Origin: Candidatus Omnitrophota bacterium
GTDB taxonomy: Bacteria > Omnitrophota > Gorgyraeia > 2-01-FULL-45-10
DNA: 58,083 bases
Direction of reading: 5' to 3'
Assembly: GCA_028699255.1 (NCBI GenBank)
Contig: JAQVUX010000001.1
Span: 1-58,083 of the forward strand
Numbering within the stretch: the first letter of the stretch is position 1; each line of letters opens with the position of its first letter. The position numbers and the translations under genes were made by a program. Below the pieces are notes generated by a model. The model was not told the DNA's origin, made no database searches, and saw nothing but the letters and a program-made list of their open reading frames with translations. Shown in pieces: positions 1 to 58,083 of the stretch.

Positions 1-2078
<2,078 letters not shown>

Positions 2079-2179
2079 TTTTTAAATTTTGAGGTAAGGT
2101 TCGCCCTGTGCTTATATTTATCATTGTGTGTTGTTCGAGATTTTGAAATTTCCTAAGAAGGTCGTGGAAATAGTTTTAT

Positions 2180-2295
2180 GCTGGTGCTATTAGCGAGGGG
2201 GTCACACCCGTTCCCATTCCGAATACGGAAGTTAAGCCCCTCAGCGCCGATGGTACTTACCGGGCAACTGGTTGGGAGAGTAGGCCAGTGCCAGC
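2180..2295 (+). rRNA. rrf: 5S rRNA
   Basis: About 116 nt, located ~100 nt after the 23S. It carries the conserved cccgttcccattccgaacacgg-like core (cacccgttcccattccgaatacggaagttaagc) and ggtgggagagtagg-like 3' part (ggttgggagagtaggcc). The 5' gctggtgc pairs with the 3' agtgccagc (helix I). Confidence 0.95.
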
Positions 2296-2303
2296 TTAAA
2301 TAT

Positions 2304-2338
2304 ATCCCGCCAAGAGTTATTTCTTGGCGGGATTTTTT
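2304..2338 (+). terminator. Rho-independent terminator of the rRNA operon
   Basis: Perfect 12-bp stem atcccgccaaga / tcttggcgggat with a 6-nt loop, followed by a T6 run. Confidence 0.9.
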
Positions 2339-2354
2339 ATCGATATATTTTTGA

Positions 2355-2582
2355 TTATTTTTTATATTTTCGGTAAACTTCTTTACGTACGGGGCATTTG
2401 CAGAATCCATTATATCCAAAATGAGTATAGTAATAGCAGGGCTCAGCTTTTTTCTTAATCACGATAATTGGCCCGCTCGCGATCTCGGAGACTACCGGGC
2501 AATTTTCGCCATTTTCCCGCAGGCAGGCTTTATTTTTAGAACATAAATTTGCGCGCTCTATAGCTTCTTTATTTATTTCCAT
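2355..2582 (-). CDS. Small cysteine-rich hypothetical protein (75 aa from the internal Met; the ORF stays open back to a GTG at 2633)
   Basis: ORF track entry 2355..2633. Seven Cys residues lie in CxxxxxC / CPV / C..FG...C.CPV context. No family recognised. The start is uncertain. Confidence 0.45.
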   Translation of the reverse strand: MEINKEAIERANLCSKNKACLRENGENCPVVSEIASGPIIVIKKKAEPCYYYTHFGYNGFCKCPVRKEVYRKYKK

Positions 2583-2844
2583 GTCGTTTTTGGTTGACGT
2601 AATAGTATTTACTGTATCGTTTTTCGGTTTCACTCAGAATCGTTTTGCAGGTGCTATCTATGAATTTCTTTCTTAAGGCGGGGTTAGCGGCCATAGAAAC
2701 CCATAATGCCCGCGATAGCTTGCCAAGAGAAAGTTTTAATCCCGTCTCACGCCGTATTTCCTTGGCAGTACCGTTTATTATGGTTCTTATGCGATTATTT
2801 ATTCTGTAAGATGTTTTTTGGCTGTACTTTACATCCGTATTCAT
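2569..2844 (-). CDS. Small basic hypothetical protein (91 aa), possibly DNA-binding
   Basis: ORF track. Lys/Arg-rich. It overlaps the downstream Cys-rich ORF by 14-65 nt depending on the chosen start. No family recognised. Confidence 0.4.
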   Translation of the reverse strand: MNTDVKYSQKTSYRINNRIRTIINGTAKEIRRETGLKLSLGKLSRALWVSMAANPALRKKFIDSTCKTILSETEKRYSKYYYVNQKRHGNK

Positions 2845-2938
2845 ATTATCATTCTATGAAGAAAACGGGTAAATTAGCAACAACTATTTTGTCTGACATT
2901 TTTTTGGCTTGAATTAAGCCCGGTTTTAGACTATTATT

Positions 2939-3316
2939 GTGATAGACAATTTGATTATTTCACAATGGAGGTCCGATATGGGCAAGACGCTCATAGTTTT
3001 TTGTATCATGATAACGGTAGGTATTTGCGCGACAGGCGTTATATGCGCCTGGGAACAGACCGATGACCCCGATCTCAGGGTTTTTGAAGGCAAGATTACT
3101 GCTGTGGATGTATCTAATTCCACCATTACCGTCAATGGGGGCATTGAGATGAAATTTCAGATTTCGCAGGATACCGATCTTGAGAAAAGCACATATGATA
3201 TAAAGCTAAGTGATATCAACGTCGGCGATTATGTTACAGTCGAATACTACCGGAGTGGCTCAGAAAGCCGTGTTCCTGAAAAGGTTGTTAGGGTGATGGT
3301 CGAGAGTTGGGAATAA
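2939..3316 (+). CDS. Membrane-anchored hypothetical protein with a small beta-barrel-like C-terminal domain
   Basis: ORF track. Hydrophobic N-terminal segment (LIVFCIMITVGICATGVICAW). A more likely start is the ATG at 2978 (MGKT...). The C-terminal pattern G.I.AVD....ITV.G......I...T........SDI.VGDYV.V.Y resembles DUF5666-type domains, which is a guess. Confidence 0.5.
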   Translation: MIDNLIISQWRSDMGKTLIVFCIMITVGICATGVICAWEQTDDPDLRVFEGKITAVDVSNSTITVNGGIEMKFQISQDTDLEKSTYDIKLSDINVGDYVTVEYYRSGSESRVPEKVVRVMVESWE

Positions 3317-3340
3317 ATTATTAAATGGAGAAGGTATGAT

Positions 3341-4023
3341 ATGAATAAAGCGATTTTTTTATCCGGCATAATCATAGCAACCATCGCCTTATCGTTGACA
3401 TCCAATGCGTACGCTATTGACGACAGGCTCGAAGTGCCAAGAGTAGCCTATGATGAGCCGAAGGACCAGTCCGTAATAGACCTGTCGCAAGAGAATAAAC
3501 TGACGTTTAAGTGGAATATGGTGCCGATGCCTGCCGGTGGCAGGGAGGTGTTCAGGTTTAGAGTGTATAAAGGTTTTAGTTATGATGTTCTTGTTTCTGA
3601 AGATTTAGATCATAGGATTTTTCGGTTGACGTTACTTCCGATAAATTTGCCGACGGACAGACGTATACGTGGCGTGTGCAACAACGTGATGCGCGGACTA
3701 TGATATGGAGTTTATATGATACGTGGAGTTTCAAGGTTGTAAAAAAAGATAAAAATAAGGTGCAGGGCGTGGATCTCGTGACCGATGCTACGGCGGCGGT
3801 TGTTACTAAAGCGACGGCGCTTATGACCGGAAACCTTGAAGTAAAAATGGAGATAGACAATGATCGGGCCAAGCGCGAGCAAAATTATACAAGAAATGCG
3901 CTCGGGGAAAAAGTGCCGAAGACGACCGTAAAAAACCGTAGCGTAAGGTTATTGTCCTGCCGGCACCGGCCGGCGCTTGAAGGGTTGACGCCGTACGGAT
4001 ATGATGATATACTTCGAGTATGA
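3341..4023 (+). pseudogene. Secreted Ig/FN3-like protein split by a 1-nt frameshift at a T5 run (3618-3622). The cause could be a sequencing error, a pseudogene or programmed frameshifting.
   Basis: ORF 3341..3703 has a signal peptide and reads ...FRFRVYKGFSYDVLVSEDLDHRIF. It then runs into junk, while the +1 frame opens at 3616 and continues sensibly as DFSVDVTSDKFADGQTYTWRVQQRDARTMIWSLYDTWSFKVV... to 4023. That frame ends in an ATGA overlap with the next gene. Confidence 0.55.
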
Positions 4024-4346
4024 AGAATAGGCGCAAATCCCACAGATTTGATACTGCTTTCCAGATAAAATATTGTCCCGTCGAGAGCCGAAAGAGGTTT
4101 GGTTACACAATAGCTGAGAATATTTCCAGGGGCGGATTATGTATGCCTGCTTTGTCGACCTTGGTAAAAACCGGTAAACTTGTTCGATTGGAAATGAAGG
4201 AAAGCGGCGAAGATGCCCCCATCCCGGCTGAGGGCAGAGTTGTGTGGGTTAGGCATTTAAAGCGCAAGGCGTTGTTGAATGCGGAAGTAGGTGTGGAGTT
4301 TACCTCTGTAAAATCCGAAGACCTCGCGCAACTTATCCCGGCTTAA
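4020..4346 (+). CDS. PilZ domain protein (putative c-di-GMP receptor)
   Basis: Both PilZ signature motifs are present: RKSHR (RxxxR) and NISRGG (D/NxSxxG). 108 aa. Confidence 0.8.
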   Translation: MKNRRKSHRFDTAFQIKYCPVESRKRFGYTIAENISRGGLCMPALSTLVKTGKLVRLEMKESGEDAPIPAEGRVVWVRHLKRKALLNAEVGVEFTSVKSEDLAQLIPA

Positions 4347-4371
4347 AAATAAGTATTTTCCAGGTTACTGC

Positions 4372-4399
4372 ATAGCCCTTTGAAAGGGCTATTTTTTTT
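4372..4399 (+). terminator. Rho-independent terminator
   Basis: The sequence atagccctt-tga-aagggctat is followed by a T8 run. Confidence 0.85.
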
Positions 4400-4438
4400 A
4401 GCGATACCCTTGTATTTTATAAAACACATGATATACTT

Positions 4439-4678
4439 GTGTATAACAAGGAGGACGCGATGAGACCAGGGATAGGAATTGATGTTTTGATGATTATGGT
4501 ATTGTCGGTCATGGCTTTCGATATTTGCGCGGCAGATCCGGCGCAAAAAGACGCGATAAGGGCGGATAGTATGATGCGCGCGGAAAAGCAGTTGAAGGAT
4601 CTGCAGATAACGTATGGTTTGGATAACGCTGTCATGCCATCACCTGCATCCGGGAGTCAGGCGGCGAATCAGCGATAA
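4439..4678 (+). CDS. Small hypothetical secreted or membrane protein (79 aa)
   Basis: ORF track. aaggagg RBS-like sequence upstream (4449-4455 lies inside the ORF; the real start may be the ATG at 4460, MRPGIG...). Hydrophobic N-terminus. Confidence 0.4.
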   Translation: MYNKEDAMRPGIGIDVLMIMVLSVMAFDICAADPAQKDAIRADSMMRAEKQLKDLQITYGLDNAVMPSPASGSQAANQR

Positions 4679-4709
4679 GCAGATTGATATAATTTTGAGA
4701 ATCAAAATT

Positions 4710-4750
4710 ATTGTGCTATATCAGATTGCTCTTGATATAGCACAATTTTT
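4710..4750 (+). terminator. Rho-independent terminator
   Basis: 14-bp stem attgtgctatatca / tgatatagcacaat followed by a T run. A smaller hairpin aattttga-gaa-tcaaaatt precedes it. Confidence 0.8.
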
Positions 4751-4758
4751 ATATTAGT

Positions 4759-5448
4759 ATGGTTATAATCATGGGCGGACAGGCGCGACTAAGCAAGCTT
4801 TCCGTATTAGGACTTACCCTGGGAATACTGGGTTTTCCGGTATTTGTTTTTATCCCGCCCGGTATCGTATTGTCTATAGCCGCTTTATACAGAATAAAGC
4901 GATCCCACGGATTGTTAAAAGGAAGGCCGGTCGCTATCGCCGGCATTACGATCGGCATCCTCGCGCTTCTCTTTGCGGTTTCGGTCATCGTTTTACAGGA
5001 GAAGCATTACGGTTCGTTCAAAGTTCCCACGTCCTCGATGTGGCCGACTATTAAAGCCAAGACTACGATCTCGGCCGATCTGGAAGCGTATAAGAAGGCA
5101 CGTCCCGCGCGGGGAGATATAATAGTTTACGAAATAATCGATAAAGGCCGAAGACGCGTTTTATGTAAAAGGGTGATAGGGTTGCCGGGTGAGAAGATCG
5201 AGATACGGGCCGGTAGGATTTTTATAAACGGCCTGGCCTGCGATATTCCCGGAATACCCGACGGTATTGTTTATGCAAACGGCGGTGATTTCGGGAAAGA
5301 AGGGCAACCGGTCGCGATCCCCGTCGGGTTTTATTATGTTCTGGGGGACAATTCTTCGGAGAGTTTCGATAGCAGGCAGCATGGCCCTGTCGACACAAGG
5401 GATATAAAAGGGAAGTATCTATTTACGCATGCGGGGTTTTTAAAATAA
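4759..5448 (+). CDS. lepB: Signal peptidase I (S26) with an extra two-TM N-terminal extension
   Basis: S26 motifs SSMWPTI (catalytic Ser), KRVIGLPGE (catalytic Lys) and GDNSSESFDSR. Confidence 0.9.
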   Translation: MVIIMGGQARLSKLSVLGLTLGILGFPVFVFIPPGIVLSIAALYRIKRSHGLLKGRPVAIAGITIGILALLFAVSVIVLQEKHYGSFKVPTSSMWPTIKAKTTISADLEAYKKARPARGDIIVYEIIDKGRRRVLCKRVIGLPGEKIEIRAGRIFINGLACDIPGIPDGIVYANGGDFGKEGQPVAIPVGFYYVLGDNSSESFDSRQHGPVDTRDIKGKYLFTHAGFLK

Positions 5449-5449
5449 A

Positions 5450-6340
5450 ATGGAGGTGTTTATTATGGGATTCGGTATATTTTTGCTGGTGGCGGGTATT
5501 ATTTTTATATTTCTTATCGGAATAAGGATAGTCCGTCCTACGCATCGCGGTCTGGTAGAACGTTTCGGCAAATATAACAGATTTGCCACACCCGGATTTC
5601 ACTGGCTCATACCGATGATCGAGACCATGTATCAGGTCAACGTCACCGAACAGATGGTGGATGCCGAGCCGCAGGAGATAATAACGAACGATAACTTGAA
5701 CGCGAAGGTCGATGCTCAGGTTTATTTTAAGGTTAAAGCGGATGAAGAGAATGTAAAGAAATCACAATATAGCGCGAATAACTATCTTTACCAGATCGTC
5801 AACCTGGCACGAACGACGCTTAGAAATATAATAGGTACCCTGACGTTGAAGTCAGCCAATAGCGAGAGAGGGAAGATCAACGCAGAGCTACACAACACGC
5901 TTATGTCCGAAACGGCGAATTGGGGGCTCGAGATAGTCAGGACGGAATTAAAAGAGATAGACCCGCCGAAGGATGTACAGGAGACGATGAATAAGGTTGT
6001 TAAGGCGGAAAATGAAAAAGTTGCCGCGGTAGATTTCGCGACGGCCGTCGAAACGGTGGCGGATGGAGAGAGGCGCGCGCAGATAAAGAAGGCCGAGGGC
6101 GCCAGGCAGTCCAGGATCCTGCAGGCACAGGGTGAATCCGAAGCCATCAAACTCGTCAATGAGGCGGCGGAGAAATATTTTGTCGGTAACGCGCAACTTT
6201 TAAGAAGGCTCGAAACGGTTGAAAAAGCGCTGGCCAATAACGTAAAGATCATAGTGCCCGCAGACGGTCAGCTTGTGAATGTTATCGGGGACTTAGCCGG
6301 CATAGTGCCTTTAAAGAAGGATGAGATTTCAAAGAAATGA
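5450..6340 (+). CDS. SPFH/band-7 (stomatin/prohibitin-like) membrane protein
   Basis: N-terminal TM segment followed by a typical SPFH core (VRPTHRGLVERFGKY...ITNDNL...VDAQVYFKV...LRNIIG) and a coiled-coil tail. Confidence 0.88.
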   Translation: MEVFIMGFGIFLLVAGIIFIFLIGIRIVRPTHRGLVERFGKYNRFATPGFHWLIPMIETMYQVNVTEQMVDAEPQEIITNDNLNAKVDAQVYFKVKADEENVKKSQYSANNYLYQIVNLARTTLRNIIGTLTLKSANSERGKINAELHNTLMSETANWGLEIVRTELKEIDPPKDVQETMNKVVKAENEKVAAVDFATAVETVADGERRAQIKKAEGARQSRILQAQGESEAIKLVNEAAEKYFVGNAQLLRRLETVEKALANNVKIIVPADGQLVNVIGDLAGIVPLKKDEISKK

Positions 6341-6870
6341 CCAGACGAAATCACGTTTTTAACGCGGGAATAGTACTCGCGGTTTTTTTGCTGTCCACGA
6401 TTTTTACCTCGAACTCCAGGGGCGATGGAGAAGTGAAGGGTTTAAGGCAATACGAGCGCTGGAATAACGGCACTATCCGCTCCTGCACGCTTTTTGACAC
6501 GAACGGGCTTATGAAAGCAAAGTCCTTCTGCAGGAACGATGGGACGGTGGAAAAGGTCGAGAAATACGATCCCTCCGGCAATAAGATAGAAGAGGCTTTC
6601 TACGACGAGAGAGGCAAGTTAAAGACCGGCATAGACGGATGGTCCGCCATGCGATGGTGGTATAACGGTTCGCATCTTGAGTCGCAGATATCGTATGACG
6701 AAACGGGCACGCCCATGGAGAGGCGTATTTACAGCGAGTCGGGACGGCTCGTGCAAAGGCAATACAGGCATGATATAGATTTTAATCCGTACGAAGAAGC
6801 AAATATGGCGATGTTGTTAGGGCCGCAAAATGTGCCATGCACCGTCGAGAGAAGGCCTCAGCATGAGTAG
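6337..6870 (+). CDS. Hypothetical exported protein with YD/MORN-like repeats
   Basis: ORF track. ATGA overlap with the upstream gene, a signal-anchor sequence, and repeated Y(D/N)xxG(K/x)L-type motifs. Confidence 0.55.
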   Translation: MTRRNHVFNAGIVLAVFLLSTIFTSNSRGDGEVKGLRQYERWNNGTIRSCTLFDTNGLMKAKSFCRNDGTVEKVEKYDPSGNKIEEAFYDERGKLKTGIDGWSAMRWWYNGSHLESQISYDETGTPMERRIYSESGRLVQRQYRHDIDFNPYEEANMAMLLGPQNVPCTVERRPQHE

Positions 6871-6875
6871 GAGAT

Positions 6876-7054
6876 AAAATTTTTCGATCCCGGGAGGCAT
6901 TCCCTCTCGGGGTTGGTATTCCGCAGGGACGCGAAATTTGTCAGCCATGTGAAAATTTCGCTCGAAAAAAATTGCTCGGACGTTGCCTCGCAATTTTTAC
7001 GCCCTGCTTCATACCAACCCCTCGGGGCCCCCTTCAACGGGAATCGAAAAATTT
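6876..7054 (+). repeat. Structured palindromic intergenic element, family 1, copy 1 (near-identical to 15801-15979)
   Basis: Direct comparison with 15801-15979. Nested inverted repeats plus two internal hairpins (6931-6961 and 6967-6998). Confidence 0.85.
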
Positions 7055-7141
7055 CCGGGGCGAACGGGCAAGGCGCGTCATTGCGGCGCGGGCGGAATAA
7101 CCTCACAGGTTGGCAAGGTGTCAGCGTTCAGTAAGTAGTAA

Positions 7142-7167
7142 GTAGGGCACCCTTAAGGGTGCCCTAC
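7142..7167 (+). other. Perfect 11-bp GC-rich hairpin (gtagggcaccc-ttaa-gggtgccctac)
   Basis: Seen directly. Preceded by a gtaagta x2 tandem. No T run follows, so terminator function is uncertain. Confidence 0.6.
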
Positions 7168-7240
7168 AAATGTGGATAACTTTTAGATGCCCGCATCCAG
7201 TAGCGTGAGTAGTGACACCTGTGGTGATAAGGACTGGAAA

Positions 7241-7469
7241 TTTTTACGGGTGGCATAAGGCAGACTTTTTTCGATTATTGAGCGAGGCATGGGATGGGGG
7301 TGCCGCCGCTTAGGATTGATATAGTCAGAGCGGTACTGTCTGACTTAAAAATATCGTAATCAATCCTGGCGGCATACAGATACGCGCCTGGTTTAAATGT
7401 TGATTGTAAACCCCATGCCGAGCGATAAAGAAAAAAGGATGCTTTATGACAGGACCCGTAAAAATTTAT
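7241..7469. repeat. Long (~230 nt) multi-helix imperfect palindrome
   Basis: Perfect 14-bp outer stem aaatttttacgggt / acccgtaaaaattt. Inner pairings are cttttttc/gaaaaaag, (g)gcatgggg/ccccatgc(c), tgccgcc/ggcggca, aggattgat/atcaatcct and gtcaga/tctgac. Confidence 0.7.
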
Positions 7470-7479
7470 CGGAGGAGAT

Positions 7480-7719
7480 ATGAATAAATTGAAGATGCTG
7501 AGGATCGTGAATCCGGTTCTGTTTATTTCCGCGGTCGTGCAGATCGTGACGGGTGCAGGATTTGCGTTTCATGTTTTTGAATCCAGTCCGCGAGTGTTTA
7601 AAATGGCGCTGGAAGCGCACGAGTACAACGGGTTTCTATTTGCCGTGCTTATAATTACTCATCTTGTGCTGAATTGGGATTGGGTAAAGAGCCAATTTTT
7701 CAGGAAGGGCGTGAAATGA
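7480..7719 (+). CDS. Small two-TM membrane protein, hypothetical
   Basis: ORF track. ggaggag RBS 5-10 nt upstream. Two hydrophobic helices. Confidence 0.55.
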   Translation: MNKLKMLRIVNPVLFISAVVQIVTGAGFAFHVFESSPRVFKMALEAHEYNGFLFAVLIITHLVLNWDWVKSQFFRKGVK

Positions 7720-7720
7720 A

Positions 7721-8440
7721 ATGCGATTGAATGCATACATAGCGAAGGCGGGCGTTGCATCGCGGCGAAAGGCGACAGAACTGGTCAAGGCCGGTAAGGC
7801 CAAGGTCGGCGGCAAGGTTATGCTCGAGCCGTGGTATATCGTAAAAGACGACGATTCCGTAACGGTTAATGGAAAAGTGCTAAGGTCGGAGGAGCATCTC
7901 TATTTTATAATAAATAAACCCAAAGGCGTTACCGCGACGGTAGAAGACCCGCACGCTTTGAAAAAGATAACGCAGATGGTTTCAAGCCATCGCGCGCGGT
8001 TATATCCTATCGGTCGGCTCGACAAAGATTCACGCGGATTAATACTGCTTACCAACGACGGCGATCTTTGTTATCAACTGACCCATCCGAGATTTGAAGT
8101 CGAAAAGGAATATTGTGTAATAGTGTCGGGCACGCTCGACGAGAAGTCTCTAATGAGGATTAAGGGCGGTGTTTTTGATGAAGGTGATGTGCTCAAAGTA
8201 AAGTCATATTCCGGAGTGAAGAAATCGGGTGATGGCACCGCACTGCATGTAGTTATCGCTGAAGGCAAGAAGCGCCACCTGCGTCGGCTTTTCAAAGCAA
8301 TCGGAAATCCGGTCGTTGACCTGAAACGCATTCGCATCGGCGGGTTGACGCTTGGAGATGTTAAGGAAGGGAGTTTTAAAAAAATCGGACGGGATGATAT
8401 ATATCGGCTTACGATAAATAAAAGGAGCACGCATGCTTAA
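7721..8440 (+). CDS. rRNA pseudouridine synthase, RsuA/RluB family
   Basis: N-terminal S4 domain (RLNAYIAKAGVASRRKA) and the catalytic motif GRLDKDSRGLILLTNDG. Confidence 0.9.
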   Translation: MRLNAYIAKAGVASRRKATELVKAGKAKVGGKVMLEPWYIVKDDDSVTVNGKVLRSEEHLYFIINKPKGVTATVEDPHALKKITQMVSSHRARLYPIGRLDKDSRGLILLTNDGDLCYQLTHPRFEVEKEYCVIVSGTLDEKSLMRIKGGVFDEGDVLKVKSYSGVKKSGDGTALHVVIAEGKKRHLRRLFKAIGNPVVDLKRIRIGGLTLGDVKEGSFKKIGRDDIYRLTINKRSTHA

Positions 8441-8804
8441 AACCAACAAGATCCTTGTTGTGGATGACGAAGAGGGGTTTTTGGCGCTTTTAAGACAGGC
8501 GCTGGAAGAGAGAGGGTATGAGATAGCGACAGCGTCAAATGCCATAGATGCCGGAATAGAGATGTCCGGGAGTCTACCGGCGCTTATCCTGATGGACATA
8601 AAGATGCCGGGGATAGATGGCTTGCAGGCGGTTGCGGCGATACGGGATAATCCAAACACAAAAGACGTTAAGGTGATAGTGGTATCTGCGCTTTCAGATG
8701 ACTCGGATATCAATAAAGCAAAGAAGGTGGGTGCGGTCGATTATTTTGTTAAGCCAGTAGATATTGAGAAATTGGTGGGGAGAATTCGGGAGATAATAGG
8801 TTGA
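8433..8804 (+). CDS. Stand-alone response-regulator receiver (CheY-like)
   Basis: VVDDEE...MDIKMPGIDG...SA...K receiver signature. 123 aa with no output domain. Confidence 0.88.
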   Translation: MLKTNKILVVDDEEGFLALLRQALEERGYEIATASNAIDAGIEMSGSLPALILMDIKMPGIDGLQAVAAIRDNPNTKDVKVIVVSALSDDSDINKAKKVGAVDYFVKPVDIEKLVGRIREIIG

Positions 8805-8859
8805 CTTTTCACTTATAAACGATATAATAATATTTGCTTATAATGGAAAGGATGGCGCA

Positions 8860-10920
8860 ATGGCGAATTTTGAGGCTAAAGATATACGAAATATCATCCT
8901 CTTAGGCCACTCGGGTAGCGGCAAAACCTCTCTTATAGAAGCAATGTTGCACGGCGCGGGCGCGATTCCGCGCATGGGCAAGATCAGCGATGGAACGACG
9001 GTTTCAGATTATAACGAGGACGAAAAGGCAAAGAAGCATTCCACCGGTTCGTCCCTGATGAGTTTTGTATATAATTCCAAGAAAATAAACGTTATTGACA
9101 CCCCTGGTTACACCGATTTCATAGGCGAGATGATCGGAGGACTGCGCGCCGCGGATGCCTGCATAGTGGTGGTAAATGCGACCGGCGGCATCGAGATAGG
9201 CACGGAGCGTGCGTACAGGATGGCCATGGAGAAAGGCGTCCCGTGCATATTTTTCATAAATATGCTCGATAAGGAAAACTCCGATTACGATAAATGTTTT
9301 GACGATATAAATAAGAAATTCAGGAAGCATTGCGTTGCCGTAGATGTGCCTGTCGGAAAAGAAGCGTCGCTGAAGGACGCGGCGAATATTATAAGCCGCA
9401 AGGGTCTCGATACGCTTTCCGACGAGGATAAGGCGCATGCCAGAGGCCTGGCCGATTCTTTGGCCGAGGCGGTTGCCGAGACGGACGATGCTCTCCTCGA
9501 AAAGTATCTCGATAAAGGCGAGCTGGCTCCTGATGAGCTTACCGCCGCTTTTAAAAATGCGGTGGCGAAGGGCGAGGTGACGCCCATACTCTGCGGATCC
9601 GCTACGCGAGGTATAGGCATTAAAGAGCTCCTTGATATGATCGTTAACTATCTGCCGTCTCCGGCGGACAGGCCGGCTGTGATAGTCGCGAAGCCGGATT
9701 CGTCCGATAAGGTTTCGGTGGAGATGCGCGCCTGCGCGCCGTTTTCCGCTCTTGTATTTAAAACGCTGTCCGATCCGTTTCTGGGGCAGATATCGATATT
9801 TAAGGTGTTTTCGGGAAAACTACCGGCGAACGGTAGCTTCTATAACGTAAATAGAAGTTCGAAAGAGAAGATCGGGACTATATTTACGCTTTTAGGTAAG
9901 GCGCAGATTTCGATGGAATCGGTTCAGGCGGGCGATATCGCGTGCGTCGCTAAATTGAAAGATACGATGACGGGCGACACTATTACCGATGAGAAGATGC
10001 CGGTAAAATTCGATGACATACAATTTCCCGAACCGGCCATTTCATTTTCACTTAAGCCCAAAACTCGAGCCGATGAAGACAAGATATCTAACGCTATTCA
10101 CAGGATAAGCGCCGAGGACCCTACATTTAAAGTTACTCGTGATGAGCAGACTAAAGAGATGCTCGTTTCCGGTATGGGGGATATGCACATCGCGACGATG
10201 CTGAACAGAATGAGGATGCGTTACGGCGTTCAGGTCGATATAGGAACCCCGAAGGTGGCATATAAAGAGACGATCATGTCCCGGGGCGACGCGCAGTACA
10301 GGCACAAGAAACAATCCGGCGGCGCCGGACAATTTGCGGAAGTTTGGATGCGTATCGAGCCGCTGTCCAGAGGTTCAGGGTTCGAGTTCGTGAATGAAGT
10401 TGTGGGCGGCGCCATACCGCGGCCGTTCATCGTGAGTTGTGAGAAGGGCGTCAGAACTGCTCTGAGCGCAGGGCCTTTGGCGGGTTTTCCCGTCGTCGAT
10501 GTTAAGGCGGTGGTTTACGACGGCAAGACGCACCCGGTTGATTCGAAGGATATTGCTTTCCAGACGGCGGCACGTCACGCATTCAAGGAATCGATCCTCA
10601 AGGCCAGACCGGTACTGCTCGAGCCGATAATGGACGTCGATATAGTGGTGCCCGACCAGTTCATGGGCGACATCACGGGTAGCCTTAATTCGAGGCGGGG
10701 CCGCGTTATGGGCATGGAACCGTCGGACAATTCGCAGACGATAAAAGCGAAGGTTCCGCTCGAGGAGATGTATAAGTACGTAAACGAACTGAAATCGATA
10801 ACGGGCGGGAGAGGCACGTACACGATGACGTTTTCGCATTACGAGGTTGTGCCGCCTAACTTAGCGCAGGTGATAGCGGATAAGGCGAAGTTAAACAGAA
10901 AAGAAGAAGTGGAAGAGTAA
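8860..10920 (+). CDS. Elongation factor G family GTPase (EF-G paralog)
   Basis: G-domain motifs GHSGSGKTS and DTPG, followed by EF-G domains II-V (e.g. GDMHI, HPVDS). 686 aa. Not located in the str operon, so probably a second EF-G-like copy. Confidence 0.88.
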   Translation: MANFEAKDIRNIILLGHSGSGKTSLIEAMLHGAGAIPRMGKISDGTTVSDYNEDEKAKKHSTGSSLMSFVYNSKKINVIDTPGYTDFIGEMIGGLRAADACIVVVNATGGIEIGTERAYRMAMEKGVPCIFFINMLDKENSDYDKCFDDINKKFRKHCVAVDVPVGKEASLKDAANIISRKGLDTLSDEDKAHARGLADSLAEAVAETDDALLEKYLDKGELAPDELTAAFKNAVAKGEVTPILCGSATRGIGIKELLDMIVNYLPSPADRPAVIVAKPDSSDKVSVEMRACAPFSALVFKTLSDPFLGQISIFKVFSGKLPANGSFYNVNRSSKEKIGTIFTLLGKAQISMESVQAGDIACVAKLKDTMTGDTITDEKMPVKFDDIQFPEPAISFSLKPKTRADEDKISNAIHRISAEDPTFKVTRDEQTKEMLVSGMGDMHIATMLNRMRMRYGVQVDIGTPKVAYKETIMSRGDAQYRHKKQSGGAGQFAEVWMRIEPLSRGSGFEFVNEVVGGAIPRPFIVSCEKGVRTALSAGPLAGFPVVDVKAVVYDGKTHPVDSKDIAFQTAARHAFKESILKARPVLLEPIMDVDIVVPDQFMGDITGSLNSRRGRVMGMEPSDNSQTIKAKVPLEEMYKYVNELKSITGGRGTYTMTFSHYEVVPPNLAQVIADKAKLNRKEEVEE

Positions 10921-10959
10921 GTAAGCTCTAAAACCAAAACACTAAACAGAGAGGGGAAT

Positions 10960-11697
10960 ATGTCAGGACATTCTAAATGGGCGACGATTAAACACAAAAA
11001 AGCAGCGACCGACGCGAAGAGAGGGTCTCTGTTTACAAAACTGATAAAAGAAATAACGGTAGCGGCACGCAGTGGCGGCAAACCGGACACCAATCCGCGT
11101 CTCAGGGTTGCTATCGAACGCGCCAAAGAAGCATCCATGCCGGCGGATAACATCGACCGCGCCGTAAAAAAAGGCACCGGAGAACTCGAAGGTGTAAGTT
11201 ACGAAGATATAACACTCGAGGGTTATGGCCCGGGCGGTGTGGCGATATACGTCGAAGGTGTTAGCGATAATCGTAACAGGACTACCAGCGAAGTCAGGAC
11301 GATATTCACGAAAAAGGGCGGTAATATGGCAGGCGCCGGTTCGGTGAGTTGGATGTTCGAGAAAAAGGGCTACTTTGTAGTAAGTAAAGCTACGATCGAT
11401 GAAGACAAACTGATGGGTATCGTATTGGACGCAGGCGCCGAAGACCTGGTGGTGGAGGATGAAAACTACGCTGTAAAGACCGCGCCGGCCGATTTTTTCA
11501 AAGTGAAGAAAGCGCTTGATGATAATAAGATATCGACAGAAGACGCGGAGATAACGCTTCTGCCTAAATCTACCGTCAAGGTTGTAGGTGATGATGCTAA
11601 AAAGGTACTAGATCTTGTTGAGGGACTCGAAGAGCACGACGACGTACAACACGTGTATGCCAATTTCGACATACCGGATGATTTATTGAAGGAATAA
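10960..11697 (+). CDS. yebC: YebC/PmpR family DNA-binding regulator
   Basis: The N-terminus MSGHSKWATIKHKKAATDAKRG is diagnostic. Confidence 0.93.
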   Translation: MSGHSKWATIKHKKAATDAKRGSLFTKLIKEITVAARSGGKPDTNPRLRVAIERAKEASMPADNIDRAVKKGTGELEGVSYEDITLEGYGPGGVAIYVEGVSDNRNRTTSEVRTIFTKKGGNMAGAGSVSWMFEKKGYFVVSKATIDEDKLMGIVLDAGAEDLVVEDENYAVKTAPADFFKVKKALDDNKISTEDAEITLLPKSTVKVVGDDAKKVLDLVEGLEEHDDVQHVYANFDIPDDLLKE

Positions 11698-11708
11698 TTC
11701 CGCGAATA

Positions 11709-12200
11709 ATGCGTATACTTGGGATAGATCCCGGGCTACAGATAACGGGTTACGGAGTAATAGAGGACAGGGGGTTTAAACTTATCGAAGCCGGGTTTAT
11801 CAGGACGGCGGCAAAGACGCCCGTACAGGACAGGATTACCAGGATATTCGACGAGATATCTAAAGTAGTTGAGGATCATCGGCCGGATGTCCTTGTTCTT
11901 GAAAAGATATATTCCCACTATAAGCATCCGACCACAGCAATTCTTATGGGGCACGCGCGTGCTATGGCGTGTCTTGTATGCGGAAAGTTCGATATACAGC
12001 TTGTCAATTATCCTTCGACACGCATTAAAAAAGCGATAACCGGCAACGGCCACGCATCGAAACAGCAGGTGCAGAGAATGGTGCAGAGTCTATTGAAACT
12101 CAAAAATCCTCCGGAGCCGGTCGATGTGAGTGACGCTTTGGCGATGGCGATAAGTTATTGTTACATAGAGAAAAAAGATGATCTCGCACATATCCGGTAA
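11709..12200 (+). CDS. ruvC: Holliday junction resolvase RuvC
   Basis: MRILGIDPG...GYGVI start, 163 aa, directly upstream of ruvA and ruvB. Confidence 0.93.
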   Translation: MRILGIDPGLQITGYGVIEDRGFKLIEAGFIRTAAKTPVQDRITRIFDEISKVVEDHRPDVLVLEKIYSHYKHPTTAILMGHARAMACLVCGKFDIQLVNYPSTRIKKAITGNGHASKQQVQRMVQSLLKLKNPPEPVDVSDALAMAISYCYIEKKDDLAHIR

Positions 12201-12810
12201 AATACGGAAGAAAAAAATCTCGAGCGTAGAGATAGATGTTAACGGATTTTCCTACGAAGTTATGGTGCCTCCTGCGGTCATGAGCGGCATTGAAAGTAAC
12301 CGCGCCCAGGACGGAACCATATCCCTTGTTACATACCACTATTACCAGATGGATCAGTCAAAGGCGCTTCCCGTTCTGGTCGGGTTTCTGAATGAAATCG
12401 AGAAAGAATTTTTTGAGCAGTTTATAACGGTTTCGGGTGTCGGCCCCAAAGCGGCATGCCGCGCGCTTACCCTGGCTATCCCGGAGATAGCCGCCGCCAT
12501 AGACCGCGGGGACATGGCCGTGTTAAAATCACTGCCGGGCATAGGCGAACAGAAGGCGCGCGAGATAGTCGCGAGGCTTCAGGGCAAAGTAGGTAAGTTC
12601 GCTCTTATGAAAGACACATTTAGCTCTTCAGTCGTGGAAGGTAAAGACGATATAAGAGAAGAGGCGCTGAGCGTGCTTTTGCAATTGCAATACAAGAAGA
12701 GTGAGGCGCAGGACATGATCGACCGGGCATTAAAGCATAATCCGAAAATATCCACATGCGAAGACGTACTTAACGAGGTATATAAGGGGTCGAGGGGCGT
12801 TAATGTCTAA
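12178..12810 (+). CDS. ruvA: Holliday junction helicase subunit RuvA
   Basis: MI..I.G domain I, HhH motifs (L..V.GVGPK.A, LPGIG.K.A), and context. Confidence 0.92.
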   Translation: MISHISGKIRKKKISSVEIDVNGFSYEVMVPPAVMSGIESNRAQDGTISLVTYHYYQMDQSKALPVLVGFLNEIEKEFFEQFITVSGVGPKAACRALTLAIPEIAAAIDRGDMAVLKSLPGIGEQKAREIVARLQGKVGKFALMKDTFSSSVVEGKDDIREEALSVLLQLQYKKSEAQDMIDRALKHNPKISTCEDVLNEVYKGSRGVNV

Positions 12811-13876
12811 ATCCCAAATAGATCCAAAAACCCAAAATCCAAACGTACCGGCCGGCCGAGAAAAATTATTAGTATCTCAGGAGACCGAAGAAGATCAGAT
12901 ATTAAATATATCCCTAAGGCCTTCCAAGCTCGAGGATTTTATAGGGCAGAAAGCGCTTGTGGAGAACCTTAAGGTTTCGCTTCAGGCGGCTCTCCGGCGC
13001 AAAGAGCCGATGGAGCACACGCTTTTGTCCGGGCCCCCGGGTCTTGGAAAGACATCCCTCGCCCATATCATAGCCAATGAGATGGGCTCTAAAATAACGG
13101 CTACGAGCGGGCCGGCCATAGGCAAGGCCGGGGACCTTATAGGCATACTCACCAACCTCGCCGATGGCGATATACTTTTTATCGACGAGATACACCGGCT
13201 TTCCAAGACGGTGGAAGAGTTTATCTATCCGGCCATGGAGAACTTCGAGATAGACTTTATTATAGACAAGGGCCCCTATGCCAAAACGATAAAATTCAAT
13301 CTGAAGCGTTTTACTTTAATAGGCGCGACAACCCGCGCGGGATTACTGACTGCGCCGCTACGCTCAAGGTTCGGCATATTCCAACACCTCGATTTTTATG
13401 AAACAGAAGATCTGGTAAAGATCATCACTCGTTCGGCTAAATTATTAAATATTCCGATAGATAAAAATGCCGCTGAAGAGATAGGCAGGCGCGCCAGGGG
13501 TTCGCCGCGTGTCGCGAACAGGCTTCTTCGCCGCGTCAGGGATTGGGTTCAGGTGAAGCGGGACGGGAAGATAACGCTTGAAACTACGGAAGAGGCACTC
13601 AAAAACCACGGCATCGACAAGATGGGGCTGGATAACATCGACCGCAAGGTCATAAATATAATACACGAGTCCTTTAACGGCGGCCCGGTCGGTATAGAGT
13701 CGATAGCCGCTACTCTCAACGAAGAACCCGACACGATCGTTGATGTCGTCGAGCCTTTCCTCTTAAAGATAGGCCTTCTCAAAAGGACGCCGCGCGGCAG
13801 GGAATTGACGCGCCGGGCCTACGAGCATATGGGGCTTTCCCGCACGTCTAAAGAAATTCAAAGAGAGATGTTTTAG
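12803..13876 (+). CDS. ruvB: Holliday junction helicase RuvB
   Basis: LRP..L.DFIGQ, Walker A GPPGLGKTSLA, and DEIHRL. Confidence 0.96.
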   Translation: MSKSQIDPKTQNPNVPAGREKLLVSQETEEDQILNISLRPSKLEDFIGQKALVENLKVSLQAALRRKEPMEHTLLSGPPGLGKTSLAHIIANEMGSKITATSGPAIGKAGDLIGILTNLADGDILFIDEIHRLSKTVEEFIYPAMENFEIDFIIDKGPYAKTIKFNLKRFTLIGATTRAGLLTAPLRSRFGIFQHLDFYETEDLVKIITRSAKLLNIPIDKNAAEEIGRRARGSPRVANRLLRRVRDWVQVKRDGKITLETTEEALKNHGIDKMGLDNIDRKVINIIHESFNGGPVGIESIAATLNEEPDTIVDVVEPFLLKIGLLKRTPRGRELTRRAYEHMGLSRTSKEIQREMF

Positions 13877-13881
13877 ATACT

Positions 13882-14427
13882 ATGAATATTCTGCTACATA
13901 TTTGCTGTGCCCCGTGTTCCTTCTATCCTGTAGAGGAGCTGAAGAAACAGGGCCATCAGTTCGCCGGTTTTTTCTATAATCCCAATATACATCTGTACTC
14001 CGAATATCTTAAACGCCGCGCTGAGGTCGAGAAGCATTCAAAGAAGGAGGCGTATAACGTTATTTATCCGGATTACGAGATGGAGAAGTTTTTTCAGTAT
14101 GTAACCGATAACGAAGATGCCCGTAACCGGTGCCCTGTGTGCTGGTGGCTACGCCTCGAAAAGACGGCGAGATTTGCCTGTGAAAACGGTTTCGAAGCTT
14201 TCACCACCACGCTTCTCGGCAGTCCATACCAGGATCACGATACGATACAAAAAATAGGCGCGGACATAGCCTCGAAGGCGGGGTTGAAATTTTATTATAC
14301 GGATTTTCGCGCCGGTTTTAAAGACGGACAGGATAAGGCGAGGGCGGAAGACTATTACCTGCAGAATTACTGCGGGTGTATATTCTCTGAGAAGGAAAAG
14401 ATCGAACGAAAGAAGCCGCGCGCATGA
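13882..14427 (+). CDS. queH: Epoxyqueuosine reductase QueH (DUF208)
   Basis: LLHICCAPCS N-terminal motif, a FFYNPNIH segment and a C-terminal CGC. Confidence 0.85.
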   Translation: MNILLHICCAPCSFYPVEELKKQGHQFAGFFYNPNIHLYSEYLKRRAEVEKHSKKEAYNVIYPDYEMEKFFQYVTDNEDARNRCPVCWWLRLEKTARFACENGFEAFTTTLLGSPYQDHDTIQKIGADIASKAGLKFYYTDFRAGFKDGQDKARAEDYYLQNYCGCIFSEKEKIERKKPRA

Positions 14428-14648
14428 GCGACATGGGATTGTTTGGGAAGATGCTGATCCTGTTCGGGCTTTTGCTCGTTGTGCTCGGAGTCATATTTAC
14501 GCTCGGAGGCAAATTGCCGTGGTTCGGCCGCCTGCCGGGCGATATCTATATCCATAAACGCAACTTCACTTTATTTTTCCCCATAACGACTTCGGTGATA
14601 ATCTCCGTGATCCTGTCGATAATATTGATACTGCTGAGGCGAAGATGA
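14424..14648 (+). CDS. DUF2905 small membrane protein
   Basis: GRLPGDIYI motif between hydrophobic helices. 74 aa. Confidence 0.75.
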   Translation: MSDMGLFGKMLILFGLLLVVLGVIFTLGGKLPWFGRLPGDIYIHKRNFTLFFPITTSVIISVILSIILILLRRR

Positions 14649-15802
14649 GAAAGGTGTCCGCGGCTATCCTGTGTTTATTCATAGGGATGGCGTTTCTGTG
14701 CTCATGTGCCGGCGCCGGTCAGGTGCCCGACACAGAAGTCCGCGTTCTTGTAATAGATGGACGGGATTCTTTTATTATTTCCCTGAAAGGCAAATATACC
14801 ATATGCGAGATGGGCTCCGATAAAGTGCTGGCGGAAGGGCCGTTCTTGTCGGGGGTGGTTTCTGCGGCGAAGAACGGATTGATTCTCGGGAGGAAAGAGG
14901 TAGGGCAGAGCGCGATAACTATAAAGGTTGTGCGCGACGGTAATGTATATATCGATTCCCGCCGGTTCAGAGGAGCTATCGATATAATAAAAAAGTCCGA
15001 CGGCAAGCTGATGGTTGTGAACCGGCTTGGCCTGGATGAATACCTCTACGGTGTCCTGTATAACGAAGTTTCGCATCGCTGGCCGATGGAGGTATTGAAG
15101 GCCCAGGCTATAACTGCCAGAACTTTCGCGCTTTATGAAATAAGGCAGAGCAAGGGGCAGTTGTATGACCTGAGAAACGACATATATTCGCAGGTGTACG
15201 GCGGCAGGACATCGGAAAAATGGGCGACGACGACCGCGGTGGATCGGACTAGGGGGCAGATCCTCGTCTACAACGGAGATATATTCCCCGCCTATTATCA
15301 TGCCACCTGCGGCGGCTACACCGAAGATGCGGCCAATCTGTGGAACGTGAACATCGAGCCGCTCAAAGGTAGTGAGTGCGGATTTTGTTCAGATTCTCCA
15401 CATTACAGATGGTCAAAAGATATCCCTATTGATGCGCTTGAAAAGAAATTAAAGGGCGGCGGTTACAAGGTCGGTAATGTGTCGTCTATCGCCGTGTTGT
15501 CAAAGAATAGATCGGGACGGGTGGACAAGCTCGAGATAAAGGACGGGTTCGGCAGGAGCGTTGTTATGAGTGGGAAGGATTTCAGGCATATGCTGGGGCC
15601 GAACGAAGCGCGCAGTGCGAATTTTGAAATAACTCTGAGGCCGGGCATAGTGCGCATCGATGGAATAGGCTGGGGCCATGGGGTTGGTATGTGCCAGTGG
15701 GGCGCGTACGGCATGTCGCGCAAAGGCTTTAAGGCGGCGGAGATATTACGGCGCTACTATCCCGGGGCGGAAATTTCGACGATCGACAAGATAAAGATGT
15801 AA
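14645..15802 (+). CDS. SpoIID/LytB domain protein (peptidoglycan amidase enhancer / lytic transglycosylase family)
   Basis: LDEYLYGVL..E....WP.E.LKAQAI.ARTFAL ... Y.A.CGGYTE signature. Confidence 0.88.
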   Translation: MRKVSAAILCLFIGMAFLCSCAGAGQVPDTEVRVLVIDGRDSFIISLKGKYTICEMGSDKVLAEGPFLSGVVSAAKNGLILGRKEVGQSAITIKVVRDGNVYIDSRRFRGAIDIIKKSDGKLMVVNRLGLDEYLYGVLYNEVSHRWPMEVLKAQAITARTFALYEIRQSKGQLYDLRNDIYSQVYGGRTSEKWATTTAVDRTRGQILVYNGDIFPAYYHATCGGYTEDAANLWNVNIEPLKGSECGFCSDSPHYRWSKDIPIDALEKKLKGGGYKVGNVSSIAVLSKNRSGRVDKLEIKDGFGRSVVMSGKDFRHMLGPNEARSANFEITLRPGIVRIDGIGWGHGVGMCQWGAYGMSRKGFKAAEILRRYYPGAEISTIDKIKM

Positions 15803-15979
15803 AATTTTTCGATCCCGGGAGGCATCCCCTCTCGGGGTTGGTATTCCGCAGGGACGCGAAATTTTCAGCCATGTGAAAATTTCGCTCGAGAAAAATTGCT
15901 CGGATGTTGCCTCGCAATTTTTACGCCCTGCTCCATACCAACCCCTCGGGGGTCTTTTCCCGCGGAATCGAAAAATTTT
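15801..15979 (+). repeat. Structured palindromic intergenic element, family 1, copy 2
   Basis: Near-identical to 6876-7054. Hairpin P4 lies at 15856-15885 and hairpin P5 at 15891-15922. Confidence 0.85.
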
Positions 15980-16103
15980 ACGAGGGAGAGCAGAAAACAC
16001 CGTTCCGGAACCGAAATTTTGGGTGCCCGCATCTGTTAGCGCGAGTATTGGCACCTGTGGTGATAAGGAAAGTTTCCGGAATATTTTTAGATGACCGATG
16101 TTA

Positions 16104-16267
16104 GGCGAGGGGACTATGCTTACGCGACGACGTAAAAATCGCGAGCGGGCATGGTTCCCGAGCCAGGGTTAGCAAGTAAGCGAGGGAGAGCGAGCGATTT
16201 TTTTTCGAGCGACATTTTTCACGCCGGGAAAAATGGAGCGTTCGGAGCGAAGCATAGTCCCCTCGCC
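16104..16267. repeat. Long hairpin element closed by a perfect 18-bp stem
   Basis: ggcgaggggactatgctt (16104-16121) is the exact reverse complement of aagcatagtcccctcgcc (16250-16267). The interior has further pairing (cgtaaaaatcgc / gcgattttttttcg). Confidence 0.75.
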
Positions 16268-16302
16268 AGAGACAACATGTTCATGAAATAAAAAATTGAA
16301 AT

Positions 16303-17306
16303 ATGAAACTATCCGAGTTTGATTATAACTTACCGAAGGAATTGATCGCGCAGTATCCGGCCCAGAAGCGGGATGCGTGCAGGTTGATGGTGCTCGATCG
16401 CGCTTCGAAGACGATCGCGCATAAGACGTTCGAGGATATCCTCGGATATTTTAAACCCGGCGATCTGCTCGTCCTGAATAATACGAAAGTAATCCCCGCG
16501 CGGCTCTTTGGGAAGCGGAAGTCGGGCGGGAAGGTTGAGTTGTTTCTACTGGAAATGAAGAATCCGATTTGCGAGGCGCTCGTAAAACCGGGGGCGCGGG
16601 TTAAGGATGGAGAAATTATAATTCTCGATTCCGGGGATGAGGTCGAGGTTATGGGGCGCGGCGATATCGGAAGACAGGTAAGATTTAACAGGCCGATCGA
16701 AAGTATTGTGAAAGAAATAGGCCACATGCCATTGCCGCCATACATCGATAGGAACGACGAAGATTCGGACAAACAGAACTATCAGACTATTTACTGCCGG
16801 AAGGAAGGCGCGACCGCAAGCCCGACAGCGGGATTGCATTTTACGGATGAGTTGCTGGACAAAATCGCAGGACGCGGGGTACGGGTTCAATATGTGACGC
16901 TCCACACGAATTACGGGACGTTCGCGCCGGTAAAGACGGAAGATGTCGAGGGGCACAAAATGCATAAGGAACCCTTCGAGCTTTCCGCCGAGACCGCGGA
17001 GGCGATAGTCGAGACGAAGAAGCGCGACGGTAAGGTATACGCGGTCGGGACGACTACGACACGCGTTTTGGAACATTGCGCGCAGAAACTTCCGCGCAGT
17101 GCCGGCGGGCACACCGAAATGTTCATATATCCGGGTTATAAGTTCAAAGTCGTCGATCGCTTAATTACGAATTTCCATCTGCCGAAATCTACGCTTATGC
17201 TACTGGTGAGCGCATTCGCAGGTAAAGACTTTATTCTCGATGCATATCGCCAAGCCATAGCCGAGCGATACAGATTCTTTAGCTATGGCGACGGGATGTT
17301 GATAGT

Positions 17307-17310
<4 letters not shown>
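16303..17310 (+). CDS. queA: S-adenosylmethionine:tRNA ribosyltransferase-isomerase
   Basis: MKLSEFDY.LP.ELIAQ.P start, PLPPYI, and a GTT..R..E motif. Confidence 0.95.
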
Positions 17311-18969
<1,659 letters not shown>

Positions 18970-18970
<1 letters not shown>

Positions 18971-21198
18971 TGAATAAAGGGCAACAGTGGAAAATAGTCG
19001 GCATAGTCGCTATCGTCATAGCTTCTCTGTGGATTATCTGGCCGCCGTTTACTATAAAAGACAAAGATGGTAGTGTACAGAAGGGGAAGATAAACCTCGG
19101 GCTTGACCTGCAGGGCGGTATGCACGTTGTCCTGAAAGTAGATACGTCGAAGGTTCCGGCCGAAGCTCGCAAGGATGCTGTCGAGCGGGCCATGGAGATA
19201 ATCAGGAACAGGGTTGACCAGTTCGGCGTCGGTGAAATGGCTATACAGAGGCAGGGTAAAGACAATATCATAATACAACTGCCTGGAGTTACCGACCGCG
19301 AAAGGGCTCTTGAGATAATAGGGAAGACGGCGCATCTTGAGTTCAGGCTTGTTTCCGATAATACCGAGGACTTGAAGAAAGCTATCAATAACGAGCCTGT
19401 CGAAGGATACGAGCTTAAGTATATGGAAGGCGAACGCGCAGGGAGCGAGCCTCTCTTGATCGCGAAAACGGCAAGCCTTACCGGCGATCTTTTAGTGAAC
19501 GCGAAAACGGAGTTCAGCTCCCGCGGATTCGGCGAACCTTATGTTTCGTTGACACTTAACGCTAAGGGCGCCCAGATTTTTGCCAATGTTACCGCTACTA
19601 ATGTAGGTAAGCGGCTCGCCATAGTCCTGGACGGAAAAGTCGTTTCGGCGCCTGTGATCCGCGAAGCGATACCGTCTGGCCAGGCGCAGATATCTGGGAA
19701 TTTTACCGTGGAACAGGCCAATGACCTCTCTGTCATATTGAGGGCTGGCGCGCTTCCGGCGCCTGTCATCGTAGAGGAAGAGAGGACTGTAGGGCCATTG
19801 CTCGGAGCCGACTCCATTAGGAGCGGTCTCAAGGCGGCGGTTATAGGAACTGCTCTCGTCGTAGTTTTCATGATATTTTATTACAGGCTGGCCGGCTTTG
19901 TCGCTGTTTTTGCGTTGGGACTTAACCTTCTCCTTATACTCGCATGCCTGGCCTTATTTAAAGGAACGCTTACACTGCCAGGTATCGCCGGTTTGATATT
20001 GACCCTGGGTATGTCAGTAGACGCGAACGTTCTTATATATGAGCGAATGCGTGAAGAGATGGCGCTTGGTAAATCAATGCGCGCGGCTATAGCCGCAGGA
20101 TATCATAGGGCGTTATCGGCGATAGTGGATTCTAATCTGACAACTATAATAGCGGCCGCTCTTATATTCAAATTCGGGACAGGCCCGATCAGAGGCTTTG
20201 CGGTTACGCTGACCATAGGCCTTTTAGCCAACCTATTTACGGCGGTTATGTGCACAAAGGTTATATTTGAGGTAATGTGCGATCAGTTCAATCTTGCCAA
20301 ATTAAAATTCATGCATCTTTTCACCCGCCAGACCAATATCGATTTTATCGGCAAGAGAAAGATATGCTATATAATATCGGCCCTATTTATTATCATCGGC
20401 CTCGCGTTATTTATAATGAGAGGCGATAAGAATTACGGCGTCGATTTCTCCGGCGGCACATTGCAACAGTACATGTTCGATAAGCCGGTTAAGATGGATG
20501 ATATCAGGAAGGTTTTAAAAGATATAGGATACGGGAACGCATCAATCCAGCAATACGGAAATCCTAAAGAGGTGATCGTTCGCACGCAGGAGGATATCGC
20601 TACCAAATTATCAGGAGCATTCCGGGAGAATTTGAAAGACAATTCGTTCCAGGTATTGCGTGTCGAGACGGTGGGGCCCGCTGTCGGTAAAAATCTCCGG
20701 CAAAACGCCCTGATAAGTCTTATACTTGGCCTGGCAGGTATCGCGATATATGTAATGTTCCGGTTTGATCTTAAGTATGGCATCGCGGGTGTAATTGCGC
20801 TGATCCATGACGTATTATTTGCCGTCGGCGCGATGGCGCTTACTCATAGGCAGTTTGATCTTACGATCGTGGCCGCGTTATTGACTATCGCCGGTTATTC
20901 GATAAACGATACAGTCGTTATATATGACCGTATAAGGGAGAACCTGCGTATTGTTAAGAAGGGCAGTTTTAACGAGATCGTCAATTTAAGCATAAACCAG
21001 ATGCTCGGCAGGACTATCCTTACCACAGGCGTTACAATGCTTGCGGTAATGGCCCTTCTCGTATTCGGCGGCGCGGTGTTGAATAATTTCTCATTCTGTA
21101 TATTTGTCGGTTTCTTCGTAGGAGTCTATTCCACTATTTATATCGCGAGCCCGCTGGTCATTTCGTGGCATCAGGCGAGAGTCGCTGTTAAGAGGTAA
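18970..21198 (+). CDS. secDF: Fused protein translocase subunit SecDF
   Basis: 742 aa. SecD periplasmic domain (LGLDLQGG) plus two 6-TM SecD/SecF export-membrane modules. Confidence 0.94.
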
Positions 21199-21216
21199 GA
21201 CGTAGTCGAACGTGAT

Positions 21217-21267
21217 TAACCGCGTAGGTTTGTATGCGGGTTAACCCATAGCTAACCTACGCGGTTA
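21217..21267. repeat. REP-like palindromic element, copy 1 (core AACCGCGTAGGTT / AACCTACGCGGTT)
   Basis: Inverted 13-14 nt arms separated by 23 nt, starting 18 nt after the secDF stop. Confidence 0.85.
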
Positions 21268-21307
21268 TATCCGGGATTTTGCCGATCTCGAGTTTATAAG
21301 GATCTTT

Positions 21308-22987
21308 GTGCAAAAGATATGGAAAATCAGAGAGTCCGATCCTAAGGTACAGGATCATCTTTCTTCCGCTCTGAATATTTCGAAAGTTACCGCCCAGCTT
21401 CTTGTAAACCGCGGCATCAAGACCATCGATGTGGCTTCCGATTTCATGAAGTGCTCCCTGGCGTCCTGCCACAGCCCGTTTCTTCTGAAGGATATGGATA
21501 AAGCTGTTTCGAGGATCAGAAAAGCGATATCCTCCGGAGAACGGATACTCGTTTATGGCGATTACGATGTCGACGGTATGACGAGCGTTACTCTTTTATA
21601 TTCCGCCCTCAAGACGCTTGGCGCTAATGCCACGACCTATATTCCGAATAGAATCGAGGAAGGGTACGGACTTAACTTATCCGCGATAAAACGCGCGCAT
21701 CATGATGGTGTTAAGCTTATTATAACGGTCGATTGCGGCATATCTTCATTCAAAGAAACGGAACATGCGGCCGCTTTAAAAGTAGATATTATAATTACCG
21801 ACCATCATGAGATTGTAGGCGCGAAAGTTCCTATGGCTTATGCCGTAATAAATCCTCTCCAGAAAGACTGTAAATATCCGTTTAAACACCTGGCAGGCGT
21901 AGGGCTTGCGTATAAACTTGTTAAAGCCCTGTACGACGGCACGTCTCATTTTGCCGAAGATTTCCTCGACCTGGTAAGTCTTGGGACGGTGGCGGATATC
22001 GCGCCACTGGTAGGCGAGAATCGCGTTCTCGCGAAGCATGGGCTTGACGAACTTAGCAGGCGCGAGAGAGTAGGCTTGAGGGCGCTAATGGAAGTTTCTG
22101 GACTGGATGGTAACATATCCAGCGGGCACATAGGTTTTGTACTCGGGCCGCGGATAAACGCCATGGGCAGAATCGGCTCGCCGCAGAAGGCGATAGATCT
22201 GTTGCTGAGCGACAATATCGATACCGCCACAGAGCTGGCAAAAGTATTGAGTACCGAGAACAGGAGCCGGCAGAAGATAGAGGCGCGGATACTGGACGAG
22301 GCGCTCGATAAGGTGGAGAGAGAAGTTAATTTTAAGGATCATCGAGTAATAGTTCTCGCGAGTGAAAATTGGCATCCCGGGGTTATAGGGATAGTAGCGT
22401 CGCGGATAGCGGACAGATTTTACAGGCCCACCATACTTATATCGCTCGACGGTAAGGTTGGGAAGGGCTCCGGCCGCAGTATAGATGGTTTTCATTTATT
22501 CGAATATCTTTTACGCTGTAAGGATCTATTGGCCGGATTCGGCGGTCATGAAGCCGCTTGCGGAATAACTATAGAAAAAGATAATATATCGAAGTTCACA
22601 GAACTGATAAATGCGGAAGCTTTTAAGGACGTGGATGAAAGCATATTCAGCCCCAAGCTCGAGATAGAGATGGATGTGCCGCTTGGTAGTTTAAATGAGG
22701 AAGTGATCCGGGAAATCGAGGCGCTCGCGCCTTTCGGTTCCGAGAACCCGCGCCCGGTGCTTTCATCCCGAAAGTTGAATATTAAAGACGGCCCGCGCCA
22801 GATAGGTAAATCAGGGTTTAAATTATGGGTAACAGATAAAGCTGTTACCTGTGAAGCGATAACTTTCGGCAGGGGCAACTTCGATATGCCGAAGGCAGGT
22901 TCCGATATAGACCTCGCGTACATACCTTCCATAAATAATTGGCAAGGCGTCCAATCCATCCAGCTGGAAATAAAAGACATAAAATAG
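21308..22987 (+). CDS. recJ: Single-stranded-DNA-specific exonuclease RecJ
   Basis: DHH motifs DYDVDG, D.G and ITDHHE, plus a DHHA1 domain (GGH..A.G). GTG start. Confidence 0.93.
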   Translation: MQKIWKIRESDPKVQDHLSSALNISKVTAQLLVNRGIKTIDVASDFMKCSLASCHSPFLLKDMDKAVSRIRKAISSGERILVYGDYDVDGMTSVTLLYSALKTLGANATTYIPNRIEEGYGLNLSAIKRAHHDGVKLIITVDCGISSFKETEHAAALKVDIIITDHHEIVGAKVPMAYAVINPLQKDCKYPFKHLAGVGLAYKLVKALYDGTSHFAEDFLDLVSLGTVADIAPLVGENRVLAKHGLDELSRRERVGLRALMEVSGLDGNISSGHIGFVLGPRINAMGRIGSPQKAIDLLLSDNIDTATELAKVLSTENRSRQKIEARILDEALDKVEREVNFKDHRVIVLASENWHPGVIGIVASRIADRFYRPTILISLDGKVGKGSGRSIDGFHLFEYLLRCKDLLAGFGGHEAACGITIEKDNISKFTELINAEAFKDVDESIFSPKLEIEMDVPLGSLNEEVIREIEALAPFGSENPRPVLSSRKLNIKDGPRQIGKSGFKLWVTDKAVTCEAITFGRGNFDMPKAGSDIDLAYIPSINNWQGVQSIQLEIKDIK

Positions 22988-23035
22988 CCGTAAGGATTAT
23001 TTTTGAAGAAATGAATGAAATGATGTATAATCGCT

Positions 23036-23266
23036 CTAAATGGCTTTTACGACTTTGCCTGCTTTGAGGCATTTGACGCAAACGCGGATTCTTTTTGGAG
23101 TACCGTCGATTATCGCCCTGACGGTTTTTAAATTCGGCATGAACCTGCGTGCCGTTATACCGGTTATCTTCTGGCCAACGCCGCCTTTTTTCTTGGCAAG
23201 GCCCCGGCGGACCAGTGTGCGTCCGGCAACAGGTTTTTTACCGCAGATCAAACATATTTTTGACAT
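23036..23266 (-). CDS. rpmB: 50S ribosomal protein L28
   Basis: MSKICLICGKKP...RRF.PNL signature. Start taken at the internal Met (MSKIC) of ORF 23036..23305. Confidence 0.85.
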   Translation of the reverse strand: MSKICLICGKKPVAGRTLVRRGLAKKKGGVGQKITGITARRFMPNLKTVRAIIDGTPKRIRVCVKCLKAGKVVKAI

Positions 23267-23318
23267 TTTTATTCGCTCCGTTTTTGTGAGGGCATATAGT
23301 AACACAGGAAGCCTTTAA

Positions 23319-25409
23319 ATGCAAGAGAAAAAACAAGACATTTTAAAAACCCCGGTTAGGTATTTTAAAGGGGTAGGACCAAAAAAGAGCGAGCTATTGG
23401 CGAAGCTTGATATAAACACTGCCGAAGACCTGCTCTACTATCTGCCTGCGCGCTACGAGGATCGCTCTAATCTGACGGCTGTTAGGGATCTGACGCCGGG
23501 TGAATACCGCACTGTCGAAGGTGAGGTGGTAACGTGCTCCAATCGCATCGCGAAGTCGGGGCGGCGGTTTTTCCAGATAGCCGTGGCGGACAAGACCGGT
23601 TTTATTCACGCGACATGGTTCAATCAGCCGTACCTCAAGGATTATTTCAGGAAAGGACAGCACGTCATACTCTATGGCAAGATAGAAGCCCATGATAAAC
23701 TTCAGATACTCCAGCCCGAATATGAGATACTCGAACCGGATGACGCAGGCTCTCTCCATATCGGCAGGATCGTGCCCATATACCCGTCTACGGACGGGCT
23801 TGCCCAAAGATATATGCGCGTCCTTACCGATGCGGCTCTGGCGAAATGCTGTAAATATCTCATAGAAAAACTACCGACCTATCTTATCGCCCGGGAAAAA
23901 CTTGTCGATATAAAATTCGCCATACACAATATACACTTTCCTGCCAAATTCAAAAATCTCGAGAAGGCTTACAGGAGGATCGTGTTCGAAGAATTCTTTA
24001 TGTTGCAGTTGGCGCTCGCTGTTAAAAAATCCCATTCAAAAAATATAGCGCCTGGCCTTGCGCACAAAATATCGGGCGAGCTTGTAGCCGCGTTTAAAGA
24101 TAACCTGCCTTTTGAACTTACCGGCGCGCAGAGGGATGCGATGGCGGAGATATCGCGCGATCTGTCTTCGGGGCGTCCCATGAACCGTCTTTTGGAAGGC
24201 GATGTCGGTAGCGGCAAGACGATAGTTGCCGCCTACGCCCTCGTCTTGACGGTGCAGAGCGGATTCCAGGGCGTGATTATGGCGCCGACGGAAGTATTGG
24301 CGAGACAGCATTTCATCGCCTTGAGCGAACTCCTGATGCCGTTGGGCATCAACGTTTCGTTATTGATAGGCGGTATGGATCCCGCAACGAAAAAAACCGT
24401 TGCGGAAGAAATTGAGAACGGTATGGTAAATATCGTAGTTGGGACGCATTCCATTATCCAGGAGACGGTCCGTTTTAAAGATCTGGGACTGGCCGTGATA
24501 GACGAGCAACACAAATTCGGCGTAACACAGAGGGCGGCGCTGAAGGCGAAGGGGCGTAACCCGCATATACTTGTAATGACGGCGACACCTATACCCAGGA
24601 CGCTGGCGCTTACCGTTTATGGTGACCTCGATATCTCGGTAATAAAGCAGATGCCGAAAGGGCGCAAGCCTATAGAGACGTATTGGGTCGAAGAGGCCAA
24701 GCGCGCCGAAGCCTATAAGTTTGTGAAGGAAGAGCTTGAGAAGGGCCGCCAGGCATATGTGGTTTGTCCGCTGATAAATGGCAAGATTGGATCCGATGCG
24801 CGCGGGCAGGGAGCCGCTGAGATATTTAAAAAACTTAAAACTGAAATATTCCCCGAGCACACCGTCGCGCTTCTGCATGGCAGGATGAGCTTGCAGGAAA
24901 AAGACAAGACCATGAAAGATTTTAAAAAAGGGAAGATAGCAGTTCTCGTATCGACCGTTGTAATAGAGGTCGGTATAGATGTGCCGAACGCTTCCGTGAT
25001 GCTGGTCGAGAATGCCGAAAGATTCGGGCTGGCGCAGTTACATCAGTTAAGAGGCAGGGTGGGCCGCGGCGAGCATGAGTCGTACTGCATACTACTTGCG
25101 GATCCGAAGACGGAAGAAGCGGCCAAGCGCATCAGCGCCGTCGAGAATACGCTCGACGGTTTTCTCATAGCGGAGGAGGATCTCAGTATTCGCGGCCCGG
25201 GCGAGTTCTTCGGCACGAAGCAACATGGCCTGCCGGAAATAAAATTCGGCAATATATTGAAAGATTTTGATATAATGGAGCACGCCCGGAGAGAGGCGTT
25301 TGAATTAATAGAAAAAGACCCGGCGTTAGCCGAAGAACACCACCAGCCGCTACGAAGCGCGCTTAAGGAAAAGTTTAAGGGTGTGCCGGGACTGCTAAGC
25401 ATAGGATAA
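23319..25409 (+). CDS. recG: ATP-dependent DNA helicase RecG
   Basis: Wedge domain, Walker A GDVGSGKT, DEQHKFGV, and the TATPIPRT motif. Confidence 0.95.
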   Translation: MQEKKQDILKTPVRYFKGVGPKKSELLAKLDINTAEDLLYYLPARYEDRSNLTAVRDLTPGEYRTVEGEVVTCSNRIAKSGRRFFQIAVADKTGFIHATWFNQPYLKDYFRKGQHVILYGKIEAHDKLQILQPEYEILEPDDAGSLHIGRIVPIYPSTDGLAQRYMRVLTDAALAKCCKYLIEKLPTYLIAREKLVDIKFAIHNIHFPAKFKNLEKAYRRIVFEEFFMLQLALAVKKSHSKNIAPGLAHKISGELVAAFKDNLPFELTGAQRDAMAEISRDLSSGRPMNRLLEGDVGSGKTIVAAYALVLTVQSGFQGVIMAPTEVLARQHFIALSELLMPLGINVSLLIGGMDPATKKTVAEEIENGMVNIVVGTHSIIQETVRFKDLGLAVIDEQHKFGVTQRAALKAKGRNPHILVMTATPIPRTLALTVYGDLDISVIKQMPKGRKPIETYWVEEAKRAEAYKFVKEELEKGRQAYVVCPLINGKIGSDARGQGAAEIFKKLKTEIFPEHTVALLHGRMSLQEKDKTMKDFKKGKIAVLVSTVVIEVGIDVPNASVMLVENAERFGLAQLHQLRGRVGRGEHESYCILLADPKTEEAAKRISAVENTLDGFLIAEEDLSIRGPGEFFGTKQHGLPEIKFGNILKDFDIMEHARREAFELIEKDPALAEEHHQPLRSALKEKFKGVPGLLSIG

Positions 25410-25412
25410 AGC

Positions 25413-25967
25413 ATGCGTGTAATAGGCGGAGAGTACAGGTCGCGGATAATCGAGATGCCCAAAGGAGCTGATGTAAGGCCCACACAGGATAGGGTAAGAG
25501 AGGCGGTGTTTAACATACTTACCGATGTCAGCGGTTTAAAGGTACTGGATTTATTCGCAGGTAGCGGCGCTTATGGCATTGAGGCTTTATCGAGAGGTGC
25601 CGGGCATGCGGTATTTGTTGAGAATAACTCGCATTGTCTGAAGACGATAACCGCCAATGTAGAGTCTTTGCATATACCGGAGTCTAAATATGGGATATTG
25701 CGATCCAGCGCATATATGGTACTTGAGCGTCTGGAAAAAGACGGGGAGGTGTTCGATCTTATCTTTGTCGACCCGCCCTATCATAAGGATATGGCCAAAA
25801 AGTGCTTGCTTTATATTGATAATTATGATATTTTATCACCAAATGGCCGGATTGTAGTGGAGCATTTTAAGGCCGACAGTCTTGAGGAAGAATTTTCCGG
25901 CCTTGTCCCTGAAAAAGAACGCAGGTACGGGGACACGGTTATAACCATATTCAGAAAACAGGGTTGA
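25413..25967 (+). CDS. rsmD: 16S rRNA (guanine966-N2)-methyltransferase RsmD
   Basis: RVIGG..R.....P....RPT.DRVREA.FN, DLFAGSG and DPPY motifs. Confidence 0.92.
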   Translation: MRVIGGEYRSRIIEMPKGADVRPTQDRVREAVFNILTDVSGLKVLDLFAGSGAYGIEALSRGAGHAVFVENNSHCLKTITANVESLHIPESKYGILRSSAYMVLERLEKDGEVFDLIFVDPPYHKDMAKKCLLYIDNYDILSPNGRIVVEHFKADSLEEEFSGLVPEKERRYGDTVITIFRKQG

Positions 25968-25971
25968 GCTC

Positions 25972-26053
25972 AAAACTCAAAACTCAAAGCCGCTTTCGTC
26001 CTTCGGACCTGAATATCCAAAAGTCGCGAATCGGCGCATAAGTTTTGAGTTTT
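25972..26053. other. Intergenic hairpin with a 13-bp low-complexity outer stem and an internal UUCG-type tetraloop hairpin
   Basis: aaaactcaaaact (25972-25984) pairs with agttttgagtttt (26041-26053). The inner hairpin is gtcc-ttcg-ggac (25998-26008). Confidence 0.5.
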
Positions 26054-26069
26054 ACGTTAAGAGAGACAT

Positions 26070-26561
26070 ATGGACAAAGCTAAAATAGCCGTATATCCCG
26101 GAACATTTGACCCCGTAACCTACGGTCATATCGACCTTATAAAAAGGGCCGCGCGGATATTCGATAAAGTTATAGTGGCGGTCGCTCATAGCAAATCCAA
26201 AGGCGTACTGTTCAATGTGGCTGAGCGCGTGGCTATGCTCAAGGACGCAGTTGAAGGCATGGATAACGTCGAGGTCGACGATTTTGACGGTCTGGTTGTA
26301 GAGTACGTAAAAAGATGCGGCTCCAGGGTCATGATAAGGGGCTTACGAATGCTCTCTGATTTTGAATACGAATTCCAGCAGGCACTCACGAATCGAAAGC
26401 TATCCGGCGACATAGAGACTATCTTCATGATGCCGCGCGAGGACTATTCCTACATCTCGAGCAAGCTTATAAAAGAGGCCGCTTCGCTCGGAGCGGATGT
26501 CGGTAATTTTATACCGGAGAAGACGGCAGTAGCATTAAAGAAAAAGATCACTAGTAAATAG
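26070..26561 (+). CDS. coaD: Phosphopantetheine adenylyltransferase
   Basis: YPGTFDP.T.GH.D motif. 163 aa. Confidence 0.95.
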   Translation: MDKAKIAVYPGTFDPVTYGHIDLIKRAARIFDKVIVAVAHSKSKGVLFNVAERVAMLKDAVEGMDNVEVDDFDGLVVEYVKRCGSRVMIRGLRMLSDFEYEFQQALTNRKLSGDIETIFMMPREDYSYISSKLIKEAASLGADVGNFIPEKTAVALKKKITSK

Positions 26562-26575
26562 AAAGAGGTAGGAAA

Positions 26576-27559
26576 GTGGGGATGATCGAGGAGATAAGGG
26601 CGAGAGCGAAAGCGGCGGGAAAGACCATAGTCCTCCCGGAAAGCGACGACGCTCGTACTATGGAAGCGCTGGAATACATACTTGATAACGGGATAGCCAA
26701 AATAATTTTAATAGGTAAAGATAAAATTGCCGGCTCAATAAAAAGTAAAAACAGATCAGGACTCAGGATAATTGATCCGGAAAAGTATAAAGATATCGAC
26801 GCGATGGCGGTGGAGTATTACGAGCTCCGGAAACTCAAAGGCATAACCCCGGAAGAAGCTCATAAAACGGTCAGGGAAGATTATCTTATATTTGGCGGAC
26901 TTCTCGTGCGGCGCGGCGAAGCCGATGGGTTTGTGGCGGGGGCATCCCATACCACCGCCGATACCGTGAGAGCGGCATTGCGCTGTCTCAGGATCGATAA
27001 AACGATCGGCGTTGTCGCCGGGTCATTTTTAATGGTTGTGCCGGATTCCCCGTATGGCGAACACGGTACGTTTATCTATGCGGATTGCGGCGTTAATCCT
27101 GAGCCGAATGCCAGACAGCTTTCGGGTATAGCCGTGTCATCGGCGGACCTATTTGAGAAATTAACGGGTAAGATTCCCAGGGTAGCTTTTTTGAGTTATT
27201 CCAGCAAGGGTAGCGCCGAAGGGCCGCTCGTAGATAGAGTAAAGGAAGCCGTACAGCGCGCAAAAGAGGTATCCCCCGGTATATTAATAGACGGTGAATT
27301 TCAGGTGGACAGTGCTCTGGACCCGGAAGTTGCCGCGATAAAATGTCCGGCAAGCGAAGTAGCAGGTAAGGCCAACGTCCTGATATTCCCTGATCTTAAT
27401 TCCGGGAATATAGCGTATAAGCTTACCCAGCGCCTGGCTAAAGCACGGGCGGTAGGGCCGCTTCTCATGGGATTTACAAAACCGGCCAGCGATCTTTCGC
27501 GTGGTTGTATTCCGGATGATATAATAGACGCGGTTGCCATAACGGCGGTAAGGGCTTGA
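26576..27559 (+). CDS. pta: Phosphate acetyltransferase
   Basis: PTA_PTB fold motifs (IVLPE..D.R, GG.L...G.ADG.V.GA..TT, SDLSRG), sitting next to ackA. Confidence 0.92.
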   Translation: MGMIEEIRARAKAAGKTIVLPESDDARTMEALEYILDNGIAKIILIGKDKIAGSIKSKNRSGLRIIDPEKYKDIDAMAVEYYELRKLKGITPEEAHKTVREDYLIFGGLLVRRGEADGFVAGASHTTADTVRAALRCLRIDKTIGVVAGSFLMVVPDSPYGEHGTFIYADCGVNPEPNARQLSGIAVSSADLFEKLTGKIPRVAFLSYSSKGSAEGPLVDRVKEAVQRAKEVSPGILIDGEFQVDSALDPEVAAIKCPASEVAGKANVLIFPDLNSGNIAYKLTQRLAKARAVGPLLMGFTKPASDLSRGCIPDDIIDAVAITAVRA

Positions 27560-27563
27560 TAAA

Positions 27564-28733
27564 GTGTTTATTCTGGTTATAAATTGCGGTAGTTCATCGG
27601 CGAAGTACCAGCTCTTTGATGTGCGTAATCGTAAGTCGCTGGCGCGCGGTTTAGTCGAACGTATAGGCTCGACGGGGGCCATGCTTAATCATGAGGCGAA
27701 CGGCAACGGCGCGTTCGCAAAGCGGGTTTCGTGCGGTGACCACACCGTGGCTATAAAAATAATAGTCGATGCGCTCATCCATGGGCCTTATGGTGTTATA
27801 AAGTCCAAAGAAGAGATAGCCGGGATAGGCCATCGGGTTGTTCACGGCGGTGAAGAATTTAAAGAATCGATCCTTCTCACAAATAGAGTTGTCGCATCGA
27901 TACGAAAATACAGCGAATTGGCGCCGCTTCATAACCCGCCATCGCTTTGCGGCATAAGGGCCTGTTCATCGATATTGAAGGGTATACCCCAGGTAGCAGT
28001 ATTCGATACGTCGTTTCATCAGACGATGCCGGAAGAGGCGTTCCTGTACGGCTTACCGTTCAAATTTTATACGAAGTACGGTGTTCGGCGTTATGGTTTT
28101 CACGGTACGAGCCACAGATATGTTTCGGAAAAGGCGGCCCGGATATTGAAATGTCCGGCCAAACAGCTCAAGCTCGTTACCTGTCACCTGGGCAACGGTT
28201 GTAGTATGGCCGCGGTTTCGGGCGGTAAGTCGATAGATACCTCGATGGGGTTTACTCCACTCGAGGGGCTTTTAATGGGAACGCGCTCGGGGGATCTTGA
28301 TCCGGCGGCGGTATTGTATATTCTTTCAAAAGAGCGCCTGACACTTGAGCGCGTGAATGATATTTTGAATAAAGAGAGCGGGCTTCTGGGTGTCTCCGGC
28401 GTCAGTAACGATATGAGAGATATTTTAAAAGGAGCGAGGCTTAAAGGTCAAGCCGCAAAACGATGCAAGCTCGCAATCGAGATGTTCATTTACAGGATCA
28501 AAAAATATATCGGCGCCTATCAGGCGGCAATGGGCGGACTCGACGCGGTAATATTCACTGCCGGCATAGGCGAACATAACCCATGGATAGTCAAGAGGAT
28601 ATCAAGAGAGCTTAAAGGTGTAGTTCCTGGTAAAGCGCGGTTTCTTGTGATACCGACGAACGAAGAACTTTTGATCGCGCGTGATACGTACAACATAATA
28701 CGAAGGAGGAGAAATGCCAAATCCAAAACGTAA
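27564..28733 (+). CDS. ackA: Acetate kinase
   Basis: ILVINCGSSS, GHRVVHGG and HLGNG.S signatures. Confidence 0.95.
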   Translation: MFILVINCGSSSAKYQLFDVRNRKSLARGLVERIGSTGAMLNHEANGNGAFAKRVSCGDHTVAIKIIVDALIHGPYGVIKSKEEIAGIGHRVVHGGEEFKESILLTNRVVASIRKYSELAPLHNPPSLCGIRACSSILKGIPQVAVFDTSFHQTMPEEAFLYGLPFKFYTKYGVRRYGFHGTSHRYVSEKAARILKCPAKQLKLVTCHLGNGCSMAAVSGGKSIDTSMGFTPLEGLLMGTRSGDLDPAAVLYILSKERLTLERVNDILNKESGLLGVSGVSNDMRDILKGARLKGQAAKRCKLAIEMFIYRIKKYIGAYQAAMGGLDAVIFTAGIGEHNPWIVKRISRELKGVVPGKARFLVIPTNEELLIARDTYNIIRRRRNAKSKT

Positions 28734-28914
28734 ACATTCGAGAGCGAGGAGAGACAAACGGCGCAGTGCAAATAGTAAGGTTTACGCCGCGAATCTTTCG
28801 ACGTGCCCGCAATGTAAAAAGGCGAGATTACCTCACAGGGTGTGTCCGTTCTGCGGCTATTATAAAGGCAAGCCAGTGATAGTGATCGAGACGAAGGTTG
28901 AGAAGAAGAAATAA
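28714..28914 (+). CDS. rpmF: 50S ribosomal protein L32
   Basis: MPNPKRKHS..RRDKRR start, a C..C...HRVC..CG.Y zinc ribbon, and classic rpmF-plsX linkage. Confidence 0.92.
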   Translation: MPNPKRKHSRARRDKRRSANSKVYAANLSTCPQCKKARLPHRVCPFCGYYKGKPVIVIETKVEKKK

Positions 28915-28931
28915 CCTATAAAGAGGGGAAT

Positions 28932-29921
28932 ATGAAGATAGTAATCGATGCTATGGGCAGTGATATGGCGCCGGCGGTTGAGGTTGAAGGTGCTATCCAG
29001 GCCGTAGAAGAGTTTGGTTACGATCTGGTACTTATCGGAGACGAGGCGCTTATAAAAGCTGAGCTCGATAAGCGCGGCGGCGGTAGAGGTAAGATATCGA
29101 TAGTGCATTCTCCGGAACGTATCGAGATGAACGAGCCGGCGGCGCTTTCGGTGAGGAGGAAGAGGAAATCCTCCATCGTTATGGGTCTCGAAATGCTGAA
29201 GCGCGACGAGGCCGACGGGTTTGTCAGCGCGGGGAATACCGGTGCAGTAGTGTGCGCGGCTACCCTGTCGCTACGGCTTTTACCGGGCATAGAGAGGCCG
29301 GGCATAGCCATTTGTATTCCGACCCTGAAAGGGACCTCGGTTATTACCGATGTGGGCGCGAACATAGATCCGAAACCTCTGCATCTTTTGCAGTACGGTA
29401 TTATGGCCGATGCCTACTCGCGATATATACTACACAAACCGAATCCTACGGTAGGGTTATTAAATGTGGGAGAGGAAGAATCTAAGGGTACTGATTTCAT
29501 CAAAGAAACCCACACTCTTCTCAGCGAATCAAAACTTAATTTTATCGGCAACATAGAGGGCCGCGACATATATGCCGGTACCGCGGATATAATATTGTGC
29601 GATGGCTTCGTAGGAAACGTTATACTTAAAGTGTCCGAGAGCGTCGTGGATACGATAGTAAAACTTTTAAAGAAAGAGATAAAGGCGAACGTTATCGCTA
29701 CGCTAGGAGCCGCACTCGCGGCTTCGGCTTTCAACGGTTTAAAGAAGAAGATGGACTATTCGGAATATGGCGGCGCGCCGCTCTTGGGTGTCGACGGAAG
29801 GTGTATTATAAGCCACGGGTCTTCAAATCCCAAGGCGATAAAGAATGCTATAAAAGTTGCCGGTGAATTCATGACGCTGGGTGTTAATAAGCATATAGTC
29901 GAGGAGTTGGAGAGTTACTAA
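28932..29921 (+). CDS. plsX: Phosphate acyltransferase PlsX
   Basis: IA(I)DAMG.D..P and SAGNTGA motifs. Confidence 0.95.
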   Translation: MKIVIDAMGSDMAPAVEVEGAIQAVEEFGYDLVLIGDEALIKAELDKRGGGRGKISIVHSPERIEMNEPAALSVRRKRKSSIVMGLEMLKRDEADGFVSAGNTGAVVCAATLSLRLLPGIERPGIAICIPTLKGTSVITDVGANIDPKPLHLLQYGIMADAYSRYILHKPNPTVGLLNVGEEESKGTDFIKETHTLLSESKLNFIGNIEGRDIYAGTADIILCDGFVGNVILKVSESVVDTIVKLLKKEIKANVIATLGAALAASAFNGLKKKMDYSEYGGAPLLGVDGRCIISHGSSNPKAIKNAIKVAGEFMTLGVNKHIVEELESY

Positions 29922-29978
29922 TCCCGCCGGGAGTCAGCGAGGGCGGGATTTCGCTTTGGATAAGATAGGGAGTTTTAT

Positions 29979-30965
29979 ATGTGTGCAGAGAGAAAGGTTG
30001 GAATACTGGGATTGGGCGCGTATCTTCCCGAAAAGATCCTGACCAATAAGGATCTCGAGAAGATGGTCGATACTACCGACGAATGGATCGTATCGCGTAC
30101 CGGCATAAAAGAGCGGCGTATCGCCCGTGAAGACGAGGCGACCAGCGATATGGCTACCGAGGCCGCGAAACGCGCCCTGAAGGATGCGGGCCTTACCGCC
30201 GCGGACATTGATCTTATAATAGTCGCTACGATAACACCCGACATGTTCTTTCCCGCTACGGCGTGTCTTGTGCAGGAGAAGATAGGCGCAAGAACGGTGC
30301 CTGCTTTTGATGTAAGCGTGGCCTGTTCCGGTTTTATATACGGTATTGCCATTGCAAACCAGTTCATAAAATCCGGCACCTACAAGCATGCTCTTGTGGT
30401 GGCGGCCGAAAAGCTCTCAGCCATAACCGACTGGACCGACAGGAATACGTGCGTCTTATTTGGTGACGGTGCGGGCGCGGCCATCCTGGGGCCGGTCGAT
30501 AAGGGAGGCATACTTTCAGTTTATCTGGGCGCGAACGGTAAGGCCGGCGACCTTATAAAGCTACCCGCCGGCGGTTCGAAGATACCGGCCACAAAACAGT
30601 CGGTCGAAAGCAATCTCCATTGTATCAAAATGAATGGCGCAGAGTTATTTAAACACGCGGTAAAGATAATGGCAGATGCCGCTTTGGAAGTGACCAAGCC
30701 GTTAGGCCTGCAGGCTACCGATATAAAATTGGTAATACCGCACCAGGCTAATATACGTATTCTCAATGCTGTTGCCAAGAGGATGGGGTTGACGCCGGAT
30801 AAGATATATTTAAATCTTGAAAAGTACGGCAATATGTCGGCCGCTTCAAGCGCGGTGGCGTTAGTCGAGGCGGTAAAAGAAGGCAGGATCAAGAGGGGCG
30901 AAAAGATGCTCCTTGATGCGTTCGGCGGCGGGCTTACATGGGGAGCGATAGTTATCGAATGGTAA
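29979..30965 (+). CDS. fabH: 3-oxoacyl-ACP synthase III
   Basis: TSDEWI..RTGI.ERR, the active-site ACSGF, and HQAN / GNTSAAS-like (GNMSAAS) motifs. Confidence 0.95.
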   Translation: MCAERKVGILGLGAYLPEKILTNKDLEKMVDTTDEWIVSRTGIKERRIAREDEATSDMATEAAKRALKDAGLTAADIDLIIVATITPDMFFPATACLVQEKIGARTVPAFDVSVACSGFIYGIAIANQFIKSGTYKHALVVAAEKLSAITDWTDRNTCVLFGDGAGAAILGPVDKGGILSVYLGANGKAGDLIKLPAGGSKIPATKQSVESNLHCIKMNGAELFKHAVKIMADAALEVTKPLGLQATDIKLVIPHQANIRILNAVAKRMGLTPDKIYLNLEKYGNMSAASSAVALVEAVKEGRIKRGEKMLLDAFGGGLTWGAIVIEW

Positions 30966-31915
30966 GCGTTGATACGGCTTTAATATTTCCGGGGCAGGGC
31001 GCGCAATATGTGGGGATGGGGAAGGACCTTTACGATAATTACCCGCAAGCCAAAGAGGTATTCGATAGGGCTAATGAGATCCTGAAGTTCGACGTAAAGA
31101 AATTATGTTTTGAAGGGCCTAAGGAAGAATTGTCGACTACCAGGATAAGCCAGCCGGCAATATTGACGTTGAGCATCGCCGCGCTGAAGGTATTGGAAAC
31201 AACGCCATATTATTCACAAATCGTTCCGAAGTTTTCACTCGGGTTGAGCCTCGGCGAGTATAGCGCTCTCGTAGCCGCGGGAAGCATGAAATTTGAGGAT
31301 GCCCTTATTCTCGTCAAGAAGCGCGGCGAGCTAATGGAAGAGGCGTCGAAAAAGAACCCCGGCAAGATGGCCTGTGTCATAGGCATGGATCCAGTGACGA
31401 TAGAGACATTGTGTAAGGGGATAGGGTGCGAGATAGCCAATCTTAATTGTCCCGGGCAGGTGGTCGTTTCCGGGAAAACCACGAATATAGAATTATTCGC
31501 GGGTCTTGCGAAAGAGAAGGGCGCTAAGAGAGTGTTACTGCTGGATGTGAGCGGGCCATTCCACTCTTCGCTAATGACCCCAGCGCGCGATAAATTGAAA
31601 GATTATATCGAAACCATACAAATATCGCAACCGTCGATCCCGTTTATAAGTAATGTCGATGCCAAGGTTCAGACCGACCCGGTAATTATAAGGGCTAATC
31701 TCATAGCTCAAGTAAATACAAAAACGCTATGGGAAGAATCGATACGGCTCGTAAGCAATAGCGGAATCGGATCATTCGTTGAAATAGGCCCAGGACAGGT
31801 GCTAAAAGGTATTTTAAAGAAGATAGATTTGAAATTATCGGTTAAGAGCATAGCAACTCATCACGATATCATGTCATTATCCTCCCAGCCTGACGAAAAT
31901 AGCCCAATGCGTTAA
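30959..31915 (+). CDS. fabD: Malonyl CoA-ACP transacylase
   Basis: Start at ATG 30959 (MVSVDTALIFPGQGAQ). Active site GLSLGEYSAL. Overlaps the fabH stop. Confidence 0.93.
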   Translation: MVSVDTALIFPGQGAQYVGMGKDLYDNYPQAKEVFDRANEILKFDVKKLCFEGPKEELSTTRISQPAILTLSIAALKVLETTPYYSQIVPKFSLGLSLGEYSALVAAGSMKFEDALILVKKRGELMEEASKKNPGKMACVIGMDPVTIETLCKGIGCEIANLNCPGQVVVSGKTTNIELFAGLAKEKGAKRVLLLDVSGPFHSSLMTPARDKLKDYIETIQISQPSIPFISNVDAKVQTDPVIIRANLIAQVNTKTLWEESIRLVSNSGIGSFVEIGPGQVLKGILKKIDLKLSVKSIATHHDIMSLSSQPDENSPMR

Positions 31916-31940
31916 AAATTAAAAATGTAGAAAAATATGC

Positions 31941-31968
31941 TTGTCATCTATTAAAAGTATGTTATACT
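31941..31968 (+). promoter_or_regulatory. Putative sigma-70-type promoter for the orphan gene
   Basis: TTGTCA, a 16-nt spacer, then TATACT, in a very AT-rich 124-nt intergenic region. ggagga RBS at ~32030. Confidence 0.4.
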
Positions 31969-32039
31969 TATATTAGGAGAATAAAATACTACCTATATAT
32001 ACGAGATGAGATGTGAGTGCGCTTTAAGCGGAGGAAATT

Positions 32040-34199
32040 ATGAAAACGCTGAGAATGGCAAGTATAATAGGTTTCATTATACTAACGATAGCGCTTACGA
32101 TGTCGCTCATAGGATGGAACATAAGTAGCTCATTCGCTGAGGATGGCATTGAGCGTAGCTACCGATCGACTTCCTATGTATTTGGGCCATCTTATGTGAA
32201 TGTGTTTATGCAGAGATCTGAGGCGTTGCGCAATAAAGCACAACAGCAACCGAAATCGCTTCTCAGCCGCCTAATTGAGGTAGTCAAGAATAAATTAACT
32301 AAAGATGTAAAAGAGAGTACTGTTAAAACTCCTGCTAAGCCAAAACTTCAAATGAAGCAAAGCGCTCGAAACTCCATAGCGAGAACCGCCAGCACAATTA
32401 CAACGCCCATGTCACCAGATGGCTTGGTTACTGGCATATCTAATCTTGGGAGTGGCAACTATGAGATTACTCTCAAGAGCGGCGCAAGAGAAATAGTAAA
32501 TTTTGAGGATTATACCAACAAATATAATGCTCTATGGCAGGCATCATATGACACTAATTTTTTCACTTTGTGGGATTCTGCCGTAGCGAAGGAGTATAGC
32601 TCCGGACAGGCATATCAGAATGCCCTGAATCTTCTGCTTAGTGGATATAAGATAGAAGATGTGGGCTCTGTTGCCGTGCAAAGTACCGTAGAGCATATTG
32701 AAACGTATTCATTGGGATGGTCTATCGATGGTACGGAGCAAATAATTGTAGAATATGTGGAAAATACCCCCGGGATTTATGAGTATATGAACAGTAAATA
32801 TACCTCTGGCGATTATTCGCCAGTAGCTGTTTATGATTCAGACGATCCATTGAGTTCAAACATAATCGGATATAATATAGTTCTTACTCAAACTATCTCT
32901 TCCGAGAAATTTGCCACCAGAACAACGTATGAGACGATAACGCAATATGAATCGCAGTATAAATGGGTAGCGTGGGGTGAGTGGACGGAAACGGTATGGG
33001 ATTCTTCCGTGCAAGAAGCGCACTGGGATGAGGCATCGCAGTCATTTCAATATAGCAATGGAGCTTACGTAACTACTACAGTGACCGGATGGGACTATTC
33101 TACGGCCGTCACGCGCATTGGGGATGAGCATGCCGCTTTTCTGGAGACGATTTATTCTGTGGCAAGGGTAAATGCCGCCAATGATACCACTGATTATGCC
33201 GCCAACTACGCGTATGAATATATAAATAATCAGGCGTTTACTGCTACTCAGGAGCATTATTCTTATGTAATTAATAATGAATGGGCGAACGATTATGCCG
33301 CACTTCATAGCACATTCGAAGTGCGGGAGGCGGAGCAACTTACCGAGGGTATACCGTATAATACCGCCGCGGTTCTGAGCGATGGAACGGTAATAGGATT
33401 TGGATATTACCTTTTATCCAATTCCAATGATACGTTTTATAATCAAAGTGCTAGCACTTTAAATGCTAAAGATGCTAGTCTTCTTTTTACGATGAATCTT
33501 TTTGGACAAAATGCACTTTCTCTTGATGGTGTGTCCAAAGAGCCGTCTTCTGAAAACTTCATAGGTACCGATATGTTTGTTCTTATGGATGGGAATATAG
33601 GAACGGTCCTCGCAGATATTGTTAAAAATCCTGATGCGACGCAAAGAGAGGTACTGATCTCAATTAGCGGGTTTTTAGAGGAAATAAACGGGGCCCAAAT
33701 GGCAGGGGTAGATAGCGCTGAGATTGAACAGGCGAAGCAGGATCTTATAAATGCAGTTGCCGATCTGCTTATGGCGCAGGCGGTTCCGGATCTTTTAAAT
33801 AGCGGGGATATAGCCAGTGTTAAAGCGATATTCTCGGATTTAAACAGCGCAAAAGAGAAAATGGTGTCAGAGTTTATGTCCGCGGCAAAACCTTATTATG
33901 ATAATATCGTTAGAGATATGGAAAAGAGCATAGAGATATTAAAATCTAATAATGTCCTTAACCCAAATATGACCAGGGAAGATCTTAAGAAACTGCCCCC
34001 CTGTGATTTGGAGAAGATACTTGATAAGATGAGAAAGACGGAAAAGCGTATTTTTGAAGCAGAATATATACTGCAACAGGAAGTAAAATACCGCAATGCA
34101 TATATTGAGCCTAATAAACAACGTCTTGAAGAAGAAATGAAGAGTATGATGAACGATTTCACAGGCAAGATTAACGGCATGTTGAAGAATACTAAATAG
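32040..34199 (+). CDS. Large orphan secreted or membrane-anchored protein (719 aa). Y/W/N/T-rich central region and a C-terminal coiled coil.
   Basis: Uninterrupted 2.16-kb ORF with an N-terminal signal-anchor (IIGFIILTIALTMSLIGW). No motif I recognise. Markedly lower GC than its neighbours. Confidence 0.75.
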   Translation: MKTLRMASIIGFIILTIALTMSLIGWNISSSFAEDGIERSYRSTSYVFGPSYVNVFMQRSEALRNKAQQQPKSLLSRLIEVVKNKLTKDVKESTVKTPAKPKLQMKQSARNSIARTASTITTPMSPDGLVTGISNLGSGNYEITLKSGAREIVNFEDYTNKYNALWQASYDTNFFTLWDSAVAKEYSSGQAYQNALNLLLSGYKIEDVGSVAVQSTVEHIETYSLGWSIDGTEQIIVEYVENTPGIYEYMNSKYTSGDYSPVAVYDSDDPLSSNIIGYNIVLTQTISSEKFATRTTYETITQYESQYKWVAWGEWTETVWDSSVQEAHWDEASQSFQYSNGAYVTTTVTGWDYSTAVTRIGDEHAAFLETIYSVARVNAANDTTDYAANYAYEYINNQAFTATQEHYSYVINNEWANDYAALHSTFEVREAEQLTEGIPYNTAAVLSDGTVIGFGYYLLSNSNDTFYNQSASTLNAKDASLLFTMNLFGQNALSLDGVSKEPSSENFIGTDMFVLMDGNIGTVLADIVKNPDATQREVLISISGFLEEINGAQMAGVDSAEIEQAKQDLINAVADLLMAQAVPDLLNSGDIASVKAIFSDLNSAKEKMVSEFMSAAKPYYDNIVRDMEKSIEILKSNNVLNPNMTREDLKKLPPCDLEKILDKMRKTEKRIFEAEYILQQEVKYRNAYIEPNKQRLEEEMKSMMNDFTGKINGMLKNTK

Positions 34200-34281
34200 T
34201 TATATCCCGCCAAAGAATAGAGTTGAATTAACCTCAAAATGATGTATCATATGAATAAATACTAAAGGGAGGGCTGTAAGT

Positions 34282-34860
34282 ATGCCAAAGTCGATTAAAG
34301 GAAGTCAGACGGAAAAGAATCTGCTCGCGTCGTTTGCCGGAGAGTCACAGGCGAGAAACCGGTATACGTACTTCGCCAGTGCCGCCAGGAAAGAGGGGTT
34401 TGAACAGATAGCTAATATTTTCGAAGAAACCGCCGGTAATGAAAAAGAGCACGCGAAAGTGTTTTTTAAATATCTTGAGGGCGGGGAAGTGGAAATAACG
34501 GCGGCCTATCCCGCCGGAAAGATAGCGGATACTAAATCTAATCTGGAATCGGCCGCGGCCGGTGAAAAGCTGGAGTGGTCGAAGCTTTACGCTGATTTTG
34601 CCAGGGTCGCTGCGGGTGAAGGTTTTTCCGACGTAGCGCATTCTTTCGAAGAGATTGCGAAGGTTGAGATGTTTCATGAGGCGCGCTACAGGAAACTCAT
34701 TCAGAATATAGAGAAGAAAGAGGTATTTAAAAAGAAAGCGGCAGTCAAGTGGCACTGTATAAATTGCGGATATATATTCGAAGGCGCAGAAGCGCCGGCC
34801 GAATGCCCCGCATGCAAGCATCCACGCGCGTTCTATGAACTTCTCGCCGGGAATTATTAA
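34282..34860 (+). CDS. rbr: Rubrerythrin
   Basis: Ferritin-like di-iron motifs (E..A...Y, E.EH x2) plus a C-terminal rubredoxin-type CxxC...CxxC (CINCG...CPAC). Confidence 0.93.
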   Translation: MPKSIKGSQTEKNLLASFAGESQARNRYTYFASAARKEGFEQIANIFEETAGNEKEHAKVFFKYLEGGEVEITAAYPAGKIADTKSNLESAAAGEKLEWSKLYADFARVAAGEGFSDVAHSFEEIAKVEMFHEARYRKLIQNIEKKEVFKKKAAVKWHCINCGYIFEGAEAPAECPACKHPRAFYELLAGNY

Positions 34861-34867
34861 AAATAGG

Positions 34868-35830
34868 ATGGCATTTAGACCGGAAGAGGTACTGCTGTCG
34901 CCTACCCAGCGCTGTAATCTCGCGTGCGTACATTGCCATGCCACAAAGGGTGAGCAGGCGCTATCTTTAGGGTTTACGAAAAAGTTTTTGCTCGACAGTA
35001 AGAAGCGCGGTATAGATCGGATGGGCTTCACCGGCGGGGAACCATTTCTCGCCGGTGATTTTTTATGTAAGATTATCGAATTCGCCGTCAAGGAAGGCTT
35101 TGTTTTCGACAGGATAACCACCAACGGCGTGTGGTATAAAAACCGCTCACAATTAAAAGAGGCGCTCGGCAGATTGTCGCGTGCCGGATACGACGGCTCG
35201 ATCTGCGTAAGCGTCGACGCTTATCATCGGCAGGATATCAACAAGCTGTCGCATTTTATTAAAACTGCTCAGGAAATGTGGTCTCGCCCGGACATGGTGT
35301 CGATCGTATATGTTACAGGACGGGACGCGGAGACGAAAAGTAAGCTGAATAAACTCGCCCGGCTTCTCGGCGCGCGTCTTCATGGTTTCGGCGGCAGTCA
35401 TCCGCATATAAAATCCGCCAGGATTTTTATATCGATAGGCCGAATCGAGCTTTCGCCGGTAGGGCGCGCCGGCCGGTTAAAAGATCCATGGGATGGGAAA
35501 TGGTTTAAGGAGGATTTCTGTAAAGGCCCCGGCAACGTATTCTTTGTTGAGTCGGATGGATCGGTAAAGCCGTGCTGTGGCTATGCTTCGGATTTGGATA
35601 TTTTTACCGTAGGAAACATAAAGACGGATACGGTTCGCGGTATGCTTAAAAATATTCGCAAAAACCGCGTCCTGTATGCTATATTTAAACTTGGCTTAAG
35701 TCGCATCAGAAATCGACTTATAGAACTCGGTTTTGTATTCCCGGGCAAAACAAGTAATCACTGCTTTTTCTGCCGCTATATTCTGACGGAAGCGCCGGGA
35801 GCGACGCTTGTTGCGGCGCTGAAAGGATGA
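34868..35830 (+). CDS. Radical SAM enzyme with a SPASM/twitch-like C-terminal Cys motif; function unknown
   Basis: CNLACVHC (CX3CX2C) near the N-terminus and GGEP. C-terminal C-x13-G-x4-C(C) then C-x2-C (CKGPGNVFFVESDGSVKPCC ... HCFFC). The start could instead be ATG 34835, overlapping rbr. Confidence 0.8.
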   Translation: MAFRPEEVLLSPTQRCNLACVHCHATKGEQALSLGFTKKFLLDSKKRGIDRMGFTGGEPFLAGDFLCKIIEFAVKEGFVFDRITTNGVWYKNRSQLKEALGRLSRAGYDGSICVSVDAYHRQDINKLSHFIKTAQEMWSRPDMVSIVYVTGRDAETKSKLNKLARLLGARLHGFGGSHPHIKSARIFISIGRIELSPVGRAGRLKDPWDGKWFKEDFCKGPGNVFFVESDGSVKPCCGYASDLDIFTVGNIKTDTVRGMLKNIRKNRVLYAIFKLGLSRIRNRLIELGFVFPGKTSNHCFFCRYILTEAPGATLVAALKG

Positions 35831-35834
35831 CGAT

Positions 35835-36206
35835 ATGAACGCTGTGAAGATCGCATTTTTGGCAGGCGCGATAATTTTCAGTACGATTTTAGCGTCAGCT
35901 TACGATACCGACGGGATGGATGACGCATCATCTCCTGAGTCGGGCATGGAAGTCCGTAAGGTCGGAGAAGGGGTGAATGTCCTCCTGCCGCAGGGCGCGC
36001 GGATGCAGAGGCGCAACAATTCCACGTCCGTCGAAGAGAGCTCCGATCAATATGCCGCGCGCAATTTTACGCGGATCAATGAGCGTTTAAAAAATCTTGA
36101 AGACGAGAATAAGATACTTACAGAAGAGATAAAATATCTACGATCAAAGCTTACCTTAGTGGAAAAGAGCGCGGATAATGATACTGTCAATCCTCCGACC
36201 GAATAA
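35835..36206 (+). CDS. Small exported hypothetical protein with a C-terminal coiled coil
   Basis: ORF track. Signal peptide (AFLAGAIIFSTILASA) and a heptad-like LKNLEDENKILTEEIKYLRSKL. Confidence 0.55.
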   Translation: MNAVKIAFLAGAIIFSTILASAYDTDGMDDASSPESGMEVRKVGEGVNVLLPQGARMQRRNNSTSVEESSDQYAARNFTRINERLKNLEDENKILTEEIKYLRSKLTLVEKSADNDTVNPPTE

Positions 36207-36948
36207 AATCGCCGCGTTTATCGCAAGCCTTCTAATACTAAGTCCATTGCCTGTTTTTTCAGCATCCCGGGAGGCTCTGAAGAAATCCCCGGCTTACGAG
36301 GCTATCCCGGCAAAAGTGGTCGCGAGGATACTTTTGCCGGAAGGGTATCACGAAGGGCTTTTTTCCGACGGCGGCAATATATGGGTTGCTAACGGCGAAA
36401 AAGGCAAAGTCTGGGTTATCGATACCGAGTCGGGCAGGAGGGTATTCGACATAGAATCGATCGCGGGATTTACCGAAGCCATATCCCGCAAATCAGAAGA
36501 TCTGCTTTTTGTTACCGATTGGGATGAGAAGAAATTGTACAAAGCGCGATTAGAGAACGATAAGCTGAAACCGGAGGCCTGGGTTTCGCTTTCACCGGCG
36601 CACCCGGCAGGCGTGGTATGGAACGGCGAAAAATTATTCGTAATAACCTGGACGAGAGGGATGGGCACTAAGTTCGATCTTTTAGAGATGGACGGCGGAA
36701 TGAAGCTTCTCAATGTCATGTCCATTCAGGATATTCAGGAACCGGCGCACATGGCGTGGGACGGTAAATATTTATGGATAACGAGCTGGTACGATCCATT
36801 GGTGTACAAAATCGATATGAAAAAGCGGGAGATAATCGGGGCTTTTCGGTCGCCGGTGTCACGGACGACAGGAATATCGTGGGACGGAAAAAACTTGTGG
36901 CTGACCGGCACATATAGCGATCTGTATAAGATGGAGATAGCCAGGTGA
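36178..36948 (+). CDS. Exported beta-propeller repeat protein, glutamine-cyclotransferase-like (tentative)
   Basis: Signal peptide, then repeated W(D/N)G(K/E)xL(W/F)(V/I/L)T blades (VWNGEKLFVITW, AWDGKYLWITSW, SWDGKNLWLTG). The family call rests on resemblance only. Confidence 0.55.
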   Translation: MILSILRPNKIAAFIASLLILSPLPVFSASREALKKSPAYEAIPAKVVARILLPEGYHEGLFSDGGNIWVANGEKGKVWVIDTESGRRVFDIESIAGFTEAISRKSEDLLFVTDWDEKKLYKARLENDKLKPEAWVSLSPAHPAGVVWNGEKLFVITWTRGMGTKFDLLEMDGGMKLLNVMSIQDIQEPAHMAWDGKYLWITSWYDPLVYKIDMKKREIIGAFRSPVSRTTGISWDGKNLWLTGTYSDLYKMEIAR

Positions 36949-37002
36949 GGATGGAAGCGGTTATTCCGGCACTGGCGGCGCTCATGCTTGTTTTTGGGTG
37001 GG

Positions 37003-37083
37003 ATAACCGCGTAGGTTATTCGAGTGAAATTACTGGCCAACCTACGCGGTTGACACAGGAGTCTACGCGGTTGATACAGGAGG
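37003..37083. repeat. REP-like palindromic element, copy 2, with a tandemly duplicated right arm
   Basis: Arms at 37005-37017 and 37039-37051. 21-nt direct repeat ctacgcggttga(c/t)acagga at 37042-37062 and 37063-37083. Confidence 0.85.
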
Positions 37084-37088
37084 TGCGT

Positions 37089-37550
37089 ATGAATATTGTC
37101 GTTGCGAACGGCGCTTTTAAGGACGGAGAGATGATACCGGCGAAATATACATGTGACGGTAGCGAGCTGTCGCCCGCGATCGAGTGGTCGGGCGTCCCGT
37201 CGCAGGCAAAGAGCATCGCGCTTATAAGCGATGATCCGGATGCGCCCCGGGGGACGTGGGTTCATTGGGTGATATTTAATATACCGCCGCGATTGACGGG
37301 ATTACCCGAAGGCGTACCACATAAAGAGGTTCTTGAAAACGGTGCCGCGCAAGGGATAAATGACTCGAATGAGGTAGGTTACGGCTCTCCGTGCCCTCCA
37401 TCAGGCGTGCACAGGTATTACTTTAAGCTTTACGCGCTCGATACACTGCTCGCGTTAAAACCCCGCGCTACCAAAGCGGAGCTCGAAAATGCTATGACCG
37501 GCCACATAATAGCCCAGGCTCAAGCGATGGGGCGATATAAGAGATATTGA
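37089..37550 (+). CDS. YbhB/YbcL (PEBP/RKIP) family protein
   Basis: Start at ATG 37089 (aggagg 5 nt upstream). Motifs DDPDAP....W.HW and G.GY.GPCPP.G.HRY.F.LYALD. Confidence 0.88.
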   Translation: MNIVVANGAFKDGEMIPAKYTCDGSELSPAIEWSGVPSQAKSIALISDDPDAPRGTWVHWVIFNIPPRLTGLPEGVPHKEVLENGAAQGINDSNEVGYGSPCPPSGVHRYYFKLYALDTLLALKPRATKAELENAMTGHIIAQAQAMGRYKRY

Positions 37551-37583
37551 CATAACCTATTATCTATAATAAAATTATATACT

Positions 37584-38591
37584 ATGCCTGATAATAAAAA
37601 TATAGCTGTTATCGGTGACGGTGGGTGGGGTACTACGCTTGCCGTACTGCTGGCTAAAAAGGGTTGCGCTGTAACGGTTTGGGGCGCGTTTCCGGAGCAG
37701 ATAGAGGTTGTCAAGTCAACCGGTGAAAACGCGAAGTTCCTGCCCGGAATAAAGATACCGCGCAATGTCAGGTTCACCTCATCGATGAGCGAGGCTTTGT
37801 CCGGCAAAGAGCTGGTCGTACTGGCCGCGCCGTCGCAGTTTACCCGCGGGGTGCTCGCGATACTGAAGATGGAGGAGCTCGGCGGGAAGAGGTTTATAAG
37901 CGTTACCAAGGGCATCGAGAATAATACTTTACTGCGGATCTCGGAAGTGATCTGCGAGGTGCTGGGCCCGCGGCCTTTTACAGCGCTCTCCGGGCCGACG
38001 ATAGCTCTCGAGGTCGCGAACGGCGCTCCGACGACGGTTGTAGCGGCCTCGCCCGACATGGCGCTGGCGAAAGAGGCTCAGGATGTGTTCATGACCGAGA
38101 GTTTCCGCGTATATACGAGTGACGACGTGACAGGCGTTGAGCTCGGCGGTTCTCTTAAAAATATAATAGCGATAGCGGCGGGCGCCAGCGACGCTCTGGG
38201 TTTCGGCGCGAACGCGAAGGCGGCGCTTTTGACCAGAGGACTCGCGGAGATCGTCCGGCTGGGTGTCGCGATGGGCGCGAAGAAAGAGACATTCTATGGC
38301 CTGAGCGGCCTTGGAGATCTCGCCACTACCTGCATAAGCCCGCATTCCAGGAACAGGTGGCTCGGTGAAGAGATCGGTAAAGGTAAAAAACTGAAAGATA
38401 TTTTGAATGAGACGGCTATGGTGGTGGAGGGTGTGGCCACCGCGAAATCCGCGCGCGACCTTTCGATCAAGCATAAAGTAGAGATGCCGATAACTTTGGA
38501 AATATACAGGGTTCTTTATGAGAACAAAGACCCGAGAAAGGCGGTTCGCGATCTAATGACGCGCTCGCCTAAAGTGGAAGACGGGAATTAG
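37584..38591 (+). CDS. gpsA: NAD(P)H-dependent glycerol-3-phosphate dehydrogenase
   Basis: GGWGT(T)LA Rossmann start, KGIE and G.LKN..A.A.G motifs. Confidence 0.94.
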   Translation: MPDNKNIAVIGDGGWGTTLAVLLAKKGCAVTVWGAFPEQIEVVKSTGENAKFLPGIKIPRNVRFTSSMSEALSGKELVVLAAPSQFTRGVLAILKMEELGGKRFISVTKGIENNTLLRISEVICEVLGPRPFTALSGPTIALEVANGAPTTVVAASPDMALAKEAQDVFMTESFRVYTSDDVTGVELGGSLKNIIAIAAGASDALGFGANAKAALLTRGLAEIVRLGVAMGAKKETFYGLSGLGDLATTCISPHSRNRWLGEEIGKGKKLKDILNETAMVVEGVATAKSARDLSIKHKVEMPITLEIYRVLYENKDPRKAVRDLMTRSPKVEDGN

Positions 38592-38612
38592 TTTGATTTA
38601 AAATATTTTTAT

Positions 38613-38690
38613 CGGGGGGTGGCTCAGTCCGGCTAGAGCACTTGCTTGGGGTGCAAGGGGTCGAGAGTTCAAATCTCTTCCCCCCGACCA
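38613..38690 (+). tRNA. tRNA-Pro (anticodon GGG), CCA encoded
   Basis: Cloverleaf by eye: acceptor cgggggg/ccccccg, anticodon stem cttgc/gcaag with loop ttGGGgt, T-arm ggtcgagagttcaaatctcttcc, terminal acca. Confidence 0.9.
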
Positions 38691-38721
38691 TTCTATTTTT
38701 TTGAACTATAAGAGGTATTAG

Positions 38722-40011
38722 ATGCGAAAAATAAAAGTAGGCATAATCGGTTTCGGAACCATAGGCGCAGGCGTGGCCGGCGCGCTCATTTCAAGGCGTA
38801 AGCTTTTGAAAGAGAAGAGCGGGCTTGATATTACAGTCGCCATGATTTGCGACAAAGACCTTAAGCGTAAGCGTCCTGTCAAAGTTTCGCGGAGCATATT
38901 AACCAAGTCCGTCGGGAAAATATTGTACGATCCCAGGATCGACATAGTCGTCGAGCTCATGGGCGGTATAGTTCCCGCAAAGGACATCGTTCTCGAGGCG
39001 TTGCGGCAGGGTAAGCACGTCGTTACCGCCAATAAGGCGCTCCTGTCGGATTCCGGGCCCGAGATATTCACTCTCGCAAATACCCTGGGACTTTCCGTAG
39101 GATTTGAGGCGAGCGTCGGCGGCGGCATTCCTATTATCCGCGCGTTGAAAGAAGGATTTATCGCGAACAGGATAGATCTTATTTACGGCATTATAAATGG
39201 GACGAGCAATTTCATACTTTCGAAGATGATGGACGAAGGGATAAGTTTCGACGCCGCGCTCTCCGCGGCCCAGGCAAAAGGATACGCCGAGCGCGATCCG
39301 CGGCTCGACATAACCGGCGGCGACTCCGCGCACAAGCTATCGGTGCTGGCATTGTTGGGATTCGGCCTGGCGGTTAAACCGGACGGCATATATACCGAGG
39401 GCATAGGCGATATCGAACCGAGTGACCTGCAGTTCGCCAAGGAATACGGTTATGCGGTAAAATTATTGGCTATCGCGAAGAGGGACGGCAAGTCCGCGGA
39501 ACTGCGGGTGCATCCTACGCTTATATCGCAGAAGCATCTTCTCGCGGGCGTAAATGGTGTCTATAACGCGATATTTGTTAAAGGCGATCTGGTCGGTGAG
39601 AATCTTTTCTACGGCCAGGGAGCGGGTAGTCTGCCCACTTCAAGCGCGGTTGTCAGCGACATAGTGGCTATCGCGAAGAGTATGTCGGATGATTATAAAT
39701 CGTCGGACAGCGTTCCATTCCGGAAAGATGTTTCCGGCGTCAAAAAGATGGACGAGGTCAGGACGAAATATTACATAAGGTTCTCGGCTATGGACAGGCC
39801 CGGCGTGTTGGCAAAAATATCAGGCGTGCTGGCCAAATACGATATCAGCATCGCGAGCGTGACACAACTTCAACGAAAGTCTGCGAGCGTAGTGCCGATA
39901 ATCATGATGACACACGAAGCCCTCGAGCGCAATATGCGAAAAGCCCTTAAAGAGATAGATGCGATGAGCGTCATAAAGAAAAAATCCGTCAGGATAAGGA
40001 TAGAGGGATAG
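38722..40011 (+). CDS. hom: Homoserine dehydrogenase
   Basis: G.G.VG N-terminal Rossmann fold, a central NAD_binding/Homoserine_dh core (ANK.L, GG.PII, I.GI.NGT.N(F)IL), and a C-terminal ACT domain. Confidence 0.94.
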
Positions 40012-40018
40012 AGTCGAT

Positions 40019-41077
40019 ATGTGGAAAGGGATAATAGATAAATACAGGAAGTTTCTTCCGGTAAGCGATAAAACTCCGGTCGTTACTTTAAGCGAAGGTA
40101 ATACTCCGCTCATTTATGCCTGTCATGTAAGTTCGCTTATAGGTAAAGGGATCGAGGTCTATCTTAAATATGAAGGCCTTAACCCGACGGGTTCGTTCAA
40201 AGACCGGGGCATGACGCTCGCGGTTTCGAAGGCCGCGGAAGAGGGGTCGAAGGCGGTTATCTGCGCTTCGACCGGCAATACTTCGGCATCGGCGGCGGCT
40301 TACTCCGCGAGGGCCGGTATAAGATCGGCGGTATTGATACCGGAAGGCGCCATCGCTCTGGGCAAACTTTCCCAGGCGCTCATTCATGGGGCGAAGGTCA
40401 TAGCGATAAAAGGCAACTTCGACGACGCTTTGGAGCTCGTAAGAGAAGTCGCCTCTAAGTACCCGATAACTTTGGTCAATTCATTGAATCCGTACAGGAT
40501 AGAAGGGCAGAAGACCGGCTCTTTCGAGATCTGCGACGCGCTGGGCGAGGCCCCGGAGTTTCACGCTATCCCGGTGGGCAATGCCGGTAACATCACCGCG
40601 TACTGGAAAGGTTATAAAGAATATAAATCAGCAGGTTTAAGCAAGACTCTCCCGAAGATGCTCGGTTTTCAGGCCGCCGGCTCCGCACCGATAGTGCTCG
40701 GCCATCCGGTCAAAAATCCGGTTACGATAGCGACCGCGATAAAGATCGGCAATCCCGCAAGCTGGAAACAGGCCGAAGCCGCGCGGGACGAATCCGGCGG
40801 CCTTATCGATATGGTTACCGACGAGGAGATACTCTCAGCGTATAAACTTCTCACCACGAAGGAAGGTGTTTTTGTCGAGCCGGCGAGCGCGGCGAGTGTC
40901 GCGGGGATTTTGAAGCTCGCTAAAACCGGATATTTTAAGAACACCGGACGGGCAAAAATCGTTTGCGTCCTGACCGGCCATGGCTTGAAAGACCCGGACA
41001 GGGCCATAGCGAGTGTCGAGAAACCGGTTGTATTGGAACCGAAGATCGGATTGGTATTGAAGGAGATAGGATTCTGA
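40019..41077 (+). CDS. thrC: Threonine synthase
   Basis: LSEGNTPL, the PLP lysine motif [10 protein letters not shown], and ASTGNTSAS. Confidence 0.95.
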
Positions 41078-41079
41078 AG

Positions 41080-42288
41080 ATGAAATACGCTATTCTTGTA
41101 GGCGACGGGATGAGCGATTACCCTATTGCGGAACTTGACGGCAAGACGCCGCTCGAGGTATCGAAGATCCCCAATATGAATGAGATGGCACAAGAAGGCC
41201 TCGTGGGCCTCGTGAAGACGATCCCGCGCGGAATGAAGCCGGCCAGCGACATCGCGAATATGTCGATACTCGGCTATGACCCCAAGGCTTACTATACGGG
41301 CCGCGGCCCTCTCGAGGCGGCAAATATAGGTATCGAGATCGAAGAAGATGAAGTGGCGTTCCGTTGTAATTTCGTTACCATAAATAACAACATCATGGCC
41401 GATTACAGCGCCGGCCACATAAGCGACAAGGAATCCAAAGCACTTATCGAGTGCTTGAGCCAGAAGCTCGGGTCGGATAGAGTGAAATTTTATCACGGGA
41501 AGAGCTATCGCAACCTTCTCGTCGTGAAAGCGAAATCTCCGGACGAATTGGCCGATTTGAAAAAAGCGAACTGTGTGCCTCCGCACGATATAGCGCTCAA
41601 AGATATTACCAAAAGCCTTCCCGAAGGCCGCGGCGCCGAGCTTTTAAACGAACTCATGGAAGAGTCCAGGGGTATCCTCGAGAAGCACGAGATAAATAAA
41701 GTCCGCGTCGATCTCGGCGAGAACCCGGCGAATATGATATGGCTATGGGGCCAGGGCACGAATCCGAATATGCCGACGTTCAAAGGTATGTTTGGCATCG
41801 ATGGTGCTGTGATATCGGCGGTGGACCTGGTAAACGGTATAGGCAAGATAGCTGGACTCGAAGTCGTGAGCGTGCCGGGCGCTACCGGTTATTATGATAC
41901 AAATTACCAGGGCAAGGGTGAATATGCCGTCGAGCTTTTGAAAACAAAAGATTTTATATTCGTGCATGTCGAGGCCCCGGACGAGGCCGGACACAACGGA
42001 GAATTAAGAGCGAAGATAACCGCGATCGAGAACTTTGATAAATTCGTGGTGGGGCCGGTATGGAATTTTCTCAAAAACACCCAGGATTACAGGGTAATGG
42101 TGCTCTCGGATCATGCCACGCCCGTGGCGCTCAGGACTCATGTCTCCGATCCCGCGCCGTTCGTTATGGCTGGAAAGTCGGTCGAGCACAACGGTTTTGA
42201 TTCATTCAGCGAAAAAAATGCCGTCGCAGGCAAGGTCAAGTTTAAAACCGGCGCGGCACTTACGGAAGAACTTATTAAAAAGGTGTGA
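41080..42288 (+). CDS. Cofactor-independent phosphoglycerate mutase-like protein (ApgM family), probably the non-canonical homoserine kinase of this thr operon
   Basis: Start at ATG 41080 (MKYAILVGDGMSDYP). Alkaline-phosphatase-superfamily metal motifs (DGM.D, VEAPDEAGH, SDH). Sits 2 nt after thrC and 1 nt before lysC. Confidence 0.8.
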   Translation: MKYAILVGDGMSDYPIAELDGKTPLEVSKIPNMNEMAQEGLVGLVKTIPRGMKPASDIANMSILGYDPKAYYTGRGPLEAANIGIEIEEDEVAFRCNFVTINNNIMADYSAGHISDKESKALIECLSQKLGSDRVKFYHGKSYRNLLVVKAKSPDELADLKKANCVPPHDIALKDITKSLPEGRGAELLNELMEESRGILEKHEINKVRVDLGENPANMIWLWGQGTNPNMPTFKGMFGIDGAVISAVDLVNGIGKIAGLEVVSVPGATGYYDTNYQGKGEYAVELLKTKDFIFVHVEAPDEAGHNGELRAKITAIENFDKFVVGPVWNFLKNTQDYRVMVLSDHATPVALRTHVSDPAPFVMAGKSVEHNGFDSFSEKNAVAGKVKFKTGAALTEELIKKV

Positions 42289-42289
42289 T

Positions 42290-43519
42290 ATGGCAAGGTC
42301 TATAATAGTCCAAAAATTCGGCGGCACCAGCGTTGCAGATATCGAACGTATAAAGAATGTCGCGCGCAGAGTCGTTAAGTCCCGGAAGGAAGGATTTGAC
42401 GTCGTAACGGTCGTTTCCGCCCTCGGAGACTCCACCGATAAATTGATCGAGCTCGCCCATGAGGTGACGGAAAATCCGTCCGAGCGCGAACTCGATATGC
42501 TTCTATCGACGGGCGAGCAGGTCTCGTGCGCGCTTCTGACTATGGCGATCCACGAGCTCGGCGAAGACGCGGTCTCTTTTACCGGCGCGCAAGTCGGCAT
42601 AAAGACCGACAATGCTTTCACGCGAGCGCGTATCGTCGATATAAACGCCAAACGCATAGTGGAGGCGCTGAAGGCCGGCAAGATAGTGATAGTGGCCGGG
42701 TTCCAGGGGCTAAGTTTAAGTCAGGACATTACCACATTAGGCCGCGGCGGCTCGAACCTTACCGCCGTTGCGCTCGCGAAAGTGCTGGGCGCGGAATCGT
42801 GCGAGATGTACACGGACGTGGAAGGTGTATTCACCGCCGATCCGCGGATAGTGCCGGACGCGCGCAAGGTAGACCGGATAAGTTATGAAGAGATGTTCGA
42901 GCTTGCGTCGCTGGGCGCCCAGGTGCTCCAGCCGCGTTCGATAGAATTTGCCATGAAGTTCGGAGTGCCTATTCATGTGAGGTCGAGCTTCTCCGATAAA
43001 ATGGGCACCATAATTTCCAAGGAGGTAAAAGCGATGGAAGATATTGTCGTTTCGGGCGTTGCTCTGAACAAAGAAGAGGCCAAGATAACTATATGTGATG
43101 TGCCGGATAAGCCGGGCATAGCCGCCAGAATATTCAAAGGCATAGCGAATAAAGATATAAACGTCGATATGATAGTCCAGAACGTTTCCAGGACAGGCGC
43201 CACAGATCTGTCGTTTACCGTCCCGGGAGAGGATCTCGCCAGAACGATCAAAGCCGCGAAGGAGATCGCGCGCAAGGTCGGCGCCGGCGACATAACATTT
43301 GATAAGGACATGGCGAAAGTGTCGATAGTGGGCATAGGCATGAAGAGCCACTCCGGCGTTGCCGCCGACATGTTCGCCGCGCTTGCCGACAAGGGCATCA
43401 ATATCGAGATGATATCTACGAGCGAGATAAAAATATCGTGCGTGGTAGCCAAGAAGAACGGCCAGGAAGCGGTGAGAGCTATCCACGAAAAATTCGGATT
43501 AGGAAAGAAGAGCGGTTAA
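42290..43519 (+). CDS. lysC: Aspartate kinase (monofunctional, two ACT domains)
   Basis: Start at ATG 42290 ([15 protein letters not shown]). GRGGS(D/N)(L)TA motif and C-terminal ACT repeats. Confidence 0.94.
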
Positions 43520-43520
43520 T

Positions 43521-45089
43521 ATGGCGAAAATCGAATTATACGATACTACCCTGCGTGACGGCGCGCAATCCGAAGGCATCTCGTTCTCGGTCAGCGATAA
43601 ACTTAAGATAGCGGAGAAGCTCGACGAGCTCGGTATCCATTTCATCGAGGGCGGTTGGCCGGGAGCCAATCCGAAGGATATGGAATTTTTCTCCAGAGTA
43701 AAGAAATTGAAGCTTAAAAATTCACGGATTACGGCTTTCGGCAGTACTATGCACGCCAAATCCAAAGCCGCCTCCGACCACGTGCTCAAAGGCCTTCTCG
43801 CGGCGGATACGAAATACATAACGATATTCGGCAAGAGCTGGGATCTGCATGTCCGCGACGTATTTAAGGTGGATCTCGACGAGAACCTCAGGATGATCGG
43901 GGATTCGATAAAATTTTTAAGATCAAAAGGTAAAACCGTTTTTTACGACGCGGAGCATTTCTTTGACGGCTACAAGGCCAATAAAGCCTACGCGCTTAAA
44001 ACGCTCGCCGCGGCGGAGGGTGCCGGCGCGCACAGGATAATACTTTGCGACACTAACGGCGGAACTTTAACGTCCCAACTTTTCGAGATCGTCGAGGAGG
44101 TCAAAGCCGTTATCAGCACGCCGCTCGGTATCCATTGCCATAACGATTGCGATATGGCGGTGGCCAACTCCATCGCCGCCGTCCAGGCCGGATGCCTACA
44201 GGTTCATGGGACGGTCAACGGCTACGGGGAGCGTTGCGGCAACGCGAATCTTATCTCGATAATAGCCAATCTTAAACTTAAACTGGGTGTGGATTGTATT
44301 TCCCGGCTGGAACTGCGCGAACTTACCGAAGTCGCCAGGTTCGTAGCGGAGATATCCAATCTTAAGATGAATGACAACGCCCCGTTTGTGGGTAACAGCG
44401 CCTTCGCGCATAAGGCGGGCGTTCACGTAAACGCTATCCTGAAGAATCCGGAAACGTATGAGCACACAGATCCTCATGCGATCGGCAATCACAGGCGGCT
44501 TCTCATCTCAGAACTGTCCGGCCGTTCGATGATACGCAAAAAAGCGGAAGATCTCGATATCGATCTTCCCAAGGATGCCGACAAGACGAAGAAGATACTC
44601 GAGACTCTCCAGGCGCTCGAGAATAAAGGTTATCATTTCGAGTCGGCTGAGGCGTCGCTGGAACTTCTCATAAAACGCATAATGAAGAAATTCAAAGATT
44701 TCTTCGATCTGGAAAATTTCAGGGTCATAATCGAGCAGAAGAAGGGCGGCAAGATGGTTACCGAGGCGACGATCAACCTTAAAGTCGACGGTGAGATCGA
44801 GCATACCGCCTCATTAGGCGACGGCCCGGTTAACGCGCTCGACAGCGCTTTACGAAAGGCATTGGCGAAGTTTTATCCCAATATCGCGCAGATGCATCTT
44901 ACCGACTACAAAGTAAGGGTCCTTGACGAAAAAGAAGGCACCGCCGCGCGTGTTCGCGTGCTTATTCAGTCGCAGGACAAGTCCGATTCATGGTGGACGA
45001 TGGGCGTTTCGGAGAATATTATCGAGGCCTCCTGGCAGGCGCTCGTCGATTCGGTCGAATATAAATTGCTCAAAGACATGAAAGCTTAA
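43521..45089 (+). CDS. cimA: (R)-citramalate synthase (LeuA/CimA family)
   Basis: [17 protein letters not shown]...IEGGWPG.NPKD.EFF N-terminus and a C-terminal LeuA-dimer regulatory domain. The length (522 aa) and N-terminal pattern fit CimA better than LeuA. Confidence 0.8.
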
Positions 45090-45093
45090 ATGC

Positions 45094-45462
45094 ATGGCCG
45101 CACGCAGGATATTGATAGTCGAGGATGAGCGCGAACTCTGTTACCTTCTCAAGATGCGCTTAGAGACGAATGGCTACGAAGTGATAACCGCTTTTGACGG
45201 CAAGGAAGGGCTCGAAAAGGCGCACAAAGAAAAACCCAATCTGATACTGCTCGATCTCATGCTTCCGAAGCTGGACGGCTATTGGGTTTGCGATCTCCTC
45301 AAGAAGGACAAACGCTATGTGGCGACTCCCATCATAATAATAAGCGCCAAGGCGGAAGAAGAGAACCTGAAACTTGCCAAAGATTGCGGAGCTGATGCCT
45401 ATATGGAAAAGCCTTTTGATATCGAAGCGCTTTTAGCCAGGATCGCCAGCCTGCTGAAATAA
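45094..45462 (+). CDS. Stand-alone response-regulator receiver
   Basis: ILIVEDE...LDLMLPKLDG...SAK...KPF receiver signature. 122 aa. Confidence 0.88.
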   Translation: MAARRILIVEDERELCYLLKMRLETNGYEVITAFDGKEGLEKAHKEKPNLILLDLMLPKLDGYWVCDLLKKDKRYVATPIIIISAKAEEENLKLAKDCGADAYMEKPFDIEALLARIASLLK

Positions 45463-45468
45463 CCGACG

Positions 45469-46233
45469 ATGAATATAAAAATTATTCCGATAGTCTTTGC
45501 CGCTACGATGTTGACCGCGGGTTTTTCTTTCGCGGACACGATATATTTTACCAACGGCGGCACCATAGAGGGCATTGTCAAAAGCGAGAACGCCGATATT
45601 ATCGAGATCGATGTGGGGTTCGGCACGATAACATGCGCCAGAAATGAAATCGGCAGTATCGAGCGCTCCGACCCCGCCGCGTCCAGGATGTTGACGGAGA
45701 AATGGGCGAAGAGGCGCGAGGAGTTGAAAGCGAGCGAGGCGGCCTTTGAGTTGGAGCGCAAGAAGCGCTTCGAGGAATATGAGCGGCAGGATCGCGAAGA
45801 GCGCGAGCGCGCCGAGCGGGAAGCTAAGGAAGAGGGCACGATAGACTTGACGCGCGATCAGGAGACGAAGGGCATACTGGTCGACGCGGTGCTCAACGAA
45901 AATATAAAAGCGACACTTGTCCTCGATACCGGCGCGTCGATAGTCGTTCTGACAAAGCGGATGGGCGAGCAACTGGGGGTCGACTTAAGCGATCCGGGTA
46001 AAGGCCGGATAACTCTACAGCTGGCGGGCGATCACAAGGTGGACGCGAAATTAGTCATGCTGAAGAGCGTGCGGATCAAAGACATTGAGGTTAAGGGCGT
46101 GATGGCCGGGGTGCTTCTGGATGACGCGGGTGTTGGCCTTAAGGACGGGCTACTCGGCATGACATTCTTAAACCGATTCAATCTCAAGATTGATTTGAAG
46201 AACATGAAGATGTCGCTGGAAAAAACGGGATGA
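45469..46233 (+). CDS. Exported retropepsin-like (clan AA) aspartic protease with a charged coiled-coil linker
   Basis: Signal peptide, an ER-rich linker (RKKRFEEYERQDREERERAEREAKEEG), and the catalytic LVLDTGAS motif. Confidence 0.75.
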   Translation: MNIKIIPIVFAATMLTAGFSFADTIYFTNGGTIEGIVKSENADIIEIDVGFGTITCARNEIGSIERSDPAASRMLTEKWAKRREELKASEAAFELERKKRFEEYERQDREERERAEREAKEEGTIDLTRDQETKGILVDAVLNENIKATLVLDTGASIVVLTKRMGEQLGVDLSDPGKGRITLQLAGDHKVDAKLVMLKSVRIKDIEVKGVMAGVLLDDAGVGLKDGLLGMTFLNRFNLKIDLKNMKMSLEKTG

Positions 46234-46430
46234 CGGAATTTTTCGCTTTACTACCGCGGCGTTTACTTTCGGGTGGTGCCTTCGCTCGTCGCTCGCTCGG
46301 ATTAGCCATCCTCGCTCGCTGTCGTGAAATTTTCGATGGTGAAGCCTGTATCGGCATAAGGTATCGAAAATTTCAAGATTCGCTCCGGCACGCACCCGAA
46401 AGTTCTGCCGTCCGATAGCGCGAAATTTTT
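46233..46430. repeat. Degenerate palindromic element related to the structured family
   Basis: 11-bp stem actttcgggtg (46265-46275) / cacccgaaagt (46393-46403). It encloses a perfect 12-bp hairpin gaaattttcgat (46326-46337) / atcgaaaatttc (46363-46374). Confidence 0.6.
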
Positions 46431-46485
46431 GCACGAGACCGTTTTTTCATGCTGGTGGAGCAGGGAAGAGCGAGACGAGTAACTC

Positions 46486-46541
46486 GGTCGGAATCATCTA
46501 TAGTCGCGGAATCACCTACAGGGTCGGAATCACCTACGAGG
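46486..46541 (+). repeat. Three tandem 17-19-nt direct repeats GTCG(C)GGAATCA(Y)CTA(Y)(R)
   Basis: ggtcggaatcatctata / gtcgcggaatcacctacag / ggtcggaatcacctacgag, read directly from the sequence. Confidence 0.7.
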
Positions 46542-46852
46542 TGAAACCAGTCTAAGTATTTTCTCCTCGTAGGTGGGCAAAGGTTTTGCGTATTTTTCTG
46601 TAGCATAGCGATGAAATGTGCTGTGCCTCTGTGGTTTGCTCCGGACGCTCGGCCGATTCCAGCGATCGGTCTCGCTCCATAAAATTTTTTATGCTCCGCC
46701 GCTACACGGAAAACGAGAAGAGGCGATAGACCAAGCCATAAAAAATTGTAAGGCCGTCGCAAACCACATCGCCACATCACATTTCTGATGGAGCGAATAA
46801 TGTTTTTCACCTCCGAGGAAGGATTACTTAGATTGGTCCTACCTCGGAGGTG
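46531..46852. repeat. Composite ~320-nt palindrome: two inverted hairpin modules flanking a subfamily-2 structured element (46613-46785)
   Basis: The first hairpin is cacctacgagg-23nt-cctcgtaggtg (46531-46575) and the second is cacctccgagg-23nt-cctcggaggtg (46808-46852). Their loops are reverse complements at ~15/23 positions. The central arms are gaaatgtgctgtgcctctgtggtttgc / gcaaaccacatcgccacatcacatttc. Confidence 0.75.
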
Positions 46853-46903
46853 TGATGGGCTTCGGAGGTAGGAATAATTAAGGCAGGGCGAAGGCGCGGG
46901 CTC

Positions 46904-46932
46904 TTGACAGGGTTCATCACTTATGATACACT
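46904..46932 (+). promoter_or_regulatory. Putative promoter of the toxin-antitoxin operon
   Basis: TTGACA (46904-46909), a 17-nt spacer, then TACACT (46927-46932). ggagg RBS at 46940-46944. Confidence 0.4.
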
Positions 46933-46950
46933 TATTATGGAGGTAAAAAT

Positions 46951-47181
46951 ATGGCTACCAAGATGCCTCGACTCAATGTAGTGCTTGAACCGCCGATGTA
47001 TTTTGCCATAGTCGATATGGCAAAAAAGGACGGGGTTTCACTTTCGCTGAAGGCCCGCGACCTTATAAAGGAAGCGTTGGAGTTCTGTGAGGATAGCTTT
47101 TGGGCTAAAGAAGCGAAAAAACGCGAACGCACTTTCAGCCGCAAAAAAGCGATTTCCCATAAGAGCGTGTGGGGCAAGTAA
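46951..47181 (+). CDS. Type II antitoxin, ribbon-helix-helix-like
   Basis: 76 aa with a beta-alpha-alpha pattern (RLNVVLEPPMYFAIVDMAKKDGVSLSLKARDLIKEAL). TAATG overlap with the toxin gene. Confidence 0.7.
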   Translation: MATKMPRLNVVLEPPMYFAIVDMAKKDGVSLSLKARDLIKEALEFCEDSFWAKEAKKRERTFSRKKAISHKSVWGK

Positions 47182-47453
47182 TGAAGTATGACTTGCTATA
47201 TCATCCGGAAGTTAAAGAGGATATCCGGAAGATCCCGGCCAACATAAAGGCGCGTATCCGTAAGGCCATTGAAGCCCGGCTTCAAAACGATCCCATCCAA
47301 TATGGCCAGCCATTACGCCAAAGTCTTAAAGGGCATCGTAAACTTCGAGTGGGGGATTGGCGCGTAATCTATCATGTTGAAGCGACTACTGTGGTGATTA
47401 TTATGATAGGCAATAGAAAAGATGTTTACAAGGAAGTTTATCGCAGAGTTTAG
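47181..47453 (+). CDS. Type II toxin, RelE/ParE superfamily
   Basis: The pattern Y.L.YHP.V..D..K.P......I...I...L...P...G..L...L.G.RKLRVGD(W)RVIY.V......V.I..IG.R..VY is typical of RelE/StbE. Confidence 0.85.
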   Translation: MKYDLLYHPEVKEDIRKIPANIKARIRKAIEARLQNDPIQYGQPLRQSLKGHRKLRVGDWRVIYHVEATTVVIIMIGNRKDVYKEVYRRV

Positions 47454-47536
47454 AGTTTAAAAAGAATGAGTGCGCGCACCCCGGGGTGGGGTGAGATTGC
47501 AATCTCCGTGCCGAGCGATGAAAATCGCTGAGCTGT

Positions 47537-47727
47537 TAAACGGATACGAGGTATGGGGGTTGAGCCGTAAAAATTTACCAAGCTTGGCACAACCACTAAA
47601 GATATTGAAGAATGGTATAGAGGGAAAATAAGGGCGAAGAAGGAGGCAGGTGGAAGGGGTAATTTAACAAAACCTAAGCATCATCGATGGCAAATTTAGG
47701 CGAAGCCCCCTACCTCGTATCCGTTTA
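47537..47727. repeat. Long-range inverted repeat (17 bp + bulge + 5 bp) enclosing a ~146-nt purine-rich segment upstream of valS
   Basis: taaacggatacgaggta(t)ggggg (47537-47559) pairs with ccccctacctcgtatccgttta (47706-47727). Confidence 0.7.
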
Positions 47728-47747
47728 CAGAGTTACTGAGGAGAGAA

Positions 47748-50429
47748 ATGGAAGAACTACCGAAGGCGTATAATCCACACGAAGTTGAAGACAGGCTTTA
47801 CAAGGGCTGGGAAGAGAAGGGCTATTTCCACGCGGAGCCGAACTCGAAGAAGAAACCATATTCGATCGTCATCCCGCCACCGAATATAACCGGCATACTG
47901 CACATGGGACATGCCTTAAATGACACGTTGCAGGACATATTGATACGATTCAAGCGCATGCAGGGCTACGAGGCCGAGTGGATGCCGGGTACCGACCATG
48001 CGGGCATAGCGACGCAGAATGTCGTCGAGCGCAAGCTCGCCAAGGAAGGAAAGAAGCGCCAGGATCTCGGGCGCGAGAAGTTCGTCGACGAGGTGTGGAA
48101 ATGGCGCGAGGAGTACGGCACCACGATAATACGACAGCTCAAGAAGCTGGGCTGTTCGTGCGATTGGGAGAGGACGCGTTTCACCATGGACGAGGGGCTC
48201 TCCGACGCGGTGGTTGACGTATTCATAAAACTTTACGAAAAAGGCCTGATATACAGAGGCAACTACATAATCAACTGGTGTCCCAGGTGCCAGACGGCCC
48301 TGTCCGACGAAGAGAGCCAGCACCGCGATGTCGACGGCATGCTGTACCATATCAAATATCAGATCAAAGGCTCGAAGGAGCACATCATCGTAGCGACGAC
48401 ACGGCCCGAAACGATGTTGGGCGACTCTGCGATTGCGGTCAACCCCAAGGATAAGCGCTACAAAGATCTTAAAGGCAAGTCGGTGATCCTGCCGCTGGTG
48501 AATCGTGAACTTAAAATAATATTCGATCCGATAGTCGATCTCAAATTCGGCACCGGCGCGTTGAAGGTAACCCCGGCGCACGACCCTGTCGACTTCGAGC
48601 TCGGACGGAAGCATTCGCTCGAGCAGATAAACATAATGAACGACGACGCCAGCATAAACGCGCTGGGCGGAGACTATGAGGGTATGGACCGTTTCGAGGC
48701 GCGTGAGGCGATACTCGAAGACCTGAAGGCGCACGGCCTCTTCGTAAAGAGCGAGCCGCACCGCCACGCGGTCGGCCACTGCTACCGTTGCCATACGATG
48801 GTCGAGCCGCGGCTCTCGCCGCAGTGGTTCGTGAAGATGAAGCCTCTGGCGAAGCCCGCTATCGATGTAGTTCGCAAAGGCGAAGTCAAATTTTATCCCG
48901 AGCGCTGGACGAAAGTCTATCTCGAGTGGATGACGAATATCCGCGACTGGTGCATTTCGCGGCAGATATGGTGGGGGCATCGCATACCTGTATATTATTG
49001 CAAAAAATGTCAGGAACTGGAAAAGCAGAATCCAAATCCGGATACTCAAGCGGGCGTGATGGTTGCAAAGGCCCGGCCTGAAAAGTGCCCTAAGTGCGGA
49101 TCGACGGATATAGTACAGGATCCGGACGTGCTCGATACGTGGTTTTCGTCATGGCTTTGGCCTTTCTCGACGTTCGGATGGCCTAAGGAAACGCCGGAAC
49201 TGAAGTATTTCTATCCGACGAATACGCTGGCGACGGCGCAGGAGATAATATTCTTCTGGGTGGCGCGGATGATAATGGCCGGCATCGAATTCAGAGGCGC
49301 GGCGCCGTTCAAAGACGTATATATTCACGGTACGGTCAGGGACATTACCGGCACCAAGATGTCGAAGTCTTTAGGCAATGTTATCGACCCGCTCGACATG
49401 ATAGCCAAATACGGCACCGACGCGCTCCGTTTCAGCATCATATCGATCACCGCCCAGGGGCAGGACGTATTCCTCGCCGAGGGCAAATTCGAGCTTGGAA
49501 GGAACTTCGCCAATAAGCTCTGGAACGCTTCCCGTTTCATTCTCATGAACCTGAAGCCCGACGAGGTAGACGCCGACCTGTGCGTATTCTTTAAAGGCGC
49601 CCGCCTTACGCTTCCCGAGAAGTGGATACTCTCGAGCCTTTATTCCACGCTCGATTATGTAACGAAATGCCTCGACGAGTATAAGTTTAATGAAGCGGCC
49701 AATTCTATATATGAATTCATCTGGCACGAGTTCTGCGACTGGTACATCGAGACGGCGAAATCGACTATAAGTGAAAAGACGTCGCAGGTCATACTTTATA
49801 AAGTGCTGGAGAAGAGTTTAAGGATGCTCCATCCCATAATGCCGTTCGTTACCGAAGAGATATGGCAGAAGCTTCCATCCATATCTGCCGTCGTAGGCGA
49901 TTCCATAATGATACAATCGTGGCCGCACGTCCAGCAGGATATGATATCGAAAGAAGCGGAAGAAAAGATGAAGGAGCTCATCGAGATCATAACGACCATA
50001 CGCAATATACGCGCGGTGTGGAATATCGACCCGCAGACTTCTGTCAAGGTCATGGTTAATGTCCGCGACACTGCGACGGAAAAATTGCTTCAGGAAAACG
50101 CGGAGCTTATAAAACGCATGGCGCGCTCGTCGAGCCTTGCGATAGGTGCTCTCGCCAAACCCGCGAACGCCGCCGCGAGCGTCATCGGGCGGATCGAGGT
50201 ATATGTGCCGCTAGAAGGGCTCATAGATTTCGCGAAGGAACGCGCCAGGCTTGAGAAGGAAGAGGGGCGCATCTCCGCCGAGATCAAGGCTATAGGGGCG
50301 CGGCTTAAAGACAGGAACTTTACCGCCAAAGCGCCAAAAGAAGTGGTCGAGAAACAGGCGGGGCACAAGCTGGAGCTTGAAGACAGGCTTAAGAAATTGA
50401 AGAGTAATTTAAAGGGGATAACCGCGTAG
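47748..50429 (+). CDS. valS: Valine--tRNA ligase
   Basis: PPPN(I)TG.LHMGHA, KMSKSLGN, and a C-terminal coiled coil. 893 aa. Confidence 0.97.
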   Translation: MEELPKAYNPHEVEDRLYKGWEEKGYFHAEPNSKKKPYSIVIPPPNITGILHMGHALNDTLQDILIRFKRMQGYEAEWMPGTDHAGIATQNVVERKLAKEGKKRQDLGREKFVDEVWKWREEYGTTIIRQLKKLGCSCDWERTRFTMDEGLSDAVVDVFIKLYEKGLIYRGNYIINWCPRCQTALSDEESQHRDVDGMLYHIKYQIKGSKEHIIVATTRPETMLGDSAIAVNPKDKRYKDLKGKSVILPLVNRELKIIFDPIVDLKFGTGALKVTPAHDPVDFELGRKHSLEQINIMNDDASINALGGDYEGMDRFEAREAILEDLKAHGLFVKSEPHRHAVGHCYRCHTMVEPRLSPQWFVKMKPLAKPAIDVVRKGEVKFYPERWTKVYLEWMTNIRDWCISRQIWWGHRIPVYYCKKCQELEKQNPNPDTQAGVMVAKARPEKCPKCGSTDIVQDPDVLDTWFSSWLWPFSTFGWPKETPELKYFYPTNTLATAQEIIFFWVARMIMAGIEFRGAAPFKDVYIHGTVRDITGTKMSKSLGNVIDPLDMIAKYGTDALRFSIISITAQGQDVFLAEGKFELGRNFANKLWNASRFILMNLKPDEVDADLCVFFKGARLTLPEKWILSSLYSTLDYVTKCLDEYKFNEAANSIYEFIWHEFCDWYIETAKSTISEKTSQVILYKVLEKSLRMLHPIMPFVTEEIWQKLPSISAVVGDSIMIQSWPHVQQDMISKEAEEKMKELIEIITTIRNIRAVWNIDPQTSVKVMVNVRDTATEKLLQENAELIKRMARSSSLAIGALAKPANAAASVIGRIEVYVPLEGLIDFAKERARLEKEEGRISAEIKAIGARLKDRNFTAKAPKEVVEKQAGHKLELEDRLKKLKSNLKGITA

Positions 50430-50471
50430 GTTATCTACCGATCAATGCATGGCCAACCTACGCGGTTGGCC
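50418..50471. repeat. REP-like palindromic element, copy 3 (its left arm contains the valS stop codon)
   Basis: Cores at 50420-50432 and 50455-50467. The valS TAG is at 50427-50429. Confidence 0.85.
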
Positions 50472-50488
50472 AAATAAAGGGAGGGCAC

Positions 50489-50752
50489 ATGAGGTATTTA
50501 TTTGTAGTCGTAGCGATATTTGCGATGTCTTATGCCGGTATAGCAGTGGCTCAGGATGACGCTAAGAGCGCCGCCACGCAGGGCGCAGTGGAAAAACCGA
50601 TAGTAGTCGATTCGAACGATGCCCCCGCCGGCGATGACGACGGTTTTGAGGATCGCGAGTCCAGGAGGGTGCCGCCCGCGCAGGTTTACGACGAGAATAC
50701 GGGCATACCGAATGTCGTTGAAAGCGATAAAGAAGGGGAGATCGGCTGGTAA
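50489..50752 (+). CDS. Small acidic exported hypothetical protein
   Basis: ORF track. ggagg RBS, a signal peptide (VVAIFAMSYAGIAVA), and a TAATG overlap with nadC. Confidence 0.55.
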   Translation: MRYLFVVVAIFAMSYAGIAVAQDDAKSAATQGAVEKPIVVDSNDAPAGDDDGFEDRESRRVPPAQVYDENTGIPNVVESDKEGEIGW

Positions 50753-51627
50753 TGAAGCTCGAGAAGGAAAGGGCGCTACCGATAATCAAGGCCGCGCTTA
50801 AAGAAGACATAGGTAAAGGCGATATCACGACCACCGCGCTTGTTTCAGGTACTACGAGTTCGAAGGCGAGCATAATCGCCAAAGAGACCTGTGTGGTTTG
50901 CGGGCTCAAGATAGCGGAATGGGTGATGGCGCAGATCGACTTCAGTGTGAGATTTAAGCCGAACTGCGACGACGGAAGTTTTGTGGGAAACACCAAGGAG
51001 ATCGCTTATCTCGAGGGGCATACCGGTTCTATTATGCGAGCGGAGAGGACGATGCTCAATTTCCTGTCGTTCTTGAGCGCCGTGGCTACGACAACGAAAG
51101 CATACGCCGACAAAGCGAGGCCGTACGGAGTTAAGATTATGGATACGCGCAAGACCTTGCCGCTCATGAGGTATTTGGAAAAATATGCCGTATTTACCGG
51201 CGGCGGCGCGAACCACAGGATGGGATTGTACGATCAGGTTTTAATAAAAGATAATCATATAGGCGTATTGCGCCAGACTGCCGGTAGTGAAAATAAGAAG
51301 ATTGCATTAAAAACAATAGTCGAGACGGCGAGAAGGAAGAGTGTAAAAGGAACGGTTATCGAGATAGAGGTCGCGTCGATCGAGGAGTTCAATGACGCAC
51401 TCGCGGGGAAACCGGACATCATAATGCTCGACAATATGTCGCCCGAGGACGTCAGGGCGTGCGTCGAGATACGCCGCTTGTCGAAGGTGAAGCCTGTTAT
51501 CGAGGTCTCGGGAGGCATAACCCTGGATACGATCGAATCCTTCGCGAAAACGAAGCCGGACGTTATTTCTATAGGATCGCTTACGGCATCGATAAAATCG
51601 ATAGATATGTCGCTGGAAATCGTGTGA
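50752..51627 (+). CDS. nadC: Nicotinate-nucleotide diphosphorylase (carboxylating)
   Basis: Typical QPRTase pattern (L.ED.G.GDIT, R..LN(F)L...S..AT, DTRKT.P..R...KYAV..GG..NHR..L.D...IKDNH, MLDN). Confidence 0.93.
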
Positions 51628-53648
51628 AAAAAGCGAACTTCAAATTAGTCAGCAAATTCAAACCCGACGGCGACCAGCCTGAAGCTATACGAAAATTGAC
51701 CGAGGCGCTGGAGCGCGGCTCCGGCTATCAGACTCTCCTCGGAGTTACCGGTTCGGGTAAGACGTTTACCATGGCCAACGTCATCGCCAATATCGGCCGT
51801 CCAGCCCTGATAATCTCTCACAACAAGACGCTCGCCGCCCAGCTTTACAGCGAATTTAAAGAATTTTTCCCGGAAAATGCCGTGGAGTATTTTGTAAGTT
51901 ACTACGATTACTACCAGCCGGAAGCGTATATACCTCATACGGACATATACATCGAGAAGGATTCGTCCATAAACGAGGACATCGACCGCCTGCGCCTTTC
52001 GGCTACGAGTTCACTTATGTCCCGGGACGACTGTATTGTCGTCGCCAGCGTCTCCTGTATATACGGCCTCGGTTCTCCGGGCGAATACGGCGAGATGCTC
52101 TTTCATGTGGAAGAGGCGCAGGATATTTCCAGGGACGAGATACTGAAGAGGCTTATCGACATACACTATGAGCGTAATGATTACGATTTCAAGCGCTCGA
52201 CTTTTCGGGTGCGCGGAGATACCGTCGAGATTTTTCCGGCATATACAAAGACCGCTTACAGGATAGAGCAGTTTGGCGATAAGGTCGAGGGGATATACGA
52301 GATCGACCCGCTGACCGGCAAGGCGTTAAATCGTCTGCAGAAGGCCGGCATCTATCCGGCCAAGCACTTTGTTACCACCCCGGACAGGATCGAGTCGTCC
52401 GTCAAATCCATCGAAGAGGAACTCGCCGGGCGCCTTGCGGAATTGAGAGCGCAGAATAAACTCGTCGAAGCCCAGCGCCTCGAGTCGCGGACACATTACG
52501 ATATCGAGATGATGAGGGAGATAGGCTATTGCAGTGGCATAGAGAACTATTCGCGCCATCTGTCCAATCGCTCTTCCGGTTCACGGCCGTGGTGCCTCAT
52601 CGATTATTTCCCCAAAGGCTTCATCACCTTTATAGATGAATCGCACGTTACGATCCCGCAGATACGCGGCATGTATAACGGCGACAGGGCGAGGAAAGAG
52701 ACGCTGATCGAATACGGTTTCCGGCTTCCGTCGGCTTTGGACAACAGGCCTCTGCGGTTTGAAGAGTTCGAAGCTCTCGTGCGCCCGATAACATTCGTAT
52801 CGGCCACGCCAAATGAGTACGAACTGAACAAATCGGAAGGAAAGATATTTGAGCAGTTGATACGCCCCACGGGCCTTATCGATCCGCCGATAGATGTCAG
52901 GCCGAGCAAGGGGCAGATAGACGATCTCATTAAGGAAATATCTTCCCGCGCGGAAAGAAAAGAGCGCGTGCTCGTCACGACACTTACCAAGCGGCTCGCC
53001 GAAGACCTGGCGCGATACTTGAGCGATCTCGGGCTCAAAGTCAAATATCTCCATTCCGACATGGATGCCATCGAGCGCGTAGAGGTACTGCGCGATCTCC
53101 GTCTGAATAAATTCGACTGTCTGGTCGGGATAAATCTGCTGAGGGAAGGACTCGACCTGCCCGAGGTATCGCTCGTAGCGATACTCGACGCGGACAAAGA
53201 GGGTTTTCTGAGAAGCCAGACGAGCTTGATACAGGTCGCCGGCCGCGCCGCGCGTCACCTCAACGGACGTGTTATAATGTACGCCGATACCGTTACCGGC
53301 TCGATGAAGCGCGCCATAAGCGAATGCGTCCGGCGCCGTAAGATACAGACGGAATTCAACACGGCGAATAACATAACACCGCGCTCCATAGAGAAGGCGG
53401 TCAAGGAAGGCATCGAATCATATAAGAAGGCGCGGGAGGTTATCGCGAGCGTTGTCGAGGAGACGGATGACCAGTATGACCTGACCGCTTTGATAGGCGA
53501 GCTTCAACACGACATGGAAGTGGCCGCGCGCAACCTGCAATTCGAGAAAGCCGCCATCCTGCGTGATCAGATAAAAGAATTGCGGGAAAAACTCGGGAAA
53601 GGCCCCGGAGGGCCGGGCGGGCAGGAACCGGAGAGCGCGAAGAAATGA
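51624..53648 (+). CDS. uvrB: Excinuclease ABC subunit B
   Basis: GTG start at 51624 ([22 protein letters not shown]), overlapping the nadC stop as [18 protein letters not shown], and a C-terminal UVR motif. Confidence 0.95.
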
Positions 53649-54634
53649 TAGACGAGAAGATATTATCCAGGCTGAGAAATAACCCGGACCATGTATCGGG
53701 CGAGGACCTGTGTAAAATCGCCGATGTTTCCAGGGCCGCGATATGGAAACATATCGAGAAGCTTCGGGAAGAAGGTTACGCGATAGAAGCTTCGCCGCAT
53801 TTAGGCTATCGCCTTAACGGCATACCCGACCGGCTTATTCCCGCCGAGATAAAGTGGAGGCTTAAGTCTAAAGTTATAGGGCGCGAAATAATCTCTTACC
53901 GGAAGGCCGGCTCGACCAACGATATCGCATATTCTCTGGCAGAAAAAGGCCTGAAAGAAGGCGCCGTGATACTCGCCGAAGAACAGGAGCAGGGTAAGGG
54001 CCGGCATGGACGCACTTGGCTTTCGCCATCGAAAGGCGGGATATATTTTTCGGTTATTTTGCGTCCGCGGATCGCGCCGGTCGAGATACCCAGGATAACA
54101 CTGGTGGCGGCTGTCGCCGTCGCCCGGACCATAAGGGATGTGACAGCTCTACCCGCGATGATAAAATGGCCTAATGACATTTTGATCAATCATGGTAAGG
54201 TCTGCGGCATTCTTACAGAGATGAAGGCGGAACAGGACAGCGCCGATTTTATCGTTATAGGAATAGGTATAAATGTAAATACGCCCGTTCGACAATTACC
54301 TAAGGGCGCCACATCATTAAAGGAAGAGCTTGCGCACCACAATAAAGGCGAGGGCGTCTCCCGCATTGAACTTACTAAACGGCTTATCGAGCGGCTCGAA
54401 GAATATTATTTTATATTGAAAACGGAAGGCCCCGGCAGGATAATGGATGAGTGGAAGCACCTATCCGGTATACTTGGCTCGAGGATAAAGGTTGTTTTAC
54501 CGAACCGGACTTTTGAAGCCCTGGCGCACGACATAGATCCGGACGGAGCGCTTGTGGTGCGAAGAGACGAAGGTACACTGGAGAAGATATCGTCCGGTGA
54601 CATAGTTATGGTGAGGCAGGGGAGTGAAAAATGA
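53645..54634 (+). CDS. birA: Bifunctional biotin-protein ligase / biotin operon repressor
   Basis: N-terminal wHTH (SGE.L......SR.A..K.I..L...G) and the ligase motif [10 protein letters not shown]. Confidence 0.92.
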
Positions 54635-55407
54635 ATAATTTGATCACTGTAGATATAGGTAATACCAACATAACGGCGGGCGTTTTTAAAGGTAAAAGTT
54701 TAACTGTTAAAATCAAGATACCTACCCATACATATTCTTTATACGAATCGTATCTAAAAAAAATGTTTGCGAAGTCCGGCGTAGGGCGCCGGGAAAAAAT
54801 AGATGTAATCGTATCGAGCGTGGTGCCGGTAGCCTTAAGCCGTTTTATAATGCATCTGAACAAGGTCGCGGACTGCCGTATAACGGTGTTAGGCCGTGAC
54901 ATAAAAGTGCCGGTGAAGAATATGTACCGGGTAAAGTCCGAGGTCGGACAAGACCGGCTTGTGAACGCTTATGCGGCCCGTGTTCTTTACGGGGCGCCCG
55001 CCGTCATAATCGACTTCGGTACCGCCATAACATTTGATGTCGTCTCCGCGCGGGGCGACTATTTAGGCGGGCTGATATTGCCGGGCATAGGCATATCGCT
55101 CTCCAGCCTTTACGAAAAGACCGCGCTATTGCCAAAGGTAGACCTGAAGGCCGCCGCGGACATAATAGGCAGGGATACGGTTAATAGTATGCGCGGTGGG
55201 ATACTCTTCGGGTTTGGTGCGATGTGCGACGGCCTGGTCGCGAAGTATAAAAATATTTTAGGCTCATCTGTCAAGATTATCGCCACCGGCGGTAACGCCG
55301 CGCTCATAAAGCGATATGCCCATTCTATCCGGATCCTCGACGAAGATATAACCCTCAAAGGCCTTTATCTTATTTTTCATAATTCTGTCATGCCCTTCAA
55401 TAGCTGA
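54631..55407 (+). CDS. coaX: Type III pantothenate kinase
   Basis: L..DIGNT N-terminus, a D.GTA motif, and a GG...L tail. ATGA overlap with birA. Confidence 0.92.
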   Translation: MNNLITVDIGNTNITAGVFKGKSLTVKIKIPTHTYSLYESYLKKMFAKSGVGRREKIDVIVSSVVPVALSRFIMHLNKVADCRITVLGRDIKVPVKNMYRVKSEVGQDRLVNAYAARVLYGAPAVIIDFGTAITFDVVSARGDYLGGLILPGIGISLSSLYEKTALLPKVDLKAAADIIGRDTVNSMRGGILFGFGAMCDGLVAKYKNILGSSVKIIATGGNAALIKRYAHSIRILDEDITLKGLYLIFHNSVMPFNS

Positions 55408-55440
55408 GTACCCGCAGGGTTTCGTAGAAATTAAAAAATC

Positions 55441-55468
55441 TTGACAAAATTCCCGGATTTCGTATAAT
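55441..55468 (+). promoter_or_regulatory. Sigma-70-type promoter of groESL
   Basis: Consensus TTGACA (55441-55446), a 16-nt spacer, then consensus TATAAT (55463-55468). Confidence 0.8.
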
Positions 55469-55472
55469 GCTG

Positions 55473-55499
55473 TTAGCACTCAACGGTAGTGAGTGCTAA
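55473..55499 (+). promoter_or_regulatory. CIRCE operator (HrcA binding site)
   Basis: Perfect TTAGCACTC-N9-GAGTGCTAA located 4 nt after the -10 box. Confidence 0.95.
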
Positions 55500-55538
55500 G
55501 TTCGAAAAATCAAATTTATAACGAAGGAGGGGTGTAGC

Positions 55539-55823
55539 ATGAAGATCCAGCCATTGGCGGACAGGGTAGTGGTTAAAGTCCTCGAAGCCAAAGATGTGAC
55601 GAAAGGCGGTATACTTCTGCCTGATACGGCAAAAGAGAAGCCGCAGGAAGCCGAAGTGATCGCGGTAGGCAAAGGTAAGGTTTGTGACGGTAAGACGGTA
55701 TCTCCCGAGGTGAAGGTCGGCGATAAGATATTGTTCGGAAAATATACCGGCACCGAAATAACGATGGATAGCAAAGAGTATCTGATACTTAAAGAAGAAG
55801 ATATTCTGGCGATAGTGAAATAA
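55539..55823 (+). CDS. groES: Co-chaperonin GroES
   Basis: MKI.PL.DRV.V.......T.GGI..PD.A.EKP..G.V.AVG.G pattern. Confidence 0.97.
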
Positions 55824-55835
55824 CAAAACTAATAA

Positions 55836-57494
<1,659 letters not shown>

Positions 57495-57507
57495 GATTAA
57501 TGTCAGT

Positions 57508-57557
57508 CAACCGCGTAGGTTAGCCAGGTGTTTGCAACCGGATAACCTACGCGGTTG
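57508..57557. repeat. REP-like palindromic element, copy 4
   Basis: Cores at 57509-57521 and 57544-57556, starting 14 nt after the groEL stop. Confidence 0.85.
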
Positions 57558-57573
57558 TACGGTTAATGATCAA

Positions 57574-57609
57574 ATGGCTCGGAGGTTAAATTCTCCGGGC
57601 CATTTTTTT
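57574..57609 (+). terminator. Rho-independent terminator of groESL
   Basis: atggctcggag-8nt-ctccgggccat (one G-U pair) followed by a T7 run. Confidence 0.85.
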
Positions 57610-57666
57610 ATTTTCACGGCTTGCAAAAATACATTTTGAGATATATACTCTAACGAGGAGGGCAGA

Positions 57667-57957
57667 ATGAAGATAAAGATTACGTTATCGGTAATGATTA
57701 TAATCGCTATTTTTTGTGCGCCCGTACATGCGGTCAGCATCGTTGACAAAGTGCTGTACAAAGAAGTGCAGTTGCAAATGTACAATCAGAAGCTACTGGT
57801 GAATCGCATCACGGGCGAGGTAAAATATGTATGGCAAAACCCCACGTCCGTGCTTATTAACGGCAAGAGTATATCCAAGGATGGGGACTGGGTATTTATC
57901 GCCGATCCAAATACGAGAAAGATGTGGCAGGAGATATATAACAGAGAAAATACGTAA
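57667..57957 (+). CDS. Small exported hypothetical protein (96 aa)
   Basis: ORF track. gaggagg RBS and a signal peptide (VMIIIAIFCAPVHA). Confidence 0.55.
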   Translation: MKIKITLSVMIIIAIFCAPVHAVSIVDKVLYKEVQLQMYNQKLLVNRITGEVKYVWQNPTSVLINGKSISKDGDWVFIADPNTRKMWQEIYNRENT

Positions 57958-57988
57958 TGGTAATAAAAAACAAACCGGAGGAAGTAAG

Positions 57989-58083
57989 ATGAAGAAAGCT
58001 ATCACAATATTTTTTATAATGGTAATGGCTGTAGGTTTGGCTGTCAGCGCGTACGCGTCCGACTATCAGGGGAAAGAGAAGCA
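57989..58083 (+). CDS. Hypothetical exported protein, 5' fragment (runs off the window)
   Basis: ATG 57989 preceded by ggaggaag. Signal peptide MKKAITIFFIMVMAVGLAVSAYA. Confidence 0.45.
   Translation, partial: MKKAITIFFIMVMAVGLAVSAYASDYQGKEK

Follow-up and report, generated by a model that had tools for sequence, protein, structure and literature searches.

The window, that is, the whole stretch of 58,083 nucleotides analysed here (positions 1 to 58,083 of contig JAQVUX010000001.1 of a Candidatus Omnitrophota bacterium), has nearly all of its genes on the plus strand. A 23S rRNA gene (3′ two-thirds), a 5S rRNA gene and one tRNA gene are found at 1–2296 and 38613–38687. Two near-identical sequences of about 180 nt, both on the plus strand, lie at the ends of unrelated genes. 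The first, copy A (6874–7058), starts 6 nt past the TAG (6868–6870) of a gene encoding a protein of 177 residues (6337–6870, plus strand). The second, copy B (15799–15982), overlaps the end of a spoIID-family gene (14645–15802, plus strand; PF08486), and the SpoIID stop codon TAA (15800–15802) is formed by the first bases of the copy, its TAAAAT terminus. The spoIID gene is followed on the plus strand by queA (16303–17310; PF02547) and tgt (17504–18714), the orthologues of which identify 17504 as the true start.

Global alignment of the two copies (6876–7054 with 15801–15979) showed that the first 152 columns contain 4 substitutions and a single 1-nt indel. A first-pass annotation of this DNA, made by eye, had counted about five substitutions and one indel and had noted a more diverged tail; the divergence lies in columns 153–164, and the 3′ terminus beyond them is again conserved. 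It had also placed the copies at two stop codons, as described above. Its proposal that the element is non-coding was borne out: the indel breaks the reading frames common to A and B, and the translation of the longest ORF of the element, which was compared with 5.8 billion proteins in a search for mis-called ORFs on other copies, had no match. Rfam gave no match on any element, either at the gathering thresholds or at E ≤ 1, in agreement with the earlier view that this is no named RNA family. The family, for which it had recommended a covariance-model search, numbers six members in the window and around 35 more elsewhere.

The six members in the window were scored with two covariance models, R1 and R2. 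Copies A (205.7 bits with R1, 179.5 bits with R2) and B (210.7 bits with R1) share arms that we call type 1. Copy C (17307–17484, plus strand; R1 141.6 bits) was found by BLAST and by R1 and has type 2 arms; its architecture is identical to that of A and B, with many compensatory changes. The terminus of copy C supplies the TAA stop codon of QueA, and its 3′ end lies about 20 nt before the start of Tgt at 17504. The longest tgt ORF (445 residues, from 17377) begins inside this copy, and automatic annotation likely over-extends tgt; some database QueA homologues (353–359 residues) look over-extended too. Copy F (16077–16300, minus strand; 44.7 bits with R1, 61 bits with R2) is diverged, with extra sequence inserted into the P5 loop. 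It directly adjoins the start codon of QueA (16303) and has a close counterpart, similarly placed, in contig L201 (3842–3996; the relatives are denoted by L numbers throughout). The diverged copy D (46233–46432, plus strand; R1 24.4 bits, R2 30 bits) starts 1 nt past the TGA of the gene at 45469–46233 and has BLAST matches in L086, L116 and L089. Copy E (46587–46807, plus strand; R1 18.6 bits, R2 41.7 bits) is of type 3, with P4 swapped for a G+C-rich hairpin, and its relatives are in L146 (77% identity), L096 and L110.

The element measures 172–215 nt. It is bounded by inverted termini of 13 nt with the consensus GTAAAATTTTTCG...CGAAAAATTTTAC, which are conserved in about 30 copies. The core reads, in order, GGGACGCG, hairpin P4 (loop CCATG), CGCTCG, hairpin P5 (loop CTCGNAC.CTGCCTCG) and then a box, TTTTAACGCC. 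Both core hairpins have A/T stems. The core is 85–91% identical between the window and distant copies, whereas the arms differ and fall into at least three subtypes, of which type 2 has conserved C·U and U·C mismatches and a bulged A. Of 32 copies, 28 have xTA as the 5′ flank (GTA in 17), 20 have TAx as the 3′ flank, and 21 have TA on both sides. Since TA is self-complementary and the next bases (G...C) extend the palindrome, the flanking TA may belong to the inverted repeat and not be a target-site duplication. No direct repeat of at least 3 nt was found at the flanks of the 32 copies. A TA duplication of the stop codon was rejected because the base after the 3′ TA is rarely A or G (C or T in 18 of 20 cases), and an IS66-like model (GTAA ends, 8-bp duplication) was rejected because the flanks contain no 8-bp repeat.

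The nested fold of four parts drawn on paper in the first-pass annotation, comprising an outer stem, a second stem and the hairpins P4 (6931–6961) and P5 (6967–6998), is indeed the minimum-free-energy structure. The fold energies are −80.9 (copy A) and −95.9 kcal/mol (copy B), corresponding to z values of −6.4 and −10.5 against dinucleotide shuffles, and none of 200 shuffles folded as well. In an alignment of 26 sequences, which was fitted to the covariance model, 91.2% of the pairing cells are paired, compared with 75.9% for shuffles and 32–53% (about 45%) for slid controls. Double-sided changes are present in 45 of the 68 pairs of this alignment (45–55 of 68 over two similar runs). The covariation score is 0.354 versus 0.119, and none of 500 shuffles attained the higher value. 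An independent MAFFT/RNAalifold run gave double-sided changes in 26 of 43 pairs. In the core helices, one-sided (G–U) changes are rare.

By the criteria of the annotation, significant covariation would have counted in favour of a functional RNA. Covariation is significant, but the strand tests show no signature that is specific to RNA. The opposite strand folds about equally well (z = −8.2), and in 27 of 33 copies the antisense RNA folds more stably, on average by 5.4 kcal/mol. On the sense strand, 60 G–U cells are found versus 41 A–C mismatches. Neither these counts nor the minimum free energies point clearly to the sense RNA as the seat of the structure. With both strands folding and no clear excess of G–U on the sense strand, the pairing cannot be ascribed to RNA over DNA.

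The further members, about 35 in number, come from Candidatus Omnitrophota genomes and metagenome contigs. A gapped pattern search based on the termini returned 116 stretches from JGI metagenomes, of which around 30 are strong members (66–145 bits), often several to a contig. Four copies are present on the 11.8-kb contig L089 and at least four on a 328-kb contig (Ga0209514_10000038). Near-identical pairs at unrelated sites occur in two genomes, namely A and B in the window and the L104/L089 pair (96%). An exact 20-mer from the second stem had no occurrence in GTDB representative genomes or in JGI metagenomes, neither of which includes the source organism. Nothing similar was found in plasmid, phage and E. 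coli collections (5,426 E. coli genomes). Breaks in Logan short-read contigs were considered as a sign of many copies and were discarded as such, being explicable by the two window copies alone.

The genes flanking the copies are unrelated housekeeping genes in conserved order; from their translations, we take the upstream ones to include coaX, pth, metG, queA, argG, a transketolase gene, priA, recO, xerC and ftsW. When 33 strong copies were oriented by their core, 28 had a co-oriented ORF (of at least 100 residues) ending between −3 and +11 nt from the start of the element, and in 17 of these 28 the stop codon of the gene is the element's own TAA. One copy (L091 11908–12085) is anti-oriented at a stop codon, and four adjoin no ORF end. 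The binomial probability of 28 versus 1 is about 1e-7 (1.3e-7 was computed for 31 of 33). Copies in the opposite orientation are those at 16077–16300 in the window, in L089, in L201 and at L091 11908–12085. Solo copies sit inside conserved operons, 0–64 nt before the next start (copy C before tgt, L005b, L179 and L202); the spacer behind them is purine-rich and 13–64 nt long, and in L202 there is none. At an orthologous site in L101 and L142, the element shows 88% identity, compared with 83% for the whole of the adjacent gene and 64% for its third codon positions. Even where SpoIID is only about 60% identical between genomes, the core loops and termini remain conserved.

The nearest genomes are Candidatus Omnitrophota MAGs, and the spoIID, queA and tgt genes form a tight operon across the phylum. 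The ancestral junctions overlap or are 1–3 nt apart; L003, for instance, has TGAgATG and TAATG, and many other genomes have GTGA or ATGA. The last residue of SpoIID and of QueA does not depend on whether an element follows, so the elements are insertions at these junctions. We call a junction filled when it is occupied by a member of this repeat family. In the window, both are filled, spoIID/queA by copy B, a D5 motif (described below) and copy F (500 nt in total) and queA/tgt by copy C. The closest relative, L003 (QueA 81% identical), is empty at both. L199 (78%) is filled at spoIID/queA and empty at queA/tgt, and L201 (77%) is the reverse, with 543 nt at queA/tgt made up of a repeat of about 290 nt with similar termini and then a minus-strand family member. 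L202 and L200 (76% each) have no member at queA/tgt, where 92 nt of unrelated sequence and 83 nt with an unrelated hairpin, respectively, are found; at spoIID/queA, L202 is filled and L200 is empty. The spoIID/queA junction is also filled in L004 and L012, the contigs of which end before queA/tgt, and both junctions are filled in L005. The queA/tgt junction of L087 is filled. L010 has a truncated derivative of about 95 nt at spoIID/queA and, at queA/tgt, no member and an unrelated repeat hairpin. L007 has no member and an unrelated repeat hairpin at spoIID/queA; its queA/tgt junction holds a stretch of about 100 nt with similar termini that neither R1 nor R2 matched.

The arms differ even at the same site. 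After spoIID, type 1 is found in the window and type 2 in L005 and L199; after the gene read as argG, type 1 is found in L183 and type 2 in L179. This patchwork, with L003 being both the closest relative and empty, points to repeated gain and hence to mobility. The empty sites that the first-pass annotation had advised looking for in relatives exist at both the spoIID/queA and the queA/tgt junctions. Of the two signs of a MITE that it had named, presence/absence polymorphism was found; as for a target-site duplication, there is nothing longer than the self-complementary TA. One seamless pair of filled and empty sites is provided by L202 against L200 and L201. Removal of about 170 nt (TAAAGTTTTTCG...GGGAAAAATTA) from L202 gives ...GTG|TGA AGC TAT C.., an overlap as in L200 and L201. 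In the filled allele, SpoIID is ended by the TAA of the element, and the start codon of queA consists of the last A of the element plus TG from the host. The lengths of both proteins are unchanged, and the insertion is compatible with a duplication of 0–1 nt.

Long hairpins made of short simple repeats (TAAGCT.., GTAACT.., CAGTTGC..) were observed directly after the SpoIID or QueA stops of L006, L007, L010, L017, L020, L022, L038 and L051. Their presence after the same stops in many other Omnitrophota suggests that hairpins at the ends of genes are a trait of the phylum as a whole. In L005, an extra ORF for a membrane-like protein of 189 residues (11365–11934) lies between spoIID and queA. It has no match in Pfam; with an element to its left and a terminus-like motif to its right, it may be a passenger gene.

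The family shares its intergenic regions with other repeats. The D5 motif of about 50 nt (TGCC.GC....TTAG....TTGGCAC) is found on the plus strand at 7178–7233 and, shared with it, at 16014–16069 downstream of copy B. It follows plus-strand copies in the window and in other genomes, is also present at L089 160–215 and 3296–3335, and always lies just before a left terminus resembling that of a second structured repeat family, type X. The type X repeat of the window (7236–7470, plus strand; about 235 nt) has the termini AAATTTTTCGGGT...ACCCGAAAAATTT, which are of the AAATTTTTCG...CGAAAAATTT type as in the main family, and is 75–88% identical to copies in L089, L109, L156, L137 and L112. Plus-strand copies often have a D5-like motif and then type X behind them. 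Logan contig L001 starts within type X. Degenerate forms include the truncated L010 derivative (~95 nt) and a 41-nt "mini-X" in L199 that consists of the termini only; there are also mosaics and tandem arrays with the families that have the same termini. The minus-strand subtype with the enlarged P5 loop adjoins the downstream start codon (window 16077–16300, L201 3842–3996), and L089 has weaker minus-strand copies after the plus-strand ones. Several families with one pair of termini, packed into the same gaps, fit a common trans-acting enzyme.

Further structured sequences were observed in the window. A different palindromic element with inverted ends of about 20 nt (AAACGGATACGAGGTAGGGGG; fold z = −5.7) occupies 47535–47728, just upstream of the valyl-tRNA synthetase gene. 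The repeat-rich gap between the gene at 45469–46233 and valS also contains, at 46951–47453, a small ORF and, behind it, a gene for a ParE-type toxin (PF05016), which together resemble an accessory toxin–antitoxin pair. A REP-like repeat of about 65 nt, with a GTAG/GTAA start and a 13-bp stem (AACCGCGTAGGTT...AACCTACGCGGTT), lies directly at the ends of two unrelated genes (21202–21267 and 50404–50467). A perfect 12-bp hairpin (GTAGGGCACCCT-TA-AGGGTGCCCTAC) at 7141–7168 is preceded by GTAAGTA repeats. A stretch of 51 nt at 57506–57556 recurs as an inverted repeat at 37005–37054 with 84% identity, and 57512–57612 weakly matches the trpB motif of Rfam (40.4 bits versus a gathering score of 59; E = 0.034). 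Two gaps of about 1 kb, at 41078–42112 (upstream of an aspartate kinase gene) and 50430–51458, have no convincing ORF or Rfam match.

We consider it likely that the family consists of non-coding, nested-palindromic, MITE-like repeats of a non-autonomous mobile kind, comparable to ERIC and Correia, within an Omnitrophota clade. Four features of MITEs are present, namely small size (under about 500 bp) without coding capacity, terminal inverted repeats, many dispersed copies and presence/absence polymorphism. Among the options raised in the first-pass annotation, a mobile element is favoured by the multiple copies, patchy occupancy, truncations, mosaics and termini. The gene-specific options find no support, given the unrelated genes and the positions inside operons; the element is not a gene-specific attenuator and not a small RNA gene. 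The Omnitrophota family is previously undescribed (our literature search on Omnitrophota repeats found no earlier description), and it adds to an already known kind of element instead of representing a novel regulatory RNA.

The behaviour of ERIC, Correia and QMITE2 is similar to that of the Omnitrophota element (PMC10969869, PMC2229807). ERIC/IRU sequences of Enterobacteria, notably Yersinia, are multi-copy, transcribed intergenic imperfect palindromes of about 127 bp, and their insertion at the 3′ ends of genes has orientation-dependent effects on mRNA (PMC10969869, PMC2229807). The present element is likewise a non-coding, multi-copy imperfect palindrome between genes. However, it is unrelated in sequence, belongs to another phylum, is longer (175–215 nt) and branched with a core of two hairpins, and in about half of the copies the stop codon comes from its terminus. 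To our knowledge, an orientation bias such as the 28:1 seen here has not been reported for ERIC. The Correia elements of Neisseria (NEMIS/CREE) are MITEs that have terminal inverted repeats and a TA at each end; they are co-transcribed with their neighbours, and their repeats pair into a long RNA stem, which RNase III cleaves. The Omnitrophota element resembles them in its terminal inverted repeats; the TA on its two sides may be part of the inverted repeat and not a duplication. It differs in having no sequence relation and in its position at stop codons, whereas Correia lies upstream of genes, and no IHF site or promoter was identified in it.

We infer that the copies were transposed by some enzyme and that selection accounts for their position at stop codons. 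A trans-acting enzyme would recognise the common termini and move both these elements and the other repeat families with the same termini. In compact genomes with overlapping or abutting genes, an insertion would survive only if the stop codon, the downstream ribosome-binding site and the start codon were spared. With spacers of 0–20 nt, the neutral site would be between the stop and the next ribosome-binding site or in the stop/start overlap, and within the overlap an insertion would be neutral only if both codons were re-created. The palindromic A/T termini (TAA...TTA) could achieve this, the 5′ TAA remaking the stop and the terminal A, together with TG from the host, remaking the start. As insertions would spare stop and start through their termini, copies would accumulate exactly at stop codons in operons, where they are presumably co-transcribed as part of the operon mRNA. 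Such a selection filter would explain the position without a gene-specific function; it leaves the orientation bias unexplained.

A Pfam scan of 20 proteins, the products of 19 ORFs of the window and of one from L005, gave no transposase domain. The loci were also scanned for an autonomous partner in the form of pairs of termini 0.7–3 kb apart; this gave only the membrane-like ORF of 189 residues in L005, and nothing transposase-like. The conservation across divergent genomes and the 28:1 orientation bias indicate a constraint that exceeds the needs of a plain selfish MITE with symmetric ends. The conserved element, loops and orientation are equally compatible with an RNA role, with transposition as single-stranded DNA and with gene conversion.

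A role for the host at the RNA level is possible. We regard it as unlikely that the element is primarily a host-functional, strand-specific intercistronic RNA module that was spread by duplication. Once folded, the long stem would place the upstream stop beside the ribosome-binding site of the next gene, which could preserve translational coupling; alternatively, the element could be a site of RNase III/E processing or stabilisation that tunes operon expression. Of the 29 copies next to a gene end, 28 have the orientation of the upstream gene, the covariation is strong (91% of cells paired versus 76% in shuffles), and the loops (CCATG and CTCGNAC.CTGCCTCG) and the box TTTTAACGCC stay conserved as the arms vary. 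Synonymous sites next to the element have diverged further than the element itself, and ERIC and Correia set a precedent for orientation-dependent RNA effects. However, L003 is empty at both junctions with the overlapping stop/start kept, and the element is therefore dispensable. Occupancy is patchy among relatives with 76–81% QueA identity, copies in the opposite orientation exist, 27 of 33 copies fold better on the antisense strand, and G–U (60) is barely above A–C (41), leaving no RNA-only signature. It is rather improbable that a strand-specific module is actively targeted to operon stop/start junctions, either as a structured intercistronic RNA with control over coupling or processing or through mobility linked to single strands or RNA that recognises gene ends. 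Such targeting would account for the 28:1 bias, for the conservation of the loops and for the repeated, independent filling of identical junctions.

We judge it quite improbable that the element moves as single-stranded DNA through an HUH/Y1 enzyme, like REP/RAYT or palindromes derived from IS200/IS605, and not through a DDE transposase. The hairpins would then be recognition structures for the enzyme, and the orientation bias would reflect the direction of replication. REPs are 20–40 nt long, carry a GTAG or CGTC tag and are mobilised by RAYT transposases. As in REPs and BIMEs, the palindromes here form intergenic mosaics with alternating orientations and short motifs, and their structure is conserved by compensatory changes. 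The L202 insertion is seamless and has no clear duplication, the stems are kept almost entirely by changes from one Watson–Crick pair to another with few G–U intermediates, as in DNA hairpins, the type 2 arm mismatches and bulged A are conserved, and the bias was seen on contigs with nearly all genes on one strand. Unlike REPs, the element is branched, far larger at 180 nt and has GTAA at both ends with true terminal inverted repeats; we know of no terminal inverted repeats in IS200/IS605-type elements. There is no conserved target of 4–5 nt on one side only, no RAYT gene or Y1 transposase was seen among the window ORFs tested, and one contig with all genes on the minus strand carries two copies in opposite orientations. 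An intrinsic terminator or attenuator after the upstream gene would also start at stop codons, be co-oriented with the gene and end in a palindrome of an A-tract and a U-tract, as observed. This reading is nevertheless very improbable: the terminator scan was negative at the element sites, the stem beside the U-run is A/U-rich, and the U-run itself is 4 nt long and paired. Solo copies lie 0–64 nt before the next start in operons, which leaves no room for a promoter, and relatives run the same genes with overlapping codons. Scarcely credible is the suggestion that the copies are attC-like recombination sites of an integron cassette system. Like attC sites (for example, the Vibrio cholerae repeats), they are imperfect palindromes in fixed orientation at the stop of the preceding ORF, with structure conserved more than sequence; within a genome they are near-identical, like Vibrio VCRs, and the accessory ParE-type toxin module and another ORF lie between elements. 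However, the neighbours are conserved housekeeping operon genes in conserved order and not cassettes. The termini are GTAAAAT...ATTTTAC and not RYYYAAC...GTTRRRY, with core-like and inverse-core-like motifs in the opposite order, so the core sites differ as well as the flanking genes. The length of 175–215 nt exceeds that of attC, and no integrase was seen in the ORFs tested.

The family explains assembly breaks and mis-called ORFs and starts in Omnitrophota, such as the 445-residue tgt ORF from 17377, and it also accounts for spurious minus-strand ORFs of 82 and 102 residues. Its covariance model can be used to mask such repeats. In this phylum, which is without genetics, a function at the level of RNA or of single-stranded DNA would be compatible with the strong orientation bias and with the conservation of the core. 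The family shows how a mobile repeat can inhabit tightly coupled operons, with termini that remake the stop codon and, at least once, the start codon.
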